The position numbers were made by a program, and so were the translations under genes. A DNA stretch of 64,000 bases from an uncultured cyanobacterium (GTDB lineage Bacteria > Cyanobacteriota > Cyanobacteriia > PCC-6307 > Cyanobiaceae): contig CAIZQU010000152.1 of assembly GCA_903935205.1 (NCBI GenBank), forward strand, positions 24,404 through 88,403, in the 5' to 3' direction. Of the stretch, positions 1 to 64,000 are shown in pieces. Every line of letters starts with the position of its first letter. The stretch's first letter is position 1. Below the pieces are notes generated by a model. The model did not search any database. It was given only the letters and a program-made list of their open reading frames with translations, and had not been told where the DNA came from.

Positions 1-836
1 CCACCGATCAGAGAGGCGATGGTGATGCCGGTGATCGTGAGCACCGGCAACAGGGCGTTGGGAAGAGCATGGTGGAGCACCACCCTCGATTCGCTCAGGC
101 CCCTGCTGCGGGCTGCCTCCACATAGTCGGAGCCGAGGGCGCGACGCAGGTTGAGGCGTAGGGCATTGGTGAAGATGCCGCTGAGGAGCAGGCCGAGGGT
201 GGAGGCCGGCAGCACCAGATGGCGCAGGGTGCCGAGCAGCTGACGGCCGTTCCCGGCGCGCAGGCTGTCGAATAGATAAAACCCCGTGCCCTCCGGCGGC
301 AGCACGGTGGCGGGAAGCCTGCCGCCCACCGGCAACCAGCCGAGCCAGACGGCAAAGACCAGCTGCACCACCATGGCAGCCCAGAAGGGCGGCAGGGCGT
401 AGGTGCCGATCCCGAACAGGCGTCCGGCCAGATCGACCCGTCCCTCGGGCCTGGCGATGCCACTGAAACCCACCGCCAGGCCGAGCACCGCAGCGATCAG
501 CAGGGCCACGAATCCCAGTTCAAGGCTGGCGGGCAGGCTGTCGCGGATGATCGTCAGCACCGGTTCCTTGCTGTTCTGCGAGACCCCGAGGTTTCCATGC
601 AGCAGGTCGCCCAGAAAGCGGCCGTACTGAATCGGCAGGGGCTGGTCGAGGCCAAGCTGCTGGCGCAGGGCGACGCGGGCAGCGGCGGGAGCTTTGGGTC
701 CGAGGATGGCGTCGATCGGATCGCCCGGCGCCACCCGCAGCAGCAGAAACACCAGGGTGGAAATCAGCCAGAGCATCAGCGGCGCCAGGGCGAGGCGGGC
801 GCCCAGGTAGCGGAGGAGGTCGGTGCGGCGGCTCAT
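1..836 (-). CDS. dppB: Peptide/nickel ABC transporter permease (DppB/OppB family), truncated by window start
   Basis: Manual translation MSRRTDLLRYLGARLALAPLMLWLISTLVFLLLRVAPGDPIDAILG...DYVEAARSRGLSESRVVLHHALPNALLP (EAA motif); start codon overlaps the stop of the binding-protein gene. Confidence 0.9.
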   Translation of the reverse strand, partial: MSRRTDLLRYLGARLALAPLMLWLISTLVFLLLRVAPGDPIDAILGPKAPAAARVALRQQLGLDQPLPIQYGRFLGDLLHGNLGVSQNSKEPVLTIIRDSLPASLELGFVALLIAAVLGLAVGFSGIARPEGRVDLAGRLFGIGTYALPPFWAAMVVQLVFAVWLGWLPVGGRLPATVLPPEGTGFYLFDSLRAGNGRQLLGTLRHLVLPASTLGLLLSGIFTNALRLNLRRALGSDYVEAARSRGLSESRVVLHHALPNALLPVLTITGITIASLIG

Positions 837-2593
837 CGGTGGACCTCCGGGGAGCTGGACGGGACGGTGGCAAATCGATCTGAGGCGGAGCCGGCAGCCG
901 CCGCGGCGGCGGGGGCCGAGCGCCGGGGAGCGGGCGCGGGCCGGGACATCCCTGACCGGGCCTGCTCAAGGGGCGGGGCAAGCCGCTGCAATCGCTCCAG
1001 CTGCAGGCGTCCGGAGCCATCGAACCGCGGCGGGCTGATGCCAGGACCACTCCAGGCCTTTTCGACCATCAGCCAGACCGGCAGGTAAGGGACGCCAGCA
1101 GCGGTGCGACGCTGGATGGCGCGCAGCAGGGTCTGCCGTTCGCTGCCGCCGATGCGGCTGCTGCGTTGCAGCTCCGCCTCCAGGCCCGGTGCGCTCCAGA
1201 AGGAACCGCTCAGAGCGCTGTTGCCCTCGGCGCATCGTCCTCCCTTGACCTTGCTGCAACCGAGAAGGGGCACCAGGAAGTTCTCGGCATCGGGATAATC
1301 ACCGATCCAATCGTAAAAAAAGAGGGTCAAGGCGCCCTTGCCGAGCTGGTCGTAGGCGGTGGTCGACTCCATGCCGCTGACCTCCAGAGCCAGGCAATCA
1401 CCCAGATCGCGGCGGACCTGGGCCTGCCAGGTCAGGGCCAACAGGCGATCGGAGGGGATGTCGGAGCGGAACGTGAGCGGCAGGCGCAGGGGACGCCCGT
1501 TGCAGTAGCCGGCCTGGCGGAACAATCGGCGTGCGGTGACGGGGTCATAGGCGGGCCAGGCATCGGGCTCGGAGCCGCTCAGGCTGGGGGGCACCAGCTG
1601 ACGCAGGGGCGGCCGCATCCCCAGGCTCACCCGCTCGCTGATCGTGCGGCGGTCCAGGCTGCGGGCCAGGGCATTGCGGACGGTGGGATTGTTGAGCGGT
1701 GGCTGGTCGGTGAGCAGCGAAAAGAAACCGATCGAGAGCGGTGGGCCGCTGCCTTCGTGCAGATGACCGGCGGCGGCATCGCGATGCAGGGCCTGCTGGT
1801 GATCGATCTCCAGACCGTTGGCGAGCAGCACATCAACCTCACCGCTGCGCAGGGCACCGAACAGGGCGGTGGAATTGCTGAGGGTGACCAGATCGATCCC
1901 GCCATTGGCCGGCCGTGGCCCCCAGTAGCCCTGAAAAGGGGTGAGCCGTTGCTGTTGACCGCTGAAAAAGCTGAGGCGGTAGGGACCGGTGCCGACGAAA
2001 CGGCCGTTGAGGGGTTTGTCGCCGTGCTGGCGGTAGGCCGTGGGGGAGACGGGGGTGAGGGCGATGGCCGAGAGCAGGCGGGTCAGGGGGCTGAACGGAG
2101 CCTTGAGCTCCAGCTCGATTTCGTGAGTGCCGCTGGCGCGCACCGCCTTGACCCGATCGGCCAGCTGGTAGCCGAGGGTGCCGATGGCCATGAAGCGGCG
2201 CAGTGAAAACACCATGGCCGCGGCATCAAAGCGGCTGCCGTCGTGAAAGAGCACCCCGCGGCGCAGGGGAATGCGGGCCCGCAAGCCATCGGCACTGAGC
2301 TGGGGCAGGGCTGTGGCCAACCGGGGTTCGAGGCGGCCATCGGCTGCCATCGCATAGAGAGGATCGCCCAGGGCGCTGAGCACCTGCATCTGACCGGAGC
2401 GGGACGCCTGAACCGGATCGAGGGAATCGATGCGACTCTTGCTGGCCACGATCAGGCGACCCTCCGGCCGCGGCGGGGCGCAGGCGGTGAGGCTGGCCGC
2501 CAGGAGGGCCACCATCAGGCCATCAACCAGGCCAACAATCGGAAGGCGCCGATGACGCGTTGTCCGGTCGGGGCGTGTGTCTGGAGCGGCCAA
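833..2593 (-). CDS. Peptide ABC transporter substrate-binding lipoprotein (SBP family 5)
   Basis: Lipobox LTAC, SLDPVQA, GTGPYRL, DYPDAENFL motifs; true start may be nearer 2515. Confidence 0.9.
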   Translation of the reverse strand: MAAPDTRPDRTTRHRRLPIVGLVDGLMVALLAASLTACAPPRPEGRLIVASKSRIDSLDPVQASRSGQMQVLSALGDPLYAMAADGRLEPRLATALPQLSADGLRARIPLRRGVLFHDGSRFDAAAMVFSLRRFMAIGTLGYQLADRVKAVRASGTHEIELELKAPFSPLTRLLSAIALTPVSPTAYRQHGDKPLNGRFVGTGPYRLSFFSGQQQRLTPFQGYWGPRPANGGIDLVTLSNSTALFGALRSGEVDVLLANGLEIDHQQALHRDAAAGHLHEGSGPPLSIGFFSLLTDQPPLNNPTVRNALARSLDRRTISERVSLGMRPPLRQLVPPSLSGSEPDAWPAYDPVTARRLFRQAGYCNGRPLRLPLTFRSDIPSDRLLALTWQAQVRRDLGDCLALEVSGMESTTAYDQLGKGALTLFFYDWIGDYPDAENFLVPLLGCSKVKGGRCAEGNSALSGSFWSAPGLEAELQRSSRIGGSERQTLLRAIQRRTAAGVPYLPVWLMVEKAWSGPGISPPRFDGSGRLQLERLQRLAPPLEQARSGMSRPAPAPRRSAPAAAAAAGSASDRFATVPSSSPEVHR

Positions 2594-3032
2594 ACCCAGA
2601 GATCAGGTGCTGCCATTCAAGACGGCTGAGCCTCCCGCTTCCAGCCCGTCGGTGCCGGTTCCTCCAGGCATCCCCGGAGGCTCGACAGCCTGGCTCAGCC
2701 AGCGCGGCGGGCCCGGTACCACCTTGCACAGGGGGAGCATGGATCAGCAAACCGCCAGCCAGCCAGCGGCGTGGCAACAAGCAAACGGAATCTCTGCCTT
2801 GTTTTCAACCAGCAGATCGTGAGCATCCTGATGCATTCCTTGGCAAGCGCAAGCGCAGCAACTGCGGCGTAGCAGCAGGCAGATGCATCTCAAATCGCCA
2901 ACGACTCATCGGGGATAAGCCATTATTATCGACGCCGCTCAAAGCAAGCACTCCAACTCGGAATTGACGGATAGATTTTGCGGGCAATGCGTTTTCGCTT
3001 GCACAATGTCTAATCGCTTGAAGGCCAATTCG

Positions 3033-3758
3033 ATGTCAAAACAAATTCTCAGCAAAGCCGCTCGGGCCATCGGCCGCAGCTTGCCGCTGATGGTCAGCGG
3101 CGCCGCCCTCACCGCCGGTGCGGGCTCACTCCTGATGGCAGGATCCGCCCAGGCGGCCTGGAACCCGGTAACAGGGGGCTACAGCTGCACCTTCTCCAAT
3201 GGAGTCGGGTGCACAGTCAATCAAAAAACCCCTGGCGCGGTTGGGGGTGACAAGTTTCTGACTCTGCTCAACTGGAGCAGCATCTCAAACGGTTCCGATC
3301 TGGAATTCAGCTACCAATCGACAGATTCCACTACCCCATGGCATGCCGATCTGGACTTCAATCCAGATGACAGCGACGGTGGCTTTTTAAGCTACAAGAT
3401 CGAGGCAACAGATGGGGTGTTCACGCGGGTGAACCTCATCTCGGCCCGCGATCTGCCGAGCGGTGTCACCAAAACCTACGGGACGCGTCTGCTCACAGAT
3501 GGCTTCACAGTGGATCCAAGCTCGGTGATCGACACGCTCAACATCAGCAGCAACGTCTCAGATAGTGGCTCTGCCTATGGCAGCGTTCTCTATGTCAATG
3601 ACAGCTGGACGGGCCCCGGGGCGATCGACAACATCTCCAACGAGTATGCCCAATCACAGGTTCCCGGCCCCGTGCCCGTGCTCGGCGCCGCGGCCGCCTT
3701 TGGCTTCAGCCGCCGTCTACGGCAGCGACTGAAGGGTGCTTCCCAGGCGCAGAACTGA
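3033..3758 (+). CDS. Secreted protein with cyanobacterial PEP-CTERM-type sorting signal (no. 1)
   Basis: Signal peptide ending AQA; C-terminus VPGPVPVLGAAAAFGFSRRLRQRLK; alternative start 3006. Confidence 0.85.
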   Translation: MSKQILSKAARAIGRSLPLMVSGAALTAGAGSLLMAGSAQAAWNPVTGGYSCTFSNGVGCTVNQKTPGAVGGDKFLTLLNWSSISNGSDLEFSYQSTDSTTPWHADLDFNPDDSDGGFLSYKIEATDGVFTRVNLISARDLPSGVTKTYGTRLLTDGFTVDPSSVIDTLNISSNVSDSGSAYGSVLYVNDSWTGPGAIDNISNEYAQSQVPGPVPVLGAAAAFGFSRRLRQRLKGASQAQN

Positions 3759-3833
3759 GCTCAGATGCGCACGACTGGGCAACGACCATAACGCTGCGAT
3801 CTAAGGCGAAAAGCCACAATCCACAGCATGCGC

Positions 3834-3858
3834 CCCCGCCCTGATGGGCGGGGTTTTT
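3834..3858 (+). terminator. Rho-independent terminator after PEP-CTERM gene 1
   Basis: CCCCGCCC-TGAT-GGGCGGGG-TTTTT. Confidence 0.8.
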
Positions 3859-4006
3859 CCATCCTGAACAGACCGGCAACAAAACCGGCTCGCAGCTCAG
3901 AAGCATGAGCCATAGGGCTGTTGAAAAGGACCGAGTATGCAGCAGTCGGCAACGCCTATAGCAACAGATAAGAAGCCTAGCGTTAGGAGGTTCCATCACC
4001 AACTCG

Positions 4007-5209
4007 GTGCACATGTCCAGAGTCAGATTGTCTGCTTTGATCGCCAGCAGCAGCTGCGCCATGCTCACAACCCTGGGAACATCCGCCGCCTTCGCTGGAT
4101 CGATCAGCCCCGCCAGCGTCTCAGCATCCCTGGGCCTCGGTGAAACCCTGGAAGTCGTCAAGAGAGTCACCACCGACCTGGGCGGTGGCCTGATTGATTT
4201 TCTCTTCCTCGCTGACAACACCGGCAGCATGGGTGGGGTGATCGGCAATGTGCAGTCCGTAGCGAGCACGCTGCTGACCGATCTCAAGACCACCTACAGC
4301 GGAGCACAGTTTGCTGTGGCACGCTACTTCGGCGATCCCTCCGAAGGCGTGGGGTACGGCAGCAACTCCTATCAGGTTCTACAGACCAGCACCCCTGACA
4401 CCACAGCAGCAAGCCTGGCGATCAACGGCTGGATCGCCAGCGGTGGTGACGATACTCCCGAGGCCAACTTCTACGCCCTGCAGCAGGCAGTGCAGAATGG
4501 CGCCAGCACCTGCCCTGGTGGCTTGGGATCCTCAGGCAGTTGCGGTGGCAGTGCTGATCCAGTGGACTGGCGTCCGGGAGCTCGCAAGGTTGCGCTCTGG
4601 TTTGGCGATGCGCCATCGCATCAGCAGACCGTAACGATGAGCCATGCAACAACCATTCTCAAAGATGCCAATGTTTCACTGATCGCATTTAACAATAGCG
4701 GGGCCACCTCAGGCCTTGATGAGAACTATGAGGATGGCGGCCAGATCGGCTTTCAGGCCAGCACCGTGACCACAGCTTTAGGAAGCCATGGCGCGTTGAT
4801 CAACGACTTCGCCTCGGTCCCGCCGGCAGAGATTTTGGCAACGGTGAAATCAGCTGTGGGCGATGTCACCAGTAAAAGCAACATCAGCCTCGCTGTACTT
4901 GGCGGCACGCCGGCAGGCCTGAATGTGAGCTTCAGCTGCAGCGATCCCCTCGGTTGCAACGACGTCAATGCCGGCGACAGCCGGGAGCTGACGATGTCGA
5001 TTCAAGCACTGGCTCCGGGTGACTACACCTTTGATGTCTACTCCCCAGGCGTCACCGATGAATCCGGTGCCCTGGCCCTGGAGCGCGATCGGATCCGCGT
5101 GGGAGCCGTGAACAGCGTGCCGACGCCCCTCCCCCTGGTCGGCGCTGCTGCCACCTTCAACTTCAGTCGCAAGATCCGTCGACGCCTGAGGGGGATTGGC
5201 AAGGCCTGA
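4007..5209 (+). CDS. vWA-domain protein with PEP-CTERM-type sorting signal (no. 2)
   Basis: MIDAS-like FLADNTGSM, GGDDTPEA, WRPGARKVALWFGDAPSH; C-terminus VPTPLPLVGAAATFNFSRKIRRRLR; signal peptide. Confidence 0.8.
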   Translation: MHMSRVRLSALIASSSCAMLTTLGTSAAFAGSISPASVSASLGLGETLEVVKRVTTDLGGGLIDFLFLADNTGSMGGVIGNVQSVASTLLTDLKTTYSGAQFAVARYFGDPSEGVGYGSNSYQVLQTSTPDTTAASLAINGWIASGGDDTPEANFYALQQAVQNGASTCPGGLGSSGSCGGSADPVDWRPGARKVALWFGDAPSHQQTVTMSHATTILKDANVSLIAFNNSGATSGLDENYEDGGQIGFQASTVTTALGSHGALINDFASVPPAEILATVKSAVGDVTSKSNISLAVLGGTPAGLNVSFSCSDPLGCNDVNAGDSRELTMSIQALAPGDYTFDVYSPGVTDESGALALERDRIRVGAVNSVPTPLPLVGAAATFNFSRKIRRRLRGIGKA

Positions 5210-5300
5210 CCCCAAGCGGCAACAATCCAGGGAAGGCGGCAGCACGACACCTCTGGCCAGGCAGATCCGCTGCAGGTGACGGCCCAGCCCCTCAACACCA

Positions 5301-5320
5301 GGCCCCAACAGGGGCTTTTT
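5301..5320 (+). terminator. Rho-independent terminator after PEP-CTERM gene 2
   Basis: GGCCCC-AACA-GGGGC-TTTTT. Confidence 0.65.
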
Positions 5321-5523
5321 CTTTGGGGGCTGGATCGGTGGCCGGGGAAAAGCGGGCTCAACACTAGCCGCAAGCAACTCCAGCAGAGTACAGCAATAGC
5401 AGCGGTGAACGGCAGCACCGGTTGGACAGTAACGCCTCATTCTTCAGCATTCATCATCACAATCTGAACCTAGATTGCGAATGCATTCCAATCCAGCAAG
5501 CCGTAATGCCCAACATCCACAAG

Positions 5524-6249
5524 ATGAACAGATCGGCCTTCAAACCCATTCGCTTCCTGGCTCTGGTCGCGGCATTTGCAACCGTCGCATCAGCAGAATC
5601 AGCATCAGCCGCAACTGGAAACGCATGCTGGTTTGGCGCCCCCCTTGCCAGCTACTCCTTGCCGCTCTGCAACGAGGAATTCCGCTTCGATCCAGTTCTG
5701 GACAAGAATCTGACCATCAGCACCTACCCCACAGCGGGCAATGGCTACGTCCAATTCAGCGTCGACGAGGATCTCGACTTTATGGTCGATGTCATCTTCC
5801 AACCCTCGGCAGGCAAGTCTCTGTTTACATCACTTGTAGATAACGAGGGGGTCTTTGAATACAATCTGGCAATCACCGCTCCCGGACAGGTCTTCGATCA
5901 GGTGAGGCTGAGCTCCACCACCTCATCGCCATTTGCCGTGGTGAGGAAGACGATCCTCAGCGACACCCCTACGCTCGTCCTTGAATCCGAGGGGGCCACA
6001 GCTGCCCAAGCCGCTTTCAGCAACCGCGGCTTGACCTTCATTCAGGTTCGGGATACCTACAGCGTCAGCGGGGGCTCCCTGAGAGGGTTCCAGAATGCTT
6101 ACACCCAGACTGACGCTACAGATCCCGAGACAACGGTTCCCGGACCGCTGCCACTGTTCGGTGCTGGCGCCGCCTTCGGGTTCAGCCGCAGGATCCGCCG
6201 TCGGATTGGAACCCAGAACAAAGCCGCAGGCTGCAACGGCAACAGTTGA
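5524..6249 (+). CDS. Secreted protein with PEP-CTERM-type sorting signal (no. 3)
   Basis: Signal peptide ending ASA; C-terminus VPGPLPLFGAGAAFGFSRRIRRRI; alternative start 5506. Confidence 0.85.
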   Translation: MNRSAFKPIRFLALVAAFATVASAESASAATGNACWFGAPLASYSLPLCNEEFRFDPVLDKNLTISTYPTAGNGYVQFSVDEDLDFMVDVIFQPSAGKSLFTSLVDNEGVFEYNLAITAPGQVFDQVRLSSTTSSPFAVVRKTILSDTPTLVLESEGATAAQAAFSNRGLTFIQVRDTYSVSGGSLRGFQNAYTQTDATDPETTVPGPLPLFGAGAAFGFSRRIRRRIGTQNKAAGCNGNS

Positions 6250-6501
6250 CTGGCTGCTAACAAGGGTGGTGAAGCCGATCCAGAGAGGGCCCGCTGCTGA
6301 GCGCAGGCGGGCCCCGGGGTCCTGGATGACCGGCAGGATTGCCGCCCGGGGAATGGCATGAAACCTGTCCAGGGAGTTGCTTTCAGGAACCGATCACCTC
6401 AGGAACGGTCCGGTTGCAAAGCCGCCAGGTCTGAGCCCCAGGCCTGGCCACAACAATGCCGGAGCGGCCTGGCCGATCCAGTGGGTGCAGCCCATCGGGA
6501 C

Positions 6502-6765
6502 TCAACCGTCGCGGCGGCTGGCGATGGATGGCCGGTGGGGGGCTGGCCCGCGCACCTGATCCAGGGCCACCTCAAACACAGGTGAACCTCGGTGGACGAG
6601 GGGCCAACGGCGAACCCAACAGCGCTCGCCAGAACTGTCCACCCCGATCACCTGAAACAGGGGGTCGCTCGGGGAATTGGACAGATCAGGAGGTCGGGTC
6701 GCGGGAGGCTGGGCCGCGATGGCATCCGGATTGAGCAGGATGCAATCGCCTTGGTGAAGGTCCAT
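6502..6765 (-). CDS. Small conserved picocyanobacterial hypothetical protein
   Basis: MDLHQGDCILL...LFQVIGVDSSGERCWVRRWPLVHRGSPVFEVALDQV resembles a recalled Synechococcus family; GC3-rich codons. Confidence 0.65.
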   Translation of the reverse strand: MDLHQGDCILLNPDAIAAQPPATRPPDLSNSPSDPLFQVIGVDSSGERCWVRRWPLVHRGSPVFEVALDQVRGPAPHRPSIASRRDG

Positions 6766-6929
6766 GGCTGAGTTGGGCCGGCGTCGCCGGCGCGGAGGGC
6801 TGTAATCGGAAAACATCGTGATCTTTTCTACCTGACCGCCGTGCTGCTGTTCAGCGTGAGCCCCCGAGCAGGCGGATGGGGATCTCCGCACCAGCCGTGG
6901 CTGCGGCGACAGGGGGAGACGATGCGTTC

Positions 6930-8246
6930 CTACAGCGTGCGCAGACAGGCAGCAATCGTCCGCACCTCCGCCAGAGCAGCAATGGCCGCCAGGGCCTGGC
7001 GGAACCTGGCCTCCTGAACCTCGTGGGTGATGACCACGATCTCGGCCTCCCCCTCCTGATCGCCGAGGCTGGCCTCGAACTGGACGATCGACTGAATCGA
7101 CACCCCAGCCGATCCAAAGCAGGTGCCGATCCGACCGATCACCCCCGCCTCATCGCAGGTCTGCAGGCGCACGTAGTTGCGATGGCAGGTCTGGGAGCCA
7201 TCCACCAGGCTGCAGCGACGCCAGCTGCTGGCCGCCAACAGCGGGTCGAGGGGGGCCCCGCTGGTCGTACCCGTGACCTGGCGGGTGCCAGCGATGTTGA
7301 GGATGTCGGCCACCACCGCCGATGCGGTGGGCCCCGCCCCGGCCCCCGGCCCGTAGAACATCACCCGCCCCACCGGATCAGCCTCCACCAGGATCGCGTT
7401 GTTGACCCCATGCACCCCTGCCAGGGGATGGTCCTTCGGCAGCAGGGTGGGATGCACCCGCACATCCAGGGGCAAAGGGTCACCCTCCCCCTCGCGCTGG
7501 GCCACCGCCAGCAGCTTCACCACATACCCGAGACGGGCCGCATAAGCGACATCGCGAGCCTGCAAGCGATCGATGCCCTCGGTGGCAATCGCCTCCCGTG
7601 CCACCGAGCCGCCGTAGGCCAGGGCGGTGAGAATGGCAATCTTGTCGGCAGCGTCATGGCCCTCCACATCGGCGGCGGGATCGGCCTCGGCGTAGCCCAG
7701 CCGCTGGGCATCAGCGAGCACATCGCCATAGGCGGCACCCTCATCGGCCATGCGGCTGAGGATGTAGTTGGTGGTGCCGTTGATGATGCCGCTGACCCGC
7801 AGGATGCGGTTGGCCCCCAGGGACTGCTTCAGGGGCTCAATGATCGGGATGCCGCCCCCCACCGCCGCCTCAAGCAACACATAAACCCCCTTCGCCGCCG
7901 CCGCTGCTGCGATCTCTTCGCCATGGCGGGCAATCACCGCCTTGTTGGCCGTGACGACAGGCTTGCCGGCGGCGATGGCGCGCAGGATCAGGCTGCGGGC
8001 CGGCTCCAGCCCCCCCATCACCTCGACCACGATCTCGACGCTCGGATCATCGACCACCGCTTCAGGATCGCTGCAGAGCAGGGCAGGATTAAGGGCAAGC
8101 GATCTGGAGCGGGCCGGATCGCGCACAGCCACCCGGCGCAACTGCAGCTCCGCCACCAGCGGATGGCGCCCCTGGGGCTCGATCAGGATCGCGGCCACGC
8201 CCGCCCCCACCGTTCCCAGGCCGAGCAGGCCGACACCGATCGCCAT
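6930..8246 (-). CDS. hom: Homoserine dehydrogenase with C-terminal ACT domain
   Basis: GLLGLGTVG, VVTANKA, EAAVGGGIP, NGTTNYIL, GPGAG motifs. Confidence 0.97.
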   Translation of the reverse strand: MAIGVGLLGLGTVGAGVAAILIEPQGRHPLVAELQLRRVAVRDPARSRSLALNPALLCSDPEAVVDDPSVEIVVEVMGGLEPARSLILRAIAAGKPVVTANKAVIARHGEEIAAAAAAKGVYVLLEAAVGGGIPIIEPLKQSLGANRILRVSGIINGTTNYILSRMADEGAAYGDVLADAQRLGYAEADPAADVEGHDAADKIAILTALAYGGSVAREAIATEGIDRLQARDVAYAARLGYVVKLLAVAQREGEGDPLPLDVRVHPTLLPKDHPLAGVHGVNNAILVEADPVGRVMFYGPGAGAGPTASAVVADILNIAGTRQVTGTTSGAPLDPLLAASSWRRCSLVDGSQTCHRNYVRLQTCDEAGVIGRIGTCFGSAGVSIQSIVQFEASLGDQEGEAEIVVITHEVQEARFRQALAAIAALAEVRTIAACLRTL

Positions 8247-8327
8247 GGCTTAGCTACTGCAGACAGCTGATCCTAGAAATCGATCGGCTCGCCCCAGCGT
8301 CGGAGCTCGAACCGATCAGCACCGCGA

Positions 8328-8762
8328 TCAGGACAGATCGGCAGCGGTGGCGAGGGCCGCGGCCTGGGCCTGCATGGTGCGCAGGATATTGAGAAAGCCG
8401 TTGGCTCGGGAGGGGGTGAGGCTGGCCTGGAGACCGGTGGCCGCGATGAAGGCAGGGTCGATCGCCTGAGCCTGGGACGGGGTCAGCCCTTCCATGCCCT
8501 CGATCAGCAGGGCCAGCAGGCCCTTGGTGATCTGGGCATCGGAATCGCCCTGCCAATGAAGCGTTCCCTGCTGCAGCTCACCGACCACATAGACCTGGGA
8601 AACACAGCCGCGAACTTTGGCTTCCTCGCGACGCAGCTCCTCTGGGAACGGTGCGAGCCGCTTGGCCAGCCACAGCACGTACTCATAACGTCGCTTCGGG
8701 TCGGAGGCGCTGCCGAGCCTCTCCACAATCCGATCGAGAGCCGGGCTGCCGGTGATGGCCAT
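8328..8762 (-). CDS. sufE: SufE family Fe-S assembly sulfur acceptor
   Basis: KVRGCVSQVY, GDSDAQITKGL, LTPSRANGF. Confidence 0.95.
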   Translation of the reverse strand: MAITGSPALDRIVERLGSASDPKRRYEYVLWLAKRLAPFPEELRREEAKVRGCVSQVYVVGELQQGTLHWQGDSDAQITKGLLALLIEGMEGLTPSQAQAIDPAFIAATGLQASLTPSRANGFLNILRTMQAQAAALATAADLS

Positions 8763-8776
8763 CCTTGATGGGTCGT

Positions 8777-9265
8777 TCAACGGCGGTCGCGGCGCTGGTT
8801 GGCCACCGCCACCAGCCCACCGATCAGTCCCACAAGCGTCAGCGGTGCGGCACTGAGCAGGAGGCTGGGAAGCCCAGAGGGGCGACGCAGGGCCTGGAGT
8901 GCGACGCCGCTGGACTCGGCCAGGGCAATCCAGTCGCGGTGGCCGGCCCCGGCATCGACCTGGATCTCGGCATCGGGGCCGAGATGGGGAGGAAGCACAA
9001 AGGCGAGGCGACCCTCGGCATCGGTGCGTCCCAGCTCGATCGGCTCAGCGCCGGCCCTGGCCAGCAGACGCACCGTGGCAGCGCGGGCCGGCTCACCGCT
9101 CGAGAAGGCGCTGTGAAGCTGGTAGCTGTCGGCGGAAGAGTGGGTATGGGAGTGGCCCGCGGCACCCGGAGCCAGCAGGTCGGTCTCAATCCCATGGGCC
9201 CGAACCGCCTGAGGTCCAAGCGCAAGGGCGGCGGCGAACAGAAGGGGGAGCGGAGAGCGGCGCAT
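8777..9265 (-). CDS. Secreted/membrane-anchored CbiL/NikL-like protein with His-rich patch
   Basis: Signal peptide ending VRA-HG, HSHTHS, FSSGEPA, GRTDAEG, VDAGAGH, C-terminal TM plus basic tail. Confidence 0.55.
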   Translation of the reverse strand: MRRSPLPLLFAAALALGPQAVRAHGIETDLLAPGAAGHSHTHSSADSYQLHSAFSSGEPARAATVRLLARAGAEPIELGRTDAEGRLAFVLPPHLGPDAEIQVDAGAGHRDWIALAESSGVALQALRRPSGLPSLLLSAAPLTLVGLIGGLVAVANQRRDRR

Positions 9266-9300
9266 GGTGGCAGCGGGGCAACGGATTGAACGGCCTTGGA

Positions 9301-9522
9301 TCAGCCAGCCTTCCAGCGATTGTCGCTGCTGCGGCCCGCCTGCACCATTCTGGCCATGGAACTGACCATCATCGTCAGGGCATCACAGCCCTGGCCACGG
9401 GACTGCAGTTCGGAGGCGATCACCCGTTCGGCGGCGGTGGGAGAGGCGCTGATCGGGCTCCTGTCGGTCGGCTCTGATAGGGAGCGGGACGATGGCCAGG
9501 GAGACGCGGTCAGGGTGTCCAA
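9301..9522 (-). CDS. Small hypothetical protein
   Basis: C-terminal LTMMVSSMARMVQAGRSSDNRW resembles a recalled small picocyanobacterial family; TTG start uncertain. Confidence 0.5.
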   Translation of the reverse strand: MDTLTASPWPSSRSLSEPTDRSPISASPTAAERVIASELQSRGQGCDALTMMVSSMARMVQAGRSSDNRWKAG

Positions 9523-9594
9523 GGAGAGGCCAGGGGTTCGCTGGCGCCGATCCTGGCAAATCCCGGCGCTGGGCGCTGATCCTGCTGCGATGCG

Positions 9595-10293
9595 TTACAG
9601 GAGCGGCAACCGGTGGATGCCCTCCTCATCGAGCCAGCCGGGGAAGGGCACATCCCAGGGGTCCTGGGGGAGGCCGCGGCGCAGACAGGCGGCGGGAACC
9701 ACCGCCAAGGCAGGAACCGCCGCCCAGGCGGGATCGGCCCGCAGCCGGTCATACCAGCCGCCGCCCTGACCCAGGCGGATGCCGCTGATCGGATCGAAGG
9801 CAAGGGTCGGGGCCAGCAGCAAACCCAGGGCTGCCGGGGGCAGATTGCCGCAGCTGGCGAGAGGAGCGGCGATGCCGCAGCCATCGGCGGCGAGGGGTTC
9901 CCCCGGGCGCCAGGGGCGGTAGACCATCCGGGCCGGTGGCACCAGCCCTTCCACCGCCGGCAGGGCGAGGGCGAAGCCCGCCTCCGCCAGGGGCACCAGG
10001 TCCTCCTCCCCGGCCAGGGGCCAATAAAGGCCTAGTCGCAGGCCGGGGCCCAGCAGTGCCGGCAGCTCCCGCAACGCTGCCGCCAGCACGGTGCCCCCTG
10101 CCTGCGCCGGCCCTCCCGATCGGGATTCAGCACCGGGACATCCGGCCGGGCCCTGGCCTGGGTCAGCCGCGCCGACGGCCCGCTCGCGGCGCCAGCGGCG
10201 GTACTGACGTCTCAGATCAGCCTTTGCGGCCGGCGCTGCGAGCGCCGCTGCCTCGATGGATCGCCGGGGGGCGGGGTCTGGAGAGTGGCTCAT
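9595..10293 (-). CDS. ygfA: 5-formyltetrahydrofolate cyclo-ligase
   Basis: [34 protein letters not shown]. Confidence 0.92.
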
Positions 10294-10793
10294 CGCTGAA
10301 ACCAGCCCGTCAGGGCCACCGCCAGGGCATCGGCGGCGTCATCGGGGCGGGGGGGATGCTCCAGATCCAGTTCCCGCATCACCGCGCTGAGCACGTCATC
10401 CTTTTCGGCATGGCCATGGCCTGCCAGGGCGAGCTTGATCTGCATCGGCGGGTATTCGACCACCGGAATGCCGAAACGGGCCAGGGTCATCATCACGACG
10501 CCGCGAGCCTGGACCACGGCGATGGTGGTGCTGGAGCGATAGAAGAAGAATTTCTCCACCGCCGCCAGATCCGGTTTCCAGCGCCGCACCAGGATGCGCA
10601 GGTCGGCGGCGATTTCCACCATCCGCTCACCATCGCTGCGGCCTGGATCGGTGCGAATCATGCCGCAATCGAGCAGGCGCTGGCGCGGCGGATCCGCAGG
10701 GGGGGCGCCTGGCCGAAACGATTCAGCCTCCTCGACCGCAATCACGCCATAGCCGACGCGGGCCAATCCGGGATCGATGCCGAGAATGATCAT
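10290..10793 (-). CDS. ruvC: Holliday junction resolvase RuvC
   Basis: [32 protein letters not shown]. Confidence 0.97.
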
Positions 10794-10880
10794 CGCGGGG
10801 GAGGGGGCACTCCGGAAGGAGGCCCCACTCTGCAGGCCGGAGCCCGGTGGCACCAGGGACCCGCGCTGCGTCCGCCCCCT

Positions 10881-11306
10881 TCAGCCCACGCTGCCTGCTG
10901 CCAGGGCCGCCCAGGCAGAGGCGAGGAAAGAGGGCACCGGCCTGGCGCGGTAGTCGCGGGGATCGCTTGGACCATGGCGAAGCACGGCGTTGACCACAAC
11001 CGCAGGCCGCTGGCCGCGGTTGATGGCACCGTGGGGTACGCCCGGAGGAATGCGCACCCAGGTGGCGGCATCATCGCGCAGGCTGATGCGGCGCAGACGG
11101 CCCTCCTGCAACACGATCAGATCGAGGCTGCCCTGCAGCACCATCAACTGGTCGGTCTGGTGGCGATGGCAGTAGAGCTCTGGGGCGCCGGAGGGACCCA
11201 CCTCGGCGATCATGGTTTCGTCGCTGGGCTGGGGAGCCCCGAAGAGGGTGGCACCGGAACGGCGGGCTTGACAGGGAATCACGGCAACGCGGGGACGGCG
11301 AGACAC
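10881..11306 (-). CDS. Cupin-fold protein (RmlC/dTDP-sugar epimerase-like cyanobacterial family)
   Basis: HRHQTDQLMVLQG and VRIPPGVPHGAIN cupin motifs, VNAVLRH; GTG start estimated at 11306. Confidence 0.7.
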   Translation of the reverse strand: MSRRPRVAVIPCQARRSGATLFGAPQPSDETMIAEVGPSGAPELYCHRHQTDQLMVLQGSLDLIVLQEGRLRRISLRDDAATWVRIPPGVPHGAINRGQRPAVVVNAVLRHGPSDPRDYRARPVPSFLASAWAALAAGSVG

Positions 11307-11777
11307 AAAGCAGAGGCAAGTTTGTGAATAATTGCGAACCTCCCAGGGTGGACGTGGTTGTCGCTGGTACAGATTCGCGGCCTGCGTCAGCAGTCGCTGG
11401 CCTTGCTGCCGCCGCTGACGCTCCTCGAGCTGAGCTGGGCAGCGATCGACGCTGATCCAGCCCCCCGCCACCCACCGTGGGCCACCGAGCACGGCAGCGG
11501 CGCCCACCACCTCCCCGGGAGCCTGGTGCCCGTGGTCACCAGGGCTCCGCTTGCAGCCATCGCCGCGGACCACAAGGGTGGAGCCCCAGTGCCGGGCCAA
11601 ACGCTGTCCCTGGCTGGGTGGTGTCTCGATGGGGAGGCCCGACTGCAGACAGGGGGGTGGAGCTTGAATCTGGCGAATCGGCAACGACGACACTCTTATT
11701 AATCGGCGAGAATCGGCGAGCTTGAAATGGGACAGAACAGAATTGAAATCGCCTTGGACGAACGGAAGGGCATCGTT

Positions 11778-11807
11778 TGAGAACTGATGAGAACTGATGA
11801 GAACTGA
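11778..11807 (+). repeat. Three perfect tandem copies of TGAGAACTGA
   Basis: Read directly; a separate AATCGGCGAG x2 lies at 11701-11720. Confidence 0.9.
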
Positions 11808-12025
11808 GCTTCGTTCTCCATTCCTGCGACAGATGCGCAAGCATCCAGCCATCGCCAGTACCTGACCCGGGCGCCGTCGGGCATCACCGCTGCAGCAACA
11901 GCTCAGCCCGAGGGGCGGCTGCGGCCGCCCTGAACGAGCGTCCTGCCGTGGTCACACTGATTGCCGGTTAACGCTTGCGGATTCAAGCTTGCCTGCAGCG
12001 CCCGCTTCGGCATCGCGCCCGCCTC

Positions 12026-12910
12026 TCAGGCGGGAAAGGAGCGAGGGCGCCGGAACAGCGCCTCCTCCTGAGCGTGCTTGCGCTTGGCGGCGACGGGAAT
12101 CTCCAACAACAGCACGTAGCCGTAGTAGAAGGATTTCCTGATAACAGCCGGGACAATCTGCAGCCATGTCATAGCCTGTCCCTTGAAATTGAGGCCATAC
12201 TCAACCAAGGCAATATGCTTCAGCGAATGGCTAAACACATAACCGTAGTACCCCCATAGCGACCCCTTCTTGGCGTTTAGATAATGGTAATTGAGATAGC
12301 CTGAAAGCGGAACCTGCTTACGATAAGCCGCGGCTTCAACATAGTGCCTGGCAATAGCCTTTTTCGCAACGACCCTGACGAAGCCATGGTCAATGATGCG
12401 ACCGATCAGATCCGTCTCATCTGCGTAGTGGGAGTACTTGAGGCCGGTATCAAACCGGAACTGCCGGAAGATGCTTGCCCTAAAAGACATATTGCAGCCC
12501 CAGACATGGCGATCATTGATATAGATTTCCTCGCTGTCACCCCGGAAACTGATGCCACCGACCACAGCCACCTCCTCGCGATCATAGGCCCTTACGATTT
12601 CGCTCAACCACGAATGGGTTACGGCGCAGTCATCATCAATGAAGGCGATGATCTCACCTCGGCTGTGGCCGATGCCGACATTGCGTGCATTGCAAAGGCC
12701 ACTGGACTCAGCGTTGCGAACCACATTCAACCGCAGCTTCGAATGGCTGTATTGCCGCAGGAATTGTTGCGTGCCATCGGAGGAAGCATCATCAACAACG
12801 ACAACCTCAAAGGAGGGATAGTCGAGCTGCTCAAGGGATGGCAAGGCGTATTTCTGCAGAGCATCGCATCGGTTTTTCGTGCAAATTACAATCGATACGA
12901 AGGGCAGCAT
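12026..12910 (-). CDS. Glycosyltransferase family 2
   Basis: VSIVICTKNR, VVVDDASSDGT, IAFIDDD, WGCNMSFR, ADETDL; visibly lower GC. Confidence 0.92.
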   Translation of the reverse strand: MLPFVSIVICTKNRCDALQKYALPSLEQLDYPSFEVVVVDDASSDGTQQFLRQYSHSKLRLNVVRNAESSGLCNARNVGIGHSRGEIIAFIDDDCAVTHSWLSEIVRAYDREEVAVVGGISFRGDSEEIYINDRHVWGCNMSFRASIFRQFRFDTGLKYSHYADETDLIGRIIDHGFVRVVAKKAIARHYVEAAAYRKQVPLSGYLNYHYLNAKKGSLWGYYGYVFSHSLKHIALVEYGLNFKGQAMTWLQIVPAVIRKSFYYGYVLLLEIPVAAKRKHAQEEALFRRPRSFPA

Positions 12911-13085
12911 CTTGGTCGTGTGATCGGTGAGAACAAGCCATGCTGATGGCTGCAGCCGCGTTTCCGGATAGCAGCAGGGGCCCCAGTCAGGCCATCAGAC
13001 CCCGTGGACCCACGGCAGCATAGGGCTTCAGCCTTGTGTCCAATCCAGACCCAGACGCCAGCCAGCTGGGCCGGGGGAGCACGCA

Positions 13086-14183
13086 TCAGCCCGCAAGCGC
13101 CAGCTCAAAGGCACGCCGGTCGGCGTCAGCGGTCGGCAGAGGCCGTTCAAACACCTTGCAGAACACCTTCACCACCCGATCGCCGCTGTCGATCTGCTCG
13201 AGCGGATCCTTGCGCAGCCGGTGCCGCAGGCAACAGGCCACCACCCGCGCCACATCGTCGTCACTCACTTCGGTGCGCCCCTCAAAGGCGGCCAGGGCGC
13301 GGGCGGCACGGTTGGTCACGATATCCCCCCGCAACCCGTCGACATCCAGTTCGCCGCAGACCGCCGAGATACGAATACGCAAATCATCATCGATCTCCAC
13401 CGACCCCAGCCGAGCCTGCGCCTCCACCACGAGGGCCTGCAGGGCATCCTGACCAGCCTGCACAGCGTCGTTGAAGCCATCGGGATCGGCATCGAAGCTG
13501 GTGCGCTGATCCACCACCTGCACCCGCAACTGCGGGTCCCGCACGGTGCGGACCTCCACGCTCATGCCGAAGCGATCGAGCAGCTGGGGCCTGAGCTCGC
13601 CCTCCTCGGGGTTGCCGGAACCGATCAGCACAAAGCGGGCCGGGTGACGCACGCTCACACCCTCCCGCTCCACGGTGTTCCAACCAGAGGCCGCCGAATC
13701 GAGCAGCACATCCACCAGGTGGTCGTCGAGGAGGTTCACCTCATCCACATAGAGAAGGCCACGGTTGGCCTTGGCCAACAGGCCCGGCTCAAAGGCCCGC
13801 ACCCCCTCGCTGAGGGCCTTCTCGATGTCGATCGTGCCGCAGAGGCGGTCTTCGGTGGCGCCCAGGGGCAGATCCACCATCGGCACCTGGCGCTTCTCGG
13901 TGGCCAGGACCTCACCTCGCTCCAGGCGCTGACGCACCTCGGCGCTCTGGAGATCGGGATCGGCAGGGGAACTGTTGTAAGGGTCGCCCTCGACCACATC
14001 GATTTCGGGCAGCAGGTCCGCCAGGGCCCGGATCGTGGTGCTCTTGCCGGTGCCGCGGTCGCCCATGATCATCACCCCACCGATACGGGGATCGATCACA
14101 TTCAGCAGCAGGGCCAGCTTCATCTCCTCCTGGCCCACGATGGCGGTGAAAGGGAAGACCCTGCGCTTCCTGGTCTGACTCAC
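13086..14183 (-). CDS. chlI: Magnesium chelatase ATPase subunit I
   Basis: [37 protein letters not shown]. Confidence 0.98.
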
Positions 14184-15838
14184 GGGGCGGTCGCCGGCGG
14201 TGAGGGCGATTGTTTCACAGTCGCGCCGCCAGGCCCCGCCGCTGCAGGAAAAGACGCGGTGGGAGCGGCGGGGGTCTCCGCAGCGCGGCTGGGAGGGGCC
14301 CAGGGGAGCAGGCTCAGCACCTGGGGCGGGGTGGCATCGGCCGGGTAGATCAGACGCACCAGCAGGCGACGCTCCTGGCCCGGTGCCAGGCTGATGGTCC
14401 CCAGAGCCGGCCCCTGCTGCCCAGCCCGCTGCACCAGATGGAAGATCTGGCGGCCCAGCGGCTGACCATCCGGGCCATCCAGGCCGGAGACCTCCACGCT
14501 GCCGCGGAAGACCACCGCCTGGGAGGGGCTCTGGCGAAAGCGCAGGCCGCCCAGGGGTTGGTCGTGCTTGAGGGGAGATTCCAGAGCCAGCTGCAGCTTC
14601 ATGGGTGCGGCACTGTCGTTGCGCAGCGGCAGGCTGAGGTCGTACGTCACCCCGTAGTTGCCGTGGGCGGCCCAGGCGGTACCCGGGTAGTAACCCCGGA
14701 GCTCAGCGGTCTGCACCTGGGCGGTGCCCAGGCTGCCCTTCAGCAGCGAGGCGATCGGCCAGGAGATCGGCGCCCGGCTGGCCCGCAGGGGTCCACCATC
14801 AGCCTCGGCGATCCGACCGCGCCAGGTGCTGCCCAGCTGCACACCGCTCACCCGCGAGTAGATGATCGGACCAGAGGCGCCGCGGGGACTGGGGGCATGC
14901 TCCTTCGGGCTGAGACCAGCCTGCAGGATCCGCGCCCAGACGGCGGGATCGGGAGGGGATCCATTGGGGCCGAAGGCAGCGAGCACCGCCAGGTCGACCG
15001 GGGCACTGCTGGCGAAGCGCAGCTGGAGGTTGCGCCCATTCAGCAGGGGATCGAGGCCACGCACCGGCAGAGGGAGCACCAGCAGCGGCGTCAGCTGTCC
15101 TGAGCCGAGGGTCCAGGCGCTGGGGAGCTCCGGACTGCGGCGGCGCTCCAGCAGCTCTGTGGCGACCCGGCTGCCAGGCCCGGACCACACGGGTTGGGTG
15201 GACTGCTGGACCAGCAGGGGTGGCAAGGGCAGGAACGGCGCGGCGCTCTGACCCTCCGCCGTGGCCTGGGAGAGGGAGGTGGCTCCGCTGCGCAACCGCA
15301 GGGTCACAGGAGTTGCCGCCCGGTGGTCGCGGGGGGCGGCCACCACCGCCAACCACAGGGTGGAATCGAGGCTTTCCGGCCGGCCCGCGAAGACGTGGTG
15401 GCTGAAGAGTTCGAAGCTGCCGCTCAGGGGCTGGTTGAGATGGGCGCCGGCCACCGCCAGGGGCCGGCCTGACCAGCCGCTGCGGGGATCGAATCCTGAG
15501 AAGAGAATGCCTTCGCCCCGGATCAGTTCCGGGTTGTTGTCATTGACCATCAGCCCGTCGTCGAGGCCACCGGGCAGAGGCTCGACCCGCTGGCGACGGA
15601 GCAGGGTCGGCGCCGGCTGGGCCGTGGGGATGGCCGCTGGGGGGGCGACCGGTGCCGATGGGCGGATCTGGGCCATGCGGGAATGGTGCACGGGGTCGGC
15701 CTGCCCAGGCCCGCAACACCAGGGCAAGGCGACCAGGGCCAGAGCCCTGGCCAGGGAACCGGGCCGACCAACCGACCAGACCAGCGGCAGCCTCGGGCGG
15801 GGGAAGCGTGCGATGCCTGAACTGCGGAGCGTGGTCAT
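14180..15838 (-). CDS. DUF3370-family cyanobacterial secreted protein
   Basis: PLPGGLDDGLMVNDNNPELIRGEGIL, FSHHV, AHGNYGVTY, YPADATPPQVL. Confidence 0.8.
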   Translation of the reverse strand: MTTLRSSGIARFPRPRLPLVWSVGRPGSLARALALVALPWCCGPGQADPVHHSRMAQIRPSAPVAPPAAIPTAQPAPTLLRRQRVEPLPGGLDDGLMVNDNNPELIRGEGILFSGFDPRSGWSGRPLAVAGAHLNQPLSGSFELFSHHVFAGRPESLDSTLWLAVVAAPRDHRAATPVTLRLRSGATSLSQATAEGQSAAPFLPLPPLLVQQSTQPVWSGPGSRVATELLERRRSPELPSAWTLGSGQLTPLLVLPLPVRGLDPLLNGRNLQLRFASSAPVDLAVLAAFGPNGSPPDPAVWARILQAGLSPKEHAPSPRGASGPIIYSRVSGVQLGSTWRGRIAEADGGPLRASRAPISWPIASLLKGSLGTAQVQTAELRGYYPGTAWAAHGNYGVTYDLSLPLRNDSAAPMKLQLALESPLKHDQPLGGLRFRQSPSQAVVFRGSVEVSGLDGPDGQPLGRQIFHLVQRAGQQGPALGTISLAPGQERRLLVRLIYPADATPPQVLSLLPWAPPSRAAETPAAPTASFPAAAGPGGATVKQSPSPPATAP

Positions 15839-16902
15839 CGTTTCGGTACCACCCCCACCAGCTGGCGGGAGACCACCGCGGCCATCGAGCGGATCAATTC
15901 GGCCGAGCGCGGATCGTTGAAGGGCCCCTTGACCATGAAAGCGGCAACAGCGCGTTGACCGTTGGGCAGTTCGATCAGAGCGGCATCGGCATAGGCGATG
16001 CCGATGTCACCGGTCTTGTTGTAGGCGGTGATCCCCTCGGCCAGCAGCTCAGCATCGGGGTCAGCCACCGGCTCCGGTCGGCCGATGCCTTTGAGCAGCC
16101 CCATCGGGATCAGGGTGTTGGTGCTGGAGGTGGCCAGAATCGCCCGGAACAGATCACGGGCCCTGGGGCTCAGCTTCTGGCCGGTGTCCACCAGGGCGAT
16201 GGTGCGGGCCAGGTCACGGGCGCTGGTGGTGTTGGTGCCATCGAGATCCGGCAGCCAGTTGTTGACCACGGTGCTGGTCAATCCCAGGTTCTGGAACTGG
16301 GCGTTGACGGCATCCTTGCCTCCGAAGCGCTTGATCAGCAGATTGGTGGCGCTGTTATCGCTCACCCGGATCATCTCGGTCGCGGCTTCATGGAAAGGGA
16401 AGCGGCTGCCGAGCGGCTTGGAGGCCATCCATCCGGCCCCGTCTCCCTTGACCTCAGCGGTCAACGGCAGGGTCTCGTTCCAGCGCAAACGGCCCTGGTC
16501 CAGGGCATCAAGCCCGACCAGAAGAATCGGGGTCTTGATCGAACTGGCCGCCGGCAGAGCCACGGTGCTGCGGTAATCGGCAAAACGGCCGTCGTCGAGC
16601 ACCAGCAGGAAGCCGGAGGCGCTGAGGCCCTTCTGGGCCTGGGCCAACCGGGCCCATTCCTGGCTGACAGCGGCGAGCTCCACCCGCGGATCGAAACGAC
16701 CCAGGGCCAGCCCATGGCCCCCCACCAACCGCGGGGCCGCATCGAACTGGGCCTTGGCCAAGCCCCCCTGGGCCAACCGCGGCGCCAGGGCCTTCAGGGC
16801 CGTGGCCACAAGAATCCCCAGGCCGACCCCCATCACCATCAGGCGCAGCAGCAGGAACAGCGGCGGCAACCAGGGGCGGCGTTGGGGACGGCCGGGGCTC
16901 AC
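15835..16902 (-). CDS. Class A beta-lactamase-like serine hydrolase (PBP-A type)
   Basis: SxxK in AASSIKTP, SDN in MIRVSDNSATN, KTG in YNKTGDIG; N-terminal TM. Confidence 0.9.
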   Translation of the reverse strand: MSPGRPQRRPWLPPLFLLLRLMVMGVGLGILVATALKALAPRLAQGGLAKAQFDAAPRLVGGHGLALGRFDPRVELAAVSQEWARLAQAQKGLSASGFLLVLDDGRFADYRSTVALPAASSIKTPILLVGLDALDQGRLRWNETLPLTAEVKGDGAGWMASKPLGSRFPFHEAATEMIRVSDNSATNLLIKRFGGKDAVNAQFQNLGLTSTVVNNWLPDLDGTNTTSARDLARTIALVDTGQKLSPRARDLFRAILATSSTNTLIPMGLLKGIGRPEPVADPDAELLAEGITAYNKTGDIGIAYADAALIELPNGQRAVAAFMVKGPFNDPRSAELIRSMAAVVSRQLVGVVPKR

Positions 16903-16932
16903 GGGAGGGTCAGGGCAATCAGAAGCCCGACG

Positions 16933-17721
16933 CTAAGGGGCATCCGCGGCGGTGACCCCGCGACGGCTCGCCCAGCGCAACTGGCACACCATGCCGCGCA
17001 GCAGCGCCACTTCCGCCGCCGTGATCTCGCCGCGCTGCAGCAACGCCCGCAGCTTCGCCATCCTGGCCCGGCTGGTGTGGGGCAACAAAAAGCCCACCTC
17101 CAGCAGCAGGGCCTCGGCATCGGCCAGGGCGGCCTCCAGCAGATCACGCTGGCAGGGGTCCTGGGCAGGGCTGGTGATCGGCGGCAGCGGCGCTGGCCGT
17201 GGAACCTGGCCGGATGGGGATGGGTCCCGGCGGAGCTGATGCAGCTCATGGAGCACCACCGCCACGGCGTGGGAGAGGTTGAGAGAGGCGTAGGCCGGGC
17301 CGGTGCCGATGCGCAGGAGGCGTCCAGCCTGGAGCAGTTCCTGGTTGGTGAGTCCCCGATCCTCCCGGCCGAACACCAGGGCCGTCGCGGCAGGGCTCTG
17401 CGCCTGTGAAGGCGGTGCTGCCACCAGCCAGGCCAGGGCCTCGGCCGGCGGCAGCAGCGGCAGGGGGGCGCCCTCATCACGGCCGGTGGTGGCCACGATT
17501 CGGCCGCAATCGGCCAGGGCAGCCGCCAGGGTGGGGAAAAGGCGAGCACCCTCCAGCAGCGACAGGCCATGCACCGCCATGCGGCGGGCCTCTGGAGCCT
17601 GGGGATCGCAGCGGGGGGCCACCAGGCGCAGGCCGCTGACGGCGAAATTGGCGCAGAGACGAGCAACGCTGCCCAGGTTGAGAGGGCCGGCGGGCTCGAC
17701 GAGCACCACGTGCAGGCTCAC
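16933..17721 (-). CDS. trmJ: tRNA/rRNA methyltransferase, TrmJ/SpoU family
   Basis: VVLVEPAGPLNLGSVAR, LVFGREDRGLTNQEL, SLNLSHAV. Confidence 0.9.
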   Translation of the reverse strand: MSLHVVLVEPAGPLNLGSVARLCANFAVSGLRLVAPRCDPQAPEARRMAVHGLSLLEGARLFPTLAAALADCGRIVATTGRDEGAPLPLLPPAEALAWLVAAPPSQAQSPAATALVFGREDRGLTNQELLQAGRLLRIGTGPAYASLNLSHAVAVVLHELHQLRRDPSPSGQVPRPAPLPPITSPAQDPCQRDLLEAALADAEALLLEVGFLLPHTSRARMAKLRALLQRGEITAAEVALLRGMVCQLRWASRRGVTAADAP

Positions 17722-17731
17722 GGGGGGGACT

Positions 17732-18169
17732 TCAGGGGAGGCTGTGCAGGAAAGCGAGCAGGTCGGCCATGGCCTGGGGATCGGGCTGGAAGCGAGGCAT
17801 CGGCGGGGTGCGACCACTCACCACCTGCTGGATCAGCTGGCGATCGCTCTTGCGGCGGTCGACGCCATGGAGATTGGGACCCACGAGCCCCTGGGCTGCC
17901 AGGCCGTGGCAGCCGGCGCAATTGAGCCGGAACAGACGTCCACCATCCTGAGCGGATCCTGGCTGGGACAGGACGGCCTGGGTGTAGGGATCGCGGCGGG
18001 AGGCGGAGAGCAGCACCAGGGCGAGGATCGCGCAGGCGGTGGCTGCCAGCAGCACCAACGCGGTGATCAGGCCTCGGCGGGACGGATTGGGGAGCACCGC
18101 CGGATCCAGGCCGCTGGAAATGGAGGGTGGGGAGCCGGTCACGGTTCGTGGCGGAGGGTCGCCAGGCAA
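17732..18169 (-). CDS. cytM: Cytochrome cM
   Basis: TM segment then DPY, CAGCH heme motif, GPNL, TPPMPRF; start uncertain. Confidence 0.88.
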
Positions 18170-18219
18170 GCCCTGGTTATGGAAAGATTGTGCAACCTTT
18201 CGAGCCCCTTCCGCGCGCC

Positions 18220-18333
18220 ATGATCGAACCTCTGCTCTGCGGGATCGTGCTCGGTCTGATCCCGGTGACCCTGGTGGGCCTGTTCATGGCTGCCTGGAAC
18301 CAGTACCGCCGCGGTGGCGCCCTCGGCGGTTGA
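18220..18333 (+). CDS. petG: Cytochrome b6f subunit V
   Basis: [32 protein letters not shown]. Confidence 0.98.
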
Positions 18334-18368
18334 GCGAACCGAGGCCAGGCCATGGCTCCTGGCCTCCC

Positions 18369-18950
18369 TCACCTCGGGTCTGGATCCATCGACGGCTCCA
18401 TCAGCATCAGTGTCGTCGCCCCGTAGTGGCGGAGCTGTTTTGCGTTCCAGCCTTCGGGCACTACGGGCACGGCGGCGGTGGGGCATTCCCAGATCAGAAC
18501 ACCGCCCGCTGCGAGCCAGCCACCACGGCGGATCAACTCGGTCAGGGGGGCATGCAGCCCCTCCGACCAGGGTGGATCCAGATAGATGATGTCAAAGCAA
18601 TCCAGTTGTCTGGCCTGTGGGCCGCCCACCAGCCAACGAAGGGAATCGGCTGTGTGGACGGTCACCATGGGCCTCGAGGTGGCAAAGCCAGCAGCGACAG
18701 CCTGGAGGTTCTGACGGGCCAGGGCCGCCACCCGCGGATCCCGCTCGATGGCAACAACCACGGCTGCGCCCCGTTGCAGAGCCTCACAGGCCACGGCCCC
18801 ACTGCCGCAACAGGCATCGAGCCAACGGCAGCCCCTCAGCCGATCAGCCAGCAGGTTCATGGCCGCCAGCCTCACCCGAGCAGAGGTCGGTCGGGCCACC
18901 ATCCCGACCGGACTGCGCAACCGCCGGCCGCCACTGATTCGCAGGCTCAC
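18369..18950 (-). CDS. rsmD: 16S rRNA m2G966 methyltransferase
   Basis: LRISGG, RPT, LDACCGSG, IIYLDPPW; GTGA overlap with hisH stop. Confidence 0.9.
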   Translation of the reverse strand: MSLRISGGRRLRSPVGMVARPTSARVRLAAMNLLADRLRGCRWLDACCGSGAVACEALQRGAAVVVAIERDPRVAALARQNLQAVAAGFATSRPMVTVHTADSLRWLVGGPQARQLDCFDIIYLDPPWSEGLHAPLTELIRRGGWLAAGGVLIWECPTAAVPVVPEGWNAKQLRHYGATTLMLMEPSMDPDPR

Positions 18951-19570
18951 CGGCTCTTCACCCAATCCAGCCAGCGGCCGAGCATCGCCTCACCGACGAT
19001 CCCCGATTTCTCCGGATGGAACTGGCAAGCGGCGACGGTTCCCTGCCAGACAGCCGCTGTAACCGGGGTCCCTGCCCAGTCCACCAGTGCGGTGGCGCAG
19101 TCGGGATCGCGGGGCTCGGCGGCATAGGAATGGACAAAATAGACCCAGGTTGGCGGTGAGCCGCCCGGCAGCAGGGGACTGGCCGAAGCCGGGAGCAGGG
19201 GCGCCCAGCCCATGTGGGGAATCGGATGCCCACTGACCCTTGGCAGGGCCCGCACCCTGCCGGCCAGCAATCCCAGGCCTGCGGTCTGCCCCTCATCGCT
19301 GGCCTCGAACAACAGCTGCAGGCCGAGGCAGATGCCAAGCAGTGGCTGACCTGCGGCCACGGAATGCCTCAGACCTTGGTCAAGGCCGGACTGGCGCAAC
19401 CGCTCCATCGCCGGATCGAAGGCCCCGACTCCCGGCAGCACCAGGGCATCGCAGCCCGCCATCGCCTCGGCGGTGGTGATCGGTTCAACCCTGGCACCAA
19501 GCCGCTCAAAGGCCCGTTGCACCGAGTGCAGGTTGCCCATGCCGTAGTCGATCAGGCCGAGGTGGCACAT
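18947..19570 (-). CDS. hisH: Imidazole glycerol phosphate synthase glutaminase subunit
   Basis: DYGMGNL, PGVGAF, GICLG, FVHSY, QFHPEKS. Confidence 0.98.
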   Translation of the reverse strand: MCHLGLIDYGMGNLHSVQRAFERLGARVEPITTAEAMAGCDALVLPGVGAFDPAMERLRQSGLDQGLRHSVAAGQPLLGICLGLQLLFEASDEGQTAGLGLLAGRVRALPRVSGHPIPHMGWAPLLPASASPLLPGGSPPTWVYFVHSYAAEPRDPDCATALVDWAGTPVTAAVWQGTVAACQFHPEKSGIVGEAMLGRWLDWVKSR

Positions 19571-19585
19571 AGGGGCGCGTCGGGA

Positions 19586-20608
19586 TCAGGAGGGGGTTGG
19601 GCAGCGCAGCCCTGGGGGGGCAAGGCAGCCGGCATCGGCCAATTCAAGGTCGTTGAGATAGGCGATCAGCTGATACAGCTTGCCGACCATCCGTGAATTG
19701 AAGCGGAAGCGCAGCGATGGCCTGAGGATGCCGTTGCTGTCGCAGGCCTCGCCAGTCTGGAAACCGCCGTGATCGAGGAGGTCATGAAACCGTTGATGCA
19801 GATCGGGCAGGTGTGCGGCGGGCATGGGAGCATTGAGTAACAGCTCGATCCGCTCCTCCCCGGCCTGGGCGCTGTGGAAGACCCGGTAGAAACGGCTGAT
19901 CAGGGCCACCGCCTCAGCAGCGCTCTGGGCCTCCTGCACGAGGGTGCCATCCTCGGCGGAGATCAAGCCACGACCCACCAGACCCGCCTCCAGCTGGCGC
20001 CGCCAGACGGACCAGAAGTCATCCCCCTCCGGAGACAGCAACACCAAGGGAATCGGAGGGGTGCGGCCGGTCTGGATGAGGGTGAGAGACTCGAACAACT
20101 CATCCAGGGTGCCAAAACCTCCAGGGAGAACAACGAGAGCGTCGCTCTCGCGAAGGAAGAAAAGCTTGCGGGTGAAAAAATAGCGAAAATAGAGAAGCCG
20201 ACTGCCGCAGTTGCCGATGTAGGGATTGGGATGTTGTTCAAAGGGAAGATCGACGTTCAGGCCGATGCTGTGCTCGCAGCCAGCGCCGCCATTGGCCGCC
20301 TCCATCACGCCGCCACCGGCACCGGTCAACACCTCAAAACCAGCTCCTACGGCCAGTCGTGCCAACTCCTCGGCCAGGGCGTAACAAGGGTTGTCGGGCC
20401 GGGTGCGGGCCGAGCCGAACACACTGATCTTGCGCAGGCTGCGATGGGGACGGAAGACCTCCAGGGCCTCGCTGATGTCCGCCAGACAACCGCTGACAAG
20501 CTGCCACTCGGGCAATTCCTTCTCCTGGCGAGTGATCGCCAACAGCGACACGATCGCCTTCTCGATCAGGCGACGCTGAGGGTGCCCCTCGATCTGCTGC
20601 TGGAGCAC
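19586..20608 (-). CDS. LOG family protein (nucleotide phosphoribohydrolase-like)
   Basis: SVFGSART, TGAGGGVMEAAN, PGGFGTLDE; start estimated. Confidence 0.9.
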   Translation of the reverse strand: MLQQQIEGHPQRRLIEKAIVSLLAITRQEKELPEWQLVSGCLADISEALEVFRPHRSLRKISVFGSARTRPDNPCYALAEELARLAVGAGFEVLTGAGGGVMEAANGGAGCEHSIGLNVDLPFEQHPNPYIGNCGSRLLYFRYFFTRKLFFLRESDALVVLPGGFGTLDELFESLTLIQTGRTPPIPLVLLSPEGDDFWSVWRRQLEAGLVGRGLISAEDGTLVQEAQSAAEAVALISRFYRVFHSAQAGEERIELLLNAPMPAAHLPDLHQRFHDLLDHGGFQTGEACDSNGILRPSLRFRFNSRMVGKLYQLIAYLNDLELADAGCLAPPGLRCPTPS

Positions 20609-20675
20609 AGCGAGGGGACTTTGATCTGGAACAACTCCAGGAGAAGGGGATGGTGGGATGGCCAGGGGAGAAAGC

Positions 20676-21020
20676 TCAGGCGTTTTCCTCGTCCTTGGGA
20701 ATGTACTTGTCGATGGTGCTGGAGAGGGTGTTCTTAGGCACGGCACCGACAACGGTGTCAACCTTTTGCTTGTTCACGAAGATCATCAGGGTCGGAATGC
20801 TGCGAATGCCGTATTTGCTGGCAACAACCGGATTCTCGTCGGTATTGAGCTTGAACACCTTGAGCTTTCCGGCGTATTCCTTGGCGATTTCATCGACAAT
20901 CGGAGCGACCATGCGGCAGGGGCCGCACCAGGGAGCCCAGAAATCCACCAGGACAGGGACTTCGCTGTTGAGCACATCCTGCTCAAACGAGGCGTCGGTG
21001 ACGGCAACTGAACTCGACAT
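20676..21020 (-). CDS. trxA: Thioredoxin (m-type)
   Basis: [20 protein letters not shown]. Confidence 0.98.
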
Positions 21021-21290
21021 TCCAGGACTGGATCGGGTAATCGGGAATCTAGCAACAACAACCGCCGGGGTTTCAAAGCCGAAACCGAGCGTTGCAGGTC
21101 GGATTCACGGCGCTCCCTCGGCGTTGGCCCAGGCCGCCCGGCCGGGGACGGCTGCCGTTCCAGTGGCAGCGGAACCAGGCGGCTGAGGTCAGGCGGCAAG
21201 GAGGCTGGAAATCAGGGCACCCCTCCAGAGAAGCCCGAGCTGCCCATGGGCGGAGCGTCTCAGGCAGGGGGCCCAGATCAACAGGAAAGA

Positions 21291-21350
21291 CAAAAAGCCC
21301 GGGGTCGCCGGGCCAGTGGGTGTGAGGAGTGTGTGAGCCGAAGCCCCCAC
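21291..21350 (-). ncRNA. yfr1: Yfr1 small RNA
   Basis: Minus strand carries the diagnostic ACTCCTCACAC (21330-21320) between a 5' hairpin and a GCCCGG-CGACC-CCGGGC-TTTTT terminator, in the guaB-trxA intergenic position known for Yfr1. Confidence 0.95.
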
Positions 21351-21449
21351 GGCTTGAGGCTAGCGCCAGGTCAGCCCCGTTTTGAGTCCAGGCGAGGAAG
21401 ACGCCTCGACCGCGCAGCCCGACCAGGCCGAGGAGAGAGAACGCCGCCC

Positions 21450-22613
21450 TTACTTACCCATGCCAAGCTGCTGAGCCTTCTGATAAACCTTCCCCTCGGT
21501 GAGCAGCGAGGGCGCGACCACCACCTCCACCTGCTGCATCTCCCGCAGAGTGCGGGCGCCGAGGGTCCCCATTGAGGTGCGGATGCAACCCAACAGGTTC
21601 TGGGTGCCATCGTCGAGGCCTGCTGGACCGCGCAGGATCTTCTCCAGGCTTCCCGTGGTGCCCACCCGGATGCGGGTACCCCGGGGCAACACCGGACTGG
21701 GGGTGGCCATCCCCCAGTGGAACCCGCGGCCGGGGGCCTCAGCGGCCCGGGCGATCGGCGAGCCGATCATCACGGCATCGGCACCGCAGGCCAGGCATTT
21801 GCAGATGTCACCGCCGGTCACGATGCCACCATCGGCCACCACCGGCACATACCGACCGCTCTCTCGCTGATAGTCGTCACGGGCGGCGGCGCAATCGGCC
21901 ACGGCCGTCGCCTGGGGGATGCCAACGCCCAGCACACCCCGGGATGTGCAGGCCGCCCCGGGACCGATGCCCACCATCACGCCGCTGGCTCCGGCCCGCA
22001 TCAGCTGCAGGGCCACCTCATAGGTGACGCAGTTGCCGATCACCACCGGCACCCCCATCTCCCGACAGAGGGCGGTGAGATCGAGGCTGGCCTGTCCCTC
22101 GGGACCGATGTGCTCGGTGCTCACCACCGTGGCCTGCACAAAGAAGAGATCGGCTCCCGCCTCGGCGATCGCCCGTCCGAAACGCAGAGCCGCCACGGGT
22201 GTGGCGCTGACGGCGGCGATGCCGCCCCGCTCCTTGATCTGGCTGATCCTCAGCCGGATCAGATCCTCCCGCACCGGTTGGCTGTAAAGCTCCTGCATCA
22301 ACGGCACGAACTCTTCCTTCCCCACCGATGCGATCAGATCAAGCACCGGCTCGGGATCGTCGTAACGGCACTGGACACCCTCCAGATTCAGCACCCCGAG
22401 GGCGCCGAGCCTGGTGAGCTCCACGCACATGCCCACATCCACCACCCCATCCATGGCGCTGGCGATGATCGGGATCTCCCGTTCGATGCCCCCGAGGGTC
22501 CAACGGCTGTCCGTGACCGCAGGGTCGACGGTGCGGTTGCCGGGCACCAGGGCGATCTCATCGATGCCGTAGGCACGGCGAACGGTTCGGGATCGGCCCA
22601 GTTGGATGGTCAC
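21450..22613 (-). CDS. guaB3: IMP dehydrogenase-related protein, GuaB3 family
   Basis: [43 protein letters not shown]. Confidence 0.95.
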
Positions 22614-22701
22614 CTTCGGCGCAGACGCAGTGGCCACAAAATATCAACCGGCCCGCTTGCCCCCCCCCCCGGACCGGGCCGGGAGGATCAGCCGGGCACA
22701 C

Positions 22702-23373
22702 TCAGTCGCCGCCGCGGAAGTCGTTCCAGCGCTGGGACCAGATGCTCAGGATCCGCTCCCGTTCCGAGCTGCGCACCAGACGGGTCAGGGCGAAGCGGGT
22801 GAGGCTGACCAGGCCCACCAACTGCAGCAGCCGCGGCAGCAGGGGCAGATCGCCCAGGGTCTCGAGCAGGGCTGAATAGAGCCGCAGCAGCACCACGGCC
22901 GCCAACAGCAGGCCAAGCATCCGCAGAGGCCCTCCCAGGGCATTCCAGCGCTCCTGCAGACCGGCACCTTCCAGCCAGGCCCGCAGTTTGCCCATCAGCA
23001 GCTCCCATTCGCCGCCATCAGCGGTGGCCTCGCCGGGCAGGGGAGGCACCGCGATCGTGGCGGCCACGCCAGCGGAGGGCGGAGCCGCCACAGGATCGAT
23101 CGCGATCGGTGGTTCGGCGGGCGGAATGGCCGAGCCAACAGTCTCCACAGGAGGTGCAGCGATCGACTCGGGGGTCAGGGCATCGACCGCCCGGTCGAGG
23201 GCAGCCGGCGAGCTGGCCGGTTCAGGCGCCTCGGCCACCCAGTCCAGGGCATCGGGCTCGGGCTCGGGCGCCGGCTTCGGCGTGGGGGGGGAAGGGAGCG
23301 GACCGGCCTCCTCCACGGGATCGGGCAGCGGTTGATCCGCGGCGTTCTCGGGGGACAGAGGGGTCTCGGCCAT
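22702..23373 (-). CDS. CAAD/CURT1-domain thylakoid curvature protein with Pro/Ala-rich N-terminus
   Basis: LYSALLETLGDLPLLPRLLQLVGLVSLTRFALTRL...ER pattern with two TM segments. Confidence 0.8.
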   Translation of the reverse strand: MAETPLSPENAADQPLPDPVEEAGPLPSPPTPKPAPEPEPDALDWVAEAPEPASSPAALDRAVDALTPESIAAPPVETVGSAIPPAEPPIAIDPVAAPPSAGVAATIAVPPLPGEATADGGEWELLMGKLRAWLEGAGLQERWNALGGPLRMLGLLLAAVVLLRLYSALLETLGDLPLLPRLLQLVGLVSLTRFALTRLVRSSERERILSIWSQRWNDFRGGD

Positions 23374-23445
23374 GGAGCGCTGGAGGGCTGGGCGGAGCTT
23401 ACGGCCGTTTCCAGGCGATGCCGCAGGGCCCCGCCTGGGGGTTGC

Positions 23446-24627
23446 TCAGGCCTCCAGGGGAATCAGGGCGGGCCGGGAGGAAAGGGGCAGGGCGGGAGGG
23501 TGGAGCGGAAAGCTGCCGTTGAGCAGTCGCTCGATCAACCCCCGGGCCCCTTCGACGGCGAGGCGGGGGCTATGGCTGGGGGCGGCGGCGATGCGACGGC
23601 CATCCACCTCGATGGTGCCGGCCTTGAGAGCCGCATAGGACACCCCGCCGAAGCTGGGCTTGATCCGCCGTGGTATTGAGACATCAAGCACCGGCGCCTC
23701 CAGGGCGCTGTCGGGGGTGGAGGCCTGGGCAGCGATCCTGCCGTCGAGCAGCGGGATGGGAGCCGCCACCACCACCAGCAGAGCTCCGCCATGCCCCTCG
23801 AAATGGGCGGCGCGCAACCAGCGGGGATCAAGGTCGTGAAGATCGACGCTCAGGGCCGCCACGGCGCCGGGGGTGCGGGCATGACCACTGGGCAGGCGCT
23901 TCGGTCGAGGCTGGTGGGCACTGCCGCTGCCCATCACCCAGCCGATGGCCCCACCGACCAGCACGGGCGAGCCGGGACCTAGCAGGGAGAGGCCTGGCAT
24001 GGCCAGACCGATGCTGTCGGCACCGCCGCAGGTGTAAAGCGCCTGGGCGAAGGGGCCGAGCAGCGGGCCCCAGGCGGTGCGCAGCACCCCTTCGGCACTG
24101 CTCAGGGCCACCAGACCGTTTTCAACGATGCCGCGATGGAGCAGCAGGCGACCGCCACCGATGCGGCGCAGATCGAGGCGGGTGTTCAGCTCCCGGCGCG
24201 GTTGCAGCGGAGTTCCCTCACCACCGCTGATCAGCTCCACGCTGCGGCCGGTCAGCAGGCTCGCCAGCACCTGGGCCCCGCCGCGGCCGGACTCGCTGAT
24301 CCCACCGATCGGCATCACCAGATCGCCGGTCGAGCCTGCGGCCAGCACGGCGACGCCATCGAGCTGGGGATCCCGCATCCGGATCGGCGGATCGGTGGGG
24401 CCCAGGTGCAGCACCAGGCTGGCCTGATCGGTGAAACCCGCATCGGCCGCCACCACCACATCCGTGCACCCATAGGCCTCCGCCAGGCCGCTCTCGGCCA
24501 CCAGCCGGCGGAAATCAGCGGCGAGCCGCACCCGCAGATCGCCGCGGCGCTGGCGCTCCCGCAGGGTTTCGACGCTGCGTGGGCGTAGGCCGTCGGGGCC
24601 GTTGGGGGAGCTGCTGGCGGTGGCCAT
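23446..24627 (-). CDS. Divergent DUF39 (homocysteine biosynthesis enzyme) family protein
   Basis: LGPTDPPIR, LDGV, GGAQV, DPRWLR, SIPRRIKPSFGGVSYAALKAG resemble cyanobacterial DUF39 members. Confidence 0.75.
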   Translation of the reverse strand: MATASSSPNGPDGLRPRSVETLRERQRRGDLRVRLAADFRRLVAESGLAEAYGCTDVVVAADAGFTDQASLVLHLGPTDPPIRMRDPQLDGVAVLAAGSTGDLVMPIGGISESGRGGAQVLASLLTGRSVELISGGEGTPLQPRRELNTRLDLRRIGGGRLLLHRGIVENGLVALSSAEGVLRTAWGPLLGPFAQALYTCGGADSIGLAMPGLSLLGPGSPVLVGGAIGWVMGSGSAHQPRPKRLPSGHARTPGAVAALSVDLHDLDPRWLRAAHFEGHGGALLVVVAAPIPLLDGRIAAQASTPDSALEAPVLDVSIPRRIKPSFGGVSYAALKAGTIEVDGRRIAAAPSHSPRLAVEGARGLIERLLNGSFPLHPPALPLSSRPALIPLEA

Positions 24628-24772
24628 GGCCGGGACGATCCCACCGAGGGGCTGGAAGGCCTCCAGGGTGGCCCGGCCGCAGCAGGGACAGCCAGCCCGA
24701 TGGCAGGGTGTTGCGGCCCATGGAAAGAGCCACGTCGCTTCGATAGAGTGGGTGCAGTCCCTGGCGGCGTGA

Positions 24773-27487
24773 ATGGCGGATCCCTCCGGACCGGGCGAGA
24801 ACAGTCCCGGCGATTCCGACGGACGGATCATCCAGACCGACCTCCGCAACGAGATGTCGCGCTCCTATCTGGAGTACGCGATGAGTGTGATCGTGGGCCG
24901 GGCCCTGCCCGATGCCCGCGACGGCCTCAAGCCGGTGCATCGACGCATCCTGTACGCGATGTACGAGCTGGGCCTGACCAGCGACCGTCCCTACCGCAAG
25001 TGCGCCCGCGTCGTCGGTGAAGTGCTGGGCAAATACCACCCCCACGGCGATACGGCGGTCTATGACGCCCTGGTGCGCATGGCCCAGGATTTCTCGATGC
25101 GCATGCCCTTGATTGATGGGCATGGCAACTTCGGTTCGGTCGACAACGACCCGCCGGCGGCGATGCGATACACCGAATCCCGCCTGCAATCGCTCACCAC
25201 CGACGCCCTGCTGGAGGACATCGAAAGCGAAACGGTCGATTTCATCGACAACTTCGACGGCTCCCAACAGGAGCCCACGGTGATGCCGGCGCGGATCCCC
25301 CAGCTGCTGCTGAACGGCTCCACCGGCATCGCCGTGGGGATGGCCACCAATATCCCCCCCCACAACCTCACCGAACTGATCGACGGGTTGCTGGCGCTGA
25401 TCGCCGATCCAGAGCTCGACGACAGGACCCTGATGGCCCTGATCCCCGGTCCTGACTTTCCCACCGGCGGCCAGATCCTCGGGCGCCGCGGCATTCGCGA
25501 GACCTACAGCACGGGGCGGGGCTCGGTCACGATGCGAGGTGTGGCAGCGATCGAAACGATCGAGGCCAAGGGAAGACCAGACCGCGATGCCGTCATCATC
25601 ACCGAGCTGCCCTATCAGACCAACAAGGCAGCCCTGATCGAACGAATCGCCGAACTGGTCAACGACAAGAAGCTGGAGGGCATCGCCGACATTCGCGACG
25701 AAAGCGACCGCGATGGCATGCGGATCGTGATCGAGTTGCGCCGGGATGCCTATCCCCAGGTGGTACTCAATAACCTGTTCAAACTCACCCCGCTGCAAAG
25801 CAACTTCAACGCTTACATGCTGGCGCTGGTCAAGGGAGAGCCGGTGCTGCTCACCCTGCGACGCCTGCTGGAGGTCTTCCGAGACTTCCGAATCGAGACG
25901 ATCGAGCGGCGCACGCGTTACCTGCTTCGCAAAGCCGAGGAACGCGATCACATCCTGCTCGGATTGCTGATCGCCCTCGACAATCTCGATGCCATCATCG
26001 CCCTGATCCGCGCCGCCGCCGACACCGCCACAGCTCGCCAGGGGCTGATCGACCAGTTCGGCCTCAGCGAGACCCAGGCCGACGCCATCCTGCAGATGCA
26101 GCTGCGTCGCCTCACCGCCCTGGAGGCAGACAAGATCCGCCTCGAGCACGAGGATCTGGTGGCGAAGATCACCGACTACCAGGACATCCTCTCCCGGCGG
26201 GAACGGGTCCTCGGCCTGATCAGCGAAGAGCTGCAGGCGATCCGGGCTCGCTACAACTCACCCCGCCGTACCGAGATCCTCGATCTCGAGGGCGGCCTTG
26301 ACGATATCGACCTGATCGCCAATGAGCGCTCGGTGGTGCTGCTCACGGAAAATGGCTACCTCAAGCGGATGCCGGTCAGCGAGTTTGAGGCGACGAGTCG
26401 CGGCACCCGCGGCAAGGCTGGCACCCGCAGCCAGGGTGAAGAAGCCGTCAAGCTGTTCATCAGCTGCAACGACCACGACGCTCTGCTGCTGTTCAGCGAC
26501 AGGGGAGTGGTCTATTCCCTGCCCGCCTATCGCGTCCCCCTCTGCAGCCGAACCGCCAAGGGCACGCCAATCGTGCAGCTGCTTCCCATCCCGCGAGAGG
26601 AAGCGATCACCTCCCTCCTTTCCGTGGCCGCCTTCGACGACGCCATGCAGCTGGTGATGCTCACCAGTGGCGGATTCATCAAGCGCACCCTGTTATCAGC
26701 CTTCGCCAACATCCGCTCCAACGGACTGATCGCCATCTCCCTGGAGGAGGGCGACGACCTGCGCTGGGTCCGGCTGGCCCTGACCGGCGACAGCGTGCTG
26801 ATCGGCTCCCGGCGGGGCATGACGATCCACTTCCGGCTCAGCGACGAGGAACTCCGTCCCCTGGGCCGGACGGCCCGCGGCGTGCGGGCCATGAATCTGC
26901 GCGATGGGGACCGGCTGGTGAGCATGGATGTGCTGCCCGCCGAACTCGCCGATCAGGTGGCCAGCAGCGCCGAGAGCGAGGGCGCCGACGACGAGGACAG
27001 CGAGGAGGTGGCACCGAGCGAGGGACCCTGGGTGCTGGTGGCGAGCGCCAGCGGCCTGGGCAAGCGGGTGCCGGTGGATCAGTTCCGGCTGCAGAAGCGG
27101 GCCGGCATGGGCCTGCGCTGCATGAAGTTCCGCCGCGACGGCGATGCCCTCGTGGGCCTGAAGGTGCTCGGCGCCGGCGAGGAGCTGCTGCTGGTCAGCG
27201 AACGCGGCGTGATCGTGCGGATGCAGTCCAACGCCGTACCGCAGCAATCGCGGGCCGCCACCGGCGTGCGCCTGCAGCGGCTCGACGCCGGCGACCACCT
27301 CGCTGAGGTGGTGCTGGTGCCACCGGCCGCGGCGGAGCCCGAAAGCGACGCAGATGGGGCAGATGCGGAGGGCTCGCTCCGGCCCGATGTCCCGGCGACA
27401 TCCTCAGCCGCCGGCGAACTCCCTGCGCCATCATCCTCAGCCACGACGATGGAGCAAGGATCGGCAGAGCCGGATGATGAGGGCTGA
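24773..27487 (+). CDS. gyrA: DNA gyrase subunit A
   Basis: [30 protein letters not shown], GyrA-box-like SRGTRGK, beta-pinwheel repeats. Confidence 0.98.
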
Positions 27488-27682
27488 TCCGCCCACGGAC
27501 CTTGAGACCACGGGGCTATCGATGAATGCTGGCTCCGCTGACCTGGAACCATGAGATCGCGGCTGGCGAGAGATCCGTCGTCCTGATCCCGCCGGTTGGT
27601 GCCCCCCAGGCAAAGAGCTGGGCTCAGACGTCGCCTGGCCGCAGCGGAGGCGACGACGATTCAGGATACGGGTGTCGGGGAG

Positions 27683-29020
27683 GTGGCATTGCACGACGTT
27701 CTGGTGATCGGCGCCGGCCCGGCCGCCCTGGCCATCGCCGCAGAACTCGGGGAGCGGGGACTGGAGGTCGCTGGCCTGGCCCCCGGCGATCCGGCGGCGG
27801 CCTGGGTCAACACCTACGGGATCTGGGCGGAGGAGGTGGACCTGATCGGCCTTGGCCACCTGCTGGCCCACCGCTGGGAGAACTGCGTGAGCTACTTCGG
27901 TCCAGGCCGCGGCAAGGCTGCGGACAGCCGCGATGGCTCCAACCGCGGGCCTGATTCCCGCCTCCCCAGCGAGGGTTCGGCTGACGCTGGCTCCGACGAA
28001 GATCCCGATGGCAGGATTGAGCACAAGCGTGCTTATGGCCTGTTTGACAAGGCCGCCCTGCAGCAGCACTGGCTCGATCGCTGTGGCCGCGCCGGGGTGC
28101 GCTGGAACCGGGGTCGGGCCATCAGCCTCCAGCATGAAGGCAAGGAGACCCGGATCGCGACGGCAGCATGCGAAACCCTGGCGGCCCGCCTGGTGGTGGA
28201 TGCCAGCGGCCATGAACCGGTGTTCGTGAGGCGCGGCAGCGATGGTCCGGTGGCGGGCCAGGCCGCCTACGGCATCGTCGGCCGGTTCAGCGCGCCGCCG
28301 ATCGGGCCCGGACAGTTCGTGTTCATGGATTACCGGTCCGACCACCTCAGCCCTGAGCAACGGCGCCAGCCGCCCACTTTCCTCTACGCCATGGACCTGG
28401 GTGATGGGGTCTTCTTCGTCGAGGAGACCTCCCTGGCCCTGGCCCCGGCGGTGCCCTACGCCACCCTGCAGCAACGCCTGCAGCTGCGCCTGGCCCACCG
28501 GGGCGTGACGGTGACCGAGGTTCTCCATGAGGAGTTCTGTCTGTTTCCCATGAACCCGCTTCTCCCCGATCGTCGCCAACCCGTGGTGGGTTTCGGTGGT
28601 GCCGGCGGGCTGGTGCATCCCGCCTCCGGGTACATGGTGGGGGGGCTGCTGCGGCGTGCGCCCGACCTGGCCAGCGCCATCGCCACGGCACTGGCGGCGG
28701 GCCGCAACGGCGCCGAACTGGCCGAAGCCGCCTGGAATGGGCTCTGGCCGGCGGAACTGCGCTGGAAGCATGGCTTCTACCGGTTCGGACTGGAAAAGCT
28801 GATGCGTTTCGATGAAACCCAGCTGCGCCATCACTTCCATACCTTCTTTCAGCTGCCCGATCGCCAGTGGTATGGCTTTCTCACCAACACCCTCAGCCCC
28901 GCCGAGGTGCTGGCCGCCATGGTGCGGCTCTATGGCCATGCCCCCTGGGACGTACGTTGGGGGCTGATGGGGCTGCAGGGACGGGAGGCGGCATTGCTGG
29001 GCCGCTGGCTGTTGGGCTGA
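27683..29020 (+). CDS. crtL: Lycopene cyclase, CrtL type
   Basis: DVLVIGAGPAA, NTYGIW, FMDYR, PTFLYAM, FFVEETSL, VHPASGY. Confidence 0.95.
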   Translation: MALHDVLVIGAGPAALAIAAELGERGLEVAGLAPGDPAAAWVNTYGIWAEEVDLIGLGHLLAHRWENCVSYFGPGRGKAADSRDGSNRGPDSRLPSEGSADAGSDEDPDGRIEHKRAYGLFDKAALQQHWLDRCGRAGVRWNRGRAISLQHEGKETRIATAACETLAARLVVDASGHEPVFVRRGSDGPVAGQAAYGIVGRFSAPPIGPGQFVFMDYRSDHLSPEQRRQPPTFLYAMDLGDGVFFVEETSLALAPAVPYATLQQRLQLRLAHRGVTVTEVLHEEFCLFPMNPLLPDRRQPVVGFGGAGGLVHPASGYMVGGLLRRAPDLASAIATALAAGRNGAELAEAAWNGLWPAELRWKHGFYRFGLEKLMRFDETQLRHHFHTFFQLPDRQWYGFLTNTLSPAEVLAAMVRLYGHAPWDVRWGLMGLQGREAALLGRWLLG

Positions 29021-29055
29021 AAAACCACCGCCGACCATGACCGCCATCCGCCACG

Positions 29056-29703
29056 ATGCGATGGGCATCAGCGCGTTACCCCATGGCGGCACCATCCCCC
29101 ACCCCTGAGGACTGCCGTAGCGAACTGCTGCGCCGCCTGAGGGAGCGGGGGCGAGCGACGGCGGCGAGCGAGGCCCCGCGCGTCCAGGAGCTGGTGGAAC
29201 GGCTGGAGCGGATCAGACCCGCCAACCTTCTCGCCGACAGTGCGCTCCTGCGGGGCGTGTGGGACCTGCGCTGGAGCAACGGCCGTCAGCCCTATCTGCT
29301 GGCGGCCCCGTGGGTGGAGAATCTGCAGGTGCTGGATCCCGAGCGGGGCAGGGCGATGAACCTGCTGCGGCTCGCCGGGCCCCTCGGCCCGGCCGGGGGG
29401 ATCGCCGTCCAGGCACGGATCGCTGTGGAGGGGCCGCAACGGGTGAGCGTGCGCTTCGTTCGGGGCGGCTGGCTTGGACCGCGGCTGGGGCAGCAGCGGC
29501 TGGAGCTGCTGCGGGAGGTGCGCCAAAGCTTCCCCGCCTGGCTGGACATCACGGTCCTTGACGACGAGCTGCGCGTCTGCCGCGGCAATGCCGGCACCCT
29601 GTTTGCCCTGGTGCGCCGCCCGGATCTGCATCTTGAGGAGATGTTTGCGGACGCGCCGAGCAGCGCTGCGGTGGGTGCGCCTGCTGCGAGCGAACTGGGC
29701 TGA
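29056..29703 (+). CDS. PAP/fibrillin family protein
   Basis: LRGVWDLRWS, ENLQVLD, WLDITVLDDELRVCRGNAG. Confidence 0.88.
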   Translation: MRWASARYPMAAPSPTPEDCRSELLRRLRERGRATAASEAPRVQELVERLERIRPANLLADSALLRGVWDLRWSNGRQPYLLAAPWVENLQVLDPERGRAMNLLRLAGPLGPAGGIAVQARIAVEGPQRVSVRFVRGGWLGPRLGQQRLELLREVRQSFPAWLDITVLDDELRVCRGNAGTLFALVRRPDLHLEEMFADAPSSAAVGAPAASELG

Positions 29704-29841
29704 TCGCCCATTGCGCTCAGAGCGCAAAACCACCAAAAGGGCGATGCCAAGCCGACAGCGGCTGTCTAGCCTTGGTAGACCCTGCAGCGTCAACGCATGG
29801 ATGCAGCAGCCGATTCGGCCACAACCGCAGCAGGAGCGCCG

Positions 29842-30615
29842 ATGAAGTGGCGACTATTCCTCAAGGTGCTGCCCCTCACCGCCCTGTTCGCCCTGGCCAA
29901 GCTGGCGGTTCACGCCAGTGGCCTGGAACCATGGGAATTCAACTCGCTGACGGGTTCCTTGTTCGGAGCGGCAACCTTCGTGATCGCCTTCGTGCTCAGT
30001 GGCACCCTATCGGACTACAACGCCTGCGAAGAACTGATGCTGCAGCTGATCAATGCGGTGGAAGCGATTGAAGACATCAACCGCTACCTCGGCCGCATTC
30101 AGCCGCACCCCAATCAGGCAAATCTGAGCCAGACCCTGGCCGATCTTGTGGAGAAGGTTAGGCACTGGCTGTTGAACACCGATAGCTTCGATCAGGTTCA
30201 GCGGCAGCTGGATCAGCTCAACATAAGCCTCGCCGATCGCCGTCGAGAGAGCGATGATTCAGTGTGTGAACGTGCCCTGCCAGAACTGGCCAAGATTCGC
30301 CTGACATTAACGAAAATGGCAGGCAATCGAAACAGTGATTTCCTGGGTCCAGCCTATGCGATGCTGGAAGTCTTTCTTGCTGGTTCAGTGATGGCACTGC
30401 TGCTGATCGGGTCGGAGCGATTCACGGAAAATGTAGTTGTTTCTTGCTTCCTATTCACATCGTTCACCTATCTGCTGCTGCTGATTCGAGATCTTGATAA
30501 CCCCTTCCAGTACGACGGCAGCTCGGCGGTCGATGTCGATCTCAGCGGCCTCTGCGCTTGCCGCGATCGGCTGCTGACAGCAACAGCAGACAGCGACCGA
30601 GCCCTCAAGAGCTGA
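29842..30615 (+). CDS. Four-TM membrane protein, bestrophin-like
   Basis: FVIAFVLSGTLSDY and LLLIRDLDNPF motifs; two TM pairs separated by a helical domain. Confidence 0.65.
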   Translation: MKWRLFLKVLPLTALFALAKLAVHASGLEPWEFNSLTGSLFGAATFVIAFVLSGTLSDYNACEELMLQLINAVEAIEDINRYLGRIQPHPNQANLSQTLADLVEKVRHWLLNTDSFDQVQRQLDQLNISLADRRRESDDSVCERALPELAKIRLTLTKMAGNRNSDFLGPAYAMLEVFLAGSVMALLLIGSERFTENVVVSCFLFTSFTYLLLLIRDLDNPFQYDGSSAVDVDLSGLCACRDRLLTATADSDRALKS

Positions 30616-30683
30616 GTTTTGCGGGCCAGGCGCTCCCCTGATTGTGCCTCATTCCTTTTTAGCCGACCCGTGCTGCTGAAGCC

Positions 30684-32837
30684 ATGGCTCTCAAGCTTTT
30701 CCGACGCCTTGGCGTCCAATCGAAGGTCCTCTCGATGGTGCTGCTGGCCAGCCTGCTCAGCTTGCTGCTGACGGGCATCGTCAGCTACGCAATCGGCAGC
30801 CGCGTGCTGACCAAAGCTGCCATGAACCAGTTGGTGGTGCTGCGCAACAGCCGGGCGGAGGCAATCAAAGGCTACTTCGAACTGCTCAGCAACCACGTGA
30901 TGACCATGAGCGAGGGGTTTCTTGCCATTGAAGGCATCAGGGATTTCAAGGCCAGCTATCCCAAACTGACCAATTCAAAACTAAACACCGAGCAAAAACA
31001 AAAGCTGACAAACTACTATAACGATGAATTCATTCCCAAGCTGCGCAAGAATATCGAGGGGAATCCCGTGGCAGCCACCTATTTCCCACAGACGCCAGAG
31101 GATCTGTACCTGACCTATCATTACACGGTCAACAATCCATTTCCTGCGGACAGACAGAAGCTCGACGATCCAGGAGACGGCAGCGAATACAGCCAATTTC
31201 ACAAAAAGTACCATCCCAAGCTTCGGCGGATGAGTGAATTATTTAATCTCAGAGACGTTTTCTTGGTCGACATTGATACGACCACCGTTCTCTATACAGT
31301 TTCCAAGGAGGTTGACACGGGTACCAACCTCAAAACGGGGCCCTTCTCTGACAGCGCCCTTGCCAAGACCTTTGAAGAAGTGCGGCGATCGAGGGATCCT
31401 CATTTTATTTACATATCAGACATCGAACACTACAAAGCCAGTTTTGGCGAACCAGCATTCTTTGTAGGCACAACAGTCTTCGACGGCGATCGCTTTGTGG
31501 GGGCATTGATCTATCAGATCAATCCCGAGTCTATTGACATGGTCATGACCGATGACCACCGCTGGGTTCAACAAGGCTTGGGAGAAACGGGCGAATCCTA
31601 TCTGGTCGCAAACGATTTGAAGTTTCGCTCTTCACCCCGTGAGTTTCTTGAAAATCCCAAAAACTATTTTCAACTCCTTCGCCGCCAGGGAACGCCCCAG
31701 GACCGCATCGACTGGATCAAACGCACCGGCAGTCCGGTGTTGATTCAGGCGGTGCGCACCGAAGCAGCGCGACGTGCATTGAACGATCAGACCGGCGAGG
31801 TGGAATATGTTGATTATCGCGGCAAGGAGGCCATTGCCTCGTATCAGCCGATCCGTCTCGGCAATCTGCAGTGGGGTCTTGTCGCCAAGATCGACAAGGA
31901 CGAGGCCCTGCGGGGTGTGCGGCGTCTGCGCGACACCCTGCTACTGCTGGCGGCGATTCTGATCCCGCTTCTGACGATGATGTCCCTGGCTTTGGCACGC
32001 ACATTCATCCGTCCGATTCAGCGCCTGATGAAAGCGACCAAATCGATCGCTGCTGGTGATAGCACAGTACAAGTCAACGTTGAATCGGATGATGAATACG
32101 GCGAACTAACCCGTTCCTTCAATGCCATGGCCAGCACCCTCCAGCAGCGGGAAGAGTCGATCCGCGCCCAGCTCAAGGAAAATGATCGACTTCTGCTCAA
32201 CATTCTTCCTGCACGCACGGCTGAACGGCTCAAGCGCGGTGAGAGCTCGATCACCGAACAGTTCCCAAGCGTCACTGTGCTCTATGCCGATCTGGAGGGG
32301 TTTCAGTCCGTATCAGCCGACCTTGACCCGGAGAAAGCGATCGAAGTTCTCAATGAAATGATCGGCGCCTTCGATGATGCTGCCGAGCGCTACGGCGTGG
32401 AAAAGTTGCGCAGCACCGGCTCCAACTATCTAGCGGTCTGCGGCCTCTCCTTACCGCGCATTGATGACGAGAAGCGCACCGCCGAGCTGGCCCTGGCAAT
32501 GCTGCAGGTGGTCGAGCGGCTCAGTGCCAAGCACGCCCTCAATCTGAGCCTCGACATCGGCATCCACACCGGCGCCCTGGCGGCCGGTGTGGTGGGCAGC
32601 AGCAAGTTCTACTACGACGTCTGGGGGGAAACGATCACCATCGCCCGCGCCATTCATAGCTCTGCCAAGCAGAACGTGATCCAGGTCACAGAACCGCTGG
32701 TGCGCGCTCTGGATGGGCTCTACACCTTCATCCCCCTGGCGGCGATCGAAGTGAAAGGAGAGGGCAGGATTCCGATCTGGGAGCTGCACCGCCTCGAGGC
32801 CCCGATCGCCATTGCCTCCACCACCGTTGTGCCATGA
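30684..32837 (+). CDS. Membrane Cache/HAMP class III nucleotidyl cyclase-like protein (degenerate active site)
   Basis: Two TMs, large periplasmic domain, HAMP (RPIQRL...DEYGELTRSFN), LLLNILP, VLYADLEGF, GIHTG, YDVWG. Confidence 0.9.
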   Translation: MALKLFRRLGVQSKVLSMVLLASLLSLLLTGIVSYAIGSRVLTKAAMNQLVVLRNSRAEAIKGYFELLSNHVMTMSEGFLAIEGIRDFKASYPKLTNSKLNTEQKQKLTNYYNDEFIPKLRKNIEGNPVAATYFPQTPEDLYLTYHYTVNNPFPADRQKLDDPGDGSEYSQFHKKYHPKLRRMSELFNLRDVFLVDIDTTTVLYTVSKEVDTGTNLKTGPFSDSALAKTFEEVRRSRDPHFIYISDIEHYKASFGEPAFFVGTTVFDGDRFVGALIYQINPESIDMVMTDDHRWVQQGLGETGESYLVANDLKFRSSPREFLENPKNYFQLLRRQGTPQDRIDWIKRTGSPVLIQAVRTEAARRALNDQTGEVEYVDYRGKEAIASYQPIRLGNLQWGLVAKIDKDEALRGVRRLRDTLLLLAAILIPLLTMMSLALARTFIRPIQRLMKATKSIAAGDSTVQVNVESDDEYGELTRSFNAMASTLQQREESIRAQLKENDRLLLNILPARTAERLKRGESSITEQFPSVTVLYADLEGFQSVSADLDPEKAIEVLNEMIGAFDDAAERYGVEKLRSTGSNYLAVCGLSLPRIDDEKRTAELALAMLQVVERLSAKHALNLSLDIGIHTGALAAGVVGSSKFYYDVWGETITIARAIHSSAKQNVIQVTEPLVRALDGLYTFIPLAAIEVKGEGRIPIWELHRLEAPIAIASTTVVP

Positions 32838-34441
32838 GCATCGTGGATCTCCTCGCCGCGTCCGCCGGCAGCATGGTCGCGAAGTTGAGTGCCAGCAGCG
32901 CCGCCGCGATCAACCGTCTGAACCCCATCTGGGTGTTCGTTCTGGTGATCGGCTTCCCACTGCTGATGCTGGTGCTGGAGGAGCTTCTGCGATCCCTGCG
33001 CCAACGCCATTCGCACTACCTGGCTCCGCTGGCGATCGTGCGCAACTGGATGCTGCCGGTTCTGGCTCTGTATCTGGTGCTGGTTCAGCTGCTCGGCCGG
33101 CCGCGCACGGCGATCGGTGTGCGCCTGAGCGAGACGCTGATCTGGATCACCCTGATCCTGGCGGCCCTGACGCTGCTCAACGTGATCCTGTTCGAGGGCG
33201 CCGTCCAGGGCAGCTGGCAGGCCAGGGTTCCGAAACTCTTTCGCGATCTGGGCAGCTTTCTTCTGGTGCTCGTCGGCTCAGCGATCGTGCTCTCCAGTGT
33301 CTGGGGCGCTGATCTCGGGGGCTTCCTCACCGCCCTGGGGGTGGGATCGTTGGTGCTGGGCCTGGCATTGCAGGACAGCCTCGGCAACATCTTTTCAGGG
33401 GTCGCCCTGCTGTTTGAACAGCCGATCGGCATGGGCGACTGGATCCAGATCGGTGACAGCCTGGGCAAGGTGGTGGAGGTGAACTGGCGCTCCGTTCATC
33501 TTCAAACCAGCAACGATGATCTGGTGGTCATCCCCAACGCCGAACTGGCCAAGGGGCAATTCACCAACTTCAGCCGTCCCAGCTCGCTGCATCGGCTTGA
33601 GATTCCGATCGCCTTCTCCTATGATGATCCCCCCAATCGTGTGCGCCAACTCCTGATCAGTGCCGCCCTTGAAATCCCTGAAGTTCTGCACAAACCGGCC
33701 CCCAATGTGGTGGTCGTGAACTACGGAGACTTTGCGATCAGCTATTTACTACAAATATATGCCAATGATTTCAACAGTGGAGAAAACATCCGTGACGAGA
33801 TGAATCTTCGCATCTGGTATGTAGCCAGGCGCCATGGCCTGACCATGCCCTATCCGGTGCAGCAGACCCTTCCCTATGCCTCTGCCGTGGACTCCCCGGC
33901 AGAGCAGCGCCTAGCCTGTCTCAGGTTATTGCGCAGCACGCCCGGCTTCGCTGCCATGCCGATCGACCGGCTGCAGCAGATCCTCGACACCTGCCCGATC
34001 CGCGCCTATGCCACCCATGAAAGCGTGCTGCAGCAGCACAGCAGACTTGATGGCCTCTACCTGATCATCAAAGGTTCTGCCGAGCTGCTGGTGGCCGATG
34101 CCAAGGGCATGACGATCAGCCTCGGCGTTCTGCTCCAAGGCGAATTCTTTGGTGAAAAAAGTTCATTGCTCCACGGCCGTGTCGCCGACACCGAGGTTCG
34201 CGCCTGCGACGATCTTGAAGTGCTGTTCATCCCCACGGACCAGCTTCTGGAACTCCAGCTCGATTCCCCACGGCTGGCCGCCGATCTGGCCGAAGTGATC
34301 GAGATCAGGCATCGCGCCCTGCTCGATCTGCTCGGGGCCCATCGCCCCATCGCCGCCAGAAGCCCGACCGCCCTTTCAGCTGCCAGACCGGCCGCACCAC
34401 CATCACCAGATGCTGGTGGTGAGCCTCGCCCGGCCGCCTGA
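32834..34441 (+). CDS. MscS-family mechanosensitive channel with C-terminal cNMP-binding-like domain
   Basis: GLALQDSLGNIFSG, GDWIQIG, VNWRS, VIPNAEL; CNB-like GEFFGE; ATGA overlap with cyclase stop. Confidence 0.92.
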   Translation: MSIVDLLAASAGSMVAKLSASSAAAINRLNPIWVFVLVIGFPLLMLVLEELLRSLRQRHSHYLAPLAIVRNWMLPVLALYLVLVQLLGRPRTAIGVRLSETLIWITLILAALTLLNVILFEGAVQGSWQARVPKLFRDLGSFLLVLVGSAIVLSSVWGADLGGFLTALGVGSLVLGLALQDSLGNIFSGVALLFEQPIGMGDWIQIGDSLGKVVEVNWRSVHLQTSNDDLVVIPNAELAKGQFTNFSRPSSLHRLEIPIAFSYDDPPNRVRQLLISAALEIPEVLHKPAPNVVVVNYGDFAISYLLQIYANDFNSGENIRDEMNLRIWYVARRHGLTMPYPVQQTLPYASAVDSPAEQRLACLRLLRSTPGFAAMPIDRLQQILDTCPIRAYATHESVLQQHSRLDGLYLIIKGSAELLVADAKGMTISLGVLLQGEFFGEKSSLLHGRVADTEVRACDDLEVLFIPTDQLLELQLDSPRLAADLAEVIEIRHRALLDLLGAHRPIAARSPTALSAARPAAPPSPDAGGEPRPAA

Positions 34442-34565
34442 TCCAGAACCCAGCAGCGGACCTGGAGCTGGAGCCTGCACAGCACCGCCCAGGCCGAGAG
34501 GAATGCCACGCCACCAGCAACGCTCTCCCGAGAAGTCGGCGGGGCGCTCTGGGCGGCAGAGGGTT

Positions 34566-35423
34566 TCAGGACAACCAAGCGGAGTCATCGGCCTCAGGGT
34601 CGTCCCCTTCCTCCCCGGACTCCTCGGGGGGCCAGGCCAGCTGAAGCAGCACCGGCGCATGGTCGCTGGGCTGGCTGTTGCCTCGCACCCGGCTGTGGAT
34701 CGTGCAGGCCAGGGCCCGGTCGCGCAGTTCCTGGTCAAGATAGAGGTGATCGATCCGCCAGCCCCGGCCCGTCTCCCAGCCGCCGCTGCGGTAGTCCCAC
34801 CAGCTCCAGTGGCCCGAAGCCGACTCGAACAGGCGAAAACCATCCTCCAGCCGGTCCGCCAGCAGCTGGCGCAGGGCCTGGCGCTCCGCTTCACTGGCCA
34901 TGATCCCGCCGCTGAGGCGCTTGGGGTCGTGGATATCGCGATCCTCAAGGGCAATGTTGAAATCCCCCAGCATCAGCAGCGGTTCCCCCTGCTGCTCCTG
35001 GGCCTGCAGATACCGGCCGAGGCAGGCCAGCCAGCGCAACTTGTAGGCGTATTTATCCGACTGCAGCGAGGAGCCGTTGGGCACATAGAGGTTGAGAATG
35101 CGGATGCCTTCGATGCGGGCGCTGATCAACCGCTTCTGCTCCTCCAGGTCCGTCGCTTCCTGATCGTCCTTCAGCAGGCTCGAGAAGCCGACCTGCACAT
35201 CCTCCAGCGGCAGGCGACTGAGGATCGCCACCCCGTTGTAGGCCTTCTGACCGCTGATCTCCACCCCGTAGCCCAGGGCCTCAAAGGGCTCCCGGGGGAA
35301 CAGGGCGTCGGCCACCTTCGTCTCCTGCAGACACAGCACCTCAGGCCGCTCCTCCGCCAGCCAGGTGAGCACCTGATCGAGGCGGGTGCGCACGGAATTG
35401 ACGTTCCAGGTGGCGATCCGCAT
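34566..35423 (-). CDS. xth: Exodeoxyribonuclease III / AP endonuclease
   Basis: MRIATWNVNSVR, LQETK, YNGVAILS, YVPNG, GDFNIA, RIDH, SDHAP. Confidence 0.97.
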   Translation of the reverse strand: MRIATWNVNSVRTRLDQVLTWLAEERPEVLCLQETKVADALFPREPFEALGYGVEISGQKAYNGVAILSRLPLEDVQVGFSSLLKDDQEATDLEEQKRLISARIEGIRILNLYVPNGSSLQSDKYAYKLRWLACLGRYLQAQEQQGEPLLMLGDFNIALEDRDIHDPKRLSGGIMASEAERQALRQLLADRLEDGFRLFESASGHWSWWDYRSGGWETGRGWRIDHLYLDQELRDRALACTIHSRVRGNSQPSDHAPVLLQLAWPPEESGEEGDDPEADDSAWLS

Positions 35424-35483
35424 GGTCGGCTGCAACTGGGCACCACTTCTAGACTCCTCCAGCGCCTCCATCCGCAACCGGTC

Positions 35484-35858
35484 ATGGTCCCTGTTCCGTC
35501 CTGGCACCTTCCGGCGGCTCCGGTCTCGGTGGCGGGCCTGGCCTTGATCCTGGCCACCGGCGAGGTCCTGACCGCCGGCGCTGCCTTCGCCCAGCAGAGC
35601 GGCTACGGCCAGACCCTCGGCACCACCCCCCAGGAGCGCCAGCTCTACGGCAGCGGTAGCTCCGGTGGGCCAGGGGGCGGGCCGATCGATGCACGCAACC
35701 CGATCGATCTGATCAACCAGCTGCGACGCAGCACCGCCCTCGACGACGCCACCCCACCGGCCACCGCCGTGGACCAGGCCCTCAAGGCGCTGGAGGCGTC
35801 CCCCGCTCCGGGGCGGACGCCGGCGGCGACGGTGTCCCCTGGGCTGGCTGGGCCCTGA
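35484..35858 (+). CDS. Conserved secreted picocyanobacterial hypothetical protein
   Basis: Signal peptide ending AFA-QQ, NPIDLINQLRRSTALDDATPP. Confidence 0.6.
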   Translation: MVPVPSWHLPAAPVSVAGLALILATGEVLTAGAAFAQQSGYGQTLGTTPQERQLYGSGSSGGPGGGPIDARNPIDLINQLRRSTALDDATPPATAVDQALKALEASPAPGRTPAATVSPGLAGP

Positions 35859-36639
35859 GCTTCTCCAGCCCCCAGCTGGCGGCCAGCGCATCGAGACGAG
35901 GATCCGGGCGGTCGGGGTCCGGGCCGCGATTGCGGGCGGCCCTCAGGGCCTCCAGGGCGCCGGCTCCATTGCCCCGGGTGTGGCGCAACAGCGCCAGACC
36001 GACCAAGGGACGCTGATCCTGGGGGAAGGCATCGGCCAGCTCCCGGTAGGTCTGTTCGGCAGCGGCCGGGGACTGGCGCTTCTGCTGCAACTCCGCCAGC
36101 AGCAAACCCACCCCCAGGGCCGATGGTTTCGGATCCGGGCGGATCAGGCGTCCGTAGAGCGCCTTGAGCTGGGCCTCGGCCAGACCGGCCTGATCCTGCT
36201 CCAGTCTCAACAAGGTGAGCAGCTGCAGTGCCTCGACCTGGTCGCTCTGCCTGTTGAGGATCTGGCGCAGCTCCCGCTCGGCACCGTTGCGGTCGCCCTG
36301 ATGGCGGCGCAGCTCAGCCAGCATCAGTCTCAAGGACCAGCGTTCAGGCTCCTGGTCGGCCATCGGCTCCAGCAGAGCGATCGCCTCGTCCTTGCGATCG
36401 AGGCCCACCAGCAGCTCCAGCAGCCGTTGCCGATCCCCGTCCTGGGCTTCGCCGCGGTTGAGCTTGCCCCGGAGGCGCTCGGCCTCCTGGGCCAGGCCGC
36501 TGCGTCGCCCATCCTCGACCACCGGCCCTGCCTGGTGGCGTCCCAGCCACCAGCCCCCCCCCAGGGCCAGGCCCCCCAGAAGAAGGGCGCCAGCCAGGGT
36601 CCAGAGGAGACCGGCGCGGCTGCGGGTGGGGGTGGGCAT
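35782..36639 (-). CDS. Tetratricopeptide-repeat protein with N-terminal TM
   Basis: Amphipathic helical repeats (LRLMLAELRR, AEQTYRELADAFP). Confidence 0.75.
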   Translation of the reverse strand: MPTPTRSRAGLLWTLAGALLLGGLALGGGWWLGRHQAGPVVEDGRRSGLAQEAERLRGKLNRGEAQDGDRQRLLELLVGLDRKDEAIALLEPMADQEPERWSLRLMLAELRRHQGDRNGAERELRQILNRQSDQVEALQLLTLLRLEQDQAGLAEAQLKALYGRLIRPDPKPSALGVGLLLAELQQKRQSPAAAEQTYRELADAFPQDQRPLVGLALLRHTRGNGAGALEALRAARNRGPDPDRPDPRLDALAASWGLEKLRAQPAQGTPSPPASAPERGTPPAP

Positions 36640-36892
36640 CAGGGTCAGGGCAGTCCGGTGGGGGACGGGCCGGGTCGGGGCTGGCAGCAGGGGGGCTGAC
36701 ACCAGGGGGGCAGGCCCAAGGGAGGCCGGCCCTGGAGCCCGTCAAGGAGCTGGCTGCCGAGCGAGGGCAACCAGCGGAGAGGGGGCGCCGGACCGGATGG
36801 CGCCAGATCTGAGCGGAGGTTACCCGCCGCACTGGCTACATTGACCCGGATTCCTGCCTTTGCCTGCCCGCCGCGGCCTCCTCTCCCCCACC

Positions 36893-37654
36893 ATGCGCCA
36901 GCACCCCATTTCCCCGGTCACCGAACCGATGCAGTACCGGGCGATCGGCCTGGTGCGGGGGGTGTATGTGCCCTCCGACCCCGAGCAACTGAGCCGGGGA
37001 CTGATTCGCTGCGAGGATGGAAGCGAGCTGGAAGCGGTCGTGCTGGGCCGCCTGCTCACCCTGATCCGCCGCCACCTGGACCTGGCTGAGCCCCACCTCT
37101 GGGTGGTGTATCCCCGCAACCGCGATTGCGAGCAACTGCATCTGCAGATGGTGGGTGTCTGGGAACCCAGCACCCTTGCCGCCGGCCAGGACCCCATTGA
37201 CAGCCCTACGGCCGGAGGGCCGATGGAGGATGAACCCCAGGAGGGTGATGGCTGGTTTTCGGTGCGGGGTGAGCTCGTCTACACCAGACCCGAGACGGGC
37301 GACCTGGTGGTCAAGGTGAGGCAGAAACCCCGGGCTGATGGCAACCGCCCCATCCCCTTCAAGCTGCAGCTCCGCGGCATCGTGCCCCTGGAGCACCTCC
37401 GCCATTTCGTCTCCCTCGATCTGCGCCGCCACGGCCAGCAACTCAGCGTCGAGACCGTCGACGTGATCGGCCCCTTGGCCCAGCGGGGCAGTCGGGGCGG
37501 CAAGGGCCGTCGCGGCAGTGGGGCCGGTGGCGGTGAGCGCCGCGGAGCCGAGCGCCGTCCCGCGGATCGGCGCTCCGGCGAGGCACCAGCCGAGCGCTCC
37601 GGCGGCGGACCTGTCCGCAGCCATGATCGGGCCGTGACCCGACCGGGCCGTTGA
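36893..37654 (+). CDS. Conserved cyanobacterial hypothetical protein with Arg/Gly-rich tail
   Basis: HPISPVTEPMQYRAIGLVRG, LWVVYPR, FSVRGEL, PFKLQL. Confidence 0.75.
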   Translation: MRQHPISPVTEPMQYRAIGLVRGVYVPSDPEQLSRGLIRCEDGSELEAVVLGRLLTLIRRHLDLAEPHLWVVYPRNRDCEQLHLQMVGVWEPSTLAAGQDPIDSPTAGGPMEDEPQEGDGWFSVRGELVYTRPETGDLVVKVRQKPRADGNRPIPFKLQLRGIVPLEHLRHFVSLDLRRHGQQLSVETVDVIGPLAQRGSRGGKGRRGSGAGGGERRGAERRPADRRSGEAPAERSGGGPVRSHDRAVTRPGR

Positions 37655-37670
37655 GGGCTGGAGTCGGCCG

Positions 37671-38405
37671 ATGAGAGGGGCCCTGACGGCCGGTCTGGCG
37701 GTGCTTGTGGTCACCCTGATGGCGCTGTTCGGGCCCCTGGTGGGCCTCTCCCCCTGGATCACCAGCCTGCTGGTGCTGTTCGGCCTGGGCGGCCTGAGCC
37801 TCGATGCCGCACGCTTCGGAGGGCGCGGCGGCCATCTCCTCGCCGAGGCCCTGCCCGGCGGACTGGGACGCCTGCGCCGCATCGCCCTGCACGAGGCTGC
37901 CCATGCCCTGGTGGCGGCCGAAGAGGGGGTGGCCGTGGCGGCGGTGCATGTGGGAAGCCTGGCCTGCCTGCGGGCGGGTCTGGCGGCCGGCGGCACCACC
38001 GTGCTCGACCCCCCGGCCAGCGCCCGCCTTCCCCTCGAGGACCTGCGCCGCTGGAGCCGGGTGCTTCTGGCGGGCATGGCGGCCGAGACCGTGATCTATG
38101 GCTCCAGCGAAGGCGGCGCCGACGACCGCTCCCTGCTGGGCCGCCTCTGGGGGCTCTCGGGCCAGGAGGTGTCCACGGCCCAGATGGAGCAGCGCCGAGC
38201 CCGCCGGGAAGTGGAGCAGTTTCTTCGCCAGCGGCGGCCCCAGCTCGAGGCGGAGGCCGACCGGCTCGCCCGCAGTGCTCCCCGACTGGGCTGGCCCCAA
38301 CCAGGGGGATCGTCAGCGTCGGACTCCCCCGCCGGCGACGCTGGCTCCGACCCGGATGGCCCGGATCGCCCCGCTGCCGGGCCGGCCCGCGTTCCAGAAC
38401 CATGA
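37671..38405 (+). CDS. M41-like Zn-peptidase domain membrane protein
   Basis: HEAAH (HExxH), LAGMAAE, GGADD. Confidence 0.75.
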   Translation: MRGALTAGLAVLVVTLMALFGPLVGLSPWITSLLVLFGLGGLSLDAARFGGRGGHLLAEALPGGLGRLRRIALHEAAHALVAAEEGVAVAAVHVGSLACLRAGLAAGGTTVLDPPASARLPLEDLRRWSRVLLAGMAAETVIYGSSEGGADDRSLLGRLWGLSGQEVSTAQMEQRRARREVEQFLRQRRPQLEAEADRLARSAPRLGWPQPGGSSASDSPAGDAGSDPDGPDRPAAGPARVPEP

Positions 38406-39862
38406 CGCTGCTGCAGCTCGACTGCCCCACCGGTCTGGCCGGCAACATGCTCCTGGCCGGTCTCCTCGACCTCGGGGTGGCCGAGGAGGTGGTGCACCGT
38501 GCCCTTGCCTGCCTGGACCTGGAGGATCGCTACCGGCTCCAGCTGGAGGTGCGCCGCAGCCATGGTCTACGGGGCCTCCATCTGGCGGTGGAGAGCCTTG
38601 AGCCCGATCCCCCCCACCGGCACTGGGGGGACCTGCGCCAGCAGCTGGCCGACTCCCGCCTGCCACCCGATCTCAAGGAGCGGGTGATCGCCGTGTTCAG
38701 CCTGCTGGCGGAGGCCGAGGCGGCGGTCCATGGACAGCCCGCCGAGGCGGTGCACTTCCATGAAGTCGGCGCCCTCGATGCCCTGGTGGACGTGGTCGGG
38801 GTGTGTGCCGCCCTGCGGGAGCTGCGGGTGCAGCGGCTGATCTGCGGCATTCCCCCCGCCGGCCATGGCAGCGTCAGCACCGCCCACGGATTGCTGCCCC
38901 TGCCGGCGCCCGCGGTGCTGGAGATCGCCCGCCGCCGCGGTCTGCCCCTGGGCAGCAGCGAGGGCTTTCCCGCCGGGGAGCTCACCACCCCCACCGGGCT
39001 GGCCCTGATCGCCTGCTGGGCGGAGCGCTTCGGAGCCCCCCCCGCCGCCGTTCCCCTGGCCCTGGGGGTGGGCCTGGGCAGCCGCCAGCTGGACCGACCC
39101 AACCTGCTGCGCTTCACCCTGGCCCGGCCCCTGCAGGACGACACCTCCCAGCCCCGGCTCCCCGGCGATCCGCAGCCACGGATTCCAGGGGAGGGGGGGC
39201 TCCCCTGGCTGGATCCCCCTGGGACGGAGCCGGCCGAGACGGGTGCGGCGGCAGCGGCCCAGGTCGGCGGCGACGGCGAAACCGCCGAGCCCCTGCTGCG
39301 ACAACAGGCCCAGATCGATGATGCCAGCGCCGAAGAGCTGGCATTCCTGGCTGAGGCCCTCCGCCAGGCCGGCGCGGTCGAGGTGTTCAGCCAGGCGGTG
39401 CTGATGAAGAAGGGGAGGCTGGGAACCCTGGTCACCGCCCTGATGCCCCCGGCCCTGGGACCGGCCTTGCGGCAGGTCTGGTGGCGCCACAGCGGCAGCC
39501 TGGGGGTGAGGGAGTCACTGCAGCGCCGCTGGCGCCTGCCCCGCCAGCTTGAGAGGGTCAGCACACCCCTCGGGGACGTGGGGCTGCGCTGGGTCTCCCT
39601 GCCGGACGGTCGGCGCCGGGCCAAGGCCGAATACGAGGATCTGGCGACCCTGGCCCGTCGGCATGGCCTGGGGCTCGATCAGATCCGCCAGCTCGTCACC
39701 GAGGCCGTGGCAGGCAGGGATCTCGCCGGGGGGAGCGATCGGGATCACGCTGGGCCGGCTCCCGAGGTTGCGGATCCCGGTGAGCCGGTTCCAGATCGGG
39801 CGGGAGCCGGCTGCGGCCCAGCTCAGGCTGGGCTGGGCCCGGAGGGGCTGGAAACGCCATGA
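38402..39862 (+). CDS. larC: Nickel insertion protein LarC family
   Basis: GLAGNMLLAGL, HFHEVGALD, PAPAVLEI, ELTTPTG, MKKGR, KAEYED. Confidence 0.92.
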   Translation: MTLLQLDCPTGLAGNMLLAGLLDLGVAEEVVHRALACLDLEDRYRLQLEVRRSHGLRGLHLAVESLEPDPPHRHWGDLRQQLADSRLPPDLKERVIAVFSLLAEAEAAVHGQPAEAVHFHEVGALDALVDVVGVCAALRELRVQRLICGIPPAGHGSVSTAHGLLPLPAPAVLEIARRRGLPLGSSEGFPAGELTTPTGLALIACWAERFGAPPAAVPLALGVGLGSRQLDRPNLLRFTLARPLQDDTSQPRLPGDPQPRIPGEGGLPWLDPPGTEPAETGAAAAAQVGGDGETAEPLLRQQAQIDDASAEELAFLAEALRQAGAVEVFSQAVLMKKGRLGTLVTALMPPALGPALRQVWWRHSGSLGVRESLQRRWRLPRQLERVSTPLGDVGLRWVSLPDGRRRAKAEYEDLATLARRHGLGLDQIRQLVTEAVAGRDLAGGSDRDHAGPAPEVADPGEPVPDRAGAGCGPAQAGLGPEGLETP

Positions 39863-41022
39863 TCCCTCCCATGAATCACCGCCTGCGCGCCCGTCTCCAG
39901 GCCTTCACCGCCCGCCTCAGCAGCGGAGCCCAGGCCATCCGGGGCGCTCTGGCCGGAGGCCTGGCCCGTCCCAGCGCGCCAGCCGCAACCGATCGAGATG
40001 ACGGCCCGCGACCGTTGCGAATGCGTTCCTGGAAGCCCTCCCTGCCGGGCGGTCTTCGCCCCTGGATCACCCTCGCCAGCCTGGCCTTTTTGTTCGCGGC
40101 GCTGTTCAGCCACGGCCGCCAGCTGCTGCAGCTGGGAGTGGACGCCCAGGGTTGGCTGTGGCTGCTGATCGGCCTGGGCCTCTGCCTGCTCAGCGTGGTG
40201 ATGAACGGGGTGGCCTGGTCGGTCCTGCTGACCTGGCTGGGCCAGCGACCGCGTCGTCTGGAGGCGGTGGCCCATTACATGGTCACCAACCTTCGCAAGT
40301 TTCTACCCGGCGGCATCTGGCACCTCAGCACCCGCCTCCAGGATCTGCGCCGGGGTCAGGCCGGCCTGCCAACCCCGATCGATGGCGGCAGCGCCCTGCT
40401 GGCGGTGGTGCTCGAACCGCTGCTGGCGGCCAGCGCCGCCCTCGCCCTGGCTGCCGCCGGCGGTTGGCAGGGAGGTCTTGGACTGCTCGGCCTGCTGCCC
40501 CTGGCCCTGCTGCTGCCCCGCTGGCTGGCGCCACTGCTGGGACAGCTGGAGCGTCGCAAGGCCAGGGAGCTGCAGCGCCAGGATGCGATCGGCGCGGCTG
40601 GGCCACCGGCGCTCGACCCTGCGATCGCCACCACCCCCGTGCTGCCGGGCTATCCTTGGAAGCCGCTGCTGGCGGAAGCGGCCTTCGTGCTGCTGCGCTT
40701 TGCCGGGTTTGCCTGCTGCGTGTGGGCCTTCGATCTGCAGCTGGCCCTCGCCTGGCCCATCTGGCTGGCGGGCTTCGCCCAGGCCTGGACCGTGGGGCTG
40801 GTGGTGCCTGGGGCCCCCGGCGGTCTGGGGGTGTTCGAGGCGGCACTGCTGCTGCGCCTCGGCGGCCTGGTGCCGGCGCCCCAGCTCCTGGCCGTGGCCC
40901 TGAGCTATCGGTTGATCACCACCATCGGCGACCTGCTGGCTGCCCTGCTGGCCGACCTTGACAGCCGCCGCCCCCTGCCGGCCCCGGCAGGCCCCGATCA
41001 AGCTGGCAGCACTTCTCAATAG
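39859..41022 (+). CDS. UPF0104 / lysylphosphatidylglycerol synthase TM (flippase-like) protein
   Basis: KFLPGGIWH, PGAPGGLGVFEA, YRLITT. Confidence 0.85.
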   Translation: MIPPMNHRLRARLQAFTARLSSGAQAIRGALAGGLARPSAPAATDRDDGPRPLRMRSWKPSLPGGLRPWITLASLAFLFAALFSHGRQLLQLGVDAQGWLWLLIGLGLCLLSVVMNGVAWSVLLTWLGQRPRRLEAVAHYMVTNLRKFLPGGIWHLSTRLQDLRRGQAGLPTPIDGGSALLAVVLEPLLAASAALALAAAGGWQGGLGLLGLLPLALLLPRWLAPLLGQLERRKARELQRQDAIGAAGPPALDPAIATTPVLPGYPWKPLLAEAAFVLLRFAGFACCVWAFDLQLALAWPIWLAGFAQAWTVGLVVPGAPGGLGVFEAALLLRLGGLVPAPQLLAVALSYRLITTIGDLLAALLADLDSRRPLPAPAGPDQAGSTSQ

Positions 41023-41055
41023 CCCTTACTCTTGCGAAGTGCCGGGGGAGCCAGG

Positions 41056-41523
41056 GTGAAGGGTCTGCGCAGCAGCCTGCATGAGCGGGGCCAGCGCCTC
41101 ACCCCCCAGAGGGAGCGGGTGCTGGCCCTGTTCGAGGAGATCGGCGCGGGCCGCCACCTCAGCGCCGAAGACGTGCACCAGCGCCTGCGCAGCACCCAGA
41201 CCGCCGTCGGTTCGACGAGCCCATCGGGCGGCGTCTCCCTGGCCACGGTGTATCGAACCCTGCGGTTGCTCAGCTCCCTGGAGCTGCTGCAGGAACTGGA
41301 ACTTCCCGATGGCGGGCGCCGCTTCGAGCTGGCGGGGGATGCCCAGCATCGCCACCACCACCATCTGGTCTGCGTGCGCTGCGGGCGGACCGAGGAATTT
41401 GAGGATGGAGCCGTGTTGTCGGCGGGTGCGAACGCCGCCGAGGCCCATGGTTTTCAGCTGCTGGAGTGCGTGCTGAATGTGCGCTCCCTCTGCCCCAGCT
41501 GCGCTGCCGCCACCAGCCCCTGA
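41056..41523 (+). CDS. fur: Fur family transcriptional regulator
   Basis: RLTPQR, HLSAEDV, SLATVYRTL, HHHHLVCVRC, CPSC. Confidence 0.92.
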   Translation: MKGLRSSLHERGQRLTPQRERVLALFEEIGAGRHLSAEDVHQRLRSTQTAVGSTSPSGGVSLATVYRTLRLLSSLELLQELELPDGGRRFELAGDAQHRHHHHLVCVRCGRTEEFEDGAVLSAGANAAEAHGFQLLECVLNVRSLCPSCAAATSP

Positions 41524-41746
41524 TCCAGCCTGGAGCCAGACCCAGCCTGGTCCCAAGCCCATCGGGATCCCGCAGGCACCAGCGCGAGCGGGATCCCCAG
41601 CGCTGGCAGCACCGCCCCTGGCGGTCGGCGCCGATCGCTAGGAGCTTGTTGCGCGTGGCCGCAATGGCTGCAAATCCCTGGGGAGATCCCGCGACACAAC
41701 GGAACAGGATCTCCCATGGATCTCATCCGCATTGCGATTGCGGCGT

Positions 41747-41762
41747 CGTGCCAAAAGGCAGA
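41747..41762. promoter_or_regulatory. Candidate Crp-family operator CGTGCCAAAAGGCAGA
   Basis: Shares a 13-bp core with 45585-45600; CRP-like spacing. Confidence 0.55.
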
Positions 41763-41972
41763 TGGATGGCACGGCAGCAGATCTTGCGATGACGGTGCAG
41801 AGATGTGCTTGATGCCCTTTGTCTCAGGATGAGTCCGCGATCGGCGCCGCTTCGGGTCCGTCATTGTTCAGGGCCTGGCCTGTCGACCCACGCGCAACAG
41901 GCTCCTAGTGGCGACCCCAGAGGACGCCCTGTTTGTTGCGAACTGCTCGCAGCAGCCAGAGAACCAGCTAAG

Positions 41973-41991
41973 ATTGCGAGTCATTCGCAAT
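41973..41991. promoter_or_regulatory. Fur-box-like 9-1-9 palindrome ATTGCGAGTCATTCGCAAT
   Basis: 8 of 9 arm positions pair; ends 24 bp before the Crp-family ATG, downstream of fur. Confidence 0.6.
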
Positions 41992-42014
41992 AACGCGCCC
42001 TAGTCGCGAGGCCG

Positions 42015-42614
42015 ATGCAGTTCCGCTTCCTGCCCGAACGTCCCCTGGCCGCCCTGCGCCTTTCCGCCGGCCAGTGCGTGCTGCTCGATCCCGCCGCCCG
42101 CAGTGGCGCTGCCAGCTGTCTGGAGGTGCTGGAGGGCATCGCCCGGGTCTATTGCCCCTGCGAGGAAACCGAAGGCATGACCCTGGCCTTTCTTCAGGCC
42201 GGCGACCAGCTGCGCACTGATCGCCTCTGCAGCGAGGGGGTCTGCGTCGAAGCCCTCACGCCCCTGAGCTTCCGCAGCGATGCCGAACCGTTGCCGGGAC
42301 AGGGGTTCGATCCGGTCAATGAGTGGACCCTTCAGTTGCTTCGCATCCGCCATCTGGGCAGTGCCGAACAGCGGCTCCACGCCCTGCTGGCCCTGTTGGT
42401 GCGGCGTCTGGGCCACCGCCGCGGTGCCTGGTGCGACCTGCCGTTCCGACTCACCCACGAACGCATCGCCGAACTGATCGGCACCACCCGGGTCACCACC
42501 ACCCGGCTGATCTCCCGCATCCGCCGGGAGCAGCTGCTGCTGGTCCCCAGCGGCGAAACCGGCCTGAAGCTGGCGCCGGCCCTGGTGGAGAACGCTCCCC
42601 TGGCGGCGGCCTGA
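42015..42614 (+). CDS. Crp/Fnr family transcriptional regulator (IdiB-like context)
   Basis: LAFLQAGD beta-roll, LTHERIAELIGTTRVTTTRL helix-turn-helix. Confidence 0.9.
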   Translation: MQFRFLPERPLAALRLSAGQCVLLDPAARSGAASCLEVLEGIARVYCPCEETEGMTLAFLQAGDQLRTDRLCSEGVCVEALTPLSFRSDAEPLPGQGFDPVNEWTLQLLRIRHLGSAEQRLHALLALLVRRLGHRRGAWCDLPFRLTHERIAELIGTTRVTTTRLISRIRREQLLLVPSGETGLKLAPALVENAPLAAA

Positions 42615-42732
42615 GCCGCGGTCGGCCCGCCGGAGACCTCCACAATCCCCCGGTCCGGGTCTCGGCCGTGCCTGACCCAGGCCCGTCCCGATCAGGTCTG
42701 GCCCCGGCTCTGGGCCGTGATTCCGAACGGGG

Positions 42733-44400
42733 TCAGCGGCGACGCTCCAACTGGGGCACCAAAGCCAGGGAGGCCACCAGACCGAGGCCCAGGATCAGGG
42801 CCGCCGGAATCAGGGCGGCACCGAGCCGTTCATCGCTGGCGTATTGATACACCCGCACCGACAGGGTGTCGCAATCGAAAGGACGCAGGGCAAAGCTCAG
42901 CGGCAATTCCTTCACCACATCCACGAACACCAGCAGGGCGCCGACCAACAGCGGCCCCCGCAGCAACGGCAGATGGACGCGGCGCAGCACCGCCCACCAG
43001 CCGCAGCCGAGGCCGGTGGCCGCCTCATCGAGGCTGGGGGGGAGACGCTCCAGAGCGGCATCCAGGCCCTGGCGGGACACCGCCAGAAAGCGGTCGGTGT
43101 AGCCCCAGAGCAGCAGCAGCAGGGGCGGCAGACCGAGGGGCGCCCCGAACAGCAGCAGGGCCAGGGCGAGCACAGCGCCGGGCACGGCGTAGCCCATGCC
43201 GGCCGCAAAGGCCAGACGGCTCAACCAGGGCACGGCAAACCAGCGACGGCCCAGGGCCAGCACCAGGCCCGCCATGGCGGTGAACAGGGCCGCCGCCAGG
43301 GCCAGGCCAAGGCTGCGCAGGCCCAGGGTCAGCAGGTCGGACCCAGCCTCGTCACCCAGCTGGTCTCGGCTGAACACCATCCAGAGCAGGGGCAGGCCGA
43401 GGCTGAGCAGCGGGGGCACCAGGGTGATCAGCTGGGCCAGCCACGCCCGCCAGCCACGCAGGGGCCAGGGCGTCGCCGCCTGGCTGTCGCCACCGCTGAG
43501 CCAGCGACGGCTGCGCCGCCGCAGCTGCCGCTCACACCCCACCAGCAGGCTGACCATCACCAGGGTGATCAGGGCCAGGCCAACGGCACCGCGGGGATCG
43601 GCATCGCTCTGCCAGCGCTGCAGGATCGTGCCGGAAAGCGTCGGAACCCCGAGCAGTTCCACCGCACCGAGTTCATTGACCACCTCCATCCCGGCCAGGG
43701 CCACCCCGGCGCCGATCGCCGGGGCGGCCATCGGCAGGGCCACGCGCCGGAACCCTCCCCAGGGGCCGACCCCGAGGCTGCGGCAGGCCTCGATCTGCCG
43801 CAGGCCGCCGGCGGAGAAACTCTCGGTGGCGAGCAGAAAGACATAGCTGTAGGTGCCCAGCACCAGCACCACCGCAGCCCAGAGATCGCCATGGAAGCGC
43901 ACACCGACACGGCTGCCGCTGTCGATCAGGGTGGCGGCCAGCAGGTACGGGGGGGCGGCCAGGGGCAGGAGCTGGGCGATGCGGAGCAGGCGGCGCCCCG
44001 GAAACGAACAGGCGGCGGTGAGCCAGCCACTGGCGGTGCCCAACAGGGCCGAGCCGAGTCCAACCAGCAGCAGCAGGGCCAGGGTGTGGCCCAGGGCCTC
44101 GCCGCCGCCGCTGGCGCCGGAGCTGGGGATACCACCCAGCAGGGCATAGGGGGCGAGACCAAGGATCGGCAGCAGGGCGAGCAGGGCCACCGCCAGCAGC
44201 AGCAGCAGCAGCGGCCAGCGACCGGAGCGGGCCAGGCCGGCGAGGCCGGCGGCCACACCACGGCCGGATCCGGTGCCGCCCGACGCGCCACCACCGGATC
44301 CGCCACCGGATCCCGGTTCGCGATCCCCGCCCAGCGCCACCGGATCAGGCCGACGGCGCTGGGTCGGATCCCGGGGGCTGCGGGTGGTCATCAGGGTCAT
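42733..44400 (-). CDS. futB: Fe(III) ABC transporter permease
   Basis: Duplicated permease halves: EACRSLG...LPMAAP, DEAATGLG...VHLPLL, KELP, TLSVRVYQYASDE. Confidence 0.92.
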   Translation of the reverse strand: MTLMTTRSPRDPTQRRRPDPVALGGDREPGSGGGSGGGASGGTGSGRGVAAGLAGLARSGRWPLLLLLLAVALLALLPILGLAPYALLGGIPSSGASGGGEALGHTLALLLLVGLGSALLGTASGWLTAACSFPGRRLLRIAQLLPLAAPPYLLAATLIDSGSRVGVRFHGDLWAAVVLVLGTYSYVFLLATESFSAGGLRQIEACRSLGVGPWGGFRRVALPMAAPAIGAGVALAGMEVVNELGAVELLGVPTLSGTILQRWQSDADPRGAVGLALITLVMVSLLVGCERQLRRRSRRWLSGGDSQAATPWPLRGWRAWLAQLITLVPPLLSLGLPLLWMVFSRDQLGDEAGSDLLTLGLRSLGLALAAALFTAMAGLVLALGRRWFAVPWLSRLAFAAGMGYAVPGAVLALALLLFGAPLGLPPLLLLLWGYTDRFLAVSRQGLDAALERLPPSLDEAATGLGCGWWAVLRRVHLPLLRGPLLVGALLVFVDVVKELPLSFALRPFDCDTLSVRVYQYASDERLGAALIPAALILGLGLVASLALVPQLERRR

Positions 44401-45458
44401 GGCCAGCCGGCATCGCGCATCAACCGAACGGCCTCGCCATTGCGGGCGCCGAGCTGCTCGATCGGAACACCATCGCCATGGACCGGCCCGAAGCTCTGGA
44501 GCACCGGATCGCTGCCGCTGCCCCGCAGGGGATATTCATGATTGGCCTGGGCATAGCCCACGCCGCCACCCTCCGGTGCAGCGAGAAACTCCAACAGGCG
44601 GCGCGCGGCCTCAGGGTGGCGGGCATGGCGGGTCACGCCGGCACCGCTGACATTGACATGGGCCGGATCCGGCAGCACCACCTTGACCCCTTGCAGCAAC
44701 CGCTGATCCTCGCTGCCGGCCTCGCCGGAGAGCATGCGGGCCGCGTAGTAGCTGTTGACCACTCCGACGCCGCACTCCCCCCGGGCCACAGCCCGGGCCA
44801 GGGTGGTGTCGGAACTGAAGAAGGGGGGGCGGAGATTGGCGATCAGGCCCTGAAGCCAGCGGCGGGTCTGGGCCTCCCCATGGCGGATCAGCTGGTCGGC
44901 CACCAGGGACTGGTTGTAGACGCTGCGCCCATTGCGCAGGCAGAGCTTGCCGCGCAGCTCCGGCCTGGCCAGGTCGTCGTAACGGCGCACCAGGGCGGGA
45001 TCGACCAGACGGGGATGGATCACCACGGCCCGCACCCGACGGGTGAGGGCGGTCCAACGGCCGGCGGTGTCGCGCAGCTGCGGCGGCACATCGCGGCGAA
45101 TCGCCTCGGAGTTCAGGGGTTGAAACACCCCCTGATCGGCTGCCCGCACCAGACGGGCGGCATCGACGAGCACCAGCAGGTCGGCGGCCGTGCCCTTGCC
45201 CTCGCTGCGCACCCGCTCGATCAGGGCGTCATCCTTCCCCTCCAGCACCTTGACGCGAATGCCTGTGGCCGCGGTGAAGCGCCCGTAGAGGGCCTGATCG
45301 GTGTTGTAGTGGCGGCCGGAATACACCCCCAGGGTCACCGTGGCGGCGGAATCGGGCCCGGGTCGGCAGCCGGCGACCAGGGGCAGCAGGCCCAGACCCA
45401 CCAGCAGCAGCGGGCGGAGGCGACGGGGCAGAGCGGCGAACAAGGGCGACAGGGGCAC
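44397..45458 (-). CDS. futA: Fe(III) ABC transporter substrate-binding lipoprotein (FutA/IdiA)
   Basis: VYSGRHYNTD, ADLLVLVDA, YNQSL, VNSYY Tyr pair, HVNVSG, NHEYP; lipobox VAGC; start may be 45503. Confidence 0.93.
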   Translation of the reverse strand: MPLSPLFAALPRRLRPLLLVGLGLLPLVAGCRPGPDSAATVTLGVYSGRHYNTDQALYGRFTAATGIRVKVLEGKDDALIERVRSEGKGTAADLLVLVDAARLVRAADQGVFQPLNSEAIRRDVPPQLRDTAGRWTALTRRVRAVVIHPRLVDPALVRRYDDLARPELRGKLCLRNGRSVYNQSLVADQLIRHGEAQTRRWLQGLIANLRPPFFSSDTTLARAVARGECGVGVVNSYYAARMLSGEAGSEDQRLLQGVKVVLPDPAHVNVSGAGVTRHARHPEAARRLLEFLAAPEGGGVGYAQANHEYPLRGSGSDPVLQSFGPVHGDGVPIEQLGARNGEAVRLMRDAGWP

Positions 45459-45584
45459 GGGCGGCCGGCACCTCAGGGGCCGAGGATCCAGGGGAACAGG
45501 CATCCGTGGGCCGGCAGGGACGGGGGGACAGCCGGAAGCTACCCAGGCGGGGCGGGAGGCCCCGGTACCGATGCTGCTGGAGAC

Positions 45585-45600
45585 TGTGCCAAAAGGCACA
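45585..45600. promoter_or_regulatory. Perfect palindrome TGTGCC-AAAA-GGCACA upstream of futA
   Basis: TGTGC-N6-GCACA has the spacing of the CRP site TGTGA-N6-TCACA. Confidence 0.6.
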
Positions 45601-46175
45601 ACAACGGCAGGCACCACCTGCGGCGGGCGGGCCGCGCCTGCTGGCTTGCGGCCGATCCCGGGCAGCCAGCAGCCCCGGGCCCCGAGAAAGGACCTGGAGG
45701 CTGCCAGGCGGAGCGGGCCAGGGCCCCAGGAACTGGGGCGCTCAGGGCTGCGGGAACCCATGGGCTATGGGGCCTGTCGGGTCGCTCCCGGCAACTTCGG
45801 CAGGCGCTGACCTGCCAGGTGCTGCCGGGCCGAGGAGGAAGCTGTGGCCCAGAGGTCGGCAGACCCGGCCCGAACAAAGCCGGTCCCGAACAAAGACAGA
45901 CCCGATCGGGCGCCGATCACGGCCTCATGCTCCGAGGCAGGGCATCAGGAGCAGCTCGGCACCCTCATCTCGAGATCTGTTGTGGCGCCATGATTCTGAC
46001 CATTGGCGCAGCCTGGCCATTGGCACAACGCCACGATCTCGATACGGATAAGACCCAGATGAGACCCTTGTCCGCGCCAGGGCGGGATCGCCAGCTGGAT
46101 CCGGGGCGATACAGCAACGCGCTACAGGCCCCTGAGCGGGCGATCCGCCTGGCGGCGATCCAGAGGCTCCGCCGC

Positions 46176-47975
46176 TCAGGGGCGCCGCTGCTGGACCAGG
46201 CGGCGCCGAAGGCGGCGGCTCCAGGCCAGGGCCATGGCGCTGCCGGCCAGGGGCAGGGGGCCAGGCACGTTCTGGATGTCGGTGTTCATCCGCACGATCA
46301 CGGCATGGGGATCGCTGAGGTTTTTGAGGCCCGTGCCATCGATCACGCTGGCCGGCAGCACATGGGCCAGCTCCCAGGTGCTGGTGATTGGGTTGCGACG
46401 GATGAGGCCAAGCCCGGGGCAGCTGCCCTCCGCCGCATGGCTGACGGTGAGCGGGAAAGGTCCGCGCAGGGCCATGTAGATGGTGTCCCCTAGGGGTGAG
46501 ACGGTGCCCAGGTCCGGGGTTGGATCGTTGGAGCGGGCAGTGCCCAAGGTGGTGCCACAGGCGCCGCTGCTGGTCAGGTCGTAGCTGGAGCTGGGATGGA
46601 GCACATCCCAAGGCTCGTGCATGCTGAAGACCTCAACATTATTGCGGACGCGATCAAAGATATGCAGTGCATCATCGACCAGAACCATGCCATGGGCATC
46701 GCGGTTGTTGGCGGGGATGAGACTGCCATTGTCCGGATCCCCCCAGACAGCGACAGGAGCCGGCGTGTCGGTGGCGTTGAAAGCAGGAGCAGAGGGATAG
46801 TCGCGACCAAAACGATAGACCGTGAATTCAGAGATACCTGGTCCCGATGTACCTGTAGCCAGATGCATGTAACCCTCCGCTTCAACGCCACCACAACCGG
46901 CGGCGTTGATCACATTTTTGGTGTAGTCGGCCACGATCGCCATCGGCGTTGCCTGAACATCGACCACGAACATGCCGCCGCCGCCGAGGGTGGCATAGGC
47001 ATGACGACCATTGCTGGATGGGATCGGGCAGATCACCGTGTTGAGGGGCCGCGATGGATCCTGCTTTGGCGTGTTGCTCGGCGTGAACAGGGATTGGTTG
47101 TCGGGTACGCTGCCATTGATGCGGCAACCGATGTTGTTACCAGGATCCATGTCGACGGCAATCGGCTGACTGAGAATGCGCCCAGAACCACCGACGAAAT
47201 CCAAGCTCGCACTGGCGTTAAAAACAAATTCCTGGATCTGCCCGGCCCCATTGCGCACCACATCAACCCGCTCCAACATGCGTCCGTTCTGGTTGGCCAC
47301 GATCAGTGAATCGCCATTGGGCGTCCAGAAGCTCATGTGGTTCTGGCGGCCGGTGCTGGTGCCGGTGGTGCGAAACAGACAAACCGATCGCTTCGAGCTG
47401 CCATCGACGATGCCCAGGTGGCCAGAGGCCACAAAATTCAGGGCCATATAGCGGCTATCGGGGCTGGTCAGGATGCCGTGCATCCGAGATACGGGTGCCG
47501 CGGTCGTGGCCATGGCATCCGGGAACAGATCGGTGCTCACATCGAGAACCAACGGATTATTGATCGGCGTGGGAAGGTCGAGATCGGCTGAATCGTAAAT
47601 GCGGATCTTGCCGCCGTGTGTGCCATTCGGCGAGGCCAGGGAGATGCCCTGGGTGTTGGCTTGATCGCTCAACCAGACCTCATAGCTTCCCCTGGTTCGG
47701 GGTACGGCAGCCAAGGAATGGATCAGGTCGAAGACGGAACCCCCTGCCGAGTTGTCGTGGTGATCGGAGCCGCCGGCATCATCCGTCCGGCCCAGCTGGG
47801 GATCCAGCAGCGTGATCCAGAAGGCCAGCAGCAAGCGGGAAAGCGTGCGGCGCTGAGCCTTGCGCGACCGCAACGGCAGCTTCAGCTGCGGAGAGTTGGG
47901 GTGGGCAACCCCACCAGGATGGGCGCAAGAATCAAGGGCATGTGACGTCATGAATCCAATCCCGATGGCTGACAT
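46176..47975 (-). CDS. Secreted beta-propeller-like protein with PEP-CTERM-type sorting signal (no. 4)
   Basis: Blade-like repeats (HGILTSPDSRYM, HMSFWTPNGDSL, HGMVLVDDALH), C-terminus VPGPLPLAGSAMALAWSRRLRRRL. Confidence 0.75.
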   Translation of the reverse strand: MSAIGIGFMTSHALDSCAHPGGVAHPNSPQLKLPLRSRKAQRRTLSRLLLAFWITLLDPQLGRTDDAGGSDHHDNSAGGSVFDLIHSLAAVPRTRGSYEVWLSDQANTQGISLASPNGTHGGKIRIYDSADLDLPTPINNPLVLDVSTDLFPDAMATTAAPVSRMHGILTSPDSRYMALNFVASGHLGIVDGSSKRSVCLFRTTGTSTGRQNHMSFWTPNGDSLIVANQNGRMLERVDVVRNGAGQIQEFVFNASASLDFVGGSGRILSQPIAVDMDPGNNIGCRINGSVPDNQSLFTPSNTPKQDPSRPLNTVICPIPSSNGRHAYATLGGGGMFVVDVQATPMAIVADYTKNVINAAGCGGVEAEGYMHLATGTSGPGISEFTVYRFGRDYPSAPAFNATDTPAPVAVWGDPDNGSLIPANNRDAHGMVLVDDALHIFDRVRNNVEVFSMHEPWDVLHPSSSYDLTSSGACGTTLGTARSNDPTPDLGTVSPLGDTIYMALRGPFPLTVSHAAEGSCPGLGLIRRNPITSTWELAHVLPASVIDGTGLKNLSDPHAVIVRMNTDIQNVPGPLPLAGSAMALAWSRRLRRRLVQQRRP

Positions 47976-48241
47976 TTCCTTCTAAACAAGCCGATCCAGC
48001 ACCGCCATCACGATCCCAGGAATCACACGTCCCACCATGGACCCAATCTGACCGCCGCCAGCACCAGGGCCCGGAACGACGGATCCACGCCCGGCCTGCT
48101 CCCGCGGCGCCACTGGCTGCCGGTGGGGCCGGATCTGAGGCTTGGCGGCGCCGCAGGCCGACGGTTTTGGTGGGTTGCGCTACCGGGATTGCCATGGCCA
48201 CAGCCATAGCGTGAGCCCATCACCTGGCCTGGGGCCGGCCC

Positions 48242-49660
48242 ATGGATCATTTCTACCTGGAGCTGGATCCGCCTGCGGAGGTCCTGGCGAGCTGGCCCCA
48301 TGTGGTGATCGTGGGTGGTGGCTTCGCCGGGCTCAAGGCCTGTCACGCCCTTGCCCGTCAGCCGGTGCGGGTGACGCTGATCGACAAACGCAATTTCAAC
48401 CTCTTCCAACCCCTCCTCTACCAGGTGGCGTCGGGCCTGGTCTCTGAAGCGGATGTGGCCTCGCCCCTGCGCCAGATGGTCGGCCACGCCCCGAACATCC
48501 AGATCCTGCTCGGTGAGGTGGTGGCGATCGATCCGGATCAGCGGCAGGTGGTCTTCAACGACCGCCGCTACGGCTATGACCAGCTGATCCTGGCCACCGG
48601 CTCAGGCAGCACCTACTTCGGACGCGAGGAGTGGCGGCCCCTGGCGCCACCGATGAAGATCCTCGAGCACGCCGATGAGATCCGCCGCAGGTTGCTGATG
48701 GCCCTCGAGGAGGCGGAGCAAAGCATCGATCCCCAGCAGCGCGCCTTCCTGCAGACCGCCGTCGTGGTGGGGGCTGGCCCCGCCGGCTGCGAACTGGCCG
48801 GCTCCCTGATCGAACTGATGCACCGCGCCGTGCAGCGCGATTTCAAACAGCTGCGCCAGCAGGACTGCCGGGTGGTGTTGGTGGATCCGGTCGACCGGGT
48901 GCTGCCGACCATGGCCGAACCGCTCGCCGCTGCCGCCTCCCGCTACCTCGCAGCCGCTGGCGTGGAACTGCGGCTGGGGCAGCGGGTGGAGGGCATCGGG
49001 CCCGGGCTCGTGCAGCTCAACGGCACCGCAGGGGAGCAGCGGCTGGAGGCGGCCACGATCTGCTGGACGGCAGGGGTGCGGGCCTCGCGGCTGGGGCGGC
49101 TGCTGGCGGATGCCACGGGTGCCGCCGTGGATCGGGGCGGGAGGCTGGTGGTGGAACCCGATTTCTCCCTCCCCGGCCATCCGGAGATCCGGGCCGTGGG
49201 CGATCTCTGCTGTTACACCCACACCCCCGAATCCACCCCCCTGCCGGGCCTGGCCGGACCGGCGGTGCAGGCCGGCGGCTGGGTGGCCCGCGACATCCTG
49301 GCCAGGCTGCGGGGCGAGACGAGCCCCCCGTTCCGCTGGTTGGACCTGGGCAGCATGGCCGTGATCGGGCCCTGGTATGCGGTGGCCGATCTGCGCGGCT
49401 TGCATCTCACCGGCCTGGCGGGCTGGCTGGTGTGGGCCCTGGCCCATCTGGCCTTCATCCCCGACACCGAAAACCGCATCGCCCTGTTCAGCAAATGGAT
49501 GTGGCAGATCGCCACCCGCCAACGCACGGCGCTGCTGATCACCGGCCGCCCGGACCAGCACATCGGCGTTGATGTGGGTCTGTTCCGGGCGATCCCGCCA
49601 CCCCCACCACAGGAGCAGGCCACACCGCCACCTCCGGCGGAAGCGGGCCGGTCCCAGTAA
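48242..49660 (+). CDS. ndb: Type II NADH dehydrogenase
   Basis: VVIVGGGFAG, FQPLLYQVA, VVGAGPAGCELAG, WTAGV, DLGSMAVIG. Confidence 0.92.
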   Translation: MDHFYLELDPPAEVLASWPHVVIVGGGFAGLKACHALARQPVRVTLIDKRNFNLFQPLLYQVASGLVSEADVASPLRQMVGHAPNIQILLGEVVAIDPDQRQVVFNDRRYGYDQLILATGSGSTYFGREEWRPLAPPMKILEHADEIRRRLLMALEEAEQSIDPQQRAFLQTAVVVGAGPAGCELAGSLIELMHRAVQRDFKQLRQQDCRVVLVDPVDRVLPTMAEPLAAAASRYLAAAGVELRLGQRVEGIGPGLVQLNGTAGEQRLEAATICWTAGVRASRLGRLLADATGAAVDRGGRLVVEPDFSLPGHPEIRAVGDLCCYTHTPESTPLPGLAGPAVQAGGWVARDILARLRGETSPPFRWLDLGSMAVIGPWYAVADLRGLHLTGLAGWLVWALAHLAFIPDTENRIALFSKWMWQIATRQRTALLITGRPDQHIGVDVGLFRAIPPPPPQEQATPPPPAEAGRSQ

Positions 49661-49730
49661 CCAGCCCAGGGCCACCCCGATCCCTCAGCCGGCGGGTCAG
49701 GATGGCACCGGCCCCTTGCCGCCTTGCCGC

Positions 49731-50684
49731 GTGGAACGGATCCGGACGGCCTGGGCCCTGTTTCAGGGCCTGTTGCTGGAGGCCCTGCCCTTCCTGCTCC
49801 TGGGCGTGGCCATCGCCACCCTGGCCCGGCTGGTGGCACCCCAGGGCCTCTGGATGCGCCGCCTGCCCCGCCATCCCCTGCTCGCCCCCAGCACCGGCGC
49901 CCTCCTGGGCTTCGCCCTGCCGGCCTGCGAATGCGGCAACGTGCCGGTGGCCCGTCGCCTGCTGGCCGGAGGCGCCCCGCTCGGCACCGCCCTGGGCTTT
50001 CTGTTCGCCGCCCCGGTGCTCAACCCGATCGTGCTGCTCAGCACCTGGGCCGCCTTCCCCAACCAGCCCTGGCTGCTGCTGGCCCGCCCCCTGGGAGCCT
50101 TCCTGCTGGCGCTGCTGCTGAGCGGTGTTCTGGGCCTGCTGCCGGAATCCAGGCTGCTGGTGCCGGAGCTGCTGGCCCAGCGCCGCCTCTCCCAACCCCT
50201 GAGCCAGGTCGGACTGCTGGAGCGCCCCTCCGGGCTGGTCGGAGCACCCCTGCCGCCGGCGCCGGCCCCCGAGGCCCGGGCGGGCTGGGGGGCCGAGCTG
50301 GAGCACGCCAGCGGCGAGTTTCTCAATCTCGCCAGCCTGCTGCTCCTGGGCTGCGCCATCGCAGCGGTGGTCCAGACCTGGTTGCCGCGCAGCTGGCTGC
50401 TGTCGGTCGGCTCCGATCCCACCCTCTCGATCGTGGCCCTGATGCTGCTGGCCCTGGTGGTGTCGGTGTGCTCCAGCGTCGATGCCTTCCTGGCCCTCGG
50501 TTTCGCCGCCCAGGTCAGCCCTGGCGCCCTGCTGGCCTTCCTGCTGCTGGGACCGGTGGTCGACCTCAAGCTGGCCGGGCTGTTCACGGTGCTGCTGCGC
50601 CCGGCTGCCATCGCGATCACCGCCGCCACCGCCCTGCTGGCGGTGCTGCTGATCGGCCAATGGGTCAATCTCTGGTTGCTGTGA
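49731..50684 (+). CDS. DUF318-family permease
   Basis: EALPFLLLG, PACECG, AAPVLNP, SVCSSVDAF, GPVVDLK. Confidence 0.88.
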   Translation: MERIRTAWALFQGLLLEALPFLLLGVAIATLARLVAPQGLWMRRLPRHPLLAPSTGALLGFALPACECGNVPVARRLLAGGAPLGTALGFLFAAPVLNPIVLLSTWAAFPNQPWLLLARPLGAFLLALLLSGVLGLLPESRLLVPELLAQRRLSQPLSQVGLLERPSGLVGAPLPPAPAPEARAGWGAELEHASGEFLNLASLLLLGCAIAAVVQTWLPRSWLLSVGSDPTLSIVALMLLALVVSVCSSVDAFLALGFAAQVSPGALLAFLLLGPVVDLKLAGLFTVLLRPAAIAITAATALLAVLLIGQWVNLWLL

Positions 50685-50745
50685 CGGCCATGCTCGCCAC
50701 TCCCCTGCATCCGCACGGCCGCCTTGGATCCATTCCCATCGCACC

Positions 50746-51405
50746 ATGCTGATCGCCGCCGCCCTGCTCAGCCTCTGGGGTCTGGTGCTGCTGGTGAGCA
50801 GCCTCAGCGGTCGCCTTCATCTGCTGCTCCATCCCGCCTTCCATGGGCTGGTGGCCGGAGCCGGTGCGCTGCTGCTCGGAGTGGCGGCGCTGCTGGCGCT
50901 GCGGGGGCGGCACCGGCCGGTCGAGCGGCTGCCCTTGCCCTGGCTGCTCAGTGCCGTGGTCGCCAACGCCGTGCTGCTGCTCCCCCCGGATCCATCCTTC
51001 TCCCTGCTCGCGGCCGGCCGCACCCAGGGGCTGCCCGATCCGCCCAGGCTCGCCTTCCTGCTGCCGCCCGAGCAGCGCAGCCTCAGCGAATGGGTGCGGC
51101 TGCTGCGCAGCCGCCCGGATCCCTCCCTTTACGACGGCCAGGCGGTGCGGATCAGCGGCTTCGTGCTGCCCGTGCCCGAGGGCCAGCCGCTGCTGGCCCG
51201 CCTGCAGGTGCGCTGCTGCCTGGCCGATGCCACCCCGATGGGCGTGCCGGTGGCCTGGCCCCAGGGCTACCGGCCCGTAACCAACCAGTGGCTGGCGATC
51301 GAGGGCCGGATGGCCACCGCAACGCTGGCGGGGGAGGCCAGTTCGGTGGTGATCCCGGAGCGCATCACCCCGATTCCCCGACCGCAGCGCCCCCTGGAAC
51401 CATGA
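50746..51405 (+). CDS. TIGR03943/DUF1980-family permease partner
   Basis: LLLHP, YDGQAVRISGFV, ARLQVRCCLADA, WLAIEG. Confidence 0.85.
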   Translation: MLIAAALLSLWGLVLLVSSLSGRLHLLLHPAFHGLVAGAGALLLGVAALLALRGRHRPVERLPLPWLLSAVVANAVLLLPPDPSFSLLAAGRTQGLPDPPRLAFLLPPEQRSLSEWVRLLRSRPDPSLYDGQAVRISGFVLPVPEGQPLLARLQVRCCLADATPMGVPVAWPQGYRPVTNQWLAIEGRMATATLAGEASSVVIPERITPIPRPQRPLEP

Positions 51406-52754
51406 GGATCGGCCTGCCCGCCCTATTCCCTCGCCCCCTGCTGGCCGCCCTGGTGGGCGGGGCGCTGCTGGTGGGGGTGCAGCAACAGATCCTGGAGCGG
51501 CGGCCGCCGCGCCTGCTCAGCCTCGAACCCCAGGTGCACAGCTCCGGCCCGGCCGCTCTGGACCTGCGCTTCAGCCGGCCGATGGAACGCGCTTCGCTCC
51601 AGGCCCGAAGCCGGCTGGAGCCGCCGCTGGCCCACCGCTGGCTGGGCAGCGCAACCAACCTGCGCCTGCTGCTGCAGCCCGGTCAGCAGCTGCGCGGCCC
51701 CCTGAGCCTGGAGCTGGCCGGTGCGGACCGCCGCGGCCGGAGCCTGGCCCCCCAGCGCTGGCACTGGGACCCGCGGCCGCTGCTGCTGGTGGTGGCGGAG
51801 GTGGAGGGGGGCGAACAGCTGCAGATCCAGCACCACGACGGCCGCTGGCAGCCGATCGGTCCGGTGTGGCGGCGGATCCCCAACGTCGAACCGCTGGCCG
51901 ATGGCTCGGGGGTGATGGCCCTGGCCGCCGATCACCAGGGGAAGCTGCAACTCTGGAAGCGCAGCCTGAGGCCCCGATCGCTGGTGCGCCAGCCCGCCAA
52001 CCTGGCCCCACCGCAGCTGGGGCCCCTCCAGGCGCTGCAGCCGAACGATCTGACCTTCGCGCACCTGAGCAGCAACCGCCGCGGCGATCTGCTGATTCAG
52101 TTGGGCCGCCAGGCACCGGGTGCGACCGTGACCCGCTGGATCGAACCCGACGGCCGGCAGCACGACCTGAAGCTGCCGGTGGCCGGTCCGATCCAGCTGC
52201 TGCCGCAGGGGGAGGGAATGGTGGTGCCCACTCCCGATGGCCTCGAACTGCGCTCCCTGCGGGGGGCGCTGGCGGGGACAACGGACAGGCCCCAGGTGCT
52301 GCCGGGCAGCCGCATGCTGGCCGCCTTCTGCCCGGCCAGCGGCCAGGCGCTGCTGGTGCGCCACTGGCCCGACTTCCGCCGCTCCCTGGAGCGGGTTCAG
52401 CCCGGTTCCGCCCCGATCCGCCTCTGGCTGGGCAGCGAGGCGGTGATGGCGGCCAGCTGCAACCCCAACGGCGATCGGGCCTGGATGCTGCTGAACCGCT
52501 GGCAAGCCGCCGTCGCCAACGAACTGGTGCGGCTCGATCGGAGCGGCCGGATCGATGCTCGCCTGGATCTGGGGCCGTGGGAACCGGAACCCGGCATGCC
52601 GATGGTCTACGACCCGGTGGGCGACCAGCTGCTGCTCACCCTGCGCCGCGACCCCCGCCAGCCGGCCCGGCCTGCCCTGGTGGATGGGCGCACGATGGCC
52701 CTGCGGATCCTGCCCAAGCCGGTGCGGCAGGCCCTCTGGCTGCCGGGCAGCTGA
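51402..52754 (+). CDS. Membrane-anchored Ig-like plus propeller-like hypothetical protein
   Basis: N-terminal TM, LDLRFSRPMERASL Ig-like start; ATGA overlap with upstream stop. Confidence 0.65.
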   Translation: MRIGLPALFPRPLLAALVGGALLVGVQQQILERRPPRLLSLEPQVHSSGPAALDLRFSRPMERASLQARSRLEPPLAHRWLGSATNLRLLLQPGQQLRGPLSLELAGADRRGRSLAPQRWHWDPRPLLLVVAEVEGGEQLQIQHHDGRWQPIGPVWRRIPNVEPLADGSGVMALAADHQGKLQLWKRSLRPRSLVRQPANLAPPQLGPLQALQPNDLTFAHLSSNRRGDLLIQLGRQAPGATVTRWIEPDGRQHDLKLPVAGPIQLLPQGEGMVVPTPDGLELRSLRGALAGTTDRPQVLPGSRMLAAFCPASGQALLVRHWPDFRRSLERVQPGSAPIRLWLGSEAVMAASCNPNGDRAWMLLNRWQAAVANELVRLDRSGRIDARLDLGPWEPEPGMPMVYDPVGDQLLLTLRRDPRQPARPALVDGRTMALRILPKPVRQALWLPGS

Positions 52755-52863
52755 GGGGCCGCGGCACCGAGGCCGGCGGGCGGACCCTCCGCCTGGTGGG
52801 GATCGGCTCGGCTCGAGCTCGCCGCCGCCGGCGCGTGGATCAACCAGGGGGCAGGCGAACGCA

Positions 52864-55845
52864 TCAGCTCACCGGGGAGCGGTCACCGGAGCCCTGCGCA
52901 ACACCTTCGGCGGCGGTGTCCCCGCCGGGCTCTGCGCTCAGGCCTCCCGGTTCCTCCGGACTGCCCGCTGCACGCCTGAGCGACTCGATGCGGATCTGGC
53001 GGGCCGCCGCGATCGCCGGCGAGCGCTCGGTGTCGCAGCTGAGCAGGATCACCTGCAGGCCCCGCTCCGCTGCCTCGGCCAGCATGCGGTGCACGCCGCG
53101 CTGGCGTTCCGGATCCGAGTGGGCGAAGGCGTCATCAAAGACGAGGGGCAGGCAGCCGTCGTAGGCCTCGGCCAGCACCTCCGCCATGGCGAGGCGCAGG
53201 GCCGCGGCGAACTGCTCACGGGCACCGGTGCTGAGCACCGCGAAATCGAAGGCGGCCTGCTCTCCCAGACGCCACTCCAGCCCCTGGAAGCCACCCCGGG
53301 CGTCGTAGCGGAGGCTGGCCCGGGGCGGCTCTGGAAACACCGCCGCCAGATAGCGGCCGATGCGGGCCGAGAGCGGGGCGGCGTACTCGCTGCCCATGGC
53401 GTTCTGCTCCTCCTCCAGCAGGCGCCGCAGCAGGGTGAGCATGGCCGCCTCCCGCTCCAGTCGCTCCCGCTCCTGGCGGCAGGATTCGAGCTCCGAGAGC
53501 TTCTGTTCCTGATCGGCCAGCAGGTTGCGTTGGCCATCGACCTGGAGCTGAATCTCGGCGCGGAGGCGGGCCTCGCTGGCCTGACGCTCCTCCGCCTCCA
53601 GGGCGGCGATCCCCTGCTCGAGCCGCTGATCCTCTGCGCGGATGGCCGCCGGATCGAGGGCCGCCAGCTCGGCCCGCAGGGCCTCCAGGGCGCTGTGCAG
53701 AGCATCGCGCTGGACCTGGCCCTGGCGACAGGCCTCGTCGAGGGCCTCGGCCGAGCCGTGGCGCTGCAGCAGCTGGGCGATGCGGGTGCGGCCGGCGAGC
53801 AGCTGGTTCTCCCGCGCGCGGAGGTCCTGCTCAGCCCGGGCGATGGCCTGCCGATGGGTCTCCAGCTCCTCGGCCAGCTGCTGCAGCCGGGCCTCGCCGA
53901 CCCCCTGGGCCTGGCTGGCCTGGTCCTGGAGCTGGCGGGCCTGGCCCAGGGCGATCTCCAGTCGGGCGATGCCATCGCGCAACTGCTCCGGATCGGGCAG
54001 GGAGCTGGCCGGAGGCAGCGGAGGGTCCCCGCCGGCGGCGGTGGCGGTCTTGGCGGCAGCCGACTCGGGTTGGGCGGGGGGCTGAACGGCATCGGGGGCT
54101 GGGCTGGCCGCCGCCGCCGGGGGTGCCGCTGGCGGGGCGGTGGCGGTGCTGGTGCCGGGCCGGGGCGGCAGGGCCGCCAGGTCGGCCTGGAGGCGGGCCA
54201 GGCGGGCGGCGAGGCGGGCGGGATCACCGGCGGCGGCAATCTGGCGCTCCAGCCCCTGGCGCTCCGCCAGTCGATCGCCACGGCACCGCTCCGCCGCCGC
54301 CGCGTCCTCCACCGTGGACCATCCCCAGGGCCGCAGCGCAACCTCCAGGGCCTGACGGGCCCGCAGCACCGCCTCACCCGCCTCACCGGGACCATCCCCC
54401 CCTCCGGGACTCAGGCGCAAAGTCACGTCCTGACCCACCTCCAGCAGCATCGGCCGCTGCAGCAGGGCGGTGCAGCCCGCCTCCAGATGCTCACCATCGA
54501 GCCGCACGGGCTGGCCAGCCCGGACCACGGTGATGGCGGCGGCGAAGGTCTCGGCCCTCACCTCCGCCGCCCGCAGGGCCGCCTCCAGGCTGCGCAAGTG
54601 CTCCACAGCCGCGGCATCGATCGGGGGACGGGCCGCCAGGTCGGCATCGAGGGCCAGCCGCTGCCGCTGCAGCTGCTCCAGAGCCCCCTGCCGCTGCTGC
54701 AGCTCGCTGATCTCCTGAAGCAAGCGGCCCCGCCGCAGCCGGGCCTCGATCCGCCGCACCGCCTCGCCGGCGCCCTCGCTGGCCTGCCGCAGGGCGGCGA
54801 GCTCCAGCTGGGCCTGGCCGCGCCCCTGCTCCAGCGCCGGCAGCCGCGCCTGGAGCAGCGCCAACTGCCCCTGCGCCGGGGCCTGGGCCCGCTCCAGGGC
54901 ATCGGCAGCGTTCAGCTCCTGACTCAGCTGGAGCCGGTCGCGCTCCAGGGCTGCGAGCTGAGGCTGGAGCGTCTCCAGCAGCGGCTGACGAGCACCGATC
55001 TCCGCCTCCAGCTCGCGGCTGCGGGCCAGACGCTGCGCCAGGGCCCGGCGCTCGCCCCGCTGCTGGGGCAACACCAGGGCCAAGCGCTGGAGCTGGGCGA
55101 CGGCCCGCTGGTGGTCCCGCTCCGCCTCCCCCTGGTCGGCCAGGGAGGCCTCGATCGCCGCCAGCGCCGCCGCGGCCTGAGCCTCGGCAGCCTGGGCCTT
55201 CTGCAGATCCGACCCCCTGCGCACCTGCGGGGCCCGGTTGACGCCACCGGCGGTGTAAATGGTCTCCCAGCGCCTCTGGATGTCCTCGAGCACCCGCTGA
55301 TCGAGGGCCGAGATCACCCCCTGATCGGCGGCGGCCTGGAGGCGCTCCACCAACCGGTCGTGGTCGTAGGCGGCGGCACCCAGGGCCAGGGGGTTGCCGC
55401 TGGCCGAACCCTGCCAGACCCAGAGATGCCCCCAGCGCTCGCGCAACTGATCGGCCGCGGCCCGGTTCCGGGCCACGGCACCGGTGCCGACCAGCTGGGC
55501 CAGCCGCTCCTCCGCCGCATCGCCCTGGAGACCCCGGCCCCGCCCATCGAGGAGGGCGACGCTGCCGCGGCCGGCGGCAAAGCGCTTGCGCAGGGTCCAG
55601 CGCTCGGCGGCGGCCTCGAAGATCAGCTCCACCTCCGGATCGCCGCTGAACGGGGCCGGCTGCATCCCCTTGAGCACCTCGCCGCCGGTCCTGACCGGCA
55701 GGAACAGAGCCCGATGCAGCGCCTCCACCAGGGTGCTCTTGCCCGATTGATTGGGACCGCTGATCACGGTGAGGTGGCGATCAAAGACCACCGCCAGATC
55801 GCTATGCAGGCGATAGTCGCGGACCCGGGCGGAGAGCAGGCGCAT
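52864..55845 (-). CDS. Rad50/SbcC-like SMC ATPase (YhaN-type)
   Basis: Walker A GPNQSGKST, VWQG Q-loop, long coiled coil, signature LSTGAREQ, Walker B LVFDDAFAHSD. Confidence 0.88.
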   Translation of the reverse strand: MRLLSARVRDYRLHSDLAVVFDRHLTVISGPNQSGKSTLVEALHRALFLPVRTGGEVLKGMQPAPFSGDPEVELIFEAAAERWTLRKRFAAGRGSVALLDGRGRGLQGDAAEERLAQLVGTGAVARNRAAADQLRERWGHLWVWQGSASGNPLALGAAAYDHDRLVERLQAAADQGVISALDQRVLEDIQRRWETIYTAGGVNRAPQVRRGSDLQKAQAAEAQAAAALAAIEASLADQGEAERDHQRAVAQLQRLALVLPQQRGERRALAQRLARSRELEAEIGARQPLLETLQPQLAALERDRLQLSQELNAADALERAQAPAQGQLALLQARLPALEQGRGQAQLELAALRQASEGAGEAVRRIEARLRRGRLLQEISELQQRQGALEQLQRQRLALDADLAARPPIDAAAVEHLRSLEAALRAAEVRAETFAAAITVVRAGQPVRLDGEHLEAGCTALLQRPMLLEVGQDVTLRLSPGGGDGPGEAGEAVLRARQALEVALRPWGWSTVEDAAAAERCRGDRLAERQGLERQIAAAGDPARLAARLARLQADLAALPPRPGTSTATAPPAAPPAAAASPAPDAVQPPAQPESAAAKTATAAGGDPPLPPASSLPDPEQLRDGIARLEIALGQARQLQDQASQAQGVGEARLQQLAEELETHRQAIARAEQDLRARENQLLAGRTRIAQLLQRHGSAEALDEACRQGQVQRDALHSALEALRAELAALDPAAIRAEDQRLEQGIAALEAEERQASEARLRAEIQLQVDGQRNLLADQEQKLSELESCRQERERLEREAAMLTLLRRLLEEEQNAMGSEYAAPLSARIGRYLAAVFPEPPRASLRYDARGGFQGLEWRLGEQAAFDFAVLSTGAREQFAAALRLAMAEVLAEAYDGCLPLVFDDAFAHSDPERQRGVHRMLAEAAERGLQVILLSCDTERSPAIAAARQIRIESLRRAAGSPEEPGGLSAEPGGDTAAEGVAQGSGDRSPVS

Positions 55846-55940
55846 CGTGCGGGGCGGAATGGCGGGGAGGTGGAAGACGGACGGGCGTCAGCTGGCTGCA
55901 ACGCCACCGGAGCGGCTGGAGCGACCCGGGGCGGCTGGGT

Positions 55941-57128
55941 TCAGGGGCTGATGCAGGCGCGGTGCAGTTCGCGCAGGGCAAGGCGGGCCAGATCGCTGCT
56001 GGCATCCCCCTGCTCGACGAGCTGCTGGAGGCGCAGGGCCACCCGGGCCACCAGGGGATCGCCGGCCCGTTCGGTGAGCTGACGCAGCTCCAGGGGATCG
56101 GGGGCGACGCTGGTGTGGTCCCGCAGCTTGAGCCGCAACAGGCGGGCCTCCAGGCGCTGGAGCAGGGCCTGCAGCTGGGCTGCCGCCGCCAGGCTGAGGC
56201 TGCCCTCGAGCGTCAGCAGCAGCAGGTCCTCGTTGCTGCGGGAGCCGATCAACTCCCGCAGGCGCAGCTCCAGCCGCTCCAGGTCTGCGTCGGCACCGAA
56301 GCGATGCTCAAGCTGATGCCAGCCGATGGCACCGCTGGCGACGGGCTCCACCCTGGGGGCGGCGCCGCGGGCCACCTCCACCAGCAGCACCTGGCCGGAG
56401 CGGTAGTCGACGGCGCGGGGGAAGCGATCGGTCTCATGGCAACCGCTGTACCAGGCGCTGGGACCCACCTGCTTGAGGCCATGCCAGTCGCCGAGGGCGA
56501 TGTAGTCGAGCTGATCGACCGGCAGGGCGGCCAGGTCGATGCGGTTGCTGGCCACCGGCGGATTTTCATCGTCGCCGTCGCCGCTCTCCTGCCCCCCGAA
56601 GCCCTGCACCGAACCATGGGCCAGCAGGAGGCGCGGCTGGTCGCCCCAGACGGAGAGATCACACCCCTGCAGCCAGGCGGTCGGATCACCGGGCTCGGCC
56701 CGCCGCAGCAGGGGACAGGGCAGGAGCACCCCGTCGCCCAGGCCGAGGCGTTCCAGCGCGAAGGGCTCGCGTTCCAGCAGCACGGTCAGGTTGGGCGACA
56801 GTTGCTCGCACTCCCGCAGGAAGTAGGGCTCCAGCCAGAGGCTGCCGGGGCCGCCGTGGTCGTGGTTGCCGGGGATCGCCAGCACCGGCAGCTCCAGGGC
56901 ACCGATGGCACTGCAGGCGGCCGAAACATCCTGGCGGGTGGGCTGGGGCGAATCGAACAGATCCCCGGCCACCAGCAGAAACGCAGCCTGCCTCTGGCGC
57001 GCCACCGCCCCGATCCGGCCGATGGCCGCCAGCCGCTGCTGGCGCAGCAGGGCCCGCTTATCGGGATCGGCGACGCGGGCATAGGGCTTGCCCAGCTGCC
57101 AGTCGGCGCTGTGGAGGAAACGGAGCAT
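55941..57128 (-). CDS. Mre11/SbcD-like metallophosphoesterase (YhaO-type)
   Basis: HSADWQLG, AGDLFD, PGNHD, AHG, ALGDWH. Confidence 0.9.
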   Translation of the reverse strand: MLRFLHSADWQLGKPYARVADPDKRALLRQQRLAAIGRIGAVARQRQAAFLLVAGDLFDSPQPTRQDVSAACSAIGALELPVLAIPGNHDHGGPGSLWLEPYFLRECEQLSPNLTVLLEREPFALERLGLGDGVLLPCPLLRRAEPGDPTAWLQGCDLSVWGDQPRLLLAHGSVQGFGGQESGDGDDENPPVASNRIDLAALPVDQLDYIALGDWHGLKQVGPSAWYSGCHETDRFPRAVDYRSGQVLLVEVARGAAPRVEPVASGAIGWHQLEHRFGADADLERLELRLRELIGSRSNEDLLLLTLEGSLSLAAAAQLQALLQRLEARLLRLKLRDHTSVAPDPLELRQLTERAGDPLVARVALRLQQLVEQGDASSDLARLALRELHRACISP

Positions 57129-57214
57129 CGGGGGCGGTGGTGGCGACGCCGCCGAGGCGGTGGACCGCCGCGGCGTCGGGCCGACGAGGGTTCAGCGAGG
57201 CAGCTGGCGAGGCT

Positions 57215-57430
57215 TCAGTTGTATTCGCCCGGGATGTCGTTCTTGTGCACCGTGACCCGATCGAAGCGCTGGCCGGAGACGCGCAGCAGCTCATCGCCGG
57301 AGAATTCATAGCCCAGCTTCAGGGCGATCTGGGCGACATCATCGGCGGTGGCGGCAGCCAGGACCTGGCGACGGATCGTGTCGTCCTGCTGCATGCGGCC
57401 CAGGAAGGCCTTGAGCTGATCCAGCGACAT
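57215..57430 (-). CDS. Nif11-like leader-domain protein
   Basis: MSLDQLKAFL...ADDVAQIALKLGYEFSGDEL. Confidence 0.85.
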   Translation of the reverse strand: MSLDQLKAFLGRMQQDDTIRRQVLAAATADDVAQIALKLGYEFSGDELLRVSGQRFDRVTVHKNDIPGEYN

Positions 57431-57522
57431 CGGCGGCGGTTGTGACGGGGCCGGGCCGGGGCCCGGCTCAGGATCCTGGCGGAGCGGAGCGGCCGGCGTC
57501 ACCCCCTGCCGGGATGCCCCCC

Positions 57523-58782
57523 TCAGGCGAGGCCTGCAGGTTGCGGCCATCGCCCCGCCAGCAGCGTGTCCACCAGGGCGAGCTGGGCCGGCAGACAGTG
57601 GCTGGCCAGGTCGAACCGCTCCACCACCGTGCTCCGGGCCCGCTGGCGCAGGGGCCGGTGGGCGGCGGGATCGGCGAGGGCGGCGGCGATCGTGGTGGCC
57701 AGGGCATCGCCATCGAAGAAATCCACCAGCAGCCCGTTGACGCCGGATTCGATCACCTCCTGCACCGGCGCCGTGGCCGAGCCGACGATCAGCGCTTCGC
57801 AGGCCATCGCCTCCAGCAGGCTCCAGCTGAGCACGAAGGGATAGGTGAGATAGACGTGGCAGGCGCTCACCCGGAACAGGTCGTGCAGGACCGGATGGGG
57901 AACGGGTCCCACGAAGTGGATGCGGCTGCGGTCGAGCTGCCCCTCCAGCTCCTGGAGCAGATGCTGCTTCCAGGACCCGGCCCCACCGGGGGGAGGACTG
58001 CCGTAGCTGACGCCATCGCCGCCGAGGATCACCACCTGGGCCTTGGGGCGCAGGGCCTGCAGCTGGGGCAGCATCCGCATGAAGCGGTGGAAGCCGCGGT
58101 AGGGCTCCAGGTTGCGGGCCACATAGGTGACCACCTCGTCGCCGGGCCGCAGGGTGAGACCAGCCTTCTGCAGCTGCACCAGCGAACCCGGACGGGGCGC
58201 GATCGTGACGGTGTCGATCCCCTCGTGGATCACGCTCAAGCGATCGCGGAATTCAACGGGGGCCGTGGAGGCCTGCCAGTGGGTGGGCGCCAGGCCCCAG
58301 GTGAGATCGTGGAACGCCATCAGCTGGGGGCTGCGGCGCAGGCGCAGGCGACTGCGATCGCGCCAGTTGTCCTGTTGAAATTCGGGATCAAAGAGGGTGT
58401 CGGCACCCTGCATCTGATACACGAATTCCACCTGGTGCAGCACCGGCACCTCGGGGAGCAGATCCTTGACCAGCAACAGCTCGCCCCAACCGGGATGGCC
58501 CACGATCAGATCGGGGCGGAAGCCAGCCTCAAGGAGGTTGTGCAGCTGCGTGGCCACCGCCTCCGCGCGCAGCACCTTGGTCTGGAAATCGGCCGCCAGC
58601 GGATGGCAGGCGGGCACCCCAGTGGACGGCATCGGGTTGTAGCGATGCAGGGGCACACCCTTCAGAACCGCCTTGGCCGTGGGCCCGCCGATGGCCGCCA
58701 CCCGGTCGCCCCGCTCCCTCAGGGCCGTGGCCAGGTGGCGGTACTGGCCCGGGAAGTTCTGGTGAATGAACAGGATCTGCAT
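57523..58782 (-). CDS. Glycosyltransferase family 4
   Basis: ILFIHQNFPGQY, GHPGWGE, RNLEPYRGF, HVYLTYPFVLSWSLLEAMAC. Confidence 0.93.
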   Translation of the reverse strand: MQILFIHQNFPGQYRHLATALRERGDRVAAIGGPTAKAVLKGVPLHRYNPMPSTGVPACHPLAADFQTKVLRAEAVATQLHNLLEAGFRPDLIVGHPGWGELLLVKDLLPEVPVLHQVEFVYQMQGADTLFDPEFQQDNWRDRSRLRLRRSPQLMAFHDLTWGLAPTHWQASTAPVEFRDRLSVIHEGIDTVTIAPRPGSLVQLQKAGLTLRPGDEVVTYVARNLEPYRGFHRFMRMLPQLQALRPKAQVVILGGDGVSYGSPPPGGAGSWKQHLLQELEGQLDRSRIHFVGPVPHPVLHDLFRVSACHVYLTYPFVLSWSLLEAMACEALIVGSATAPVQEVIESGVNGLLVDFFDGDALATTIAAALADPAAHRPLRQRARSTVVERFDLASHCLPAQLALVDTLLAGRWPQPAGLA

Positions 58783-59008
58783 GGGGGCGGATCGAAGCCG
58801 CTGCGGATCTGAGCTCGAACGGCTGAGCAGCCCCGGAGGGCCAAGGTGATCGGGGCAAGTTAGGGCAGGGCCGCGGCGCTGCTCCGATGACGGCTGCCGG
58901 CCTGCTCCCCGGGCCTGTCAGGTTCTGTTCAGATGTCCAGGGGACAGGACGCGCTGGGAGAGAACCCGTGCGATAACAAGACGAGGCGTTTCCAAGGCAG
59001 TCCCGCCG

Positions 59009-59365
59009 GTGTCCTTCCGTACCACGGCTTCCACGACCAGCCGCTCGATCGAGACGGGGGCCATCCACCGGCCCCGCCCTCGGGCGATGGTGTCCCTGGG
59101 GCCACGGCACTGGCCGCTGGGTCGGCCGACGGCCTGCCAGGGTTGGCAAGAGCGCCTGGGCGCTGAGCGCCTCGCAGCTCGGAGACGGCTGCGGCGCTAT
59201 GCCCTGGAGGCCCTGGCCACCGCCATGGCCACGGGCTTCCTCACCAGCCTGGCCCTGGCGCACCCGGCGGCGCTTCGCGATGCCCCCACCGTCACCCTGG
59301 AGCGGACCCTGGCGGCTGTGCTGGGGGCTGACCGGGGAAGCCATCCCTTGAGCGATTGCCCCTGA
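59009..59365 (+). CDS. Putative small membrane protein
   Basis: GC3-rich codons in the 3' half, hydrophobic ALEALATAMATGFLTSLALAH; start uncertain. Confidence 0.4.
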   Translation: MSFRTTASTTSRSIETGAIHRPRPRAMVSLGPRHWPLGRPTACQGWQERLGAERLAARRRLRRYALEALATAMATGFLTSLALAHPAALRDAPTVTLERTLAAVLGADRGSHPLSDCP

Positions 59366-59384
59366 GCGGCCTGGGATGAAAACC

Positions 59385-59443
59385 AGGGCCTAGAACTATG
59401 GCCGAAAACCATGGCCGAAAACCATGGCCAGAAATCATGGGCC
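59385..59443 (+). repeat. Degenerate 13-bp tandem repeat (ATGGCCGAAAACC)
   Basis: Two perfect copies at 59398-59423 plus degenerate copies on both sides. Confidence 0.8.
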
Positions 59444-59515
59444 CTGGACAGCCGGCCCCTGGGTGATGCCCAGGGGCAACGATAGGTTCAAGGACAGCGA
59501 TGGTTCCAGCCAGGC

Positions 59516-60361
59516 TCAGCCTTCGTCGGCGTCGTGGGCGAAGCGGTTGTAAAGAAAATCAAGGGCGCTGTTGCGGAGTTCATAGTAACGAGGATCCTCC
59601 ATGATCACCTCTCGATCGCGAGGTCGGGGGAAGTCAATCGTCATCACCTCGCCGATGCCGGCGGAGGGGCCGTTGGTCATCATCACGAGTCGATCGGCGA
59701 GGAAAAGGGCCTCGTCAATGTCGTGGGTGATCATCAGCACCGTGCATTTCTGCGTGTTCCAGATCTTGAGCAGCTCCTCCTGCAGCTCCTCCTTGGTAAT
59801 GGCATCAAGGGCACCAAAAGGTTCATCGAGGATCAACACCTCCGGGCGGATCGCCAAAGCGCGGGCAATCGCAACGCGCTGCTTCATCCCACCGGAAAGC
59901 TGTGTGATCTTCTTCTCCGCCGCCGCGCCCAGGCCGACCATCTCGAGATGCTCGATCGCGATCTCCCGCTTCTCGGCTTCGCTGAGAGTGGGCTTGACCG
60001 AATCGATCGCCAGATGCACGTTGTCATAGGCGGTCAGCCAGGGCAGCAGCGCATAGCCCTGGAACACCACCATCCGATCCGGACCGGGCCGGGTGATCGG
60101 TTGCCCCTTGAGGAGCACCTGGCCGGAGGTGGGGGTGGCAAAGCCCGACACCATGTTGAGCAGGGTCGACTTACCGCAGCCGGAATGGCCGATCACGCAG
60201 ACGAACTCACCCTGGTTGACCTGAAGGTTGATGTTCGCCAGCACGGGATAGGGCCCCCGTGGGGTGGAATAAACCATGCTGAGCTCGTCGAAGCGAAGCA
60301 GCGGTGGTGCGGAGGCCGCAGTGGTTTGCGCGGCGGAGGCGAGGGGTGGGGCGTAGGTCAT
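59516..60361 (-). CDS. cmpD: Bicarbonate ABC transporter BCT1 ATPase D
   Basis: GHSGCGKST, TPRGPY, EELQEELL, ALDFLYNRFAHD. Confidence 0.85.
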   Translation of the reverse strand: MTYAPPLASAAQTTAASAPPLLRFDELSMVYSTPRGPYPVLANINLQVNQGEFVCVIGHSGCGKSTLLNMVSGFATPTSGQVLLKGQPITRPGPDRMVVFQGYALLPWLTAYDNVHLAIDSVKPTLSEAEKREIAIEHLEMVGLGAAAEKKITQLSGGMKQRVAIARALAIRPEVLILDEPFGALDAITKEELQEELLKIWNTQKCTVLMITHDIDEALFLADRLVMMTNGPSAGIGEVMTIDFPRPRDREVIMEDPRYYELRNSALDFLYNRFAHDADEG

Positions 60362-60399
60362 GGGTGCTTGACGCTCGAGAAAGGGATGGAGAAAGCAGA

Positions 60400-62385
60400 T
60401 CAGGCCGCCAGGGATCGGGGCGCACCGATCGGGATTTCGGCGACGCTGAAATCACGGTGCAGCGATACCTCGTTGAGATAGCTGATCGGATCGTCGCTGT
60501 TGAAGGGGCGACCATCGAACAACGCGATCGCGGCTCGCTGATAGGTCACATCCTTCAGGCCGAGTTCGCGAGCGGCGGTGCTGTACACCCCGACCGAGCA
60601 GATGCGTTCGAGGATCTCCACGTAGTTGCGCGGGAACGGGATCTCCGCCCAGCGGGCCAGCTGGGTGATGATCCAGAGGTGCTCGCTGCGGCTGGGTCGG
60701 TTGACGCCGGGACCGAAGAACAGGTGATGGGGCACCGTGCTGTTGCCATCGGCGCTGGTCTCGCTGAACCAGATCAGCTCGGGTTTCATGCCCAGATAGC
60801 GACGATCGCTGAGCAGGCTGCTGAGTTCGGGCCAGTGGCTGGGCTGGGCGCAGTAGCGGCAGGCTTCAAGCAGCGCCTTGACCAGAGCGATGTGGGTGTT
60901 GGGGTAGGCGAGAGCCCAGTCCTCACGGACCCCCAGCACCTTGCCGGGATGGTCGCGCCAGATCGCCAGATCACCGGCCACCGTGAAGCCATGGCCCTCG
61001 GCAACGGCCCGGTCGAGCCAGGGGGCACCGATGCAGAAGCCATCGATGCTGCCGTCCTTCAGGTCGGCGAGCATCTGGGCGGGGGGCAGGGTCTGCAGAT
61101 GGACATCGCGGTCGGGATCGATCGCGTTGGCAGCCAGCCAGTAGCGCAACAACAGGTTGTGCATCGAGGCCGGATGCACGATGCCGAGGGTATGGGGCTC
61201 GCGCTCATGGCTCTGCAGCCAGGCGCGGTAATCATCCACGCTCTGGACGCCACCATCGGCCAATCGACGAGCCAGGGTGATGCCGTTGCCGTTGCGGCTC
61301 AGGGTGAGGGCGGTGACCACCGGCAGGGGATCACCGCCGTGGCCGCCGGCTGTCATCCAGGTGGGCATGCCCGAGGGCATCAGGGCCGCATCGAGGGTGC
61401 GGTCGAGCAGGCCGTCGGTGACGCCACGCCAGCTGCTCTCGCGCACCAGGGTGACCTCATCGAGGCCATGCTTGGCGAACAGTCCCTTGGCCTCAGCCAC
61501 CGCCAGCGGGGCACAGGCCGCGAGCGGCACGAAGCCAAGGTCAAGATTGACCTTCTCCAGGCCATGGCGGGCCAGCACCTTATGGGGTTTGGCCTGCCAC
61601 TGCTTGACCCGCTTCTGGCGGTTGAGGAAATAGATGATCTCCGAGCGCAGGCTGTAGTAGCTCGGGTGGTGCACCACCGTCATCCGCTCCCGCGGCCTCG
61701 GGATATCCACTTCAAGAATGCCACCAATCCTGGAGCCAGGACCGTTGGTGAGCATCACGATCCGATCCGAAAGCAGAACCGCCTCGTCCACATCATGGGT
61801 GACCATCACGGCGGTGAGGGCATGCTCATTGCAGATCTGCATGAGCTTCTCCTGGAGATTGCCGCGACTCAGGGCGTCGAGGGCACCGAACGGTTCATCC
61901 AGCAGCAACAGCTTGGGCCGGATCGCCAGGGCGCGGGCAATCGCCACCCGCTGGCGCATGCCACCGGAGAGCTCCCTGGGCAGTTTGTCGCCGGCGTGGC
62001 CGAGGCCGACCATGGCGATGTGATCCGCGATGATGCCGTCGCGCTCATCGCGGGAGAGGCCGGGCATCACCTCGTCGACGGCGAGAGCGATGTTCTGGCG
62101 CACCGTCAGCCAGGGCAGCAGCGAATAGTTCTGAAACACCACCATCTTGTCCGGCCCTGGCAGTTTGACGGTCTCACCATCGATGAGCACTGACCCGCCG
62201 GTGGGGGCATCGAGCCCAGCGATCAGGTTCAGAAGGGTGCTTTTTCCGCAGCCGGAGTGGCCGATGAGGGAGATGAACTCGCCTTTGCGGATGTCGAGAT
62301 CGATGCCCTTGAGGGCCAGATAATGGCCGCCACCACTGAGCGGGAAGTTCTTTTCGATCTCTTGGACTTCTACACGTTTTGTCAT
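60400..62385 (-). CDS. cmpC: Bicarbonate ABC transporter BCT1 ATPase C with C-terminal SBP-like regulatory domain
   Basis: IEKNFPLSGG.HYLALKGIDL, HHPSYYSLRSEIIYFLN, HRDFSVA match CmpC as recalled. Confidence 0.88.
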   Translation of the reverse strand: MTKRVEVQEIEKNFPLSGGGHYLALKGIDLDIRKGEFISLIGHSGCGKSTLLNLIAGLDAPTGGSVLIDGETVKLPGPDKMVVFQNYSLLPWLTVRQNIALAVDEVMPGLSRDERDGIIADHIAMVGLGHAGDKLPRELSGGMRQRVAIARALAIRPKLLLLDEPFGALDALSRGNLQEKLMQICNEHALTAVMVTHDVDEAVLLSDRIVMLTNGPGSRIGGILEVDIPRPRERMTVVHHPSYYSLRSEIIYFLNRQKRVKQWQAKPHKVLARHGLEKVNLDLGFVPLAACAPLAVAEAKGLFAKHGLDEVTLVRESSWRGVTDGLLDRTLDAALMPSGMPTWMTAGGHGGDPLPVVTALTLSRNGNGITLARRLADGGVQSVDDYRAWLQSHEREPHTLGIVHPASMHNLLLRYWLAANAIDPDRDVHLQTLPPAQMLADLKDGSIDGFCIGAPWLDRAVAEGHGFTVAGDLAIWRDHPGKVLGVREDWALAYPNTHIALVKALLEACRYCAQPSHWPELSSLLSDRRYLGMKPELIWFSETSADGNSTVPHHLFFGPGVNRPSRSEHLWIITQLARWAEIPFPRNYVEILERICSVGVYSTAARELGLKDVTYQRAAIALFDGRPFNSDDPISYLNEVSLHRDFSVAEIPIGAPRSLAA

Positions 62386-62404
62386 GGTCAGTAAGCAGGG
62401 GGAT

Positions 62405-62578
62405 TCAGGGACTGTGCTTCAGGAAATACCAGCTAGAACCGACCACCATGGCACTCATCAGAACAAACCGGATGACCAGGAAGCTGAGAATGCTGGCAGG
62501 TCGAATCAGCCGCTTTTCAAAGGCATCGACTCGCTGCTGGAATGCACGGAGTGGAGAGAGAAGACTGCGGCTAAACAT
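62405..62578 (-). CDS. Putative 57-aa single-TM protein inside the cmp operon
   Basis: Manual translation MFSRSLLSPLRAFQQRVDAFEKRLIRPASILSFLVIRFVLMSAMVVGSSWYFLKHSP; fills most of the cmpB-cmpC gap. Confidence 0.45.
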   Translation of the reverse strand: MFSRSLLSPLRAFQQRVDAFEKRLIRPASILSFLVIRFVLMSAMVVGSSWYFLKHSP

Positions 62579-62615
62579 CAGCGATGAAACTGGAGAGGCG
62601 AGTGGGATGAGAACG

Positions 62616-63461
62616 TCACTGCTTCGAAATCCGCCGCTGGAGCCAGGTCATCAGGCGGTCGAGGATCAGACCGATGGCACCGATCCAGACCACACCGAGA
62701 ACGATCTCCGAAACGTAGCTGTTCTGATAGGCATCCCAGATGAAGAAGCCAATGCCAGGGCTACCAGGCATCACGATCTCGGCTGCGATGATCGCCAACC
62801 AGGCAAGGCCTATCGAAATGCGAAGACCAGTAAAGATGTAGGGCAGAGCCGATGGAAGCAGGACCTTGGTAAAAAAGCGACGGTTTGACATCTGCAGCAC
62901 CAGCGCCACATTGCGATAGTCCTGAGGGATCTGGCGCACACCTTCAGCGGTGTTGATCAGAATCGGCCAGATCGAGGTGATGAAGATCACAAAGATGGCG
63001 GCTGGCTGATTGTTCTGGAACAGCACCAGCGCAATCGGCACCCAGGCCAGGGGCGCCACCATTCGCAGGAACTGGAACAGCGGGTCGAAAGCGCGGTCAA
63101 GGGTCTTGTTGAGGCCCACGGCAATGCCGACCGCAATCCCAACAATGGCAGCGAGGCTGTACCCAAGGGCCACCCTGCTCAAGCTGCTCATCGCATGCAG
63201 GAACAGGCCCTTATCAAGACCACCGCGATCGAAGAAGGGATAGAAAAGCAGTTCACGGGTGCGTTCCTCGGTGAACAGGCTCAAAGGGCCGGCGAGCTTG
63301 GTGAGACCGAGGCTGGCGCTGAGTTGCCAGAAGAGCAGGAAACCGGCCGTACCGAAGAAGGGAGGAAGAATGAGCTTGCCGTTCTTTCTCCACCACAGTG
63401 CCAGCCCAGAGGGGGCGGGCCGCTGTTCACGATTCGGACTGGGATTGATGCTGGTGGTCAT
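62616..63461 (-). CDS. cmpB: Bicarbonate ABC transporter BCT1 permease
   Basis: GPLSLFTEERTRELL, DRGGLDKGLF, LRMVAPLAWVP, NTAEG match CmpB rather than NrtB (LRTVPP, NTAVG) as recalled. Confidence 0.88.
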   Translation of the reverse strand: MTTSINPSPNREQRPAPSGLALWWRKNGKLILPPFFGTAGFLLFWQLSASLGLTKLAGPLSLFTEERTRELLFYPFFDRGGLDKGLFLHAMSSLSRVALGYSLAAIVGIAVGIAVGLNKTLDRAFDPLFQFLRMVAPLAWVPIALVLFQNNQPAAIFVIFITSIWPILINTAEGVRQIPQDYRNVALVLQMSNRRFFTKVLLPSALPYIFTGLRISIGLAWLAIIAAEIVMPGSPGIGFFIWDAYQNSYVSEIVLGVVWIGAIGLILDRLMTWLQRRISKQ

Positions 63462-63587
63462 GATCGAAATCCGGGGGTTGAAGGGGAGGAGAAGCGGTGG
63501 CAGGCCACCACAAAGGGGTCAGGCGTCTTCGCACTGCCAAGAACAGTCGCCGCCGAACGCATGGGGCGGGCGGCTTCTGCTCGACGA

Positions 63588-64000
63588 TCACTTCTTGATC
63601 GTCAGGGAACTGAGGTAAGCCTGGGGCTTTTCGGGGTCGTAGACGACACCATCGAAGAAGATCTCCTTGCCGCGGCTGGAGCCGCTGGGGATGTCCTTCA
63701 CAGGCACACCAACCTCCTTGGCGGCCTGCTTCCAGAGGTCCTCGCGGGTGACCTTCTCATTGATCGCTTTGGCCTGCTCGATCGTGTCGACGGTGCCAGG
63801 AAAGAACTTCCAGCGCATCGATTCGAGCAGGAACCATAGGGTGAGGCTTTTATAGGGATAGGAGATCACCCCGCGGTCGCTGTTCCAGAACAGCGGCCCC
63901 ATGGCGGGATCGCTCGCAACCTTGCCAGCGCTACCGATCTTGTACTGACCCTTGAGCGATTGCTGCAACACCGGCAGGGGTACGTTGTACCACTTGCGGG
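63588..64000 (-). CDS. cmpA: BCT1 substrate-binding protein, C-terminal part (truncated by window end)
   Basis: SYPYKS.LWFL.ES.RW, REDLWKQAA, FFDG..YDP.KP..YL. Confidence 0.85.
   Translation of the reverse strand, partial: RKWYNVPLPVLQQSLKGQYKIGSAGKVASDPAMGPLFWNSDRGVISYPYKSLTLWFLLESMRWKFFPGTVDTIEQAKAINEKVTREDLWKQAAKEVGVPVKDIPSGSSRGKEIFFDGVVYDPEKPQAYLSSLTIKK

Follow-up and report, generated by a model that had tools for sequence, protein, structure and literature searches.

How might a gene pair signal if it resembles a cyclase and its cAMP-gated channel, with both the making and the reading of cAMP apparently lost? The question is raised by three genes on the + strand of a 64,000-nucleotide stretch of DNA from an uncultured freshwater picocyanobacterium, hereafter called the window. 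Gene A (29842–30615, or 29797–30615 if read from an upstream ATG) is predicted to encode a bestrophin-fold membrane protein, gene B (30684–32837, 717 aa) a receptor with a cyclase-homology domain (CHD), and gene C (32834–34441, 535 aa) an MscS-like channel with a CNB domain. A sequence-only reading had described a co-directional trio of low GC, with the last two genes overlapping by ATGA, and the ORF coordinates and base composition agree: the stop of gene B and the start of gene C share ATGA at 32834–32837, genes A and B are 68 nt apart, and GC is 0.562, 0.556 and 0.614 in genes A, B and C as compared to 0.66–0.72 in the flanking genes (GC3 of 0.67–0.75 as compared to 0.81–0.84). A scan of the + strand of the region found no terminator-like site. 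The same reading had proposed that the periplasmic sensor gates the channel by direct contact, with the bestrophin-like protein as a third, ion-conducting component.

As judged by Pfam, gene B encodes a two-TM receptor composed of a dCache-like periplasmic domain, a HAMP domain and the CHD. The hydrophobic segments TM1 (30726–30797, VLSMVLLASLLSLLLTGIVSYAIG) and TM2 (31938–32006, directly ahead of HAMP) enclose a region of ~370 aa, part of which (31248–31886) resembles dCache_1 (PF02743; 37.2 bits, under the cut-off of 45); against the solved dCache sensors 3LI8 and 3LIB the periplasmic domain yields a weak match only. The HAMP domain (31992–32147; PF00672, 57 bits) is followed by a helix, DRLLLNILPARTAERLKRGE (32184–32243), which aligns to DWLLRNIIPYHVAEQLK of adenylyl cyclase 9 and is of the type named cyclase-transducer-element, and then by the CHD itself (32256–32789; Guanylate_cyc, PF00211, 134.5 bits). 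The CHD matches adenylyl cyclase 9 with an E-value of ~1e-44 and structures of bacterial cyclases with one of ~1e-35. The best sequence matches – adenylyl cyclases 9, 8 and 5 and mycobacterial Rv1625c-type structures – relate gene B to mammalian-type class IIIa nucleotide cyclases with HAMP and transducer helix. Common to both are the fold of the CHD (134 bits), HAMP, the helix ahead of the CHD and the first metal-binding Asp.

Gene B differs from these enzymes in the active site. We read the catalytic residues off the HMMER alignment to adenylyl cyclase 9, and the alignment reproduces the earlier claim that the first metal Asp is kept, the second is replaced by Ser, and both Asn and Arg are lost. 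The first Asp is D536 (YADLEGF opposite FADIVGF, 32283–32303). The second is Ser (STGSNY opposite TLGDCY, within 32400–32438), and GETITIARAIHS stands opposite GDTVNIASRMDT (within 32610–32663), with Thr in place of the transition-state Asn and Ala in the Arg slot; an Arg stands one position before that slot. In the adenine-specifying pair Lys is replaced by Arg and Asp is kept, giving the pattern D-R-S-D-T-A, in which three of the four catalytic residues are absent. Across 120 homologues, at identities as low as 71%, the degenerate motifs hardly vary, which points to selection and argues against chance or decay. The alignments support the view that gene B is a conserved pseudo-cyclase that has retained the cyclase-homology fold. 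A pseudogene reading of the locus was considered and rejected, as none of the three frames is disrupted and the cyclase motifs do not vary among the 120 homologues.

The product of gene C is recognised by PF00924 (73 bits), PF21082 (56 bits) and PF00027 (cNMP_binding, 52 bits), its sequence matches in the PDB are MscM, MscK, MscS and YnaI, and its AlphaFold2 monomer model (pLDDT 80 overall and ~90 in the CNB domain) retrieves MscS in Foldseek searches (E = 2e-16). The pore-lining helix (TM3) and the MscS beta and alpha-beta domains, covered by PF00924 and PF21082, lie at 33344–33841, and the CNB-fold domain at 34001–34255. The closest known family is that of the bCNG channels, a mostly cyanobacterial family known since 2010, which likewise combine an MscS-type membrane and vestibule core with a C-terminal CNB fold.

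To set the register of the phosphate-binding cassette (PBC; FGEKSSLLHGRVADTEVRA, 34148–34204), we used profile–profile alignment (hhalign) against E. coli CRP and seven CNB domains encoded in the same genome. The alignment to CRP is gapless, with a probability of 99.2%, and places Ala451, Asp452 and Thr453 opposite R82, S83 and A84 of CRP; strand beta7 of the AlphaFold2 model, residues 454–457, agrees with this register. Compared with the canonical G-E ... R-[ST]-A, the cassette keeps Gly-Glu and has these three residues in the Arg, Ser/Thr and Ala slots. The absence of the phosphate-binding Arg, noted earlier from a manual alignment, is thereby upheld, and gene C is predicted to be a bCNG-type MscS-like channel that has kept the CNB fold and lost the phosphate clamp. 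Two other arginines were considered as substitutes and rejected. Arg449 (in HGRV) would have to be a shifted phosphate-binding residue: the gapless alignment puts Ala451 in the slot, different family members have R, Q, E or N at position 449, and the register is fixed by FGEMSLFSGEP-S-TV of paralogue group 3 (see below). R492, in the helix after the barrel, would have to compensate for the missing residue, and it is just as conserved in channels with the canonical Arg.

The arrangement of a cyclase followed by a channel is ancient. Among 80 bCNG loci, 69 have a co-directional cyclase ORF of ~700 aa directly upstream of the channel; three of the remaining 11 have the channel at a contig edge and so say nothing about linkage, which leaves 77 evaluable loci. 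The pair is present in cyanobacteria, planctomycetes and one Burkholderiales MAG, the loci including those of Acaryochloris marina, Xenococcus, Phormidesmis, Aeoliella and a Gemmataceae genome. With the nearest start codon taken, the two genes overlap by 4 nt in 17 of 58 cases and lie no more than 16 nt apart in 38 of 58. Receptor and channel also diverge together (Mantel r = 0.952, with none of 2000 permutations as high), in a set that takes in one genus with three paralogous groups of pairs. The sequence-only reading had asked for a test of co-conservation of the three genes; for genes B and C, it is borne out by the adjacency and the co-divergence alike. The pair is translationally coupled, descends and duplicates as one block, and shows both defects at every locus where it is found. 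Upstream of paralogue group 2 lie nrtC/nrtD-like genes. When the ORFs flanking the pair were clustered, no universal third gene was found, the only matches being to generic ABC ATPases.

Two neighbouring genes could nonetheless work apart. The receptor might signal elsewhere or be an ATP-binding pseudo-enzyme, the channel might be an MscS paralogue that opens under tension and whose CNB domain is vestigial, and their adjacency might reflect co-regulation. A 2026 review fits with this, as it calls both the physiological role of bCNG channels and the part of cyclic nucleotides in their gating unknown, and reports that these channels give no protection from hypo-osmotic shock (PMC13591265); it mentions neither linkage to cyclases nor degeneracy. 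Arg-less channels without an adjacent cyclase also exist, in Crocosphaera/Cyanothece (loci L044–L049 and L062), Hyella (L074) and at L091. However, adjacency in 69 of the 77 evaluable loci across phyla, the frequent start/stop overlap, the tight co-divergence and the joint duplication into three paralogue groups exceed what co-regulation usually brings about, and we consider separate roles for the two proteins quite unlikely.

The coupled loss of cAMP making and cAMP reading, first proposed for the genes in the window, extends by alignment across the cyclase-linked bCNG clade. Not one of 64 partner cyclases has both metal-binding Asp residues (D1 and D2), the Asn and the Arg in canonical form, and 44 of them miss three or four of these; the PBC Arg is found in none of 63 partner channels, where the slot is mostly taken by Ser (41) or Ala (18). 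The catalytic slots of the partner cyclases are not under constraint: when columns are ranked by conservation, the Arg slot comes at percentile 7, the Asn slot at 27 and D1 at 44. The adenine-pocket Asp, at percentile 76, is well conserved. A canonical GEP-R-[ST]-A cassette is found in 19 of ~142 diverse bCNG representatives (~13%), and these channels, in contrast, are not linked to Cache-HAMP cyclases: of the eight whose context could be evaluated, seven have no co-directional cyclase upstream, and the eighth adjoins a short cyclase in which the canonical set is complete (D-K-D-D-N-R). The difference (69/77 versus 0/8) gives p = 2.7e-7 in a Fisher test uncorrected for phylogeny, and all association statistics given here ignore shared ancestry. 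Most of the bCNG family is therefore hard-linked to a degenerate-cyclase receptor, and it is precisely in these members that the nucleotide pocket of the channel is degenerate as well. A search of the literature accessible to us found no description of this double degeneracy.

Degeneracy of this kind could also leave a weak signal in place. The CHD might retain weak or altered catalysis, or form another product, which the Arg-less CNB domain would bind weakly, such that only the co-localised partner activates the channel and there is no cross-talk with global cAMP. Ten distant partner cyclases, for instance that of Acaryochloris, have lost the second Asp only (D-K-S-D-N-R), and an Asp or Glu is kept in the adenine pocket of 61 of the 64, so members of the family may still bind nucleotides, or retain weak or altered catalysis. 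The Ser in the second-Asp slot is itself fairly conserved (46/64), and most channels have retained the Gly-Glu with which the cassette contacts the ribose. Caldwell (2010) and Malcolm (2012) are also said to have described cAMP-dependent behaviour of some bCNG channels; if the channels studied were of the Arg-less type, the case against cAMP reading by such channels would be weaker. Against a weak private signal stand the lineage of the window, with three of four catalytic residues gone, the 44 partners equally or more depleted, and the Arg and Asn slots, which are among the least conserved columns; furthermore, the Asp or Glu that occupies the Ser/Thr slot of the cassette in 35 of 63 channels would repel a cyclic phosphate. 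On balance we regard such a relay as unlikely, if less so than separate roles for the two proteins.

Catalysis could in principle also be restored from outside, with the degenerate CHD serving as the C2-like half of a mammalian-type heterodimer and a second cyclase bringing both Asp residues to a single active site. Distant members of the family do resemble mammalian C2 (KTIGSxYMAV, NIAxR), and a second Cache-HAMP cyclase lies just downstream of the channel at some loci (L028, L039 and G018). These flanking paralogues, however, lack the second Asp as well (E-Q-S-D-N-G in an upstream copy, Thr or Ala in the slot of downstream ones). The genome that contains the window encodes two other cyclases, which have complete catalytic sets of their own and architectures unlike that of gene B. 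As gene B is also devoid of Asn and Arg, it cannot supply the C2 half, and we consider a rescue of this kind very improbable. The presence of these two competent-looking cyclases suggests that cAMP is probably present in the cell and is neither made nor read by the pair; the same genome also encodes CRP-like proteins with canonical, RSAD-type cassettes.

Found in several phyla with both defects, the pair probably signals independently of ordinary cAMP. Its synteny and translational coupling, together with the co-divergence and co-degeneration of the two proteins, lead us to infer gating by direct contact, and we lean, with modest confidence, towards genes B and C forming a hard-wired two-protein sensor–channel module in which the CHD is coupled to the CNB domain by contact and not by free cAMP. 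Binding of a periplasmic ligand would change the conformation of the CHD dimer via HAMP and the transducer helix; the CNB-like domains of the channel would sense this change through protein contact, without freely diffusing cAMP, and the contact would modify either how the MscS-type pore gates or the tension at which it opens. The ordinary cAMP pool, with its two putative cyclases and CRP-like readers, would be insulated from the module. A dimeric CHD facing a heptameric channel makes for an awkward stoichiometry, which counts against the contact model.

More tentatively, and with somewhat less confidence than we place in the module itself, the pair can be seen as a cAMP circuit minus the messenger: a former writer, now a pseudo-cyclase, and a former reader, now an Arg-less CNB domain, may have become a co-evolved docking pair and so a two-subunit MscS-type channel gated by an extracellular ligand, spread over cyanobacteria, planctomycetes and proteobacteria, with the canonical-Arg bCNG channels as the messenger-using state. 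This arrangement would probably include Rv2435c/Rv2434c of M. tuberculosis, a ~730-aa cyclase upstream of a ~480-aa cNMP-domain MscS protein, with the gene order of genes B and C and similar sizes. Rv2435c has been grouped with mammalian-type cyclases, and our literature search found no functional study of Rv2434c, Rv2435c or sll1161; the present pair may bear on this mycobacterial one. Degenerate GGDEF/EAL proteins such as LapD and FimX act as receptors or via protein contact, and thus offer a precedent for a second-messenger enzyme fold kept as a signalling scaffold once catalysis is lost. They differ in fold and in messenger, whereas in genes B and C writer and reader are both degenerate and are encoded as a fixed pair. 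If the contact model is true, it would amount to paired evolution of a pseudo-enzyme and a pseudo-receptor in bacterial cAMP signalling. It turns the vague annotation ‘cAMP-gated channel’ into a testable hypothesis of messenger-independent coupling of sensor to channel, and cautions against labelling such genes adenylate cyclase or cAMP-gated channel.

Does gene A belong to this module? Its product (257 aa from M16, or 272 aa from the ATG at 29797) scores 24.5 bits against PF14023, Bestrophin-like, below the cut-off of 32; some homologues carry a precomputed match to this family, and the motif IRDLDNPFQYDG (30484–30519) is invariant in the family alignment. The AlphaFold2 model, again of a monomer, has a pLDDT of 72.5, lower in the membrane helices, and all of its top 50 Foldseek matches in the PDB are to the Klebsiella bestrophin KpBest (4WD7 and others), over the full length and with TM scores of 0.52–0.63, which supports a bestrophin fold. 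KpBest and gene A also share an acidic-Pro-Phe motif that follows the last membrane helix; the two differ in that identity is 17–20% and gene A belongs to PF14023, by a sub-cut-off score, and not to the bestrophin family proper.

With its predicted bestrophin fold, gene A might be the obligate ion-conducting partner of the sensor–channel pair, as the sequence-only reading had suggested. Gene A adjoins the pair, co-directionally and with short gaps, at eight loci and in G010, G009 and G032, and shares its low GC, as opposed to the host-like GC3 of 0.85 of a pair-less copy (L093). In addition, it co-occurs at the genome level with pair groups 1 and 2 (8/11 versus 2/25), an association that is confounded by shared ancestry. 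All of these adjacent copies, however, come from one Cyanobium subclade. Gene A is not beside the pair at any other locus, including L017 of the same clade, and in four genomes (G007, G002, G013 and G018) the two are on different contigs. Homologues also occur without the pair (L092, L093, L095, L096 and G034): next to an aquaporin gene in Leptolyngbya ohadii (L092), within a gyrA-crtL-PAP backbone (L093) and near DUF1622/MarC genes (L095 and L096). Adjacency confined to one subclade and pair-less occurrence elsewhere imply that gene A is not a general third component; linkage in other genomes, on which the three-component proposal had been staked, is absent outside that subclade, and we hold an obligate role for gene A to be decidedly doubtful. 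Gene A instead travels with the pair as part of a low-GC cassette in one Cyanobium subclade, outside the conserved module, and may be co-expressed with it there.

The bestrophin-like gene (BEST; 29842-30615), the gene of the dCache-HAMP-cyclase-homology receptor (CYC; 30684-32837) and that of the bCNG-type MscS channel with a CNB domain (CHAN; 32834-34441) are co-directional on the + strand, flanked as a block by PAP-fibrillin and exonuclease III genes. CYC and CHAN overlap via ATGA, BEST and CYC lie 68 nt apart, and the terminator scan returned no terminator-like site on the + strand in the region of the three genes; judging by spacing, they may be co-transcribed. The closest database matches are Cyanobium MAGs, and the host is a high-GC freshwater picocyanobacterium: the flanking genes have a GC content of 0.66-0.72 and a GC3 of 0.81-0.84, as compared to 0.56, 0.56 and 0.61 for BEST, CYC and CHAN, with a GC3 of 0.67-0.75. 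Directly past the PAP-fibrillin stop codon, 5' of BEST, stands a perfect hairpin without a T-run (TTGCGCTCAGAGCGCAA, 29709-29727), which may mark the upstream boundary of this low-GC block or a transcript end.

In CYC, Pfam recognises HAMP and Guanylate_cyc (134 bits) domains and, below threshold, dCache_1. Aligned with adenylyl cyclase 9, our reference for residue calls, the receptor keeps the first metal Asp (YADLEGF opposite FADIVGF), has Ser for the second (STGSNY opposite TLGDCY) and, in GETITIARAIHS opposite GDTVNIASRMDT, carries Thr for the catalytic Asn and Ala at the Arg slot, with an Arg one residue before the vacated position; this alignment bears out the calls made in the sequence-only reading. 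In the adenine-specifying pair Lys has become Arg and Asp is retained. The helix preceding the cyclase domain (DRLLLNILPARTAERLK) matches its adenylyl cyclase 9 equivalent, and the path from HAMP to the cyclase domain therefore looks intact. The motifs are near-invariant among 120 homologues, with identity down to 71%, contradicting the alternative of a gene in decay; on this sequence evidence decay is ruled out, and CYC is a conserved putative pseudo-cyclase.

CHAN matches the MscS beta, MscS C-terminal and cNMP_binding (52 bits) domains. We set the register of its phosphate-binding cassette by aligning the family CNB profile with E. coli CRP and seven CNB domains from the same genome. The alignment is gapless (probability 99.2%) and places Ala451, Asp452 and Thr453 opposite R82, S83 and A84 of CRP; the AlphaFold2 model (pLDDT about 90 in the CNB domain), in which strand beta7 begins at residue 454, is consistent with this register. 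Together they confirm the earlier claim that the phosphate-binding Arg is absent. Arg449, two residues upstream of position 451, was rejected as the canonical Arg: in relatives it alternates with Gln, Glu and Asn. While its architecture is of the bCNG type, CHAN appears to lack the implied defining feature of that family, a cyclic-nucleotide-competent cassette.

Scanning one genome per species with the channel alignment yielded 594 relatives, of which the best 80 loci were retained (throughout, L-numbers denote loci, and G- and C-numbers same-genus genomes and contigs). In 69 of these best 80 the channel is immediately preceded by a co-directional cyclase ORF of about 700 aa; three of the remaining 11 are uninformative, with the channel at a contig edge, leaving 77 evaluable. 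The set spans Acaryochloris marina MBIC11017, Xenococcus and Phormidesmis, along with Aeoliella and a Gemmataceae genome from the planctomycetes and one Burkholderiales MAG. The exceptions, Arg-less bCNG channels without a cyclase within 8 kb upstream (L044-L046, L048, L049 and L062 of Crocosphaera/Cyanothece, L074 of Hyella, and L091), reflect partner loss or relocation. With the nearest start codon taken, a 4-nt overlap occurs in 17 of 58 pairs, and in 38 of 58 the spacing does not exceed 16 nt; pairwise cyclase and channel distances correlate at r = 0.952 (0/2000 permutations as high). The genus of the host holds three paralogous pair groups (identity to the query about 70-90%, 45-51% and 35-38%), all ordered cyclase, then channel, and the unit was therefore duplicated or transferred whole. 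The cyclase-channel pair is ancient, and its members behave as one unit; that receptor and channel are functionally independent neighbours seems improbable. No other gene recurs among the flanking genes of the pair loci.

In L028, L033, L034 and L035 (locus coordinates about 2.5-5.7 kb) the group 2 pair immediately follows, on its upstream side, ABC transporter genes resembling nrtC/nrtD (or cmpC/cmpD), possibly a hint at the signal sensed in this Cyanobium group. In L105 (G013:C2; 5357-7555) a group-3-like cyclase beside its own channel is interrupted by an in-frame TGA, which leaves ORFs of 476 and 256 aa, and is likely a pseudogenised copy; the cyclase on G046:C6 has one internal TAA.

The degeneracy extends across the pairs on both sides, the co-conservation that the sequence-only reading had proposed to check. 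None of 64 partner cyclases has all four of the metal Asp residues, Asn and Arg: one is missing in 10, two in 10, three in 29 and all four in 15. Ser occupies the second Asp slot in 46, and Thr, Ala and Asp in 5 each; Arg is kept in only 10. The five that retain this Asp all fall within paralogue group 3, and in them it is the Arg that has gone; lineages thus degenerate in different ways. By column conservation the Arg, Asn and first Asp slots stand at the 7th, 27th and 44th percentiles, the adenine-pocket Asp at the 76th, and the fold glycines are invariant. None of the 63 partner channels has Arg at the Arg slot, where 41 carry Ser and 18 carry Ala; the group 3 cassette, FGEMSLFSGEP-S-TVTIAA, is canonical save for this single residue. 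Read from these alignments, selection acts on the fold of the pair proteins, not on the catalytic residues. A private low-affinity nucleotide relay between cyclase-homology and CNB domains, for which the conserved adenine pocket and the existence of D-K-S-D-N-R members (only the second metal Asp replaced) speak, is nonetheless doubtful, given that the query lacks three of four catalytic residues and has an acidic residue in the channel cassette.

Channels with a canonical Arg provide the contrast. The profile was run exhaustively against 1.84 billion representatives and yielded 3778 clusters at E <= 1e-30; the top 150 of these are all bCNG-type and include 77 with Ser at the Arg slot and 19 with a complete GEP-R-[ST]-A cassette, a state clustered on the tree (5 changes observed, 18 expected by shuffling). 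Among nine canonical channels whose genomic context we examined, one is uninformative and seven lack a co-directional upstream cyclase, their neighbours including cysS, ABC-3, radical-SAM, BadF-type ATPase and TIR-TPR genes; the ninth, L114, is accompanied by a short cyclase (375 aa) whose catalytic set is fully canonical (FSDVVGF / KIKTIGDCF / YDLWGDTVNVASRMES). Of the Arg-less channels 69/77 have a degenerate Cache-HAMP cyclase upstream, as against 0/8 of the canonical ones (Fisher p = 2.7e-7, kinship ignored). No other finding supports coupled loss of cAMP making and reading, the core of the sequence-only reading, as strongly as this inverse pattern, and a messenger-less two-gene module is, as a predicted pattern, well supported.

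Two further cyclase-domain genes, both with complete catalytic sets, occur in the same genome (3.8 Mb, 99% complete): a CHASE2 cyclase (TDVRGF / KFIGDA / GDAVNRASRLE) and a roughly 1090-aa cyclase-ATPase-TPR protein (CDMVGA / LMGDG / GETPNLAARLQ). Each has, no more than about 2 kb away, a CRP-like gene whose cassette is canonical (C93:13233-13784 and 15552-15806; C80:20768-21277 and 21989-22249). Thus each of the three cyclase-domain genes is neighboured by a CNB-domain gene, the degeneracy is specific to the CYC-CHAN pair, and the cell probably makes cAMP regardless of it. In some loci a second Cache-HAMP pseudo-cyclase paralogue follows directly 3' of the channel (L028, 9407-11680; L039, 9456-11648; L100 on G018:C120, 4695-6968). 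Restoration of the active site by pairing the degenerate domain with a second cyclase is most improbable: both flanking copies in these loci lack the second metal Asp.

For the pair, the comparisons establish fixed linkage, predicted translational coupling, co-divergence and coupled degeneracy of both sites. Gating by direct contact, as originally proposed, is the reading we lean towards, if only slightly: a ligand would bind the periplasmic domain of the receptor, the signal would travel via HAMP and the transducer helix into the cyclase-homology dimer, and the CNB-like domains of the channel would sense the dimer's conformation by contact, altering gating of the MscS-type pore. Rv2435c/Rv2434c, a mycobacterial pair, matches in gene order and in sizes; our literature search found no functional study of it. 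The original bCNG papers reportedly describe cAMP-dependent behaviour, which, if measured on Arg-less members, would count against a cAMP-free reading of these channels. A 2026 review describes bCNG channels as lacking a structure and the part of cyclic nucleotides in their gating as unknown (PMC13591265).

BEST has a sub-threshold Bestrophin-like Pfam match and the invariant family motif IRDLDNPFQYDG. All top 50 PDB matches of its AlphaFold2 model (pLDDT 72.5) are full-length matches to KpBest structures (TM 0.52-0.63), supporting a predicted bestrophin fold. The order gyrA-crtL-PAP-BEST-CYC-CHAN-xth-TPR is syntenic in L012, L013, L020, L021, L023, L026 and L056 and partial in L025; BEST also adjoins the pair in G010, G009 and G032, and shares the low GC of the block in the window, L012 and L020. 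At the level of whole genomes BEST co-occurs with pair groups 1 and 2 in 8/11 versus 2/25, a comparison confounded by ancestry. The third, ion-conducting component of the original interpretation is weakened, unlike the two-gene pattern: BEST adjoins none of the more distant pairs, L017 of the same clade has the pair and no BEST, and homologues occur without a pair, on the same gyrA-crtL-PAP backbone in L093 (host-like GC3 of 0.85), beside an aquaporin gene in L092 (Leptolyngbya ohadii) and beside DUF1622/MarC genes in L095 and L096. In G007, G002, G013 and G018, BEST and pair lie on different contigs. The link is clade-specific, and we read BEST as a probable accessory travelling with the pair in one subclade, outside the conserved module. 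L093 has the order crtL-BEST-PAP (8001-9328) and the window crtL-PAP-BEST (29056-30615), which suggests a local rearrangement or a cassette copy replacing the backbone copy. Distant BEST paralogues (25-30% identity) occur in most genomes of the genus (G005, G014, G020, G021, G029 and others), several on the same contig as a group 3 pair, non-adjacent and tens of kilobases off.

Follow-up and report, generated by a model that had tools for sequence, protein, structure and literature searches.

Does the block of a Crp/Fnr-family regulator, futB and futA found in an uncultured cyanobacterium carry, at its two ends, copies of one operator through which the regulator controls both itself and iron uptake? 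The question matters because picocyanobacteria (Prochlorococcus, Synechococcus, Cyanobium) are iron-limited in lakes and across wide areas of the ocean, and their iron regulators beyond Fur are poorly defined. It was raised by two 16-mers in the stretch of 64,000 nt that was analysed (the window), TGTGCCAAAAGGCACA at 45585–45600 and CGTGCCAAAAGGCAGA at 41747–41762. Their letters are as the initial annotation gave them, both are indeed intergenic, and the exact word GTGCCAAAAGGCA occurs in both. The features concerned are the following.

41747–41762, plus strand: site 1, CGTGCCAAAAGGCAGA (GTG-N8-CAG), a small hairpin within a repeat and no conserved operator
42015–42614, plus strand: Crp/Fnr-family regulator of 199 aa with the NtcA-like recognition helix TTRVTTTRL
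42733–44400, minus strand: futB-type ABC permease gene with duplicated BPD_transp_1 domains
44397–45458, minus strand: futA/idiA-type periplasmic Fe(III)-binding lipoprotein gene, assigned by solute-binding-protein families
45585–45600, no strand assigned: site 2, the perfect dyad TGTGCC-AAAA-GGCACA (core GTG-N8-CAC) upstream of futA

The start of futA is probably a GTG at 45458, after which comes a lipoprotein signal (LVAGC); site 2 precedes this codon by 127 nt. Site 1 precedes the ATG of the regulator (42015) by 253 nt. The two sites differ in origin despite their 13 identical bases. Overall, we consider it likely that the futA operator is genuine and that the adjacent regulator is its best candidate reader, whereas site 1 is a chance match in a repeat.

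Orthologues of futA occur in 36 of 41 relatives. All 18 congeners, and many genera besides, have a GT(A/G)-N8-(C/T)AC dyad at the same place upstream of the gene. In the alignment of 19 genomes (A3), GT and AC are invariant amid otherwise diverged sequence, and the consensus, A/T-rich in the middle, can be written nGT(A/G)-N8-(C/T)ACn. Scored with leave-one-out matrices, the site reaches 11.9–18.8 bits in 17 of the 18 relatives, against at most 8.3 bits for the next-best position; in the remaining one, G024, the extract had lost the left half of a site that is whole in the genome. A matrix built from other species only, with the present clade left out, places site 2 fourth among ~7.6 million genome positions (16.5 bits). 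Furthermore, strong single sites (16.7–22.4 bits) precede futA in other genera. Most relatives carry GTA-N8-TAC, a perfect NtcA consensus, and the present clade and several genera have GTG...CAC. Site 2 is thus very probably a binding site for a Crp-family protein, judging from this conservation; full-text searches of the literature found no description of it. The CRP-like reading TGTGC-N6-GCACA, proposed for both 16-mers, fits site 2 and fails for site 1, which ends in GCAGA. The suggestion that specificity bases had changed could not be upheld, as the third half-site base is A or G across species and the recognition helix is invariant.

Two further elements lie between site 2 and futA.

45565–45578, minus strand: semi-conserved proximal block AGCAGCATCGGTAC, seen in alignments A3 and A7
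45536–45541, minus strand: TAGCTT, a −10-like hexamer (TAnnnT) starting 52 nt from the centre of site 2

A TA(A/G)nnT hexamer is present at +51 to +53 from the site centre in 17 of 18 genomes, and both of its T positions are invariant in the 19-genome alignment. If this hexamer is the −10 box, the centre of site 2 would fall at about −63.5. No full sigma-70 promoter was found at futA, and there is no recognisable −35 box. Together with the fixed spacing to the hexamer, this suggests that the bound protein would activate futA transcription from about −63.5. The proximal block is centred near −42, ~21 nt from site 2 on its futA side; the block may represent a second, degenerate, half-conserved site, and such a weaker element near −42 could act together with site 2.

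The most likely binder of site 2 would be a dimer of the adjacent regulator (42015–42614), since its helix is of the NtcA type, suited to GT-N10-AC dyads, and since its gene is syntenic with futAB. Among solved structures its closest relative is NtcA (helix TRVTtTRL in the regulator, TRVTvTRL in NtcA). The regulator is present in 103 of 121 genomes of the family, its helix does not vary among 14 congeners and 17 further genera, and cysteines C47, C49, C72 and C77 are likewise invariant; its N-terminal domain gave no match to cNMP- or NtcA-type families. The genus and most large-genome genera keep regulator, futB and futA linked, and futA sites are strongest where regulator and futA are linked. 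In small-genome genera the two genes are unlinked and the futA site is degenerate, which weakens the generality of the pairing.

The arrangement recalls that of IdiB in Synechococcus elongatus PCC 7942, which is said to have been described by Michel and co-workers in 2001 as a Crp/Fnr-family activator of idiA, a futA homologue. As in that pair, futA/idiA adjoins the gene of a Crp/Fnr-family regulator and has a dyad upstream. In G028, which we take to be S. elongatus, a gene for a 208-aa Crp-type protein (helix TRVTITK), presumably IdiB, is convergent with a futA homologue, upstream of which stands the GTG-N8-CAC dyad GGTGTGCCAGCACACC. Likeness between this protein and the regulator is confined to the HTH (40% over 55 aa), so that the regulator is not a demonstrable orthologue; a further difference lies in its sensor domain, where four cysteines are invariant. 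On sequence grounds, a putative IdiB/idiA-like activator site at futA is supported. Class I promoters of E. coli CRP offer another parallel, carrying TGTGA-N6-TCACA centred at −61.5. Site 2 is likewise a 16-bp dyad with its centre some six turns of DNA ahead of the presumed start, and one TGTGA half-site occurs in G009. Unlike in CRP, however, the helix of the regulator has V in place of E181 and there is no cAMP-binding signature, nor is the futA half-site TGTGA in most species.

The regulator gene has a conserved promoter of a different kind.

41936–41990, plus strand: regulator promoter region with two palindromes over the −35 and −10 positions

The palindromes, TTGCGAACTGCTCGCAG (41936–41952) and TTGCGAGTCATTCGCAA (41974–41990), accompany a predicted −10 element, TAAGAT at 41969–41974, and are conserved in 14 genomes, their starts being 39 nt apart in relatives and 38 nt apart in the present genome. 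Control of the regulator gene would accordingly be exerted through two TTGCGA-N5-TCGCAA-type palindromes instead of a futA-type site. Autoregulation through the futA motif, as initially proposed, finds no counterpart in the nine relatives with convergent layout, where no futA-type site precedes the regulator (best score at most 5.6 bits). The exact TTGCGA-N5-TCGCAA form occurs in the genome only at the regulator promoter, and a matrix scan gave 13 matches of at least 13 bits. The motif could in principle be a general Fur box, but the scan showed no iron regulon. A second locus with both motifs (C114, ~88.8–89.1 kb) was judged to reflect compositional chance, because the stretch is low in GC and coding-like.

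Site 1 belongs to a dispersed repeat, two copies of which lie near the block.

41638–41907, plus strand: repeat copy A, ~270 nt, MITE-like, with terminal inverted repeats CTAGGAGCtTGTTGCGCGTgGCC ... CGCGCAACAGGCTCCTAG
45836–46133, minus strand: repeat copy B, diverged, with two small insertions (nhmmer E = 2e-51)

Identity between the surroundings of site 1 and other genomic loci extends beyond the shared word. Using nhmmer, we found 76 matches in the genome, of which 55 cover nearly the whole model; 44 copies are complete end to end, with inverted termini of ~25 bp. No copy was found in 40 relatives, and G010, which has a 96% identical regulator, lacks the repeat ahead of that gene. This distribution is consistent with one copy having inserted directly upstream of the regulator promoter in the present lineage only. 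Copy B lies between the upstream gene and site 2 without covering the latter. The idea that site 2 might itself sit inside a degenerate copy was rejected: with all nhmmer filters off, no copy overlapped 45585–45600, the nearest ending at 45836. The repeat has a strong fold (z = −4.4), within which the 13-mer forms a small hairpin.

Bacterial MITEs include the Correia elements of Neisseria and Nezha of Nostocales. The repeat resembles these in being short (270 nt) and non-coding, in its inverted termini, in its dozens of dispersed copies, in its strong fold and in its patchy presence among relatives. Unlike them, it has no definable target-site duplication, no autonomous partner that we could find and no Rfam match. 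At either end the terminus is C(T/C)(A/G)G, which belongs to the palindrome, and the flanks show no consistent duplication. A search for an autonomous transposon gave 91 terminus-like matches and no inverted pair 400–5000 nt apart in the 169-contig assembly, in which such an element could be missed. An Rfam scan of 38000–50000 at E up to 1 returned nothing at either site or at the repeat, its only matches being two chance ones of microRNA type.

The sharing of 13 bases between the two sites is not above chance. Repeated 13-mers are frequent in the window (897, versus ~435 in Markov-2 simulations). When a 270-nt repeat copy was shuffled and compared with the rest of the window, a mean of 1.6 exact 13-mers were held in common, with at least one in 67% of cases; the real copy (41638–41907) has two. 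Across the genome GTGCCAAAAGGCA occurs three times, namely at site 2 and in two of the 76 repeat copies, and the forms met most often at that repeat position are GTACCAAAGGGCA, in 8 copies, and GTGCCAAAGGGCA, in 6. That a given repeat should match this given operator is a priori unlikely; it is unremarkable only because the initial annotation was free to pick any repeated word in 64 kb. More generally, a short word common to two loci in a GC-rich genome, notably one in a dispersed repeat, is a weak argument for a shared operator.

That both 16-mers are operators of the local regulator, giving autoregulation together with activation of futAB, is very unlikely, even though their identical bases stand at two intergenic places flanking the block and the word they share is rare in the genome. 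Moreover, in relatives with divergent layout (G004, G007, G013, G018) the futA site falls in the common intergenic region, from which it could act both ways. Against these points, site 1 reads GT...AG, which breaks the invariant AC of the GT-N10-AC dyad, and scores 9.6–9.9 bits (genome rank 133, versus 16.4–16.5 bits for site 2). It lies in the 76-copy repeat, has no orthologue in any relative and is at least 170 nt upstream of the conserved regulator promoter elements, and, as described above, the convergent-layout relatives have no futA-type site before the regulator and a 13-mer in common is expected by chance. There is thus no shared operator, because site 1 is a chance match within a mobile repeat; the regulator may still bind it weakly. 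Of the initial proposal, the genome-wide scan and the comparison with relatives uphold the futA half, a conserved Crp-type site with a predicted local binder, and leave nothing comparable upstream of the regulator in relatives with convergent layout. A structural reading of site 2 is more improbable still, namely that it acts as an RNA hairpin, GUGCC-UUUU-GGCAC, terminating or stabilising the upstream transcript, and is no protein-binding DNA at all. In the present genome the site could form a perfect 6-bp stem with a 4-nt loop, and a weak terminator-like hairpin lies directly upstream (45621–45607). However, orthologous sites such as GTAAGCATTGATAC are unable to form a comparable stem, the GT and AC cores alone are conserved with no compensatory changes, no T-run follows site 2, and its fixed spacing to the −10-like hexamer suggests a promoter element.

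A weightier alternative, though an unlikely one, is that NtcA, the global nitrogen regulator, binds site 2 in place of the adjacent protein, so that iron uptake would be coupled to nitrogen status. NtcA could be the binder or a co-binder, because the genome encodes a true NtcA (C75, helix STRVTITRL), of which the regulator is a separate paralogue, and because the site in most relatives is the perfect NtcA consensus. NtcA (2XGX, 8H40) and the regulator have nearly identical helices, and the futA dyad has the geometry, the GT/AC key bases and the A/T-rich centre of an NtcA site. In addition, a degenerate site persists where regulator and futA are unlinked, and futA1 and futA2 of Synechocystis respond to nitrogen starvation (PMC5714215). 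The NtcA operator, however, is GTA-N8-TAC, with GTA strictly conserved in the promoters that NtcA activates most strongly and the centre near −41.5 (PMC5714215). The site here departs from that strict form: it is GTG-N8-CAC, as in the rest of its clade and several genera, its third half-site base varies freely between A and G across species and is G in many of them, and its predicted centre, relative to the conserved hexamer, is near −63.5. Synteny with a regulator bearing the same helix type, and the greater strength of the sites where the genes are linked, likewise speak against NtcA and for the adjacent regulator.

If the adjacent regulator is the reader of site 2, a deeply conserved futA operator beside a conserved, cysteine-rich, NtcA-like protein makes a concrete regulatory pair open to testing, and the site, being of a type that the nitrogen regulator also reads, hints at cross-talk with it. 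We also put forward, as a tentative possibility only, that the regulator belongs to an iron-sensing or Fe-S-sensing Crp/Fnr branch core to all picocyanobacteria, marked by an NtcA-like helix and by four invariant cysteines (C-P-C, C-x4-C). Its targets would be GT(A/G)-N8-(C/T)AC sites, to which it might bind as two dimers in tandem (about −63.5 and −42), turning on Fe(III) uptake; its own gene would be under a dedicated double palindrome, and the repeats would scatter weak half-matching sites, one of them beside the regulator promoter. Genome-wide, the GTR-N8-YAC matrix gives 16 sites of at least 14 bits, which it does not separate from NtcA sites; the third-ranked of them precedes a gene for a plant-type ferredoxin by 136 nt.

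Site 1, upstream of a Crp/Fnr-family regulator gene, and site 2, upstream of futA, were proposed in the initial annotation to be copies of one operator through which the regulator controls futAB and its own gene. On re-reading the sequence and gene assignments, the 13-base identity (GTGCCAAAAGGCA, exact in both sites) and the gene context proved literally correct:

41638-41907 (+), copy A of a dispersed repeat
41747-41762, site 1, CGTGCCAAAAGGCAGA
41936-41952 and 41974-41990, two TTGCGA-N5-TCGCAA-type palindromes
42015-42614 (+), Crp/Fnr-family regulator, 199 aa
42733-44400 (-), futB-type permease
44397-45458 (-), futA-type binding protein
45541-45536, TAGCTT, -10-like hexamer
45578-45565 (-), semi-conserved block AGCAGCATCGGTAC
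45585-45600, site 2, TGTGCCAAAAGGCACA
46133-45836 (-), diverged copy B of the repeat, upstream of site 2 without overlapping it

The true start of futA is probably not the 45761 end of the long ORF; translation from the GTG at 45458 gives a lipoprotein signal that ends in LVAGC, and it is from this GTG onward that the futA proteins of relatives align.

The futA loci of 40 relatives were collected and their upstream regions aligned. Every congener for which this stretch is available carries, at the position of site 2, a 16-mer matching nGT(A/G)-N8-(C/T)ACn; GT and AC are invariant, and the flanking sequence is only ~32% identical.

Orthologues of site 2 upstream of futA
Own genome and G010: TGTGCCTTTTGGCACA
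G009: TGTGACCAAAGGCACA
G003: CGTAACGAATGTCACA
G012: GGTGACAAATGTCACC
G001: CGTGCCATTAATCACA
G018: TGTACGTTTTGCTACA
Six genomes: CGTAAGCATTGATACG

Under leave-one-out matrices, 17 of the 18 relatives have a futA site of 11.9-18.8 bits, and the next-best match reaches at most 8.3 bits; the remaining genome is G024, in which the extract lacks the left half of the site and the locus sequence contains the whole of it. When the genome (~7.6 million positions) was scanned with a matrix built without its own clade, site 2 ranked fourth at 16.5 bits, whereas site 1 ranked 133rd at 9.6 bits. In complete genomes of other genera the futA dyad reaches 16.7-22.4 bits with unchanged spacing (e.g. TGTGACATTTGTCACA and CGTGACATTTGTTACC); small AT-rich genomes have only a degenerate form. 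Such conservation argues that the Crp/NtcA-type operator predicted upstream of futA is real and deeply conserved. The operator is of the same type as those of NtcA and CRP. A reading of site 2 as a hairpin was excluded because the orthologous sites are unable to pair and retain the GT/AC cores alone.

Site 1 lies within the ~270-nt copy A, as delimited by alignment and BLAST. Searched with a profile of 31 full-length copies of this repeat, the genome yields 76 matches at 65-95% identity (copies A and B and 74 elsewhere), 44 of which are complete, with termini consisting of ~25-bp inverted repeats, C(T/C)(A/G)GGAGCCTGTTGCGCGTAGCC ... GGCTCC(T/C)(A/G)G. The repeat has a strong predicted fold (z = -4.4), within which the 13-mer forms a small hairpin, UGCC-AAAA-GGCA. 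No copies were found in the 40 relatives searched, the two closest among them, and G010, with a regulator of 96% identity, lacks the element upstream of the regulator gene. Neither an Rfam match nor an autonomous partner element was found; the element behaves like a MITE and is otherwise left unclassified. The 3.82-Mb genome contains three instances of the exact 13-mer, the third of which has ~30 nt of flank in common with site 1 and not with site 2. The word is present in only 2 of the 76 repeat copies, the usual readings at this position being GTACCAAAGGGCA or GTGCCAAAGGGCA. Moreover, a shuffled copy A still has on average 1.6 exact 13-mers in common with the remainder of the window, and at least one in 67% of cases; the identity between the two sites thus needs no biological cause. 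The proposal of a shared operator is refuted, and the sharing of the 13-mer is a coincidence. The regulator-futB-futA block is bracketed by two inverted copies of the repeat, which is not significant given a density of ~1 copy per 50 kb.

Upstream of futA, no complete sigma-70 promoter could be recognised, which fits activator dependence. In 17 of 18 genomes the distance from the centre of the futA dyad to the start of a TA(A/G)nnT hexamer is 51-53 nt; the window's version is TAGCTT. If this is taken as the -10 box, futA transcription would start near 45529 and the dyad would be centred at about -63.5, comparable to its position in class I CRP promoters. The block AGCAGCATCGGTAC, ~21 nt downstream of the dyad and near -42, may be a weaker proximal site; its counterpart in G004 is the palindrome TGGCAGCATTTGCCAG, and some relatives are palindromic there. 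In small-genome genera, the conserved unit resembles GATAC-N8-GTATC and covers both the dyad and the proximal block.

The closest solved relative of the regulator is NtcA, which targets GTA-N8-TAC (PMC5714215), and the DNA-reading helix of the regulator, LTHERIAELIGTTRVTTTRLI, is nearly identical to that of NtcA. This helix is invariant in 14 congeners and 17 further genera and is the same whether the local futA site reads GTA...TAC or GTG...CAC, indicating that variation of the third base between A and G reflects tolerance and not, as originally suggested, changed specificity. Furthermore, the regulator is linked to futB-futA genus-wide, convergently with futA in most genomes and divergently, with a common intergenic region, in G004, G007, G013 and G018; the linkage is kept in most large-genome genera and lost in small-genome ones. 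Judged from these sequence features, the regulator is reasonably likely to bind site 2. NtcA might do so instead, and it is a serious rival since the genome encodes a true NtcA of its own (helix STRVTITRL). However, GTA is strictly conserved in the promoters most strongly activated by NtcA, where it is centred at -41.5 (PMC5714215), whereas the window's site reads GTG...CAC and is centred ~63.5 nt before the presumed start; we regard binding by NtcA as rather unlikely. The third-ranked GTR-N8-YAC match in the genome, CGTAACTTATGTAACA (C116:17146, 16.8 bits), lies 136 nt upstream of a gene for a plant-type [2Fe-2S] ferredoxin of 99 aa; it might be recognised by NtcA, or the regulator might have its second target here.

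In S. elongatus, the Crp/Fnr regulator IdiB adjoins the futA homologue idiA, which it activates. In the genome G028, a Crp-type gene (208 aa, helix TRVTITK; locus L067, contig C1, ~1.3587-1.3619 Mb) and a futA/idiA homologue with a Tat signal converge, and the palindrome GGTGTGCCAGCACACC, a GTG-N8-CAC dyad, lies ~50 nt upstream of the ATG of the homologue. The window's regulator-futA pair appears functionally alike to IdiB-idiA. The G028 protein matches the window's regulator in the HTH only (40% over 55 aa), and this comparison therefore does not support orthology with IdiB. In G013 and G004 (L016, L017), which have the divergent layout, a Dps-like gene (FHWNVTGPMFNTLHLMFME...) adjoins futA, an arrangement reminiscent of dpsA-idiB-idiA in S. 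elongatus.

In none of the nine relatives whose genes converge does GTR-N8-YAC occur upstream of the regulator gene (best match at most 5.6 bits), and a strong site occurs only where the intergenic region also serves futA, contrary to the suggested autoregulation through this motif. The earlier interpretation is half right: the predicted operator at futA, kept in congeners and probably served by the neighbouring regulator, stands, but no copy accompanies the regulator gene. The promoter of that gene is conserved in 14 genomes and is sigma-70-like (-35 TTGCAA, 18-nt spacer, -10 TAGGTT; TAAGAT in the window). The two TTGCGA-N5-TCGCAA-type palindromes lie over its -35 and -10 and are kept in 14 genomes, with a start-to-start spacing of 39 nt in relatives and 38 nt in the window. 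They may represent a GC-shifted Fur box or a dedicated operator; since the exact palindrome is found nowhere else in the genome (13 matches of at least 13 bits in a matrix scan), the element may be a dedicated operator and not a Fur box of general use.

Of greater novelty is the regulator: it belongs to the picocyanobacterial core, and its sensor domain carries four invariant cysteines. Among 121 family genomes, 103 encode it, with identities of 52-83%. C47-P-C49 and C72-x4-C77 are invariant across 17 genera and C140 is nearly so; a paralogue 42-44% identical to the regulator keeps none of these cysteines. The N-terminal domain has no match to the cNMP-binding family, and the protein is a candidate Fe-S, metal or redox sensor. 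Many assemblies (G005, G006, G014, G015, G016, G020, G022 and G024) break within the regulator gene, leaving two identical partial copies, and G024 has two full copies; a duplicated region seems to have its edge at this gene in these genomes.
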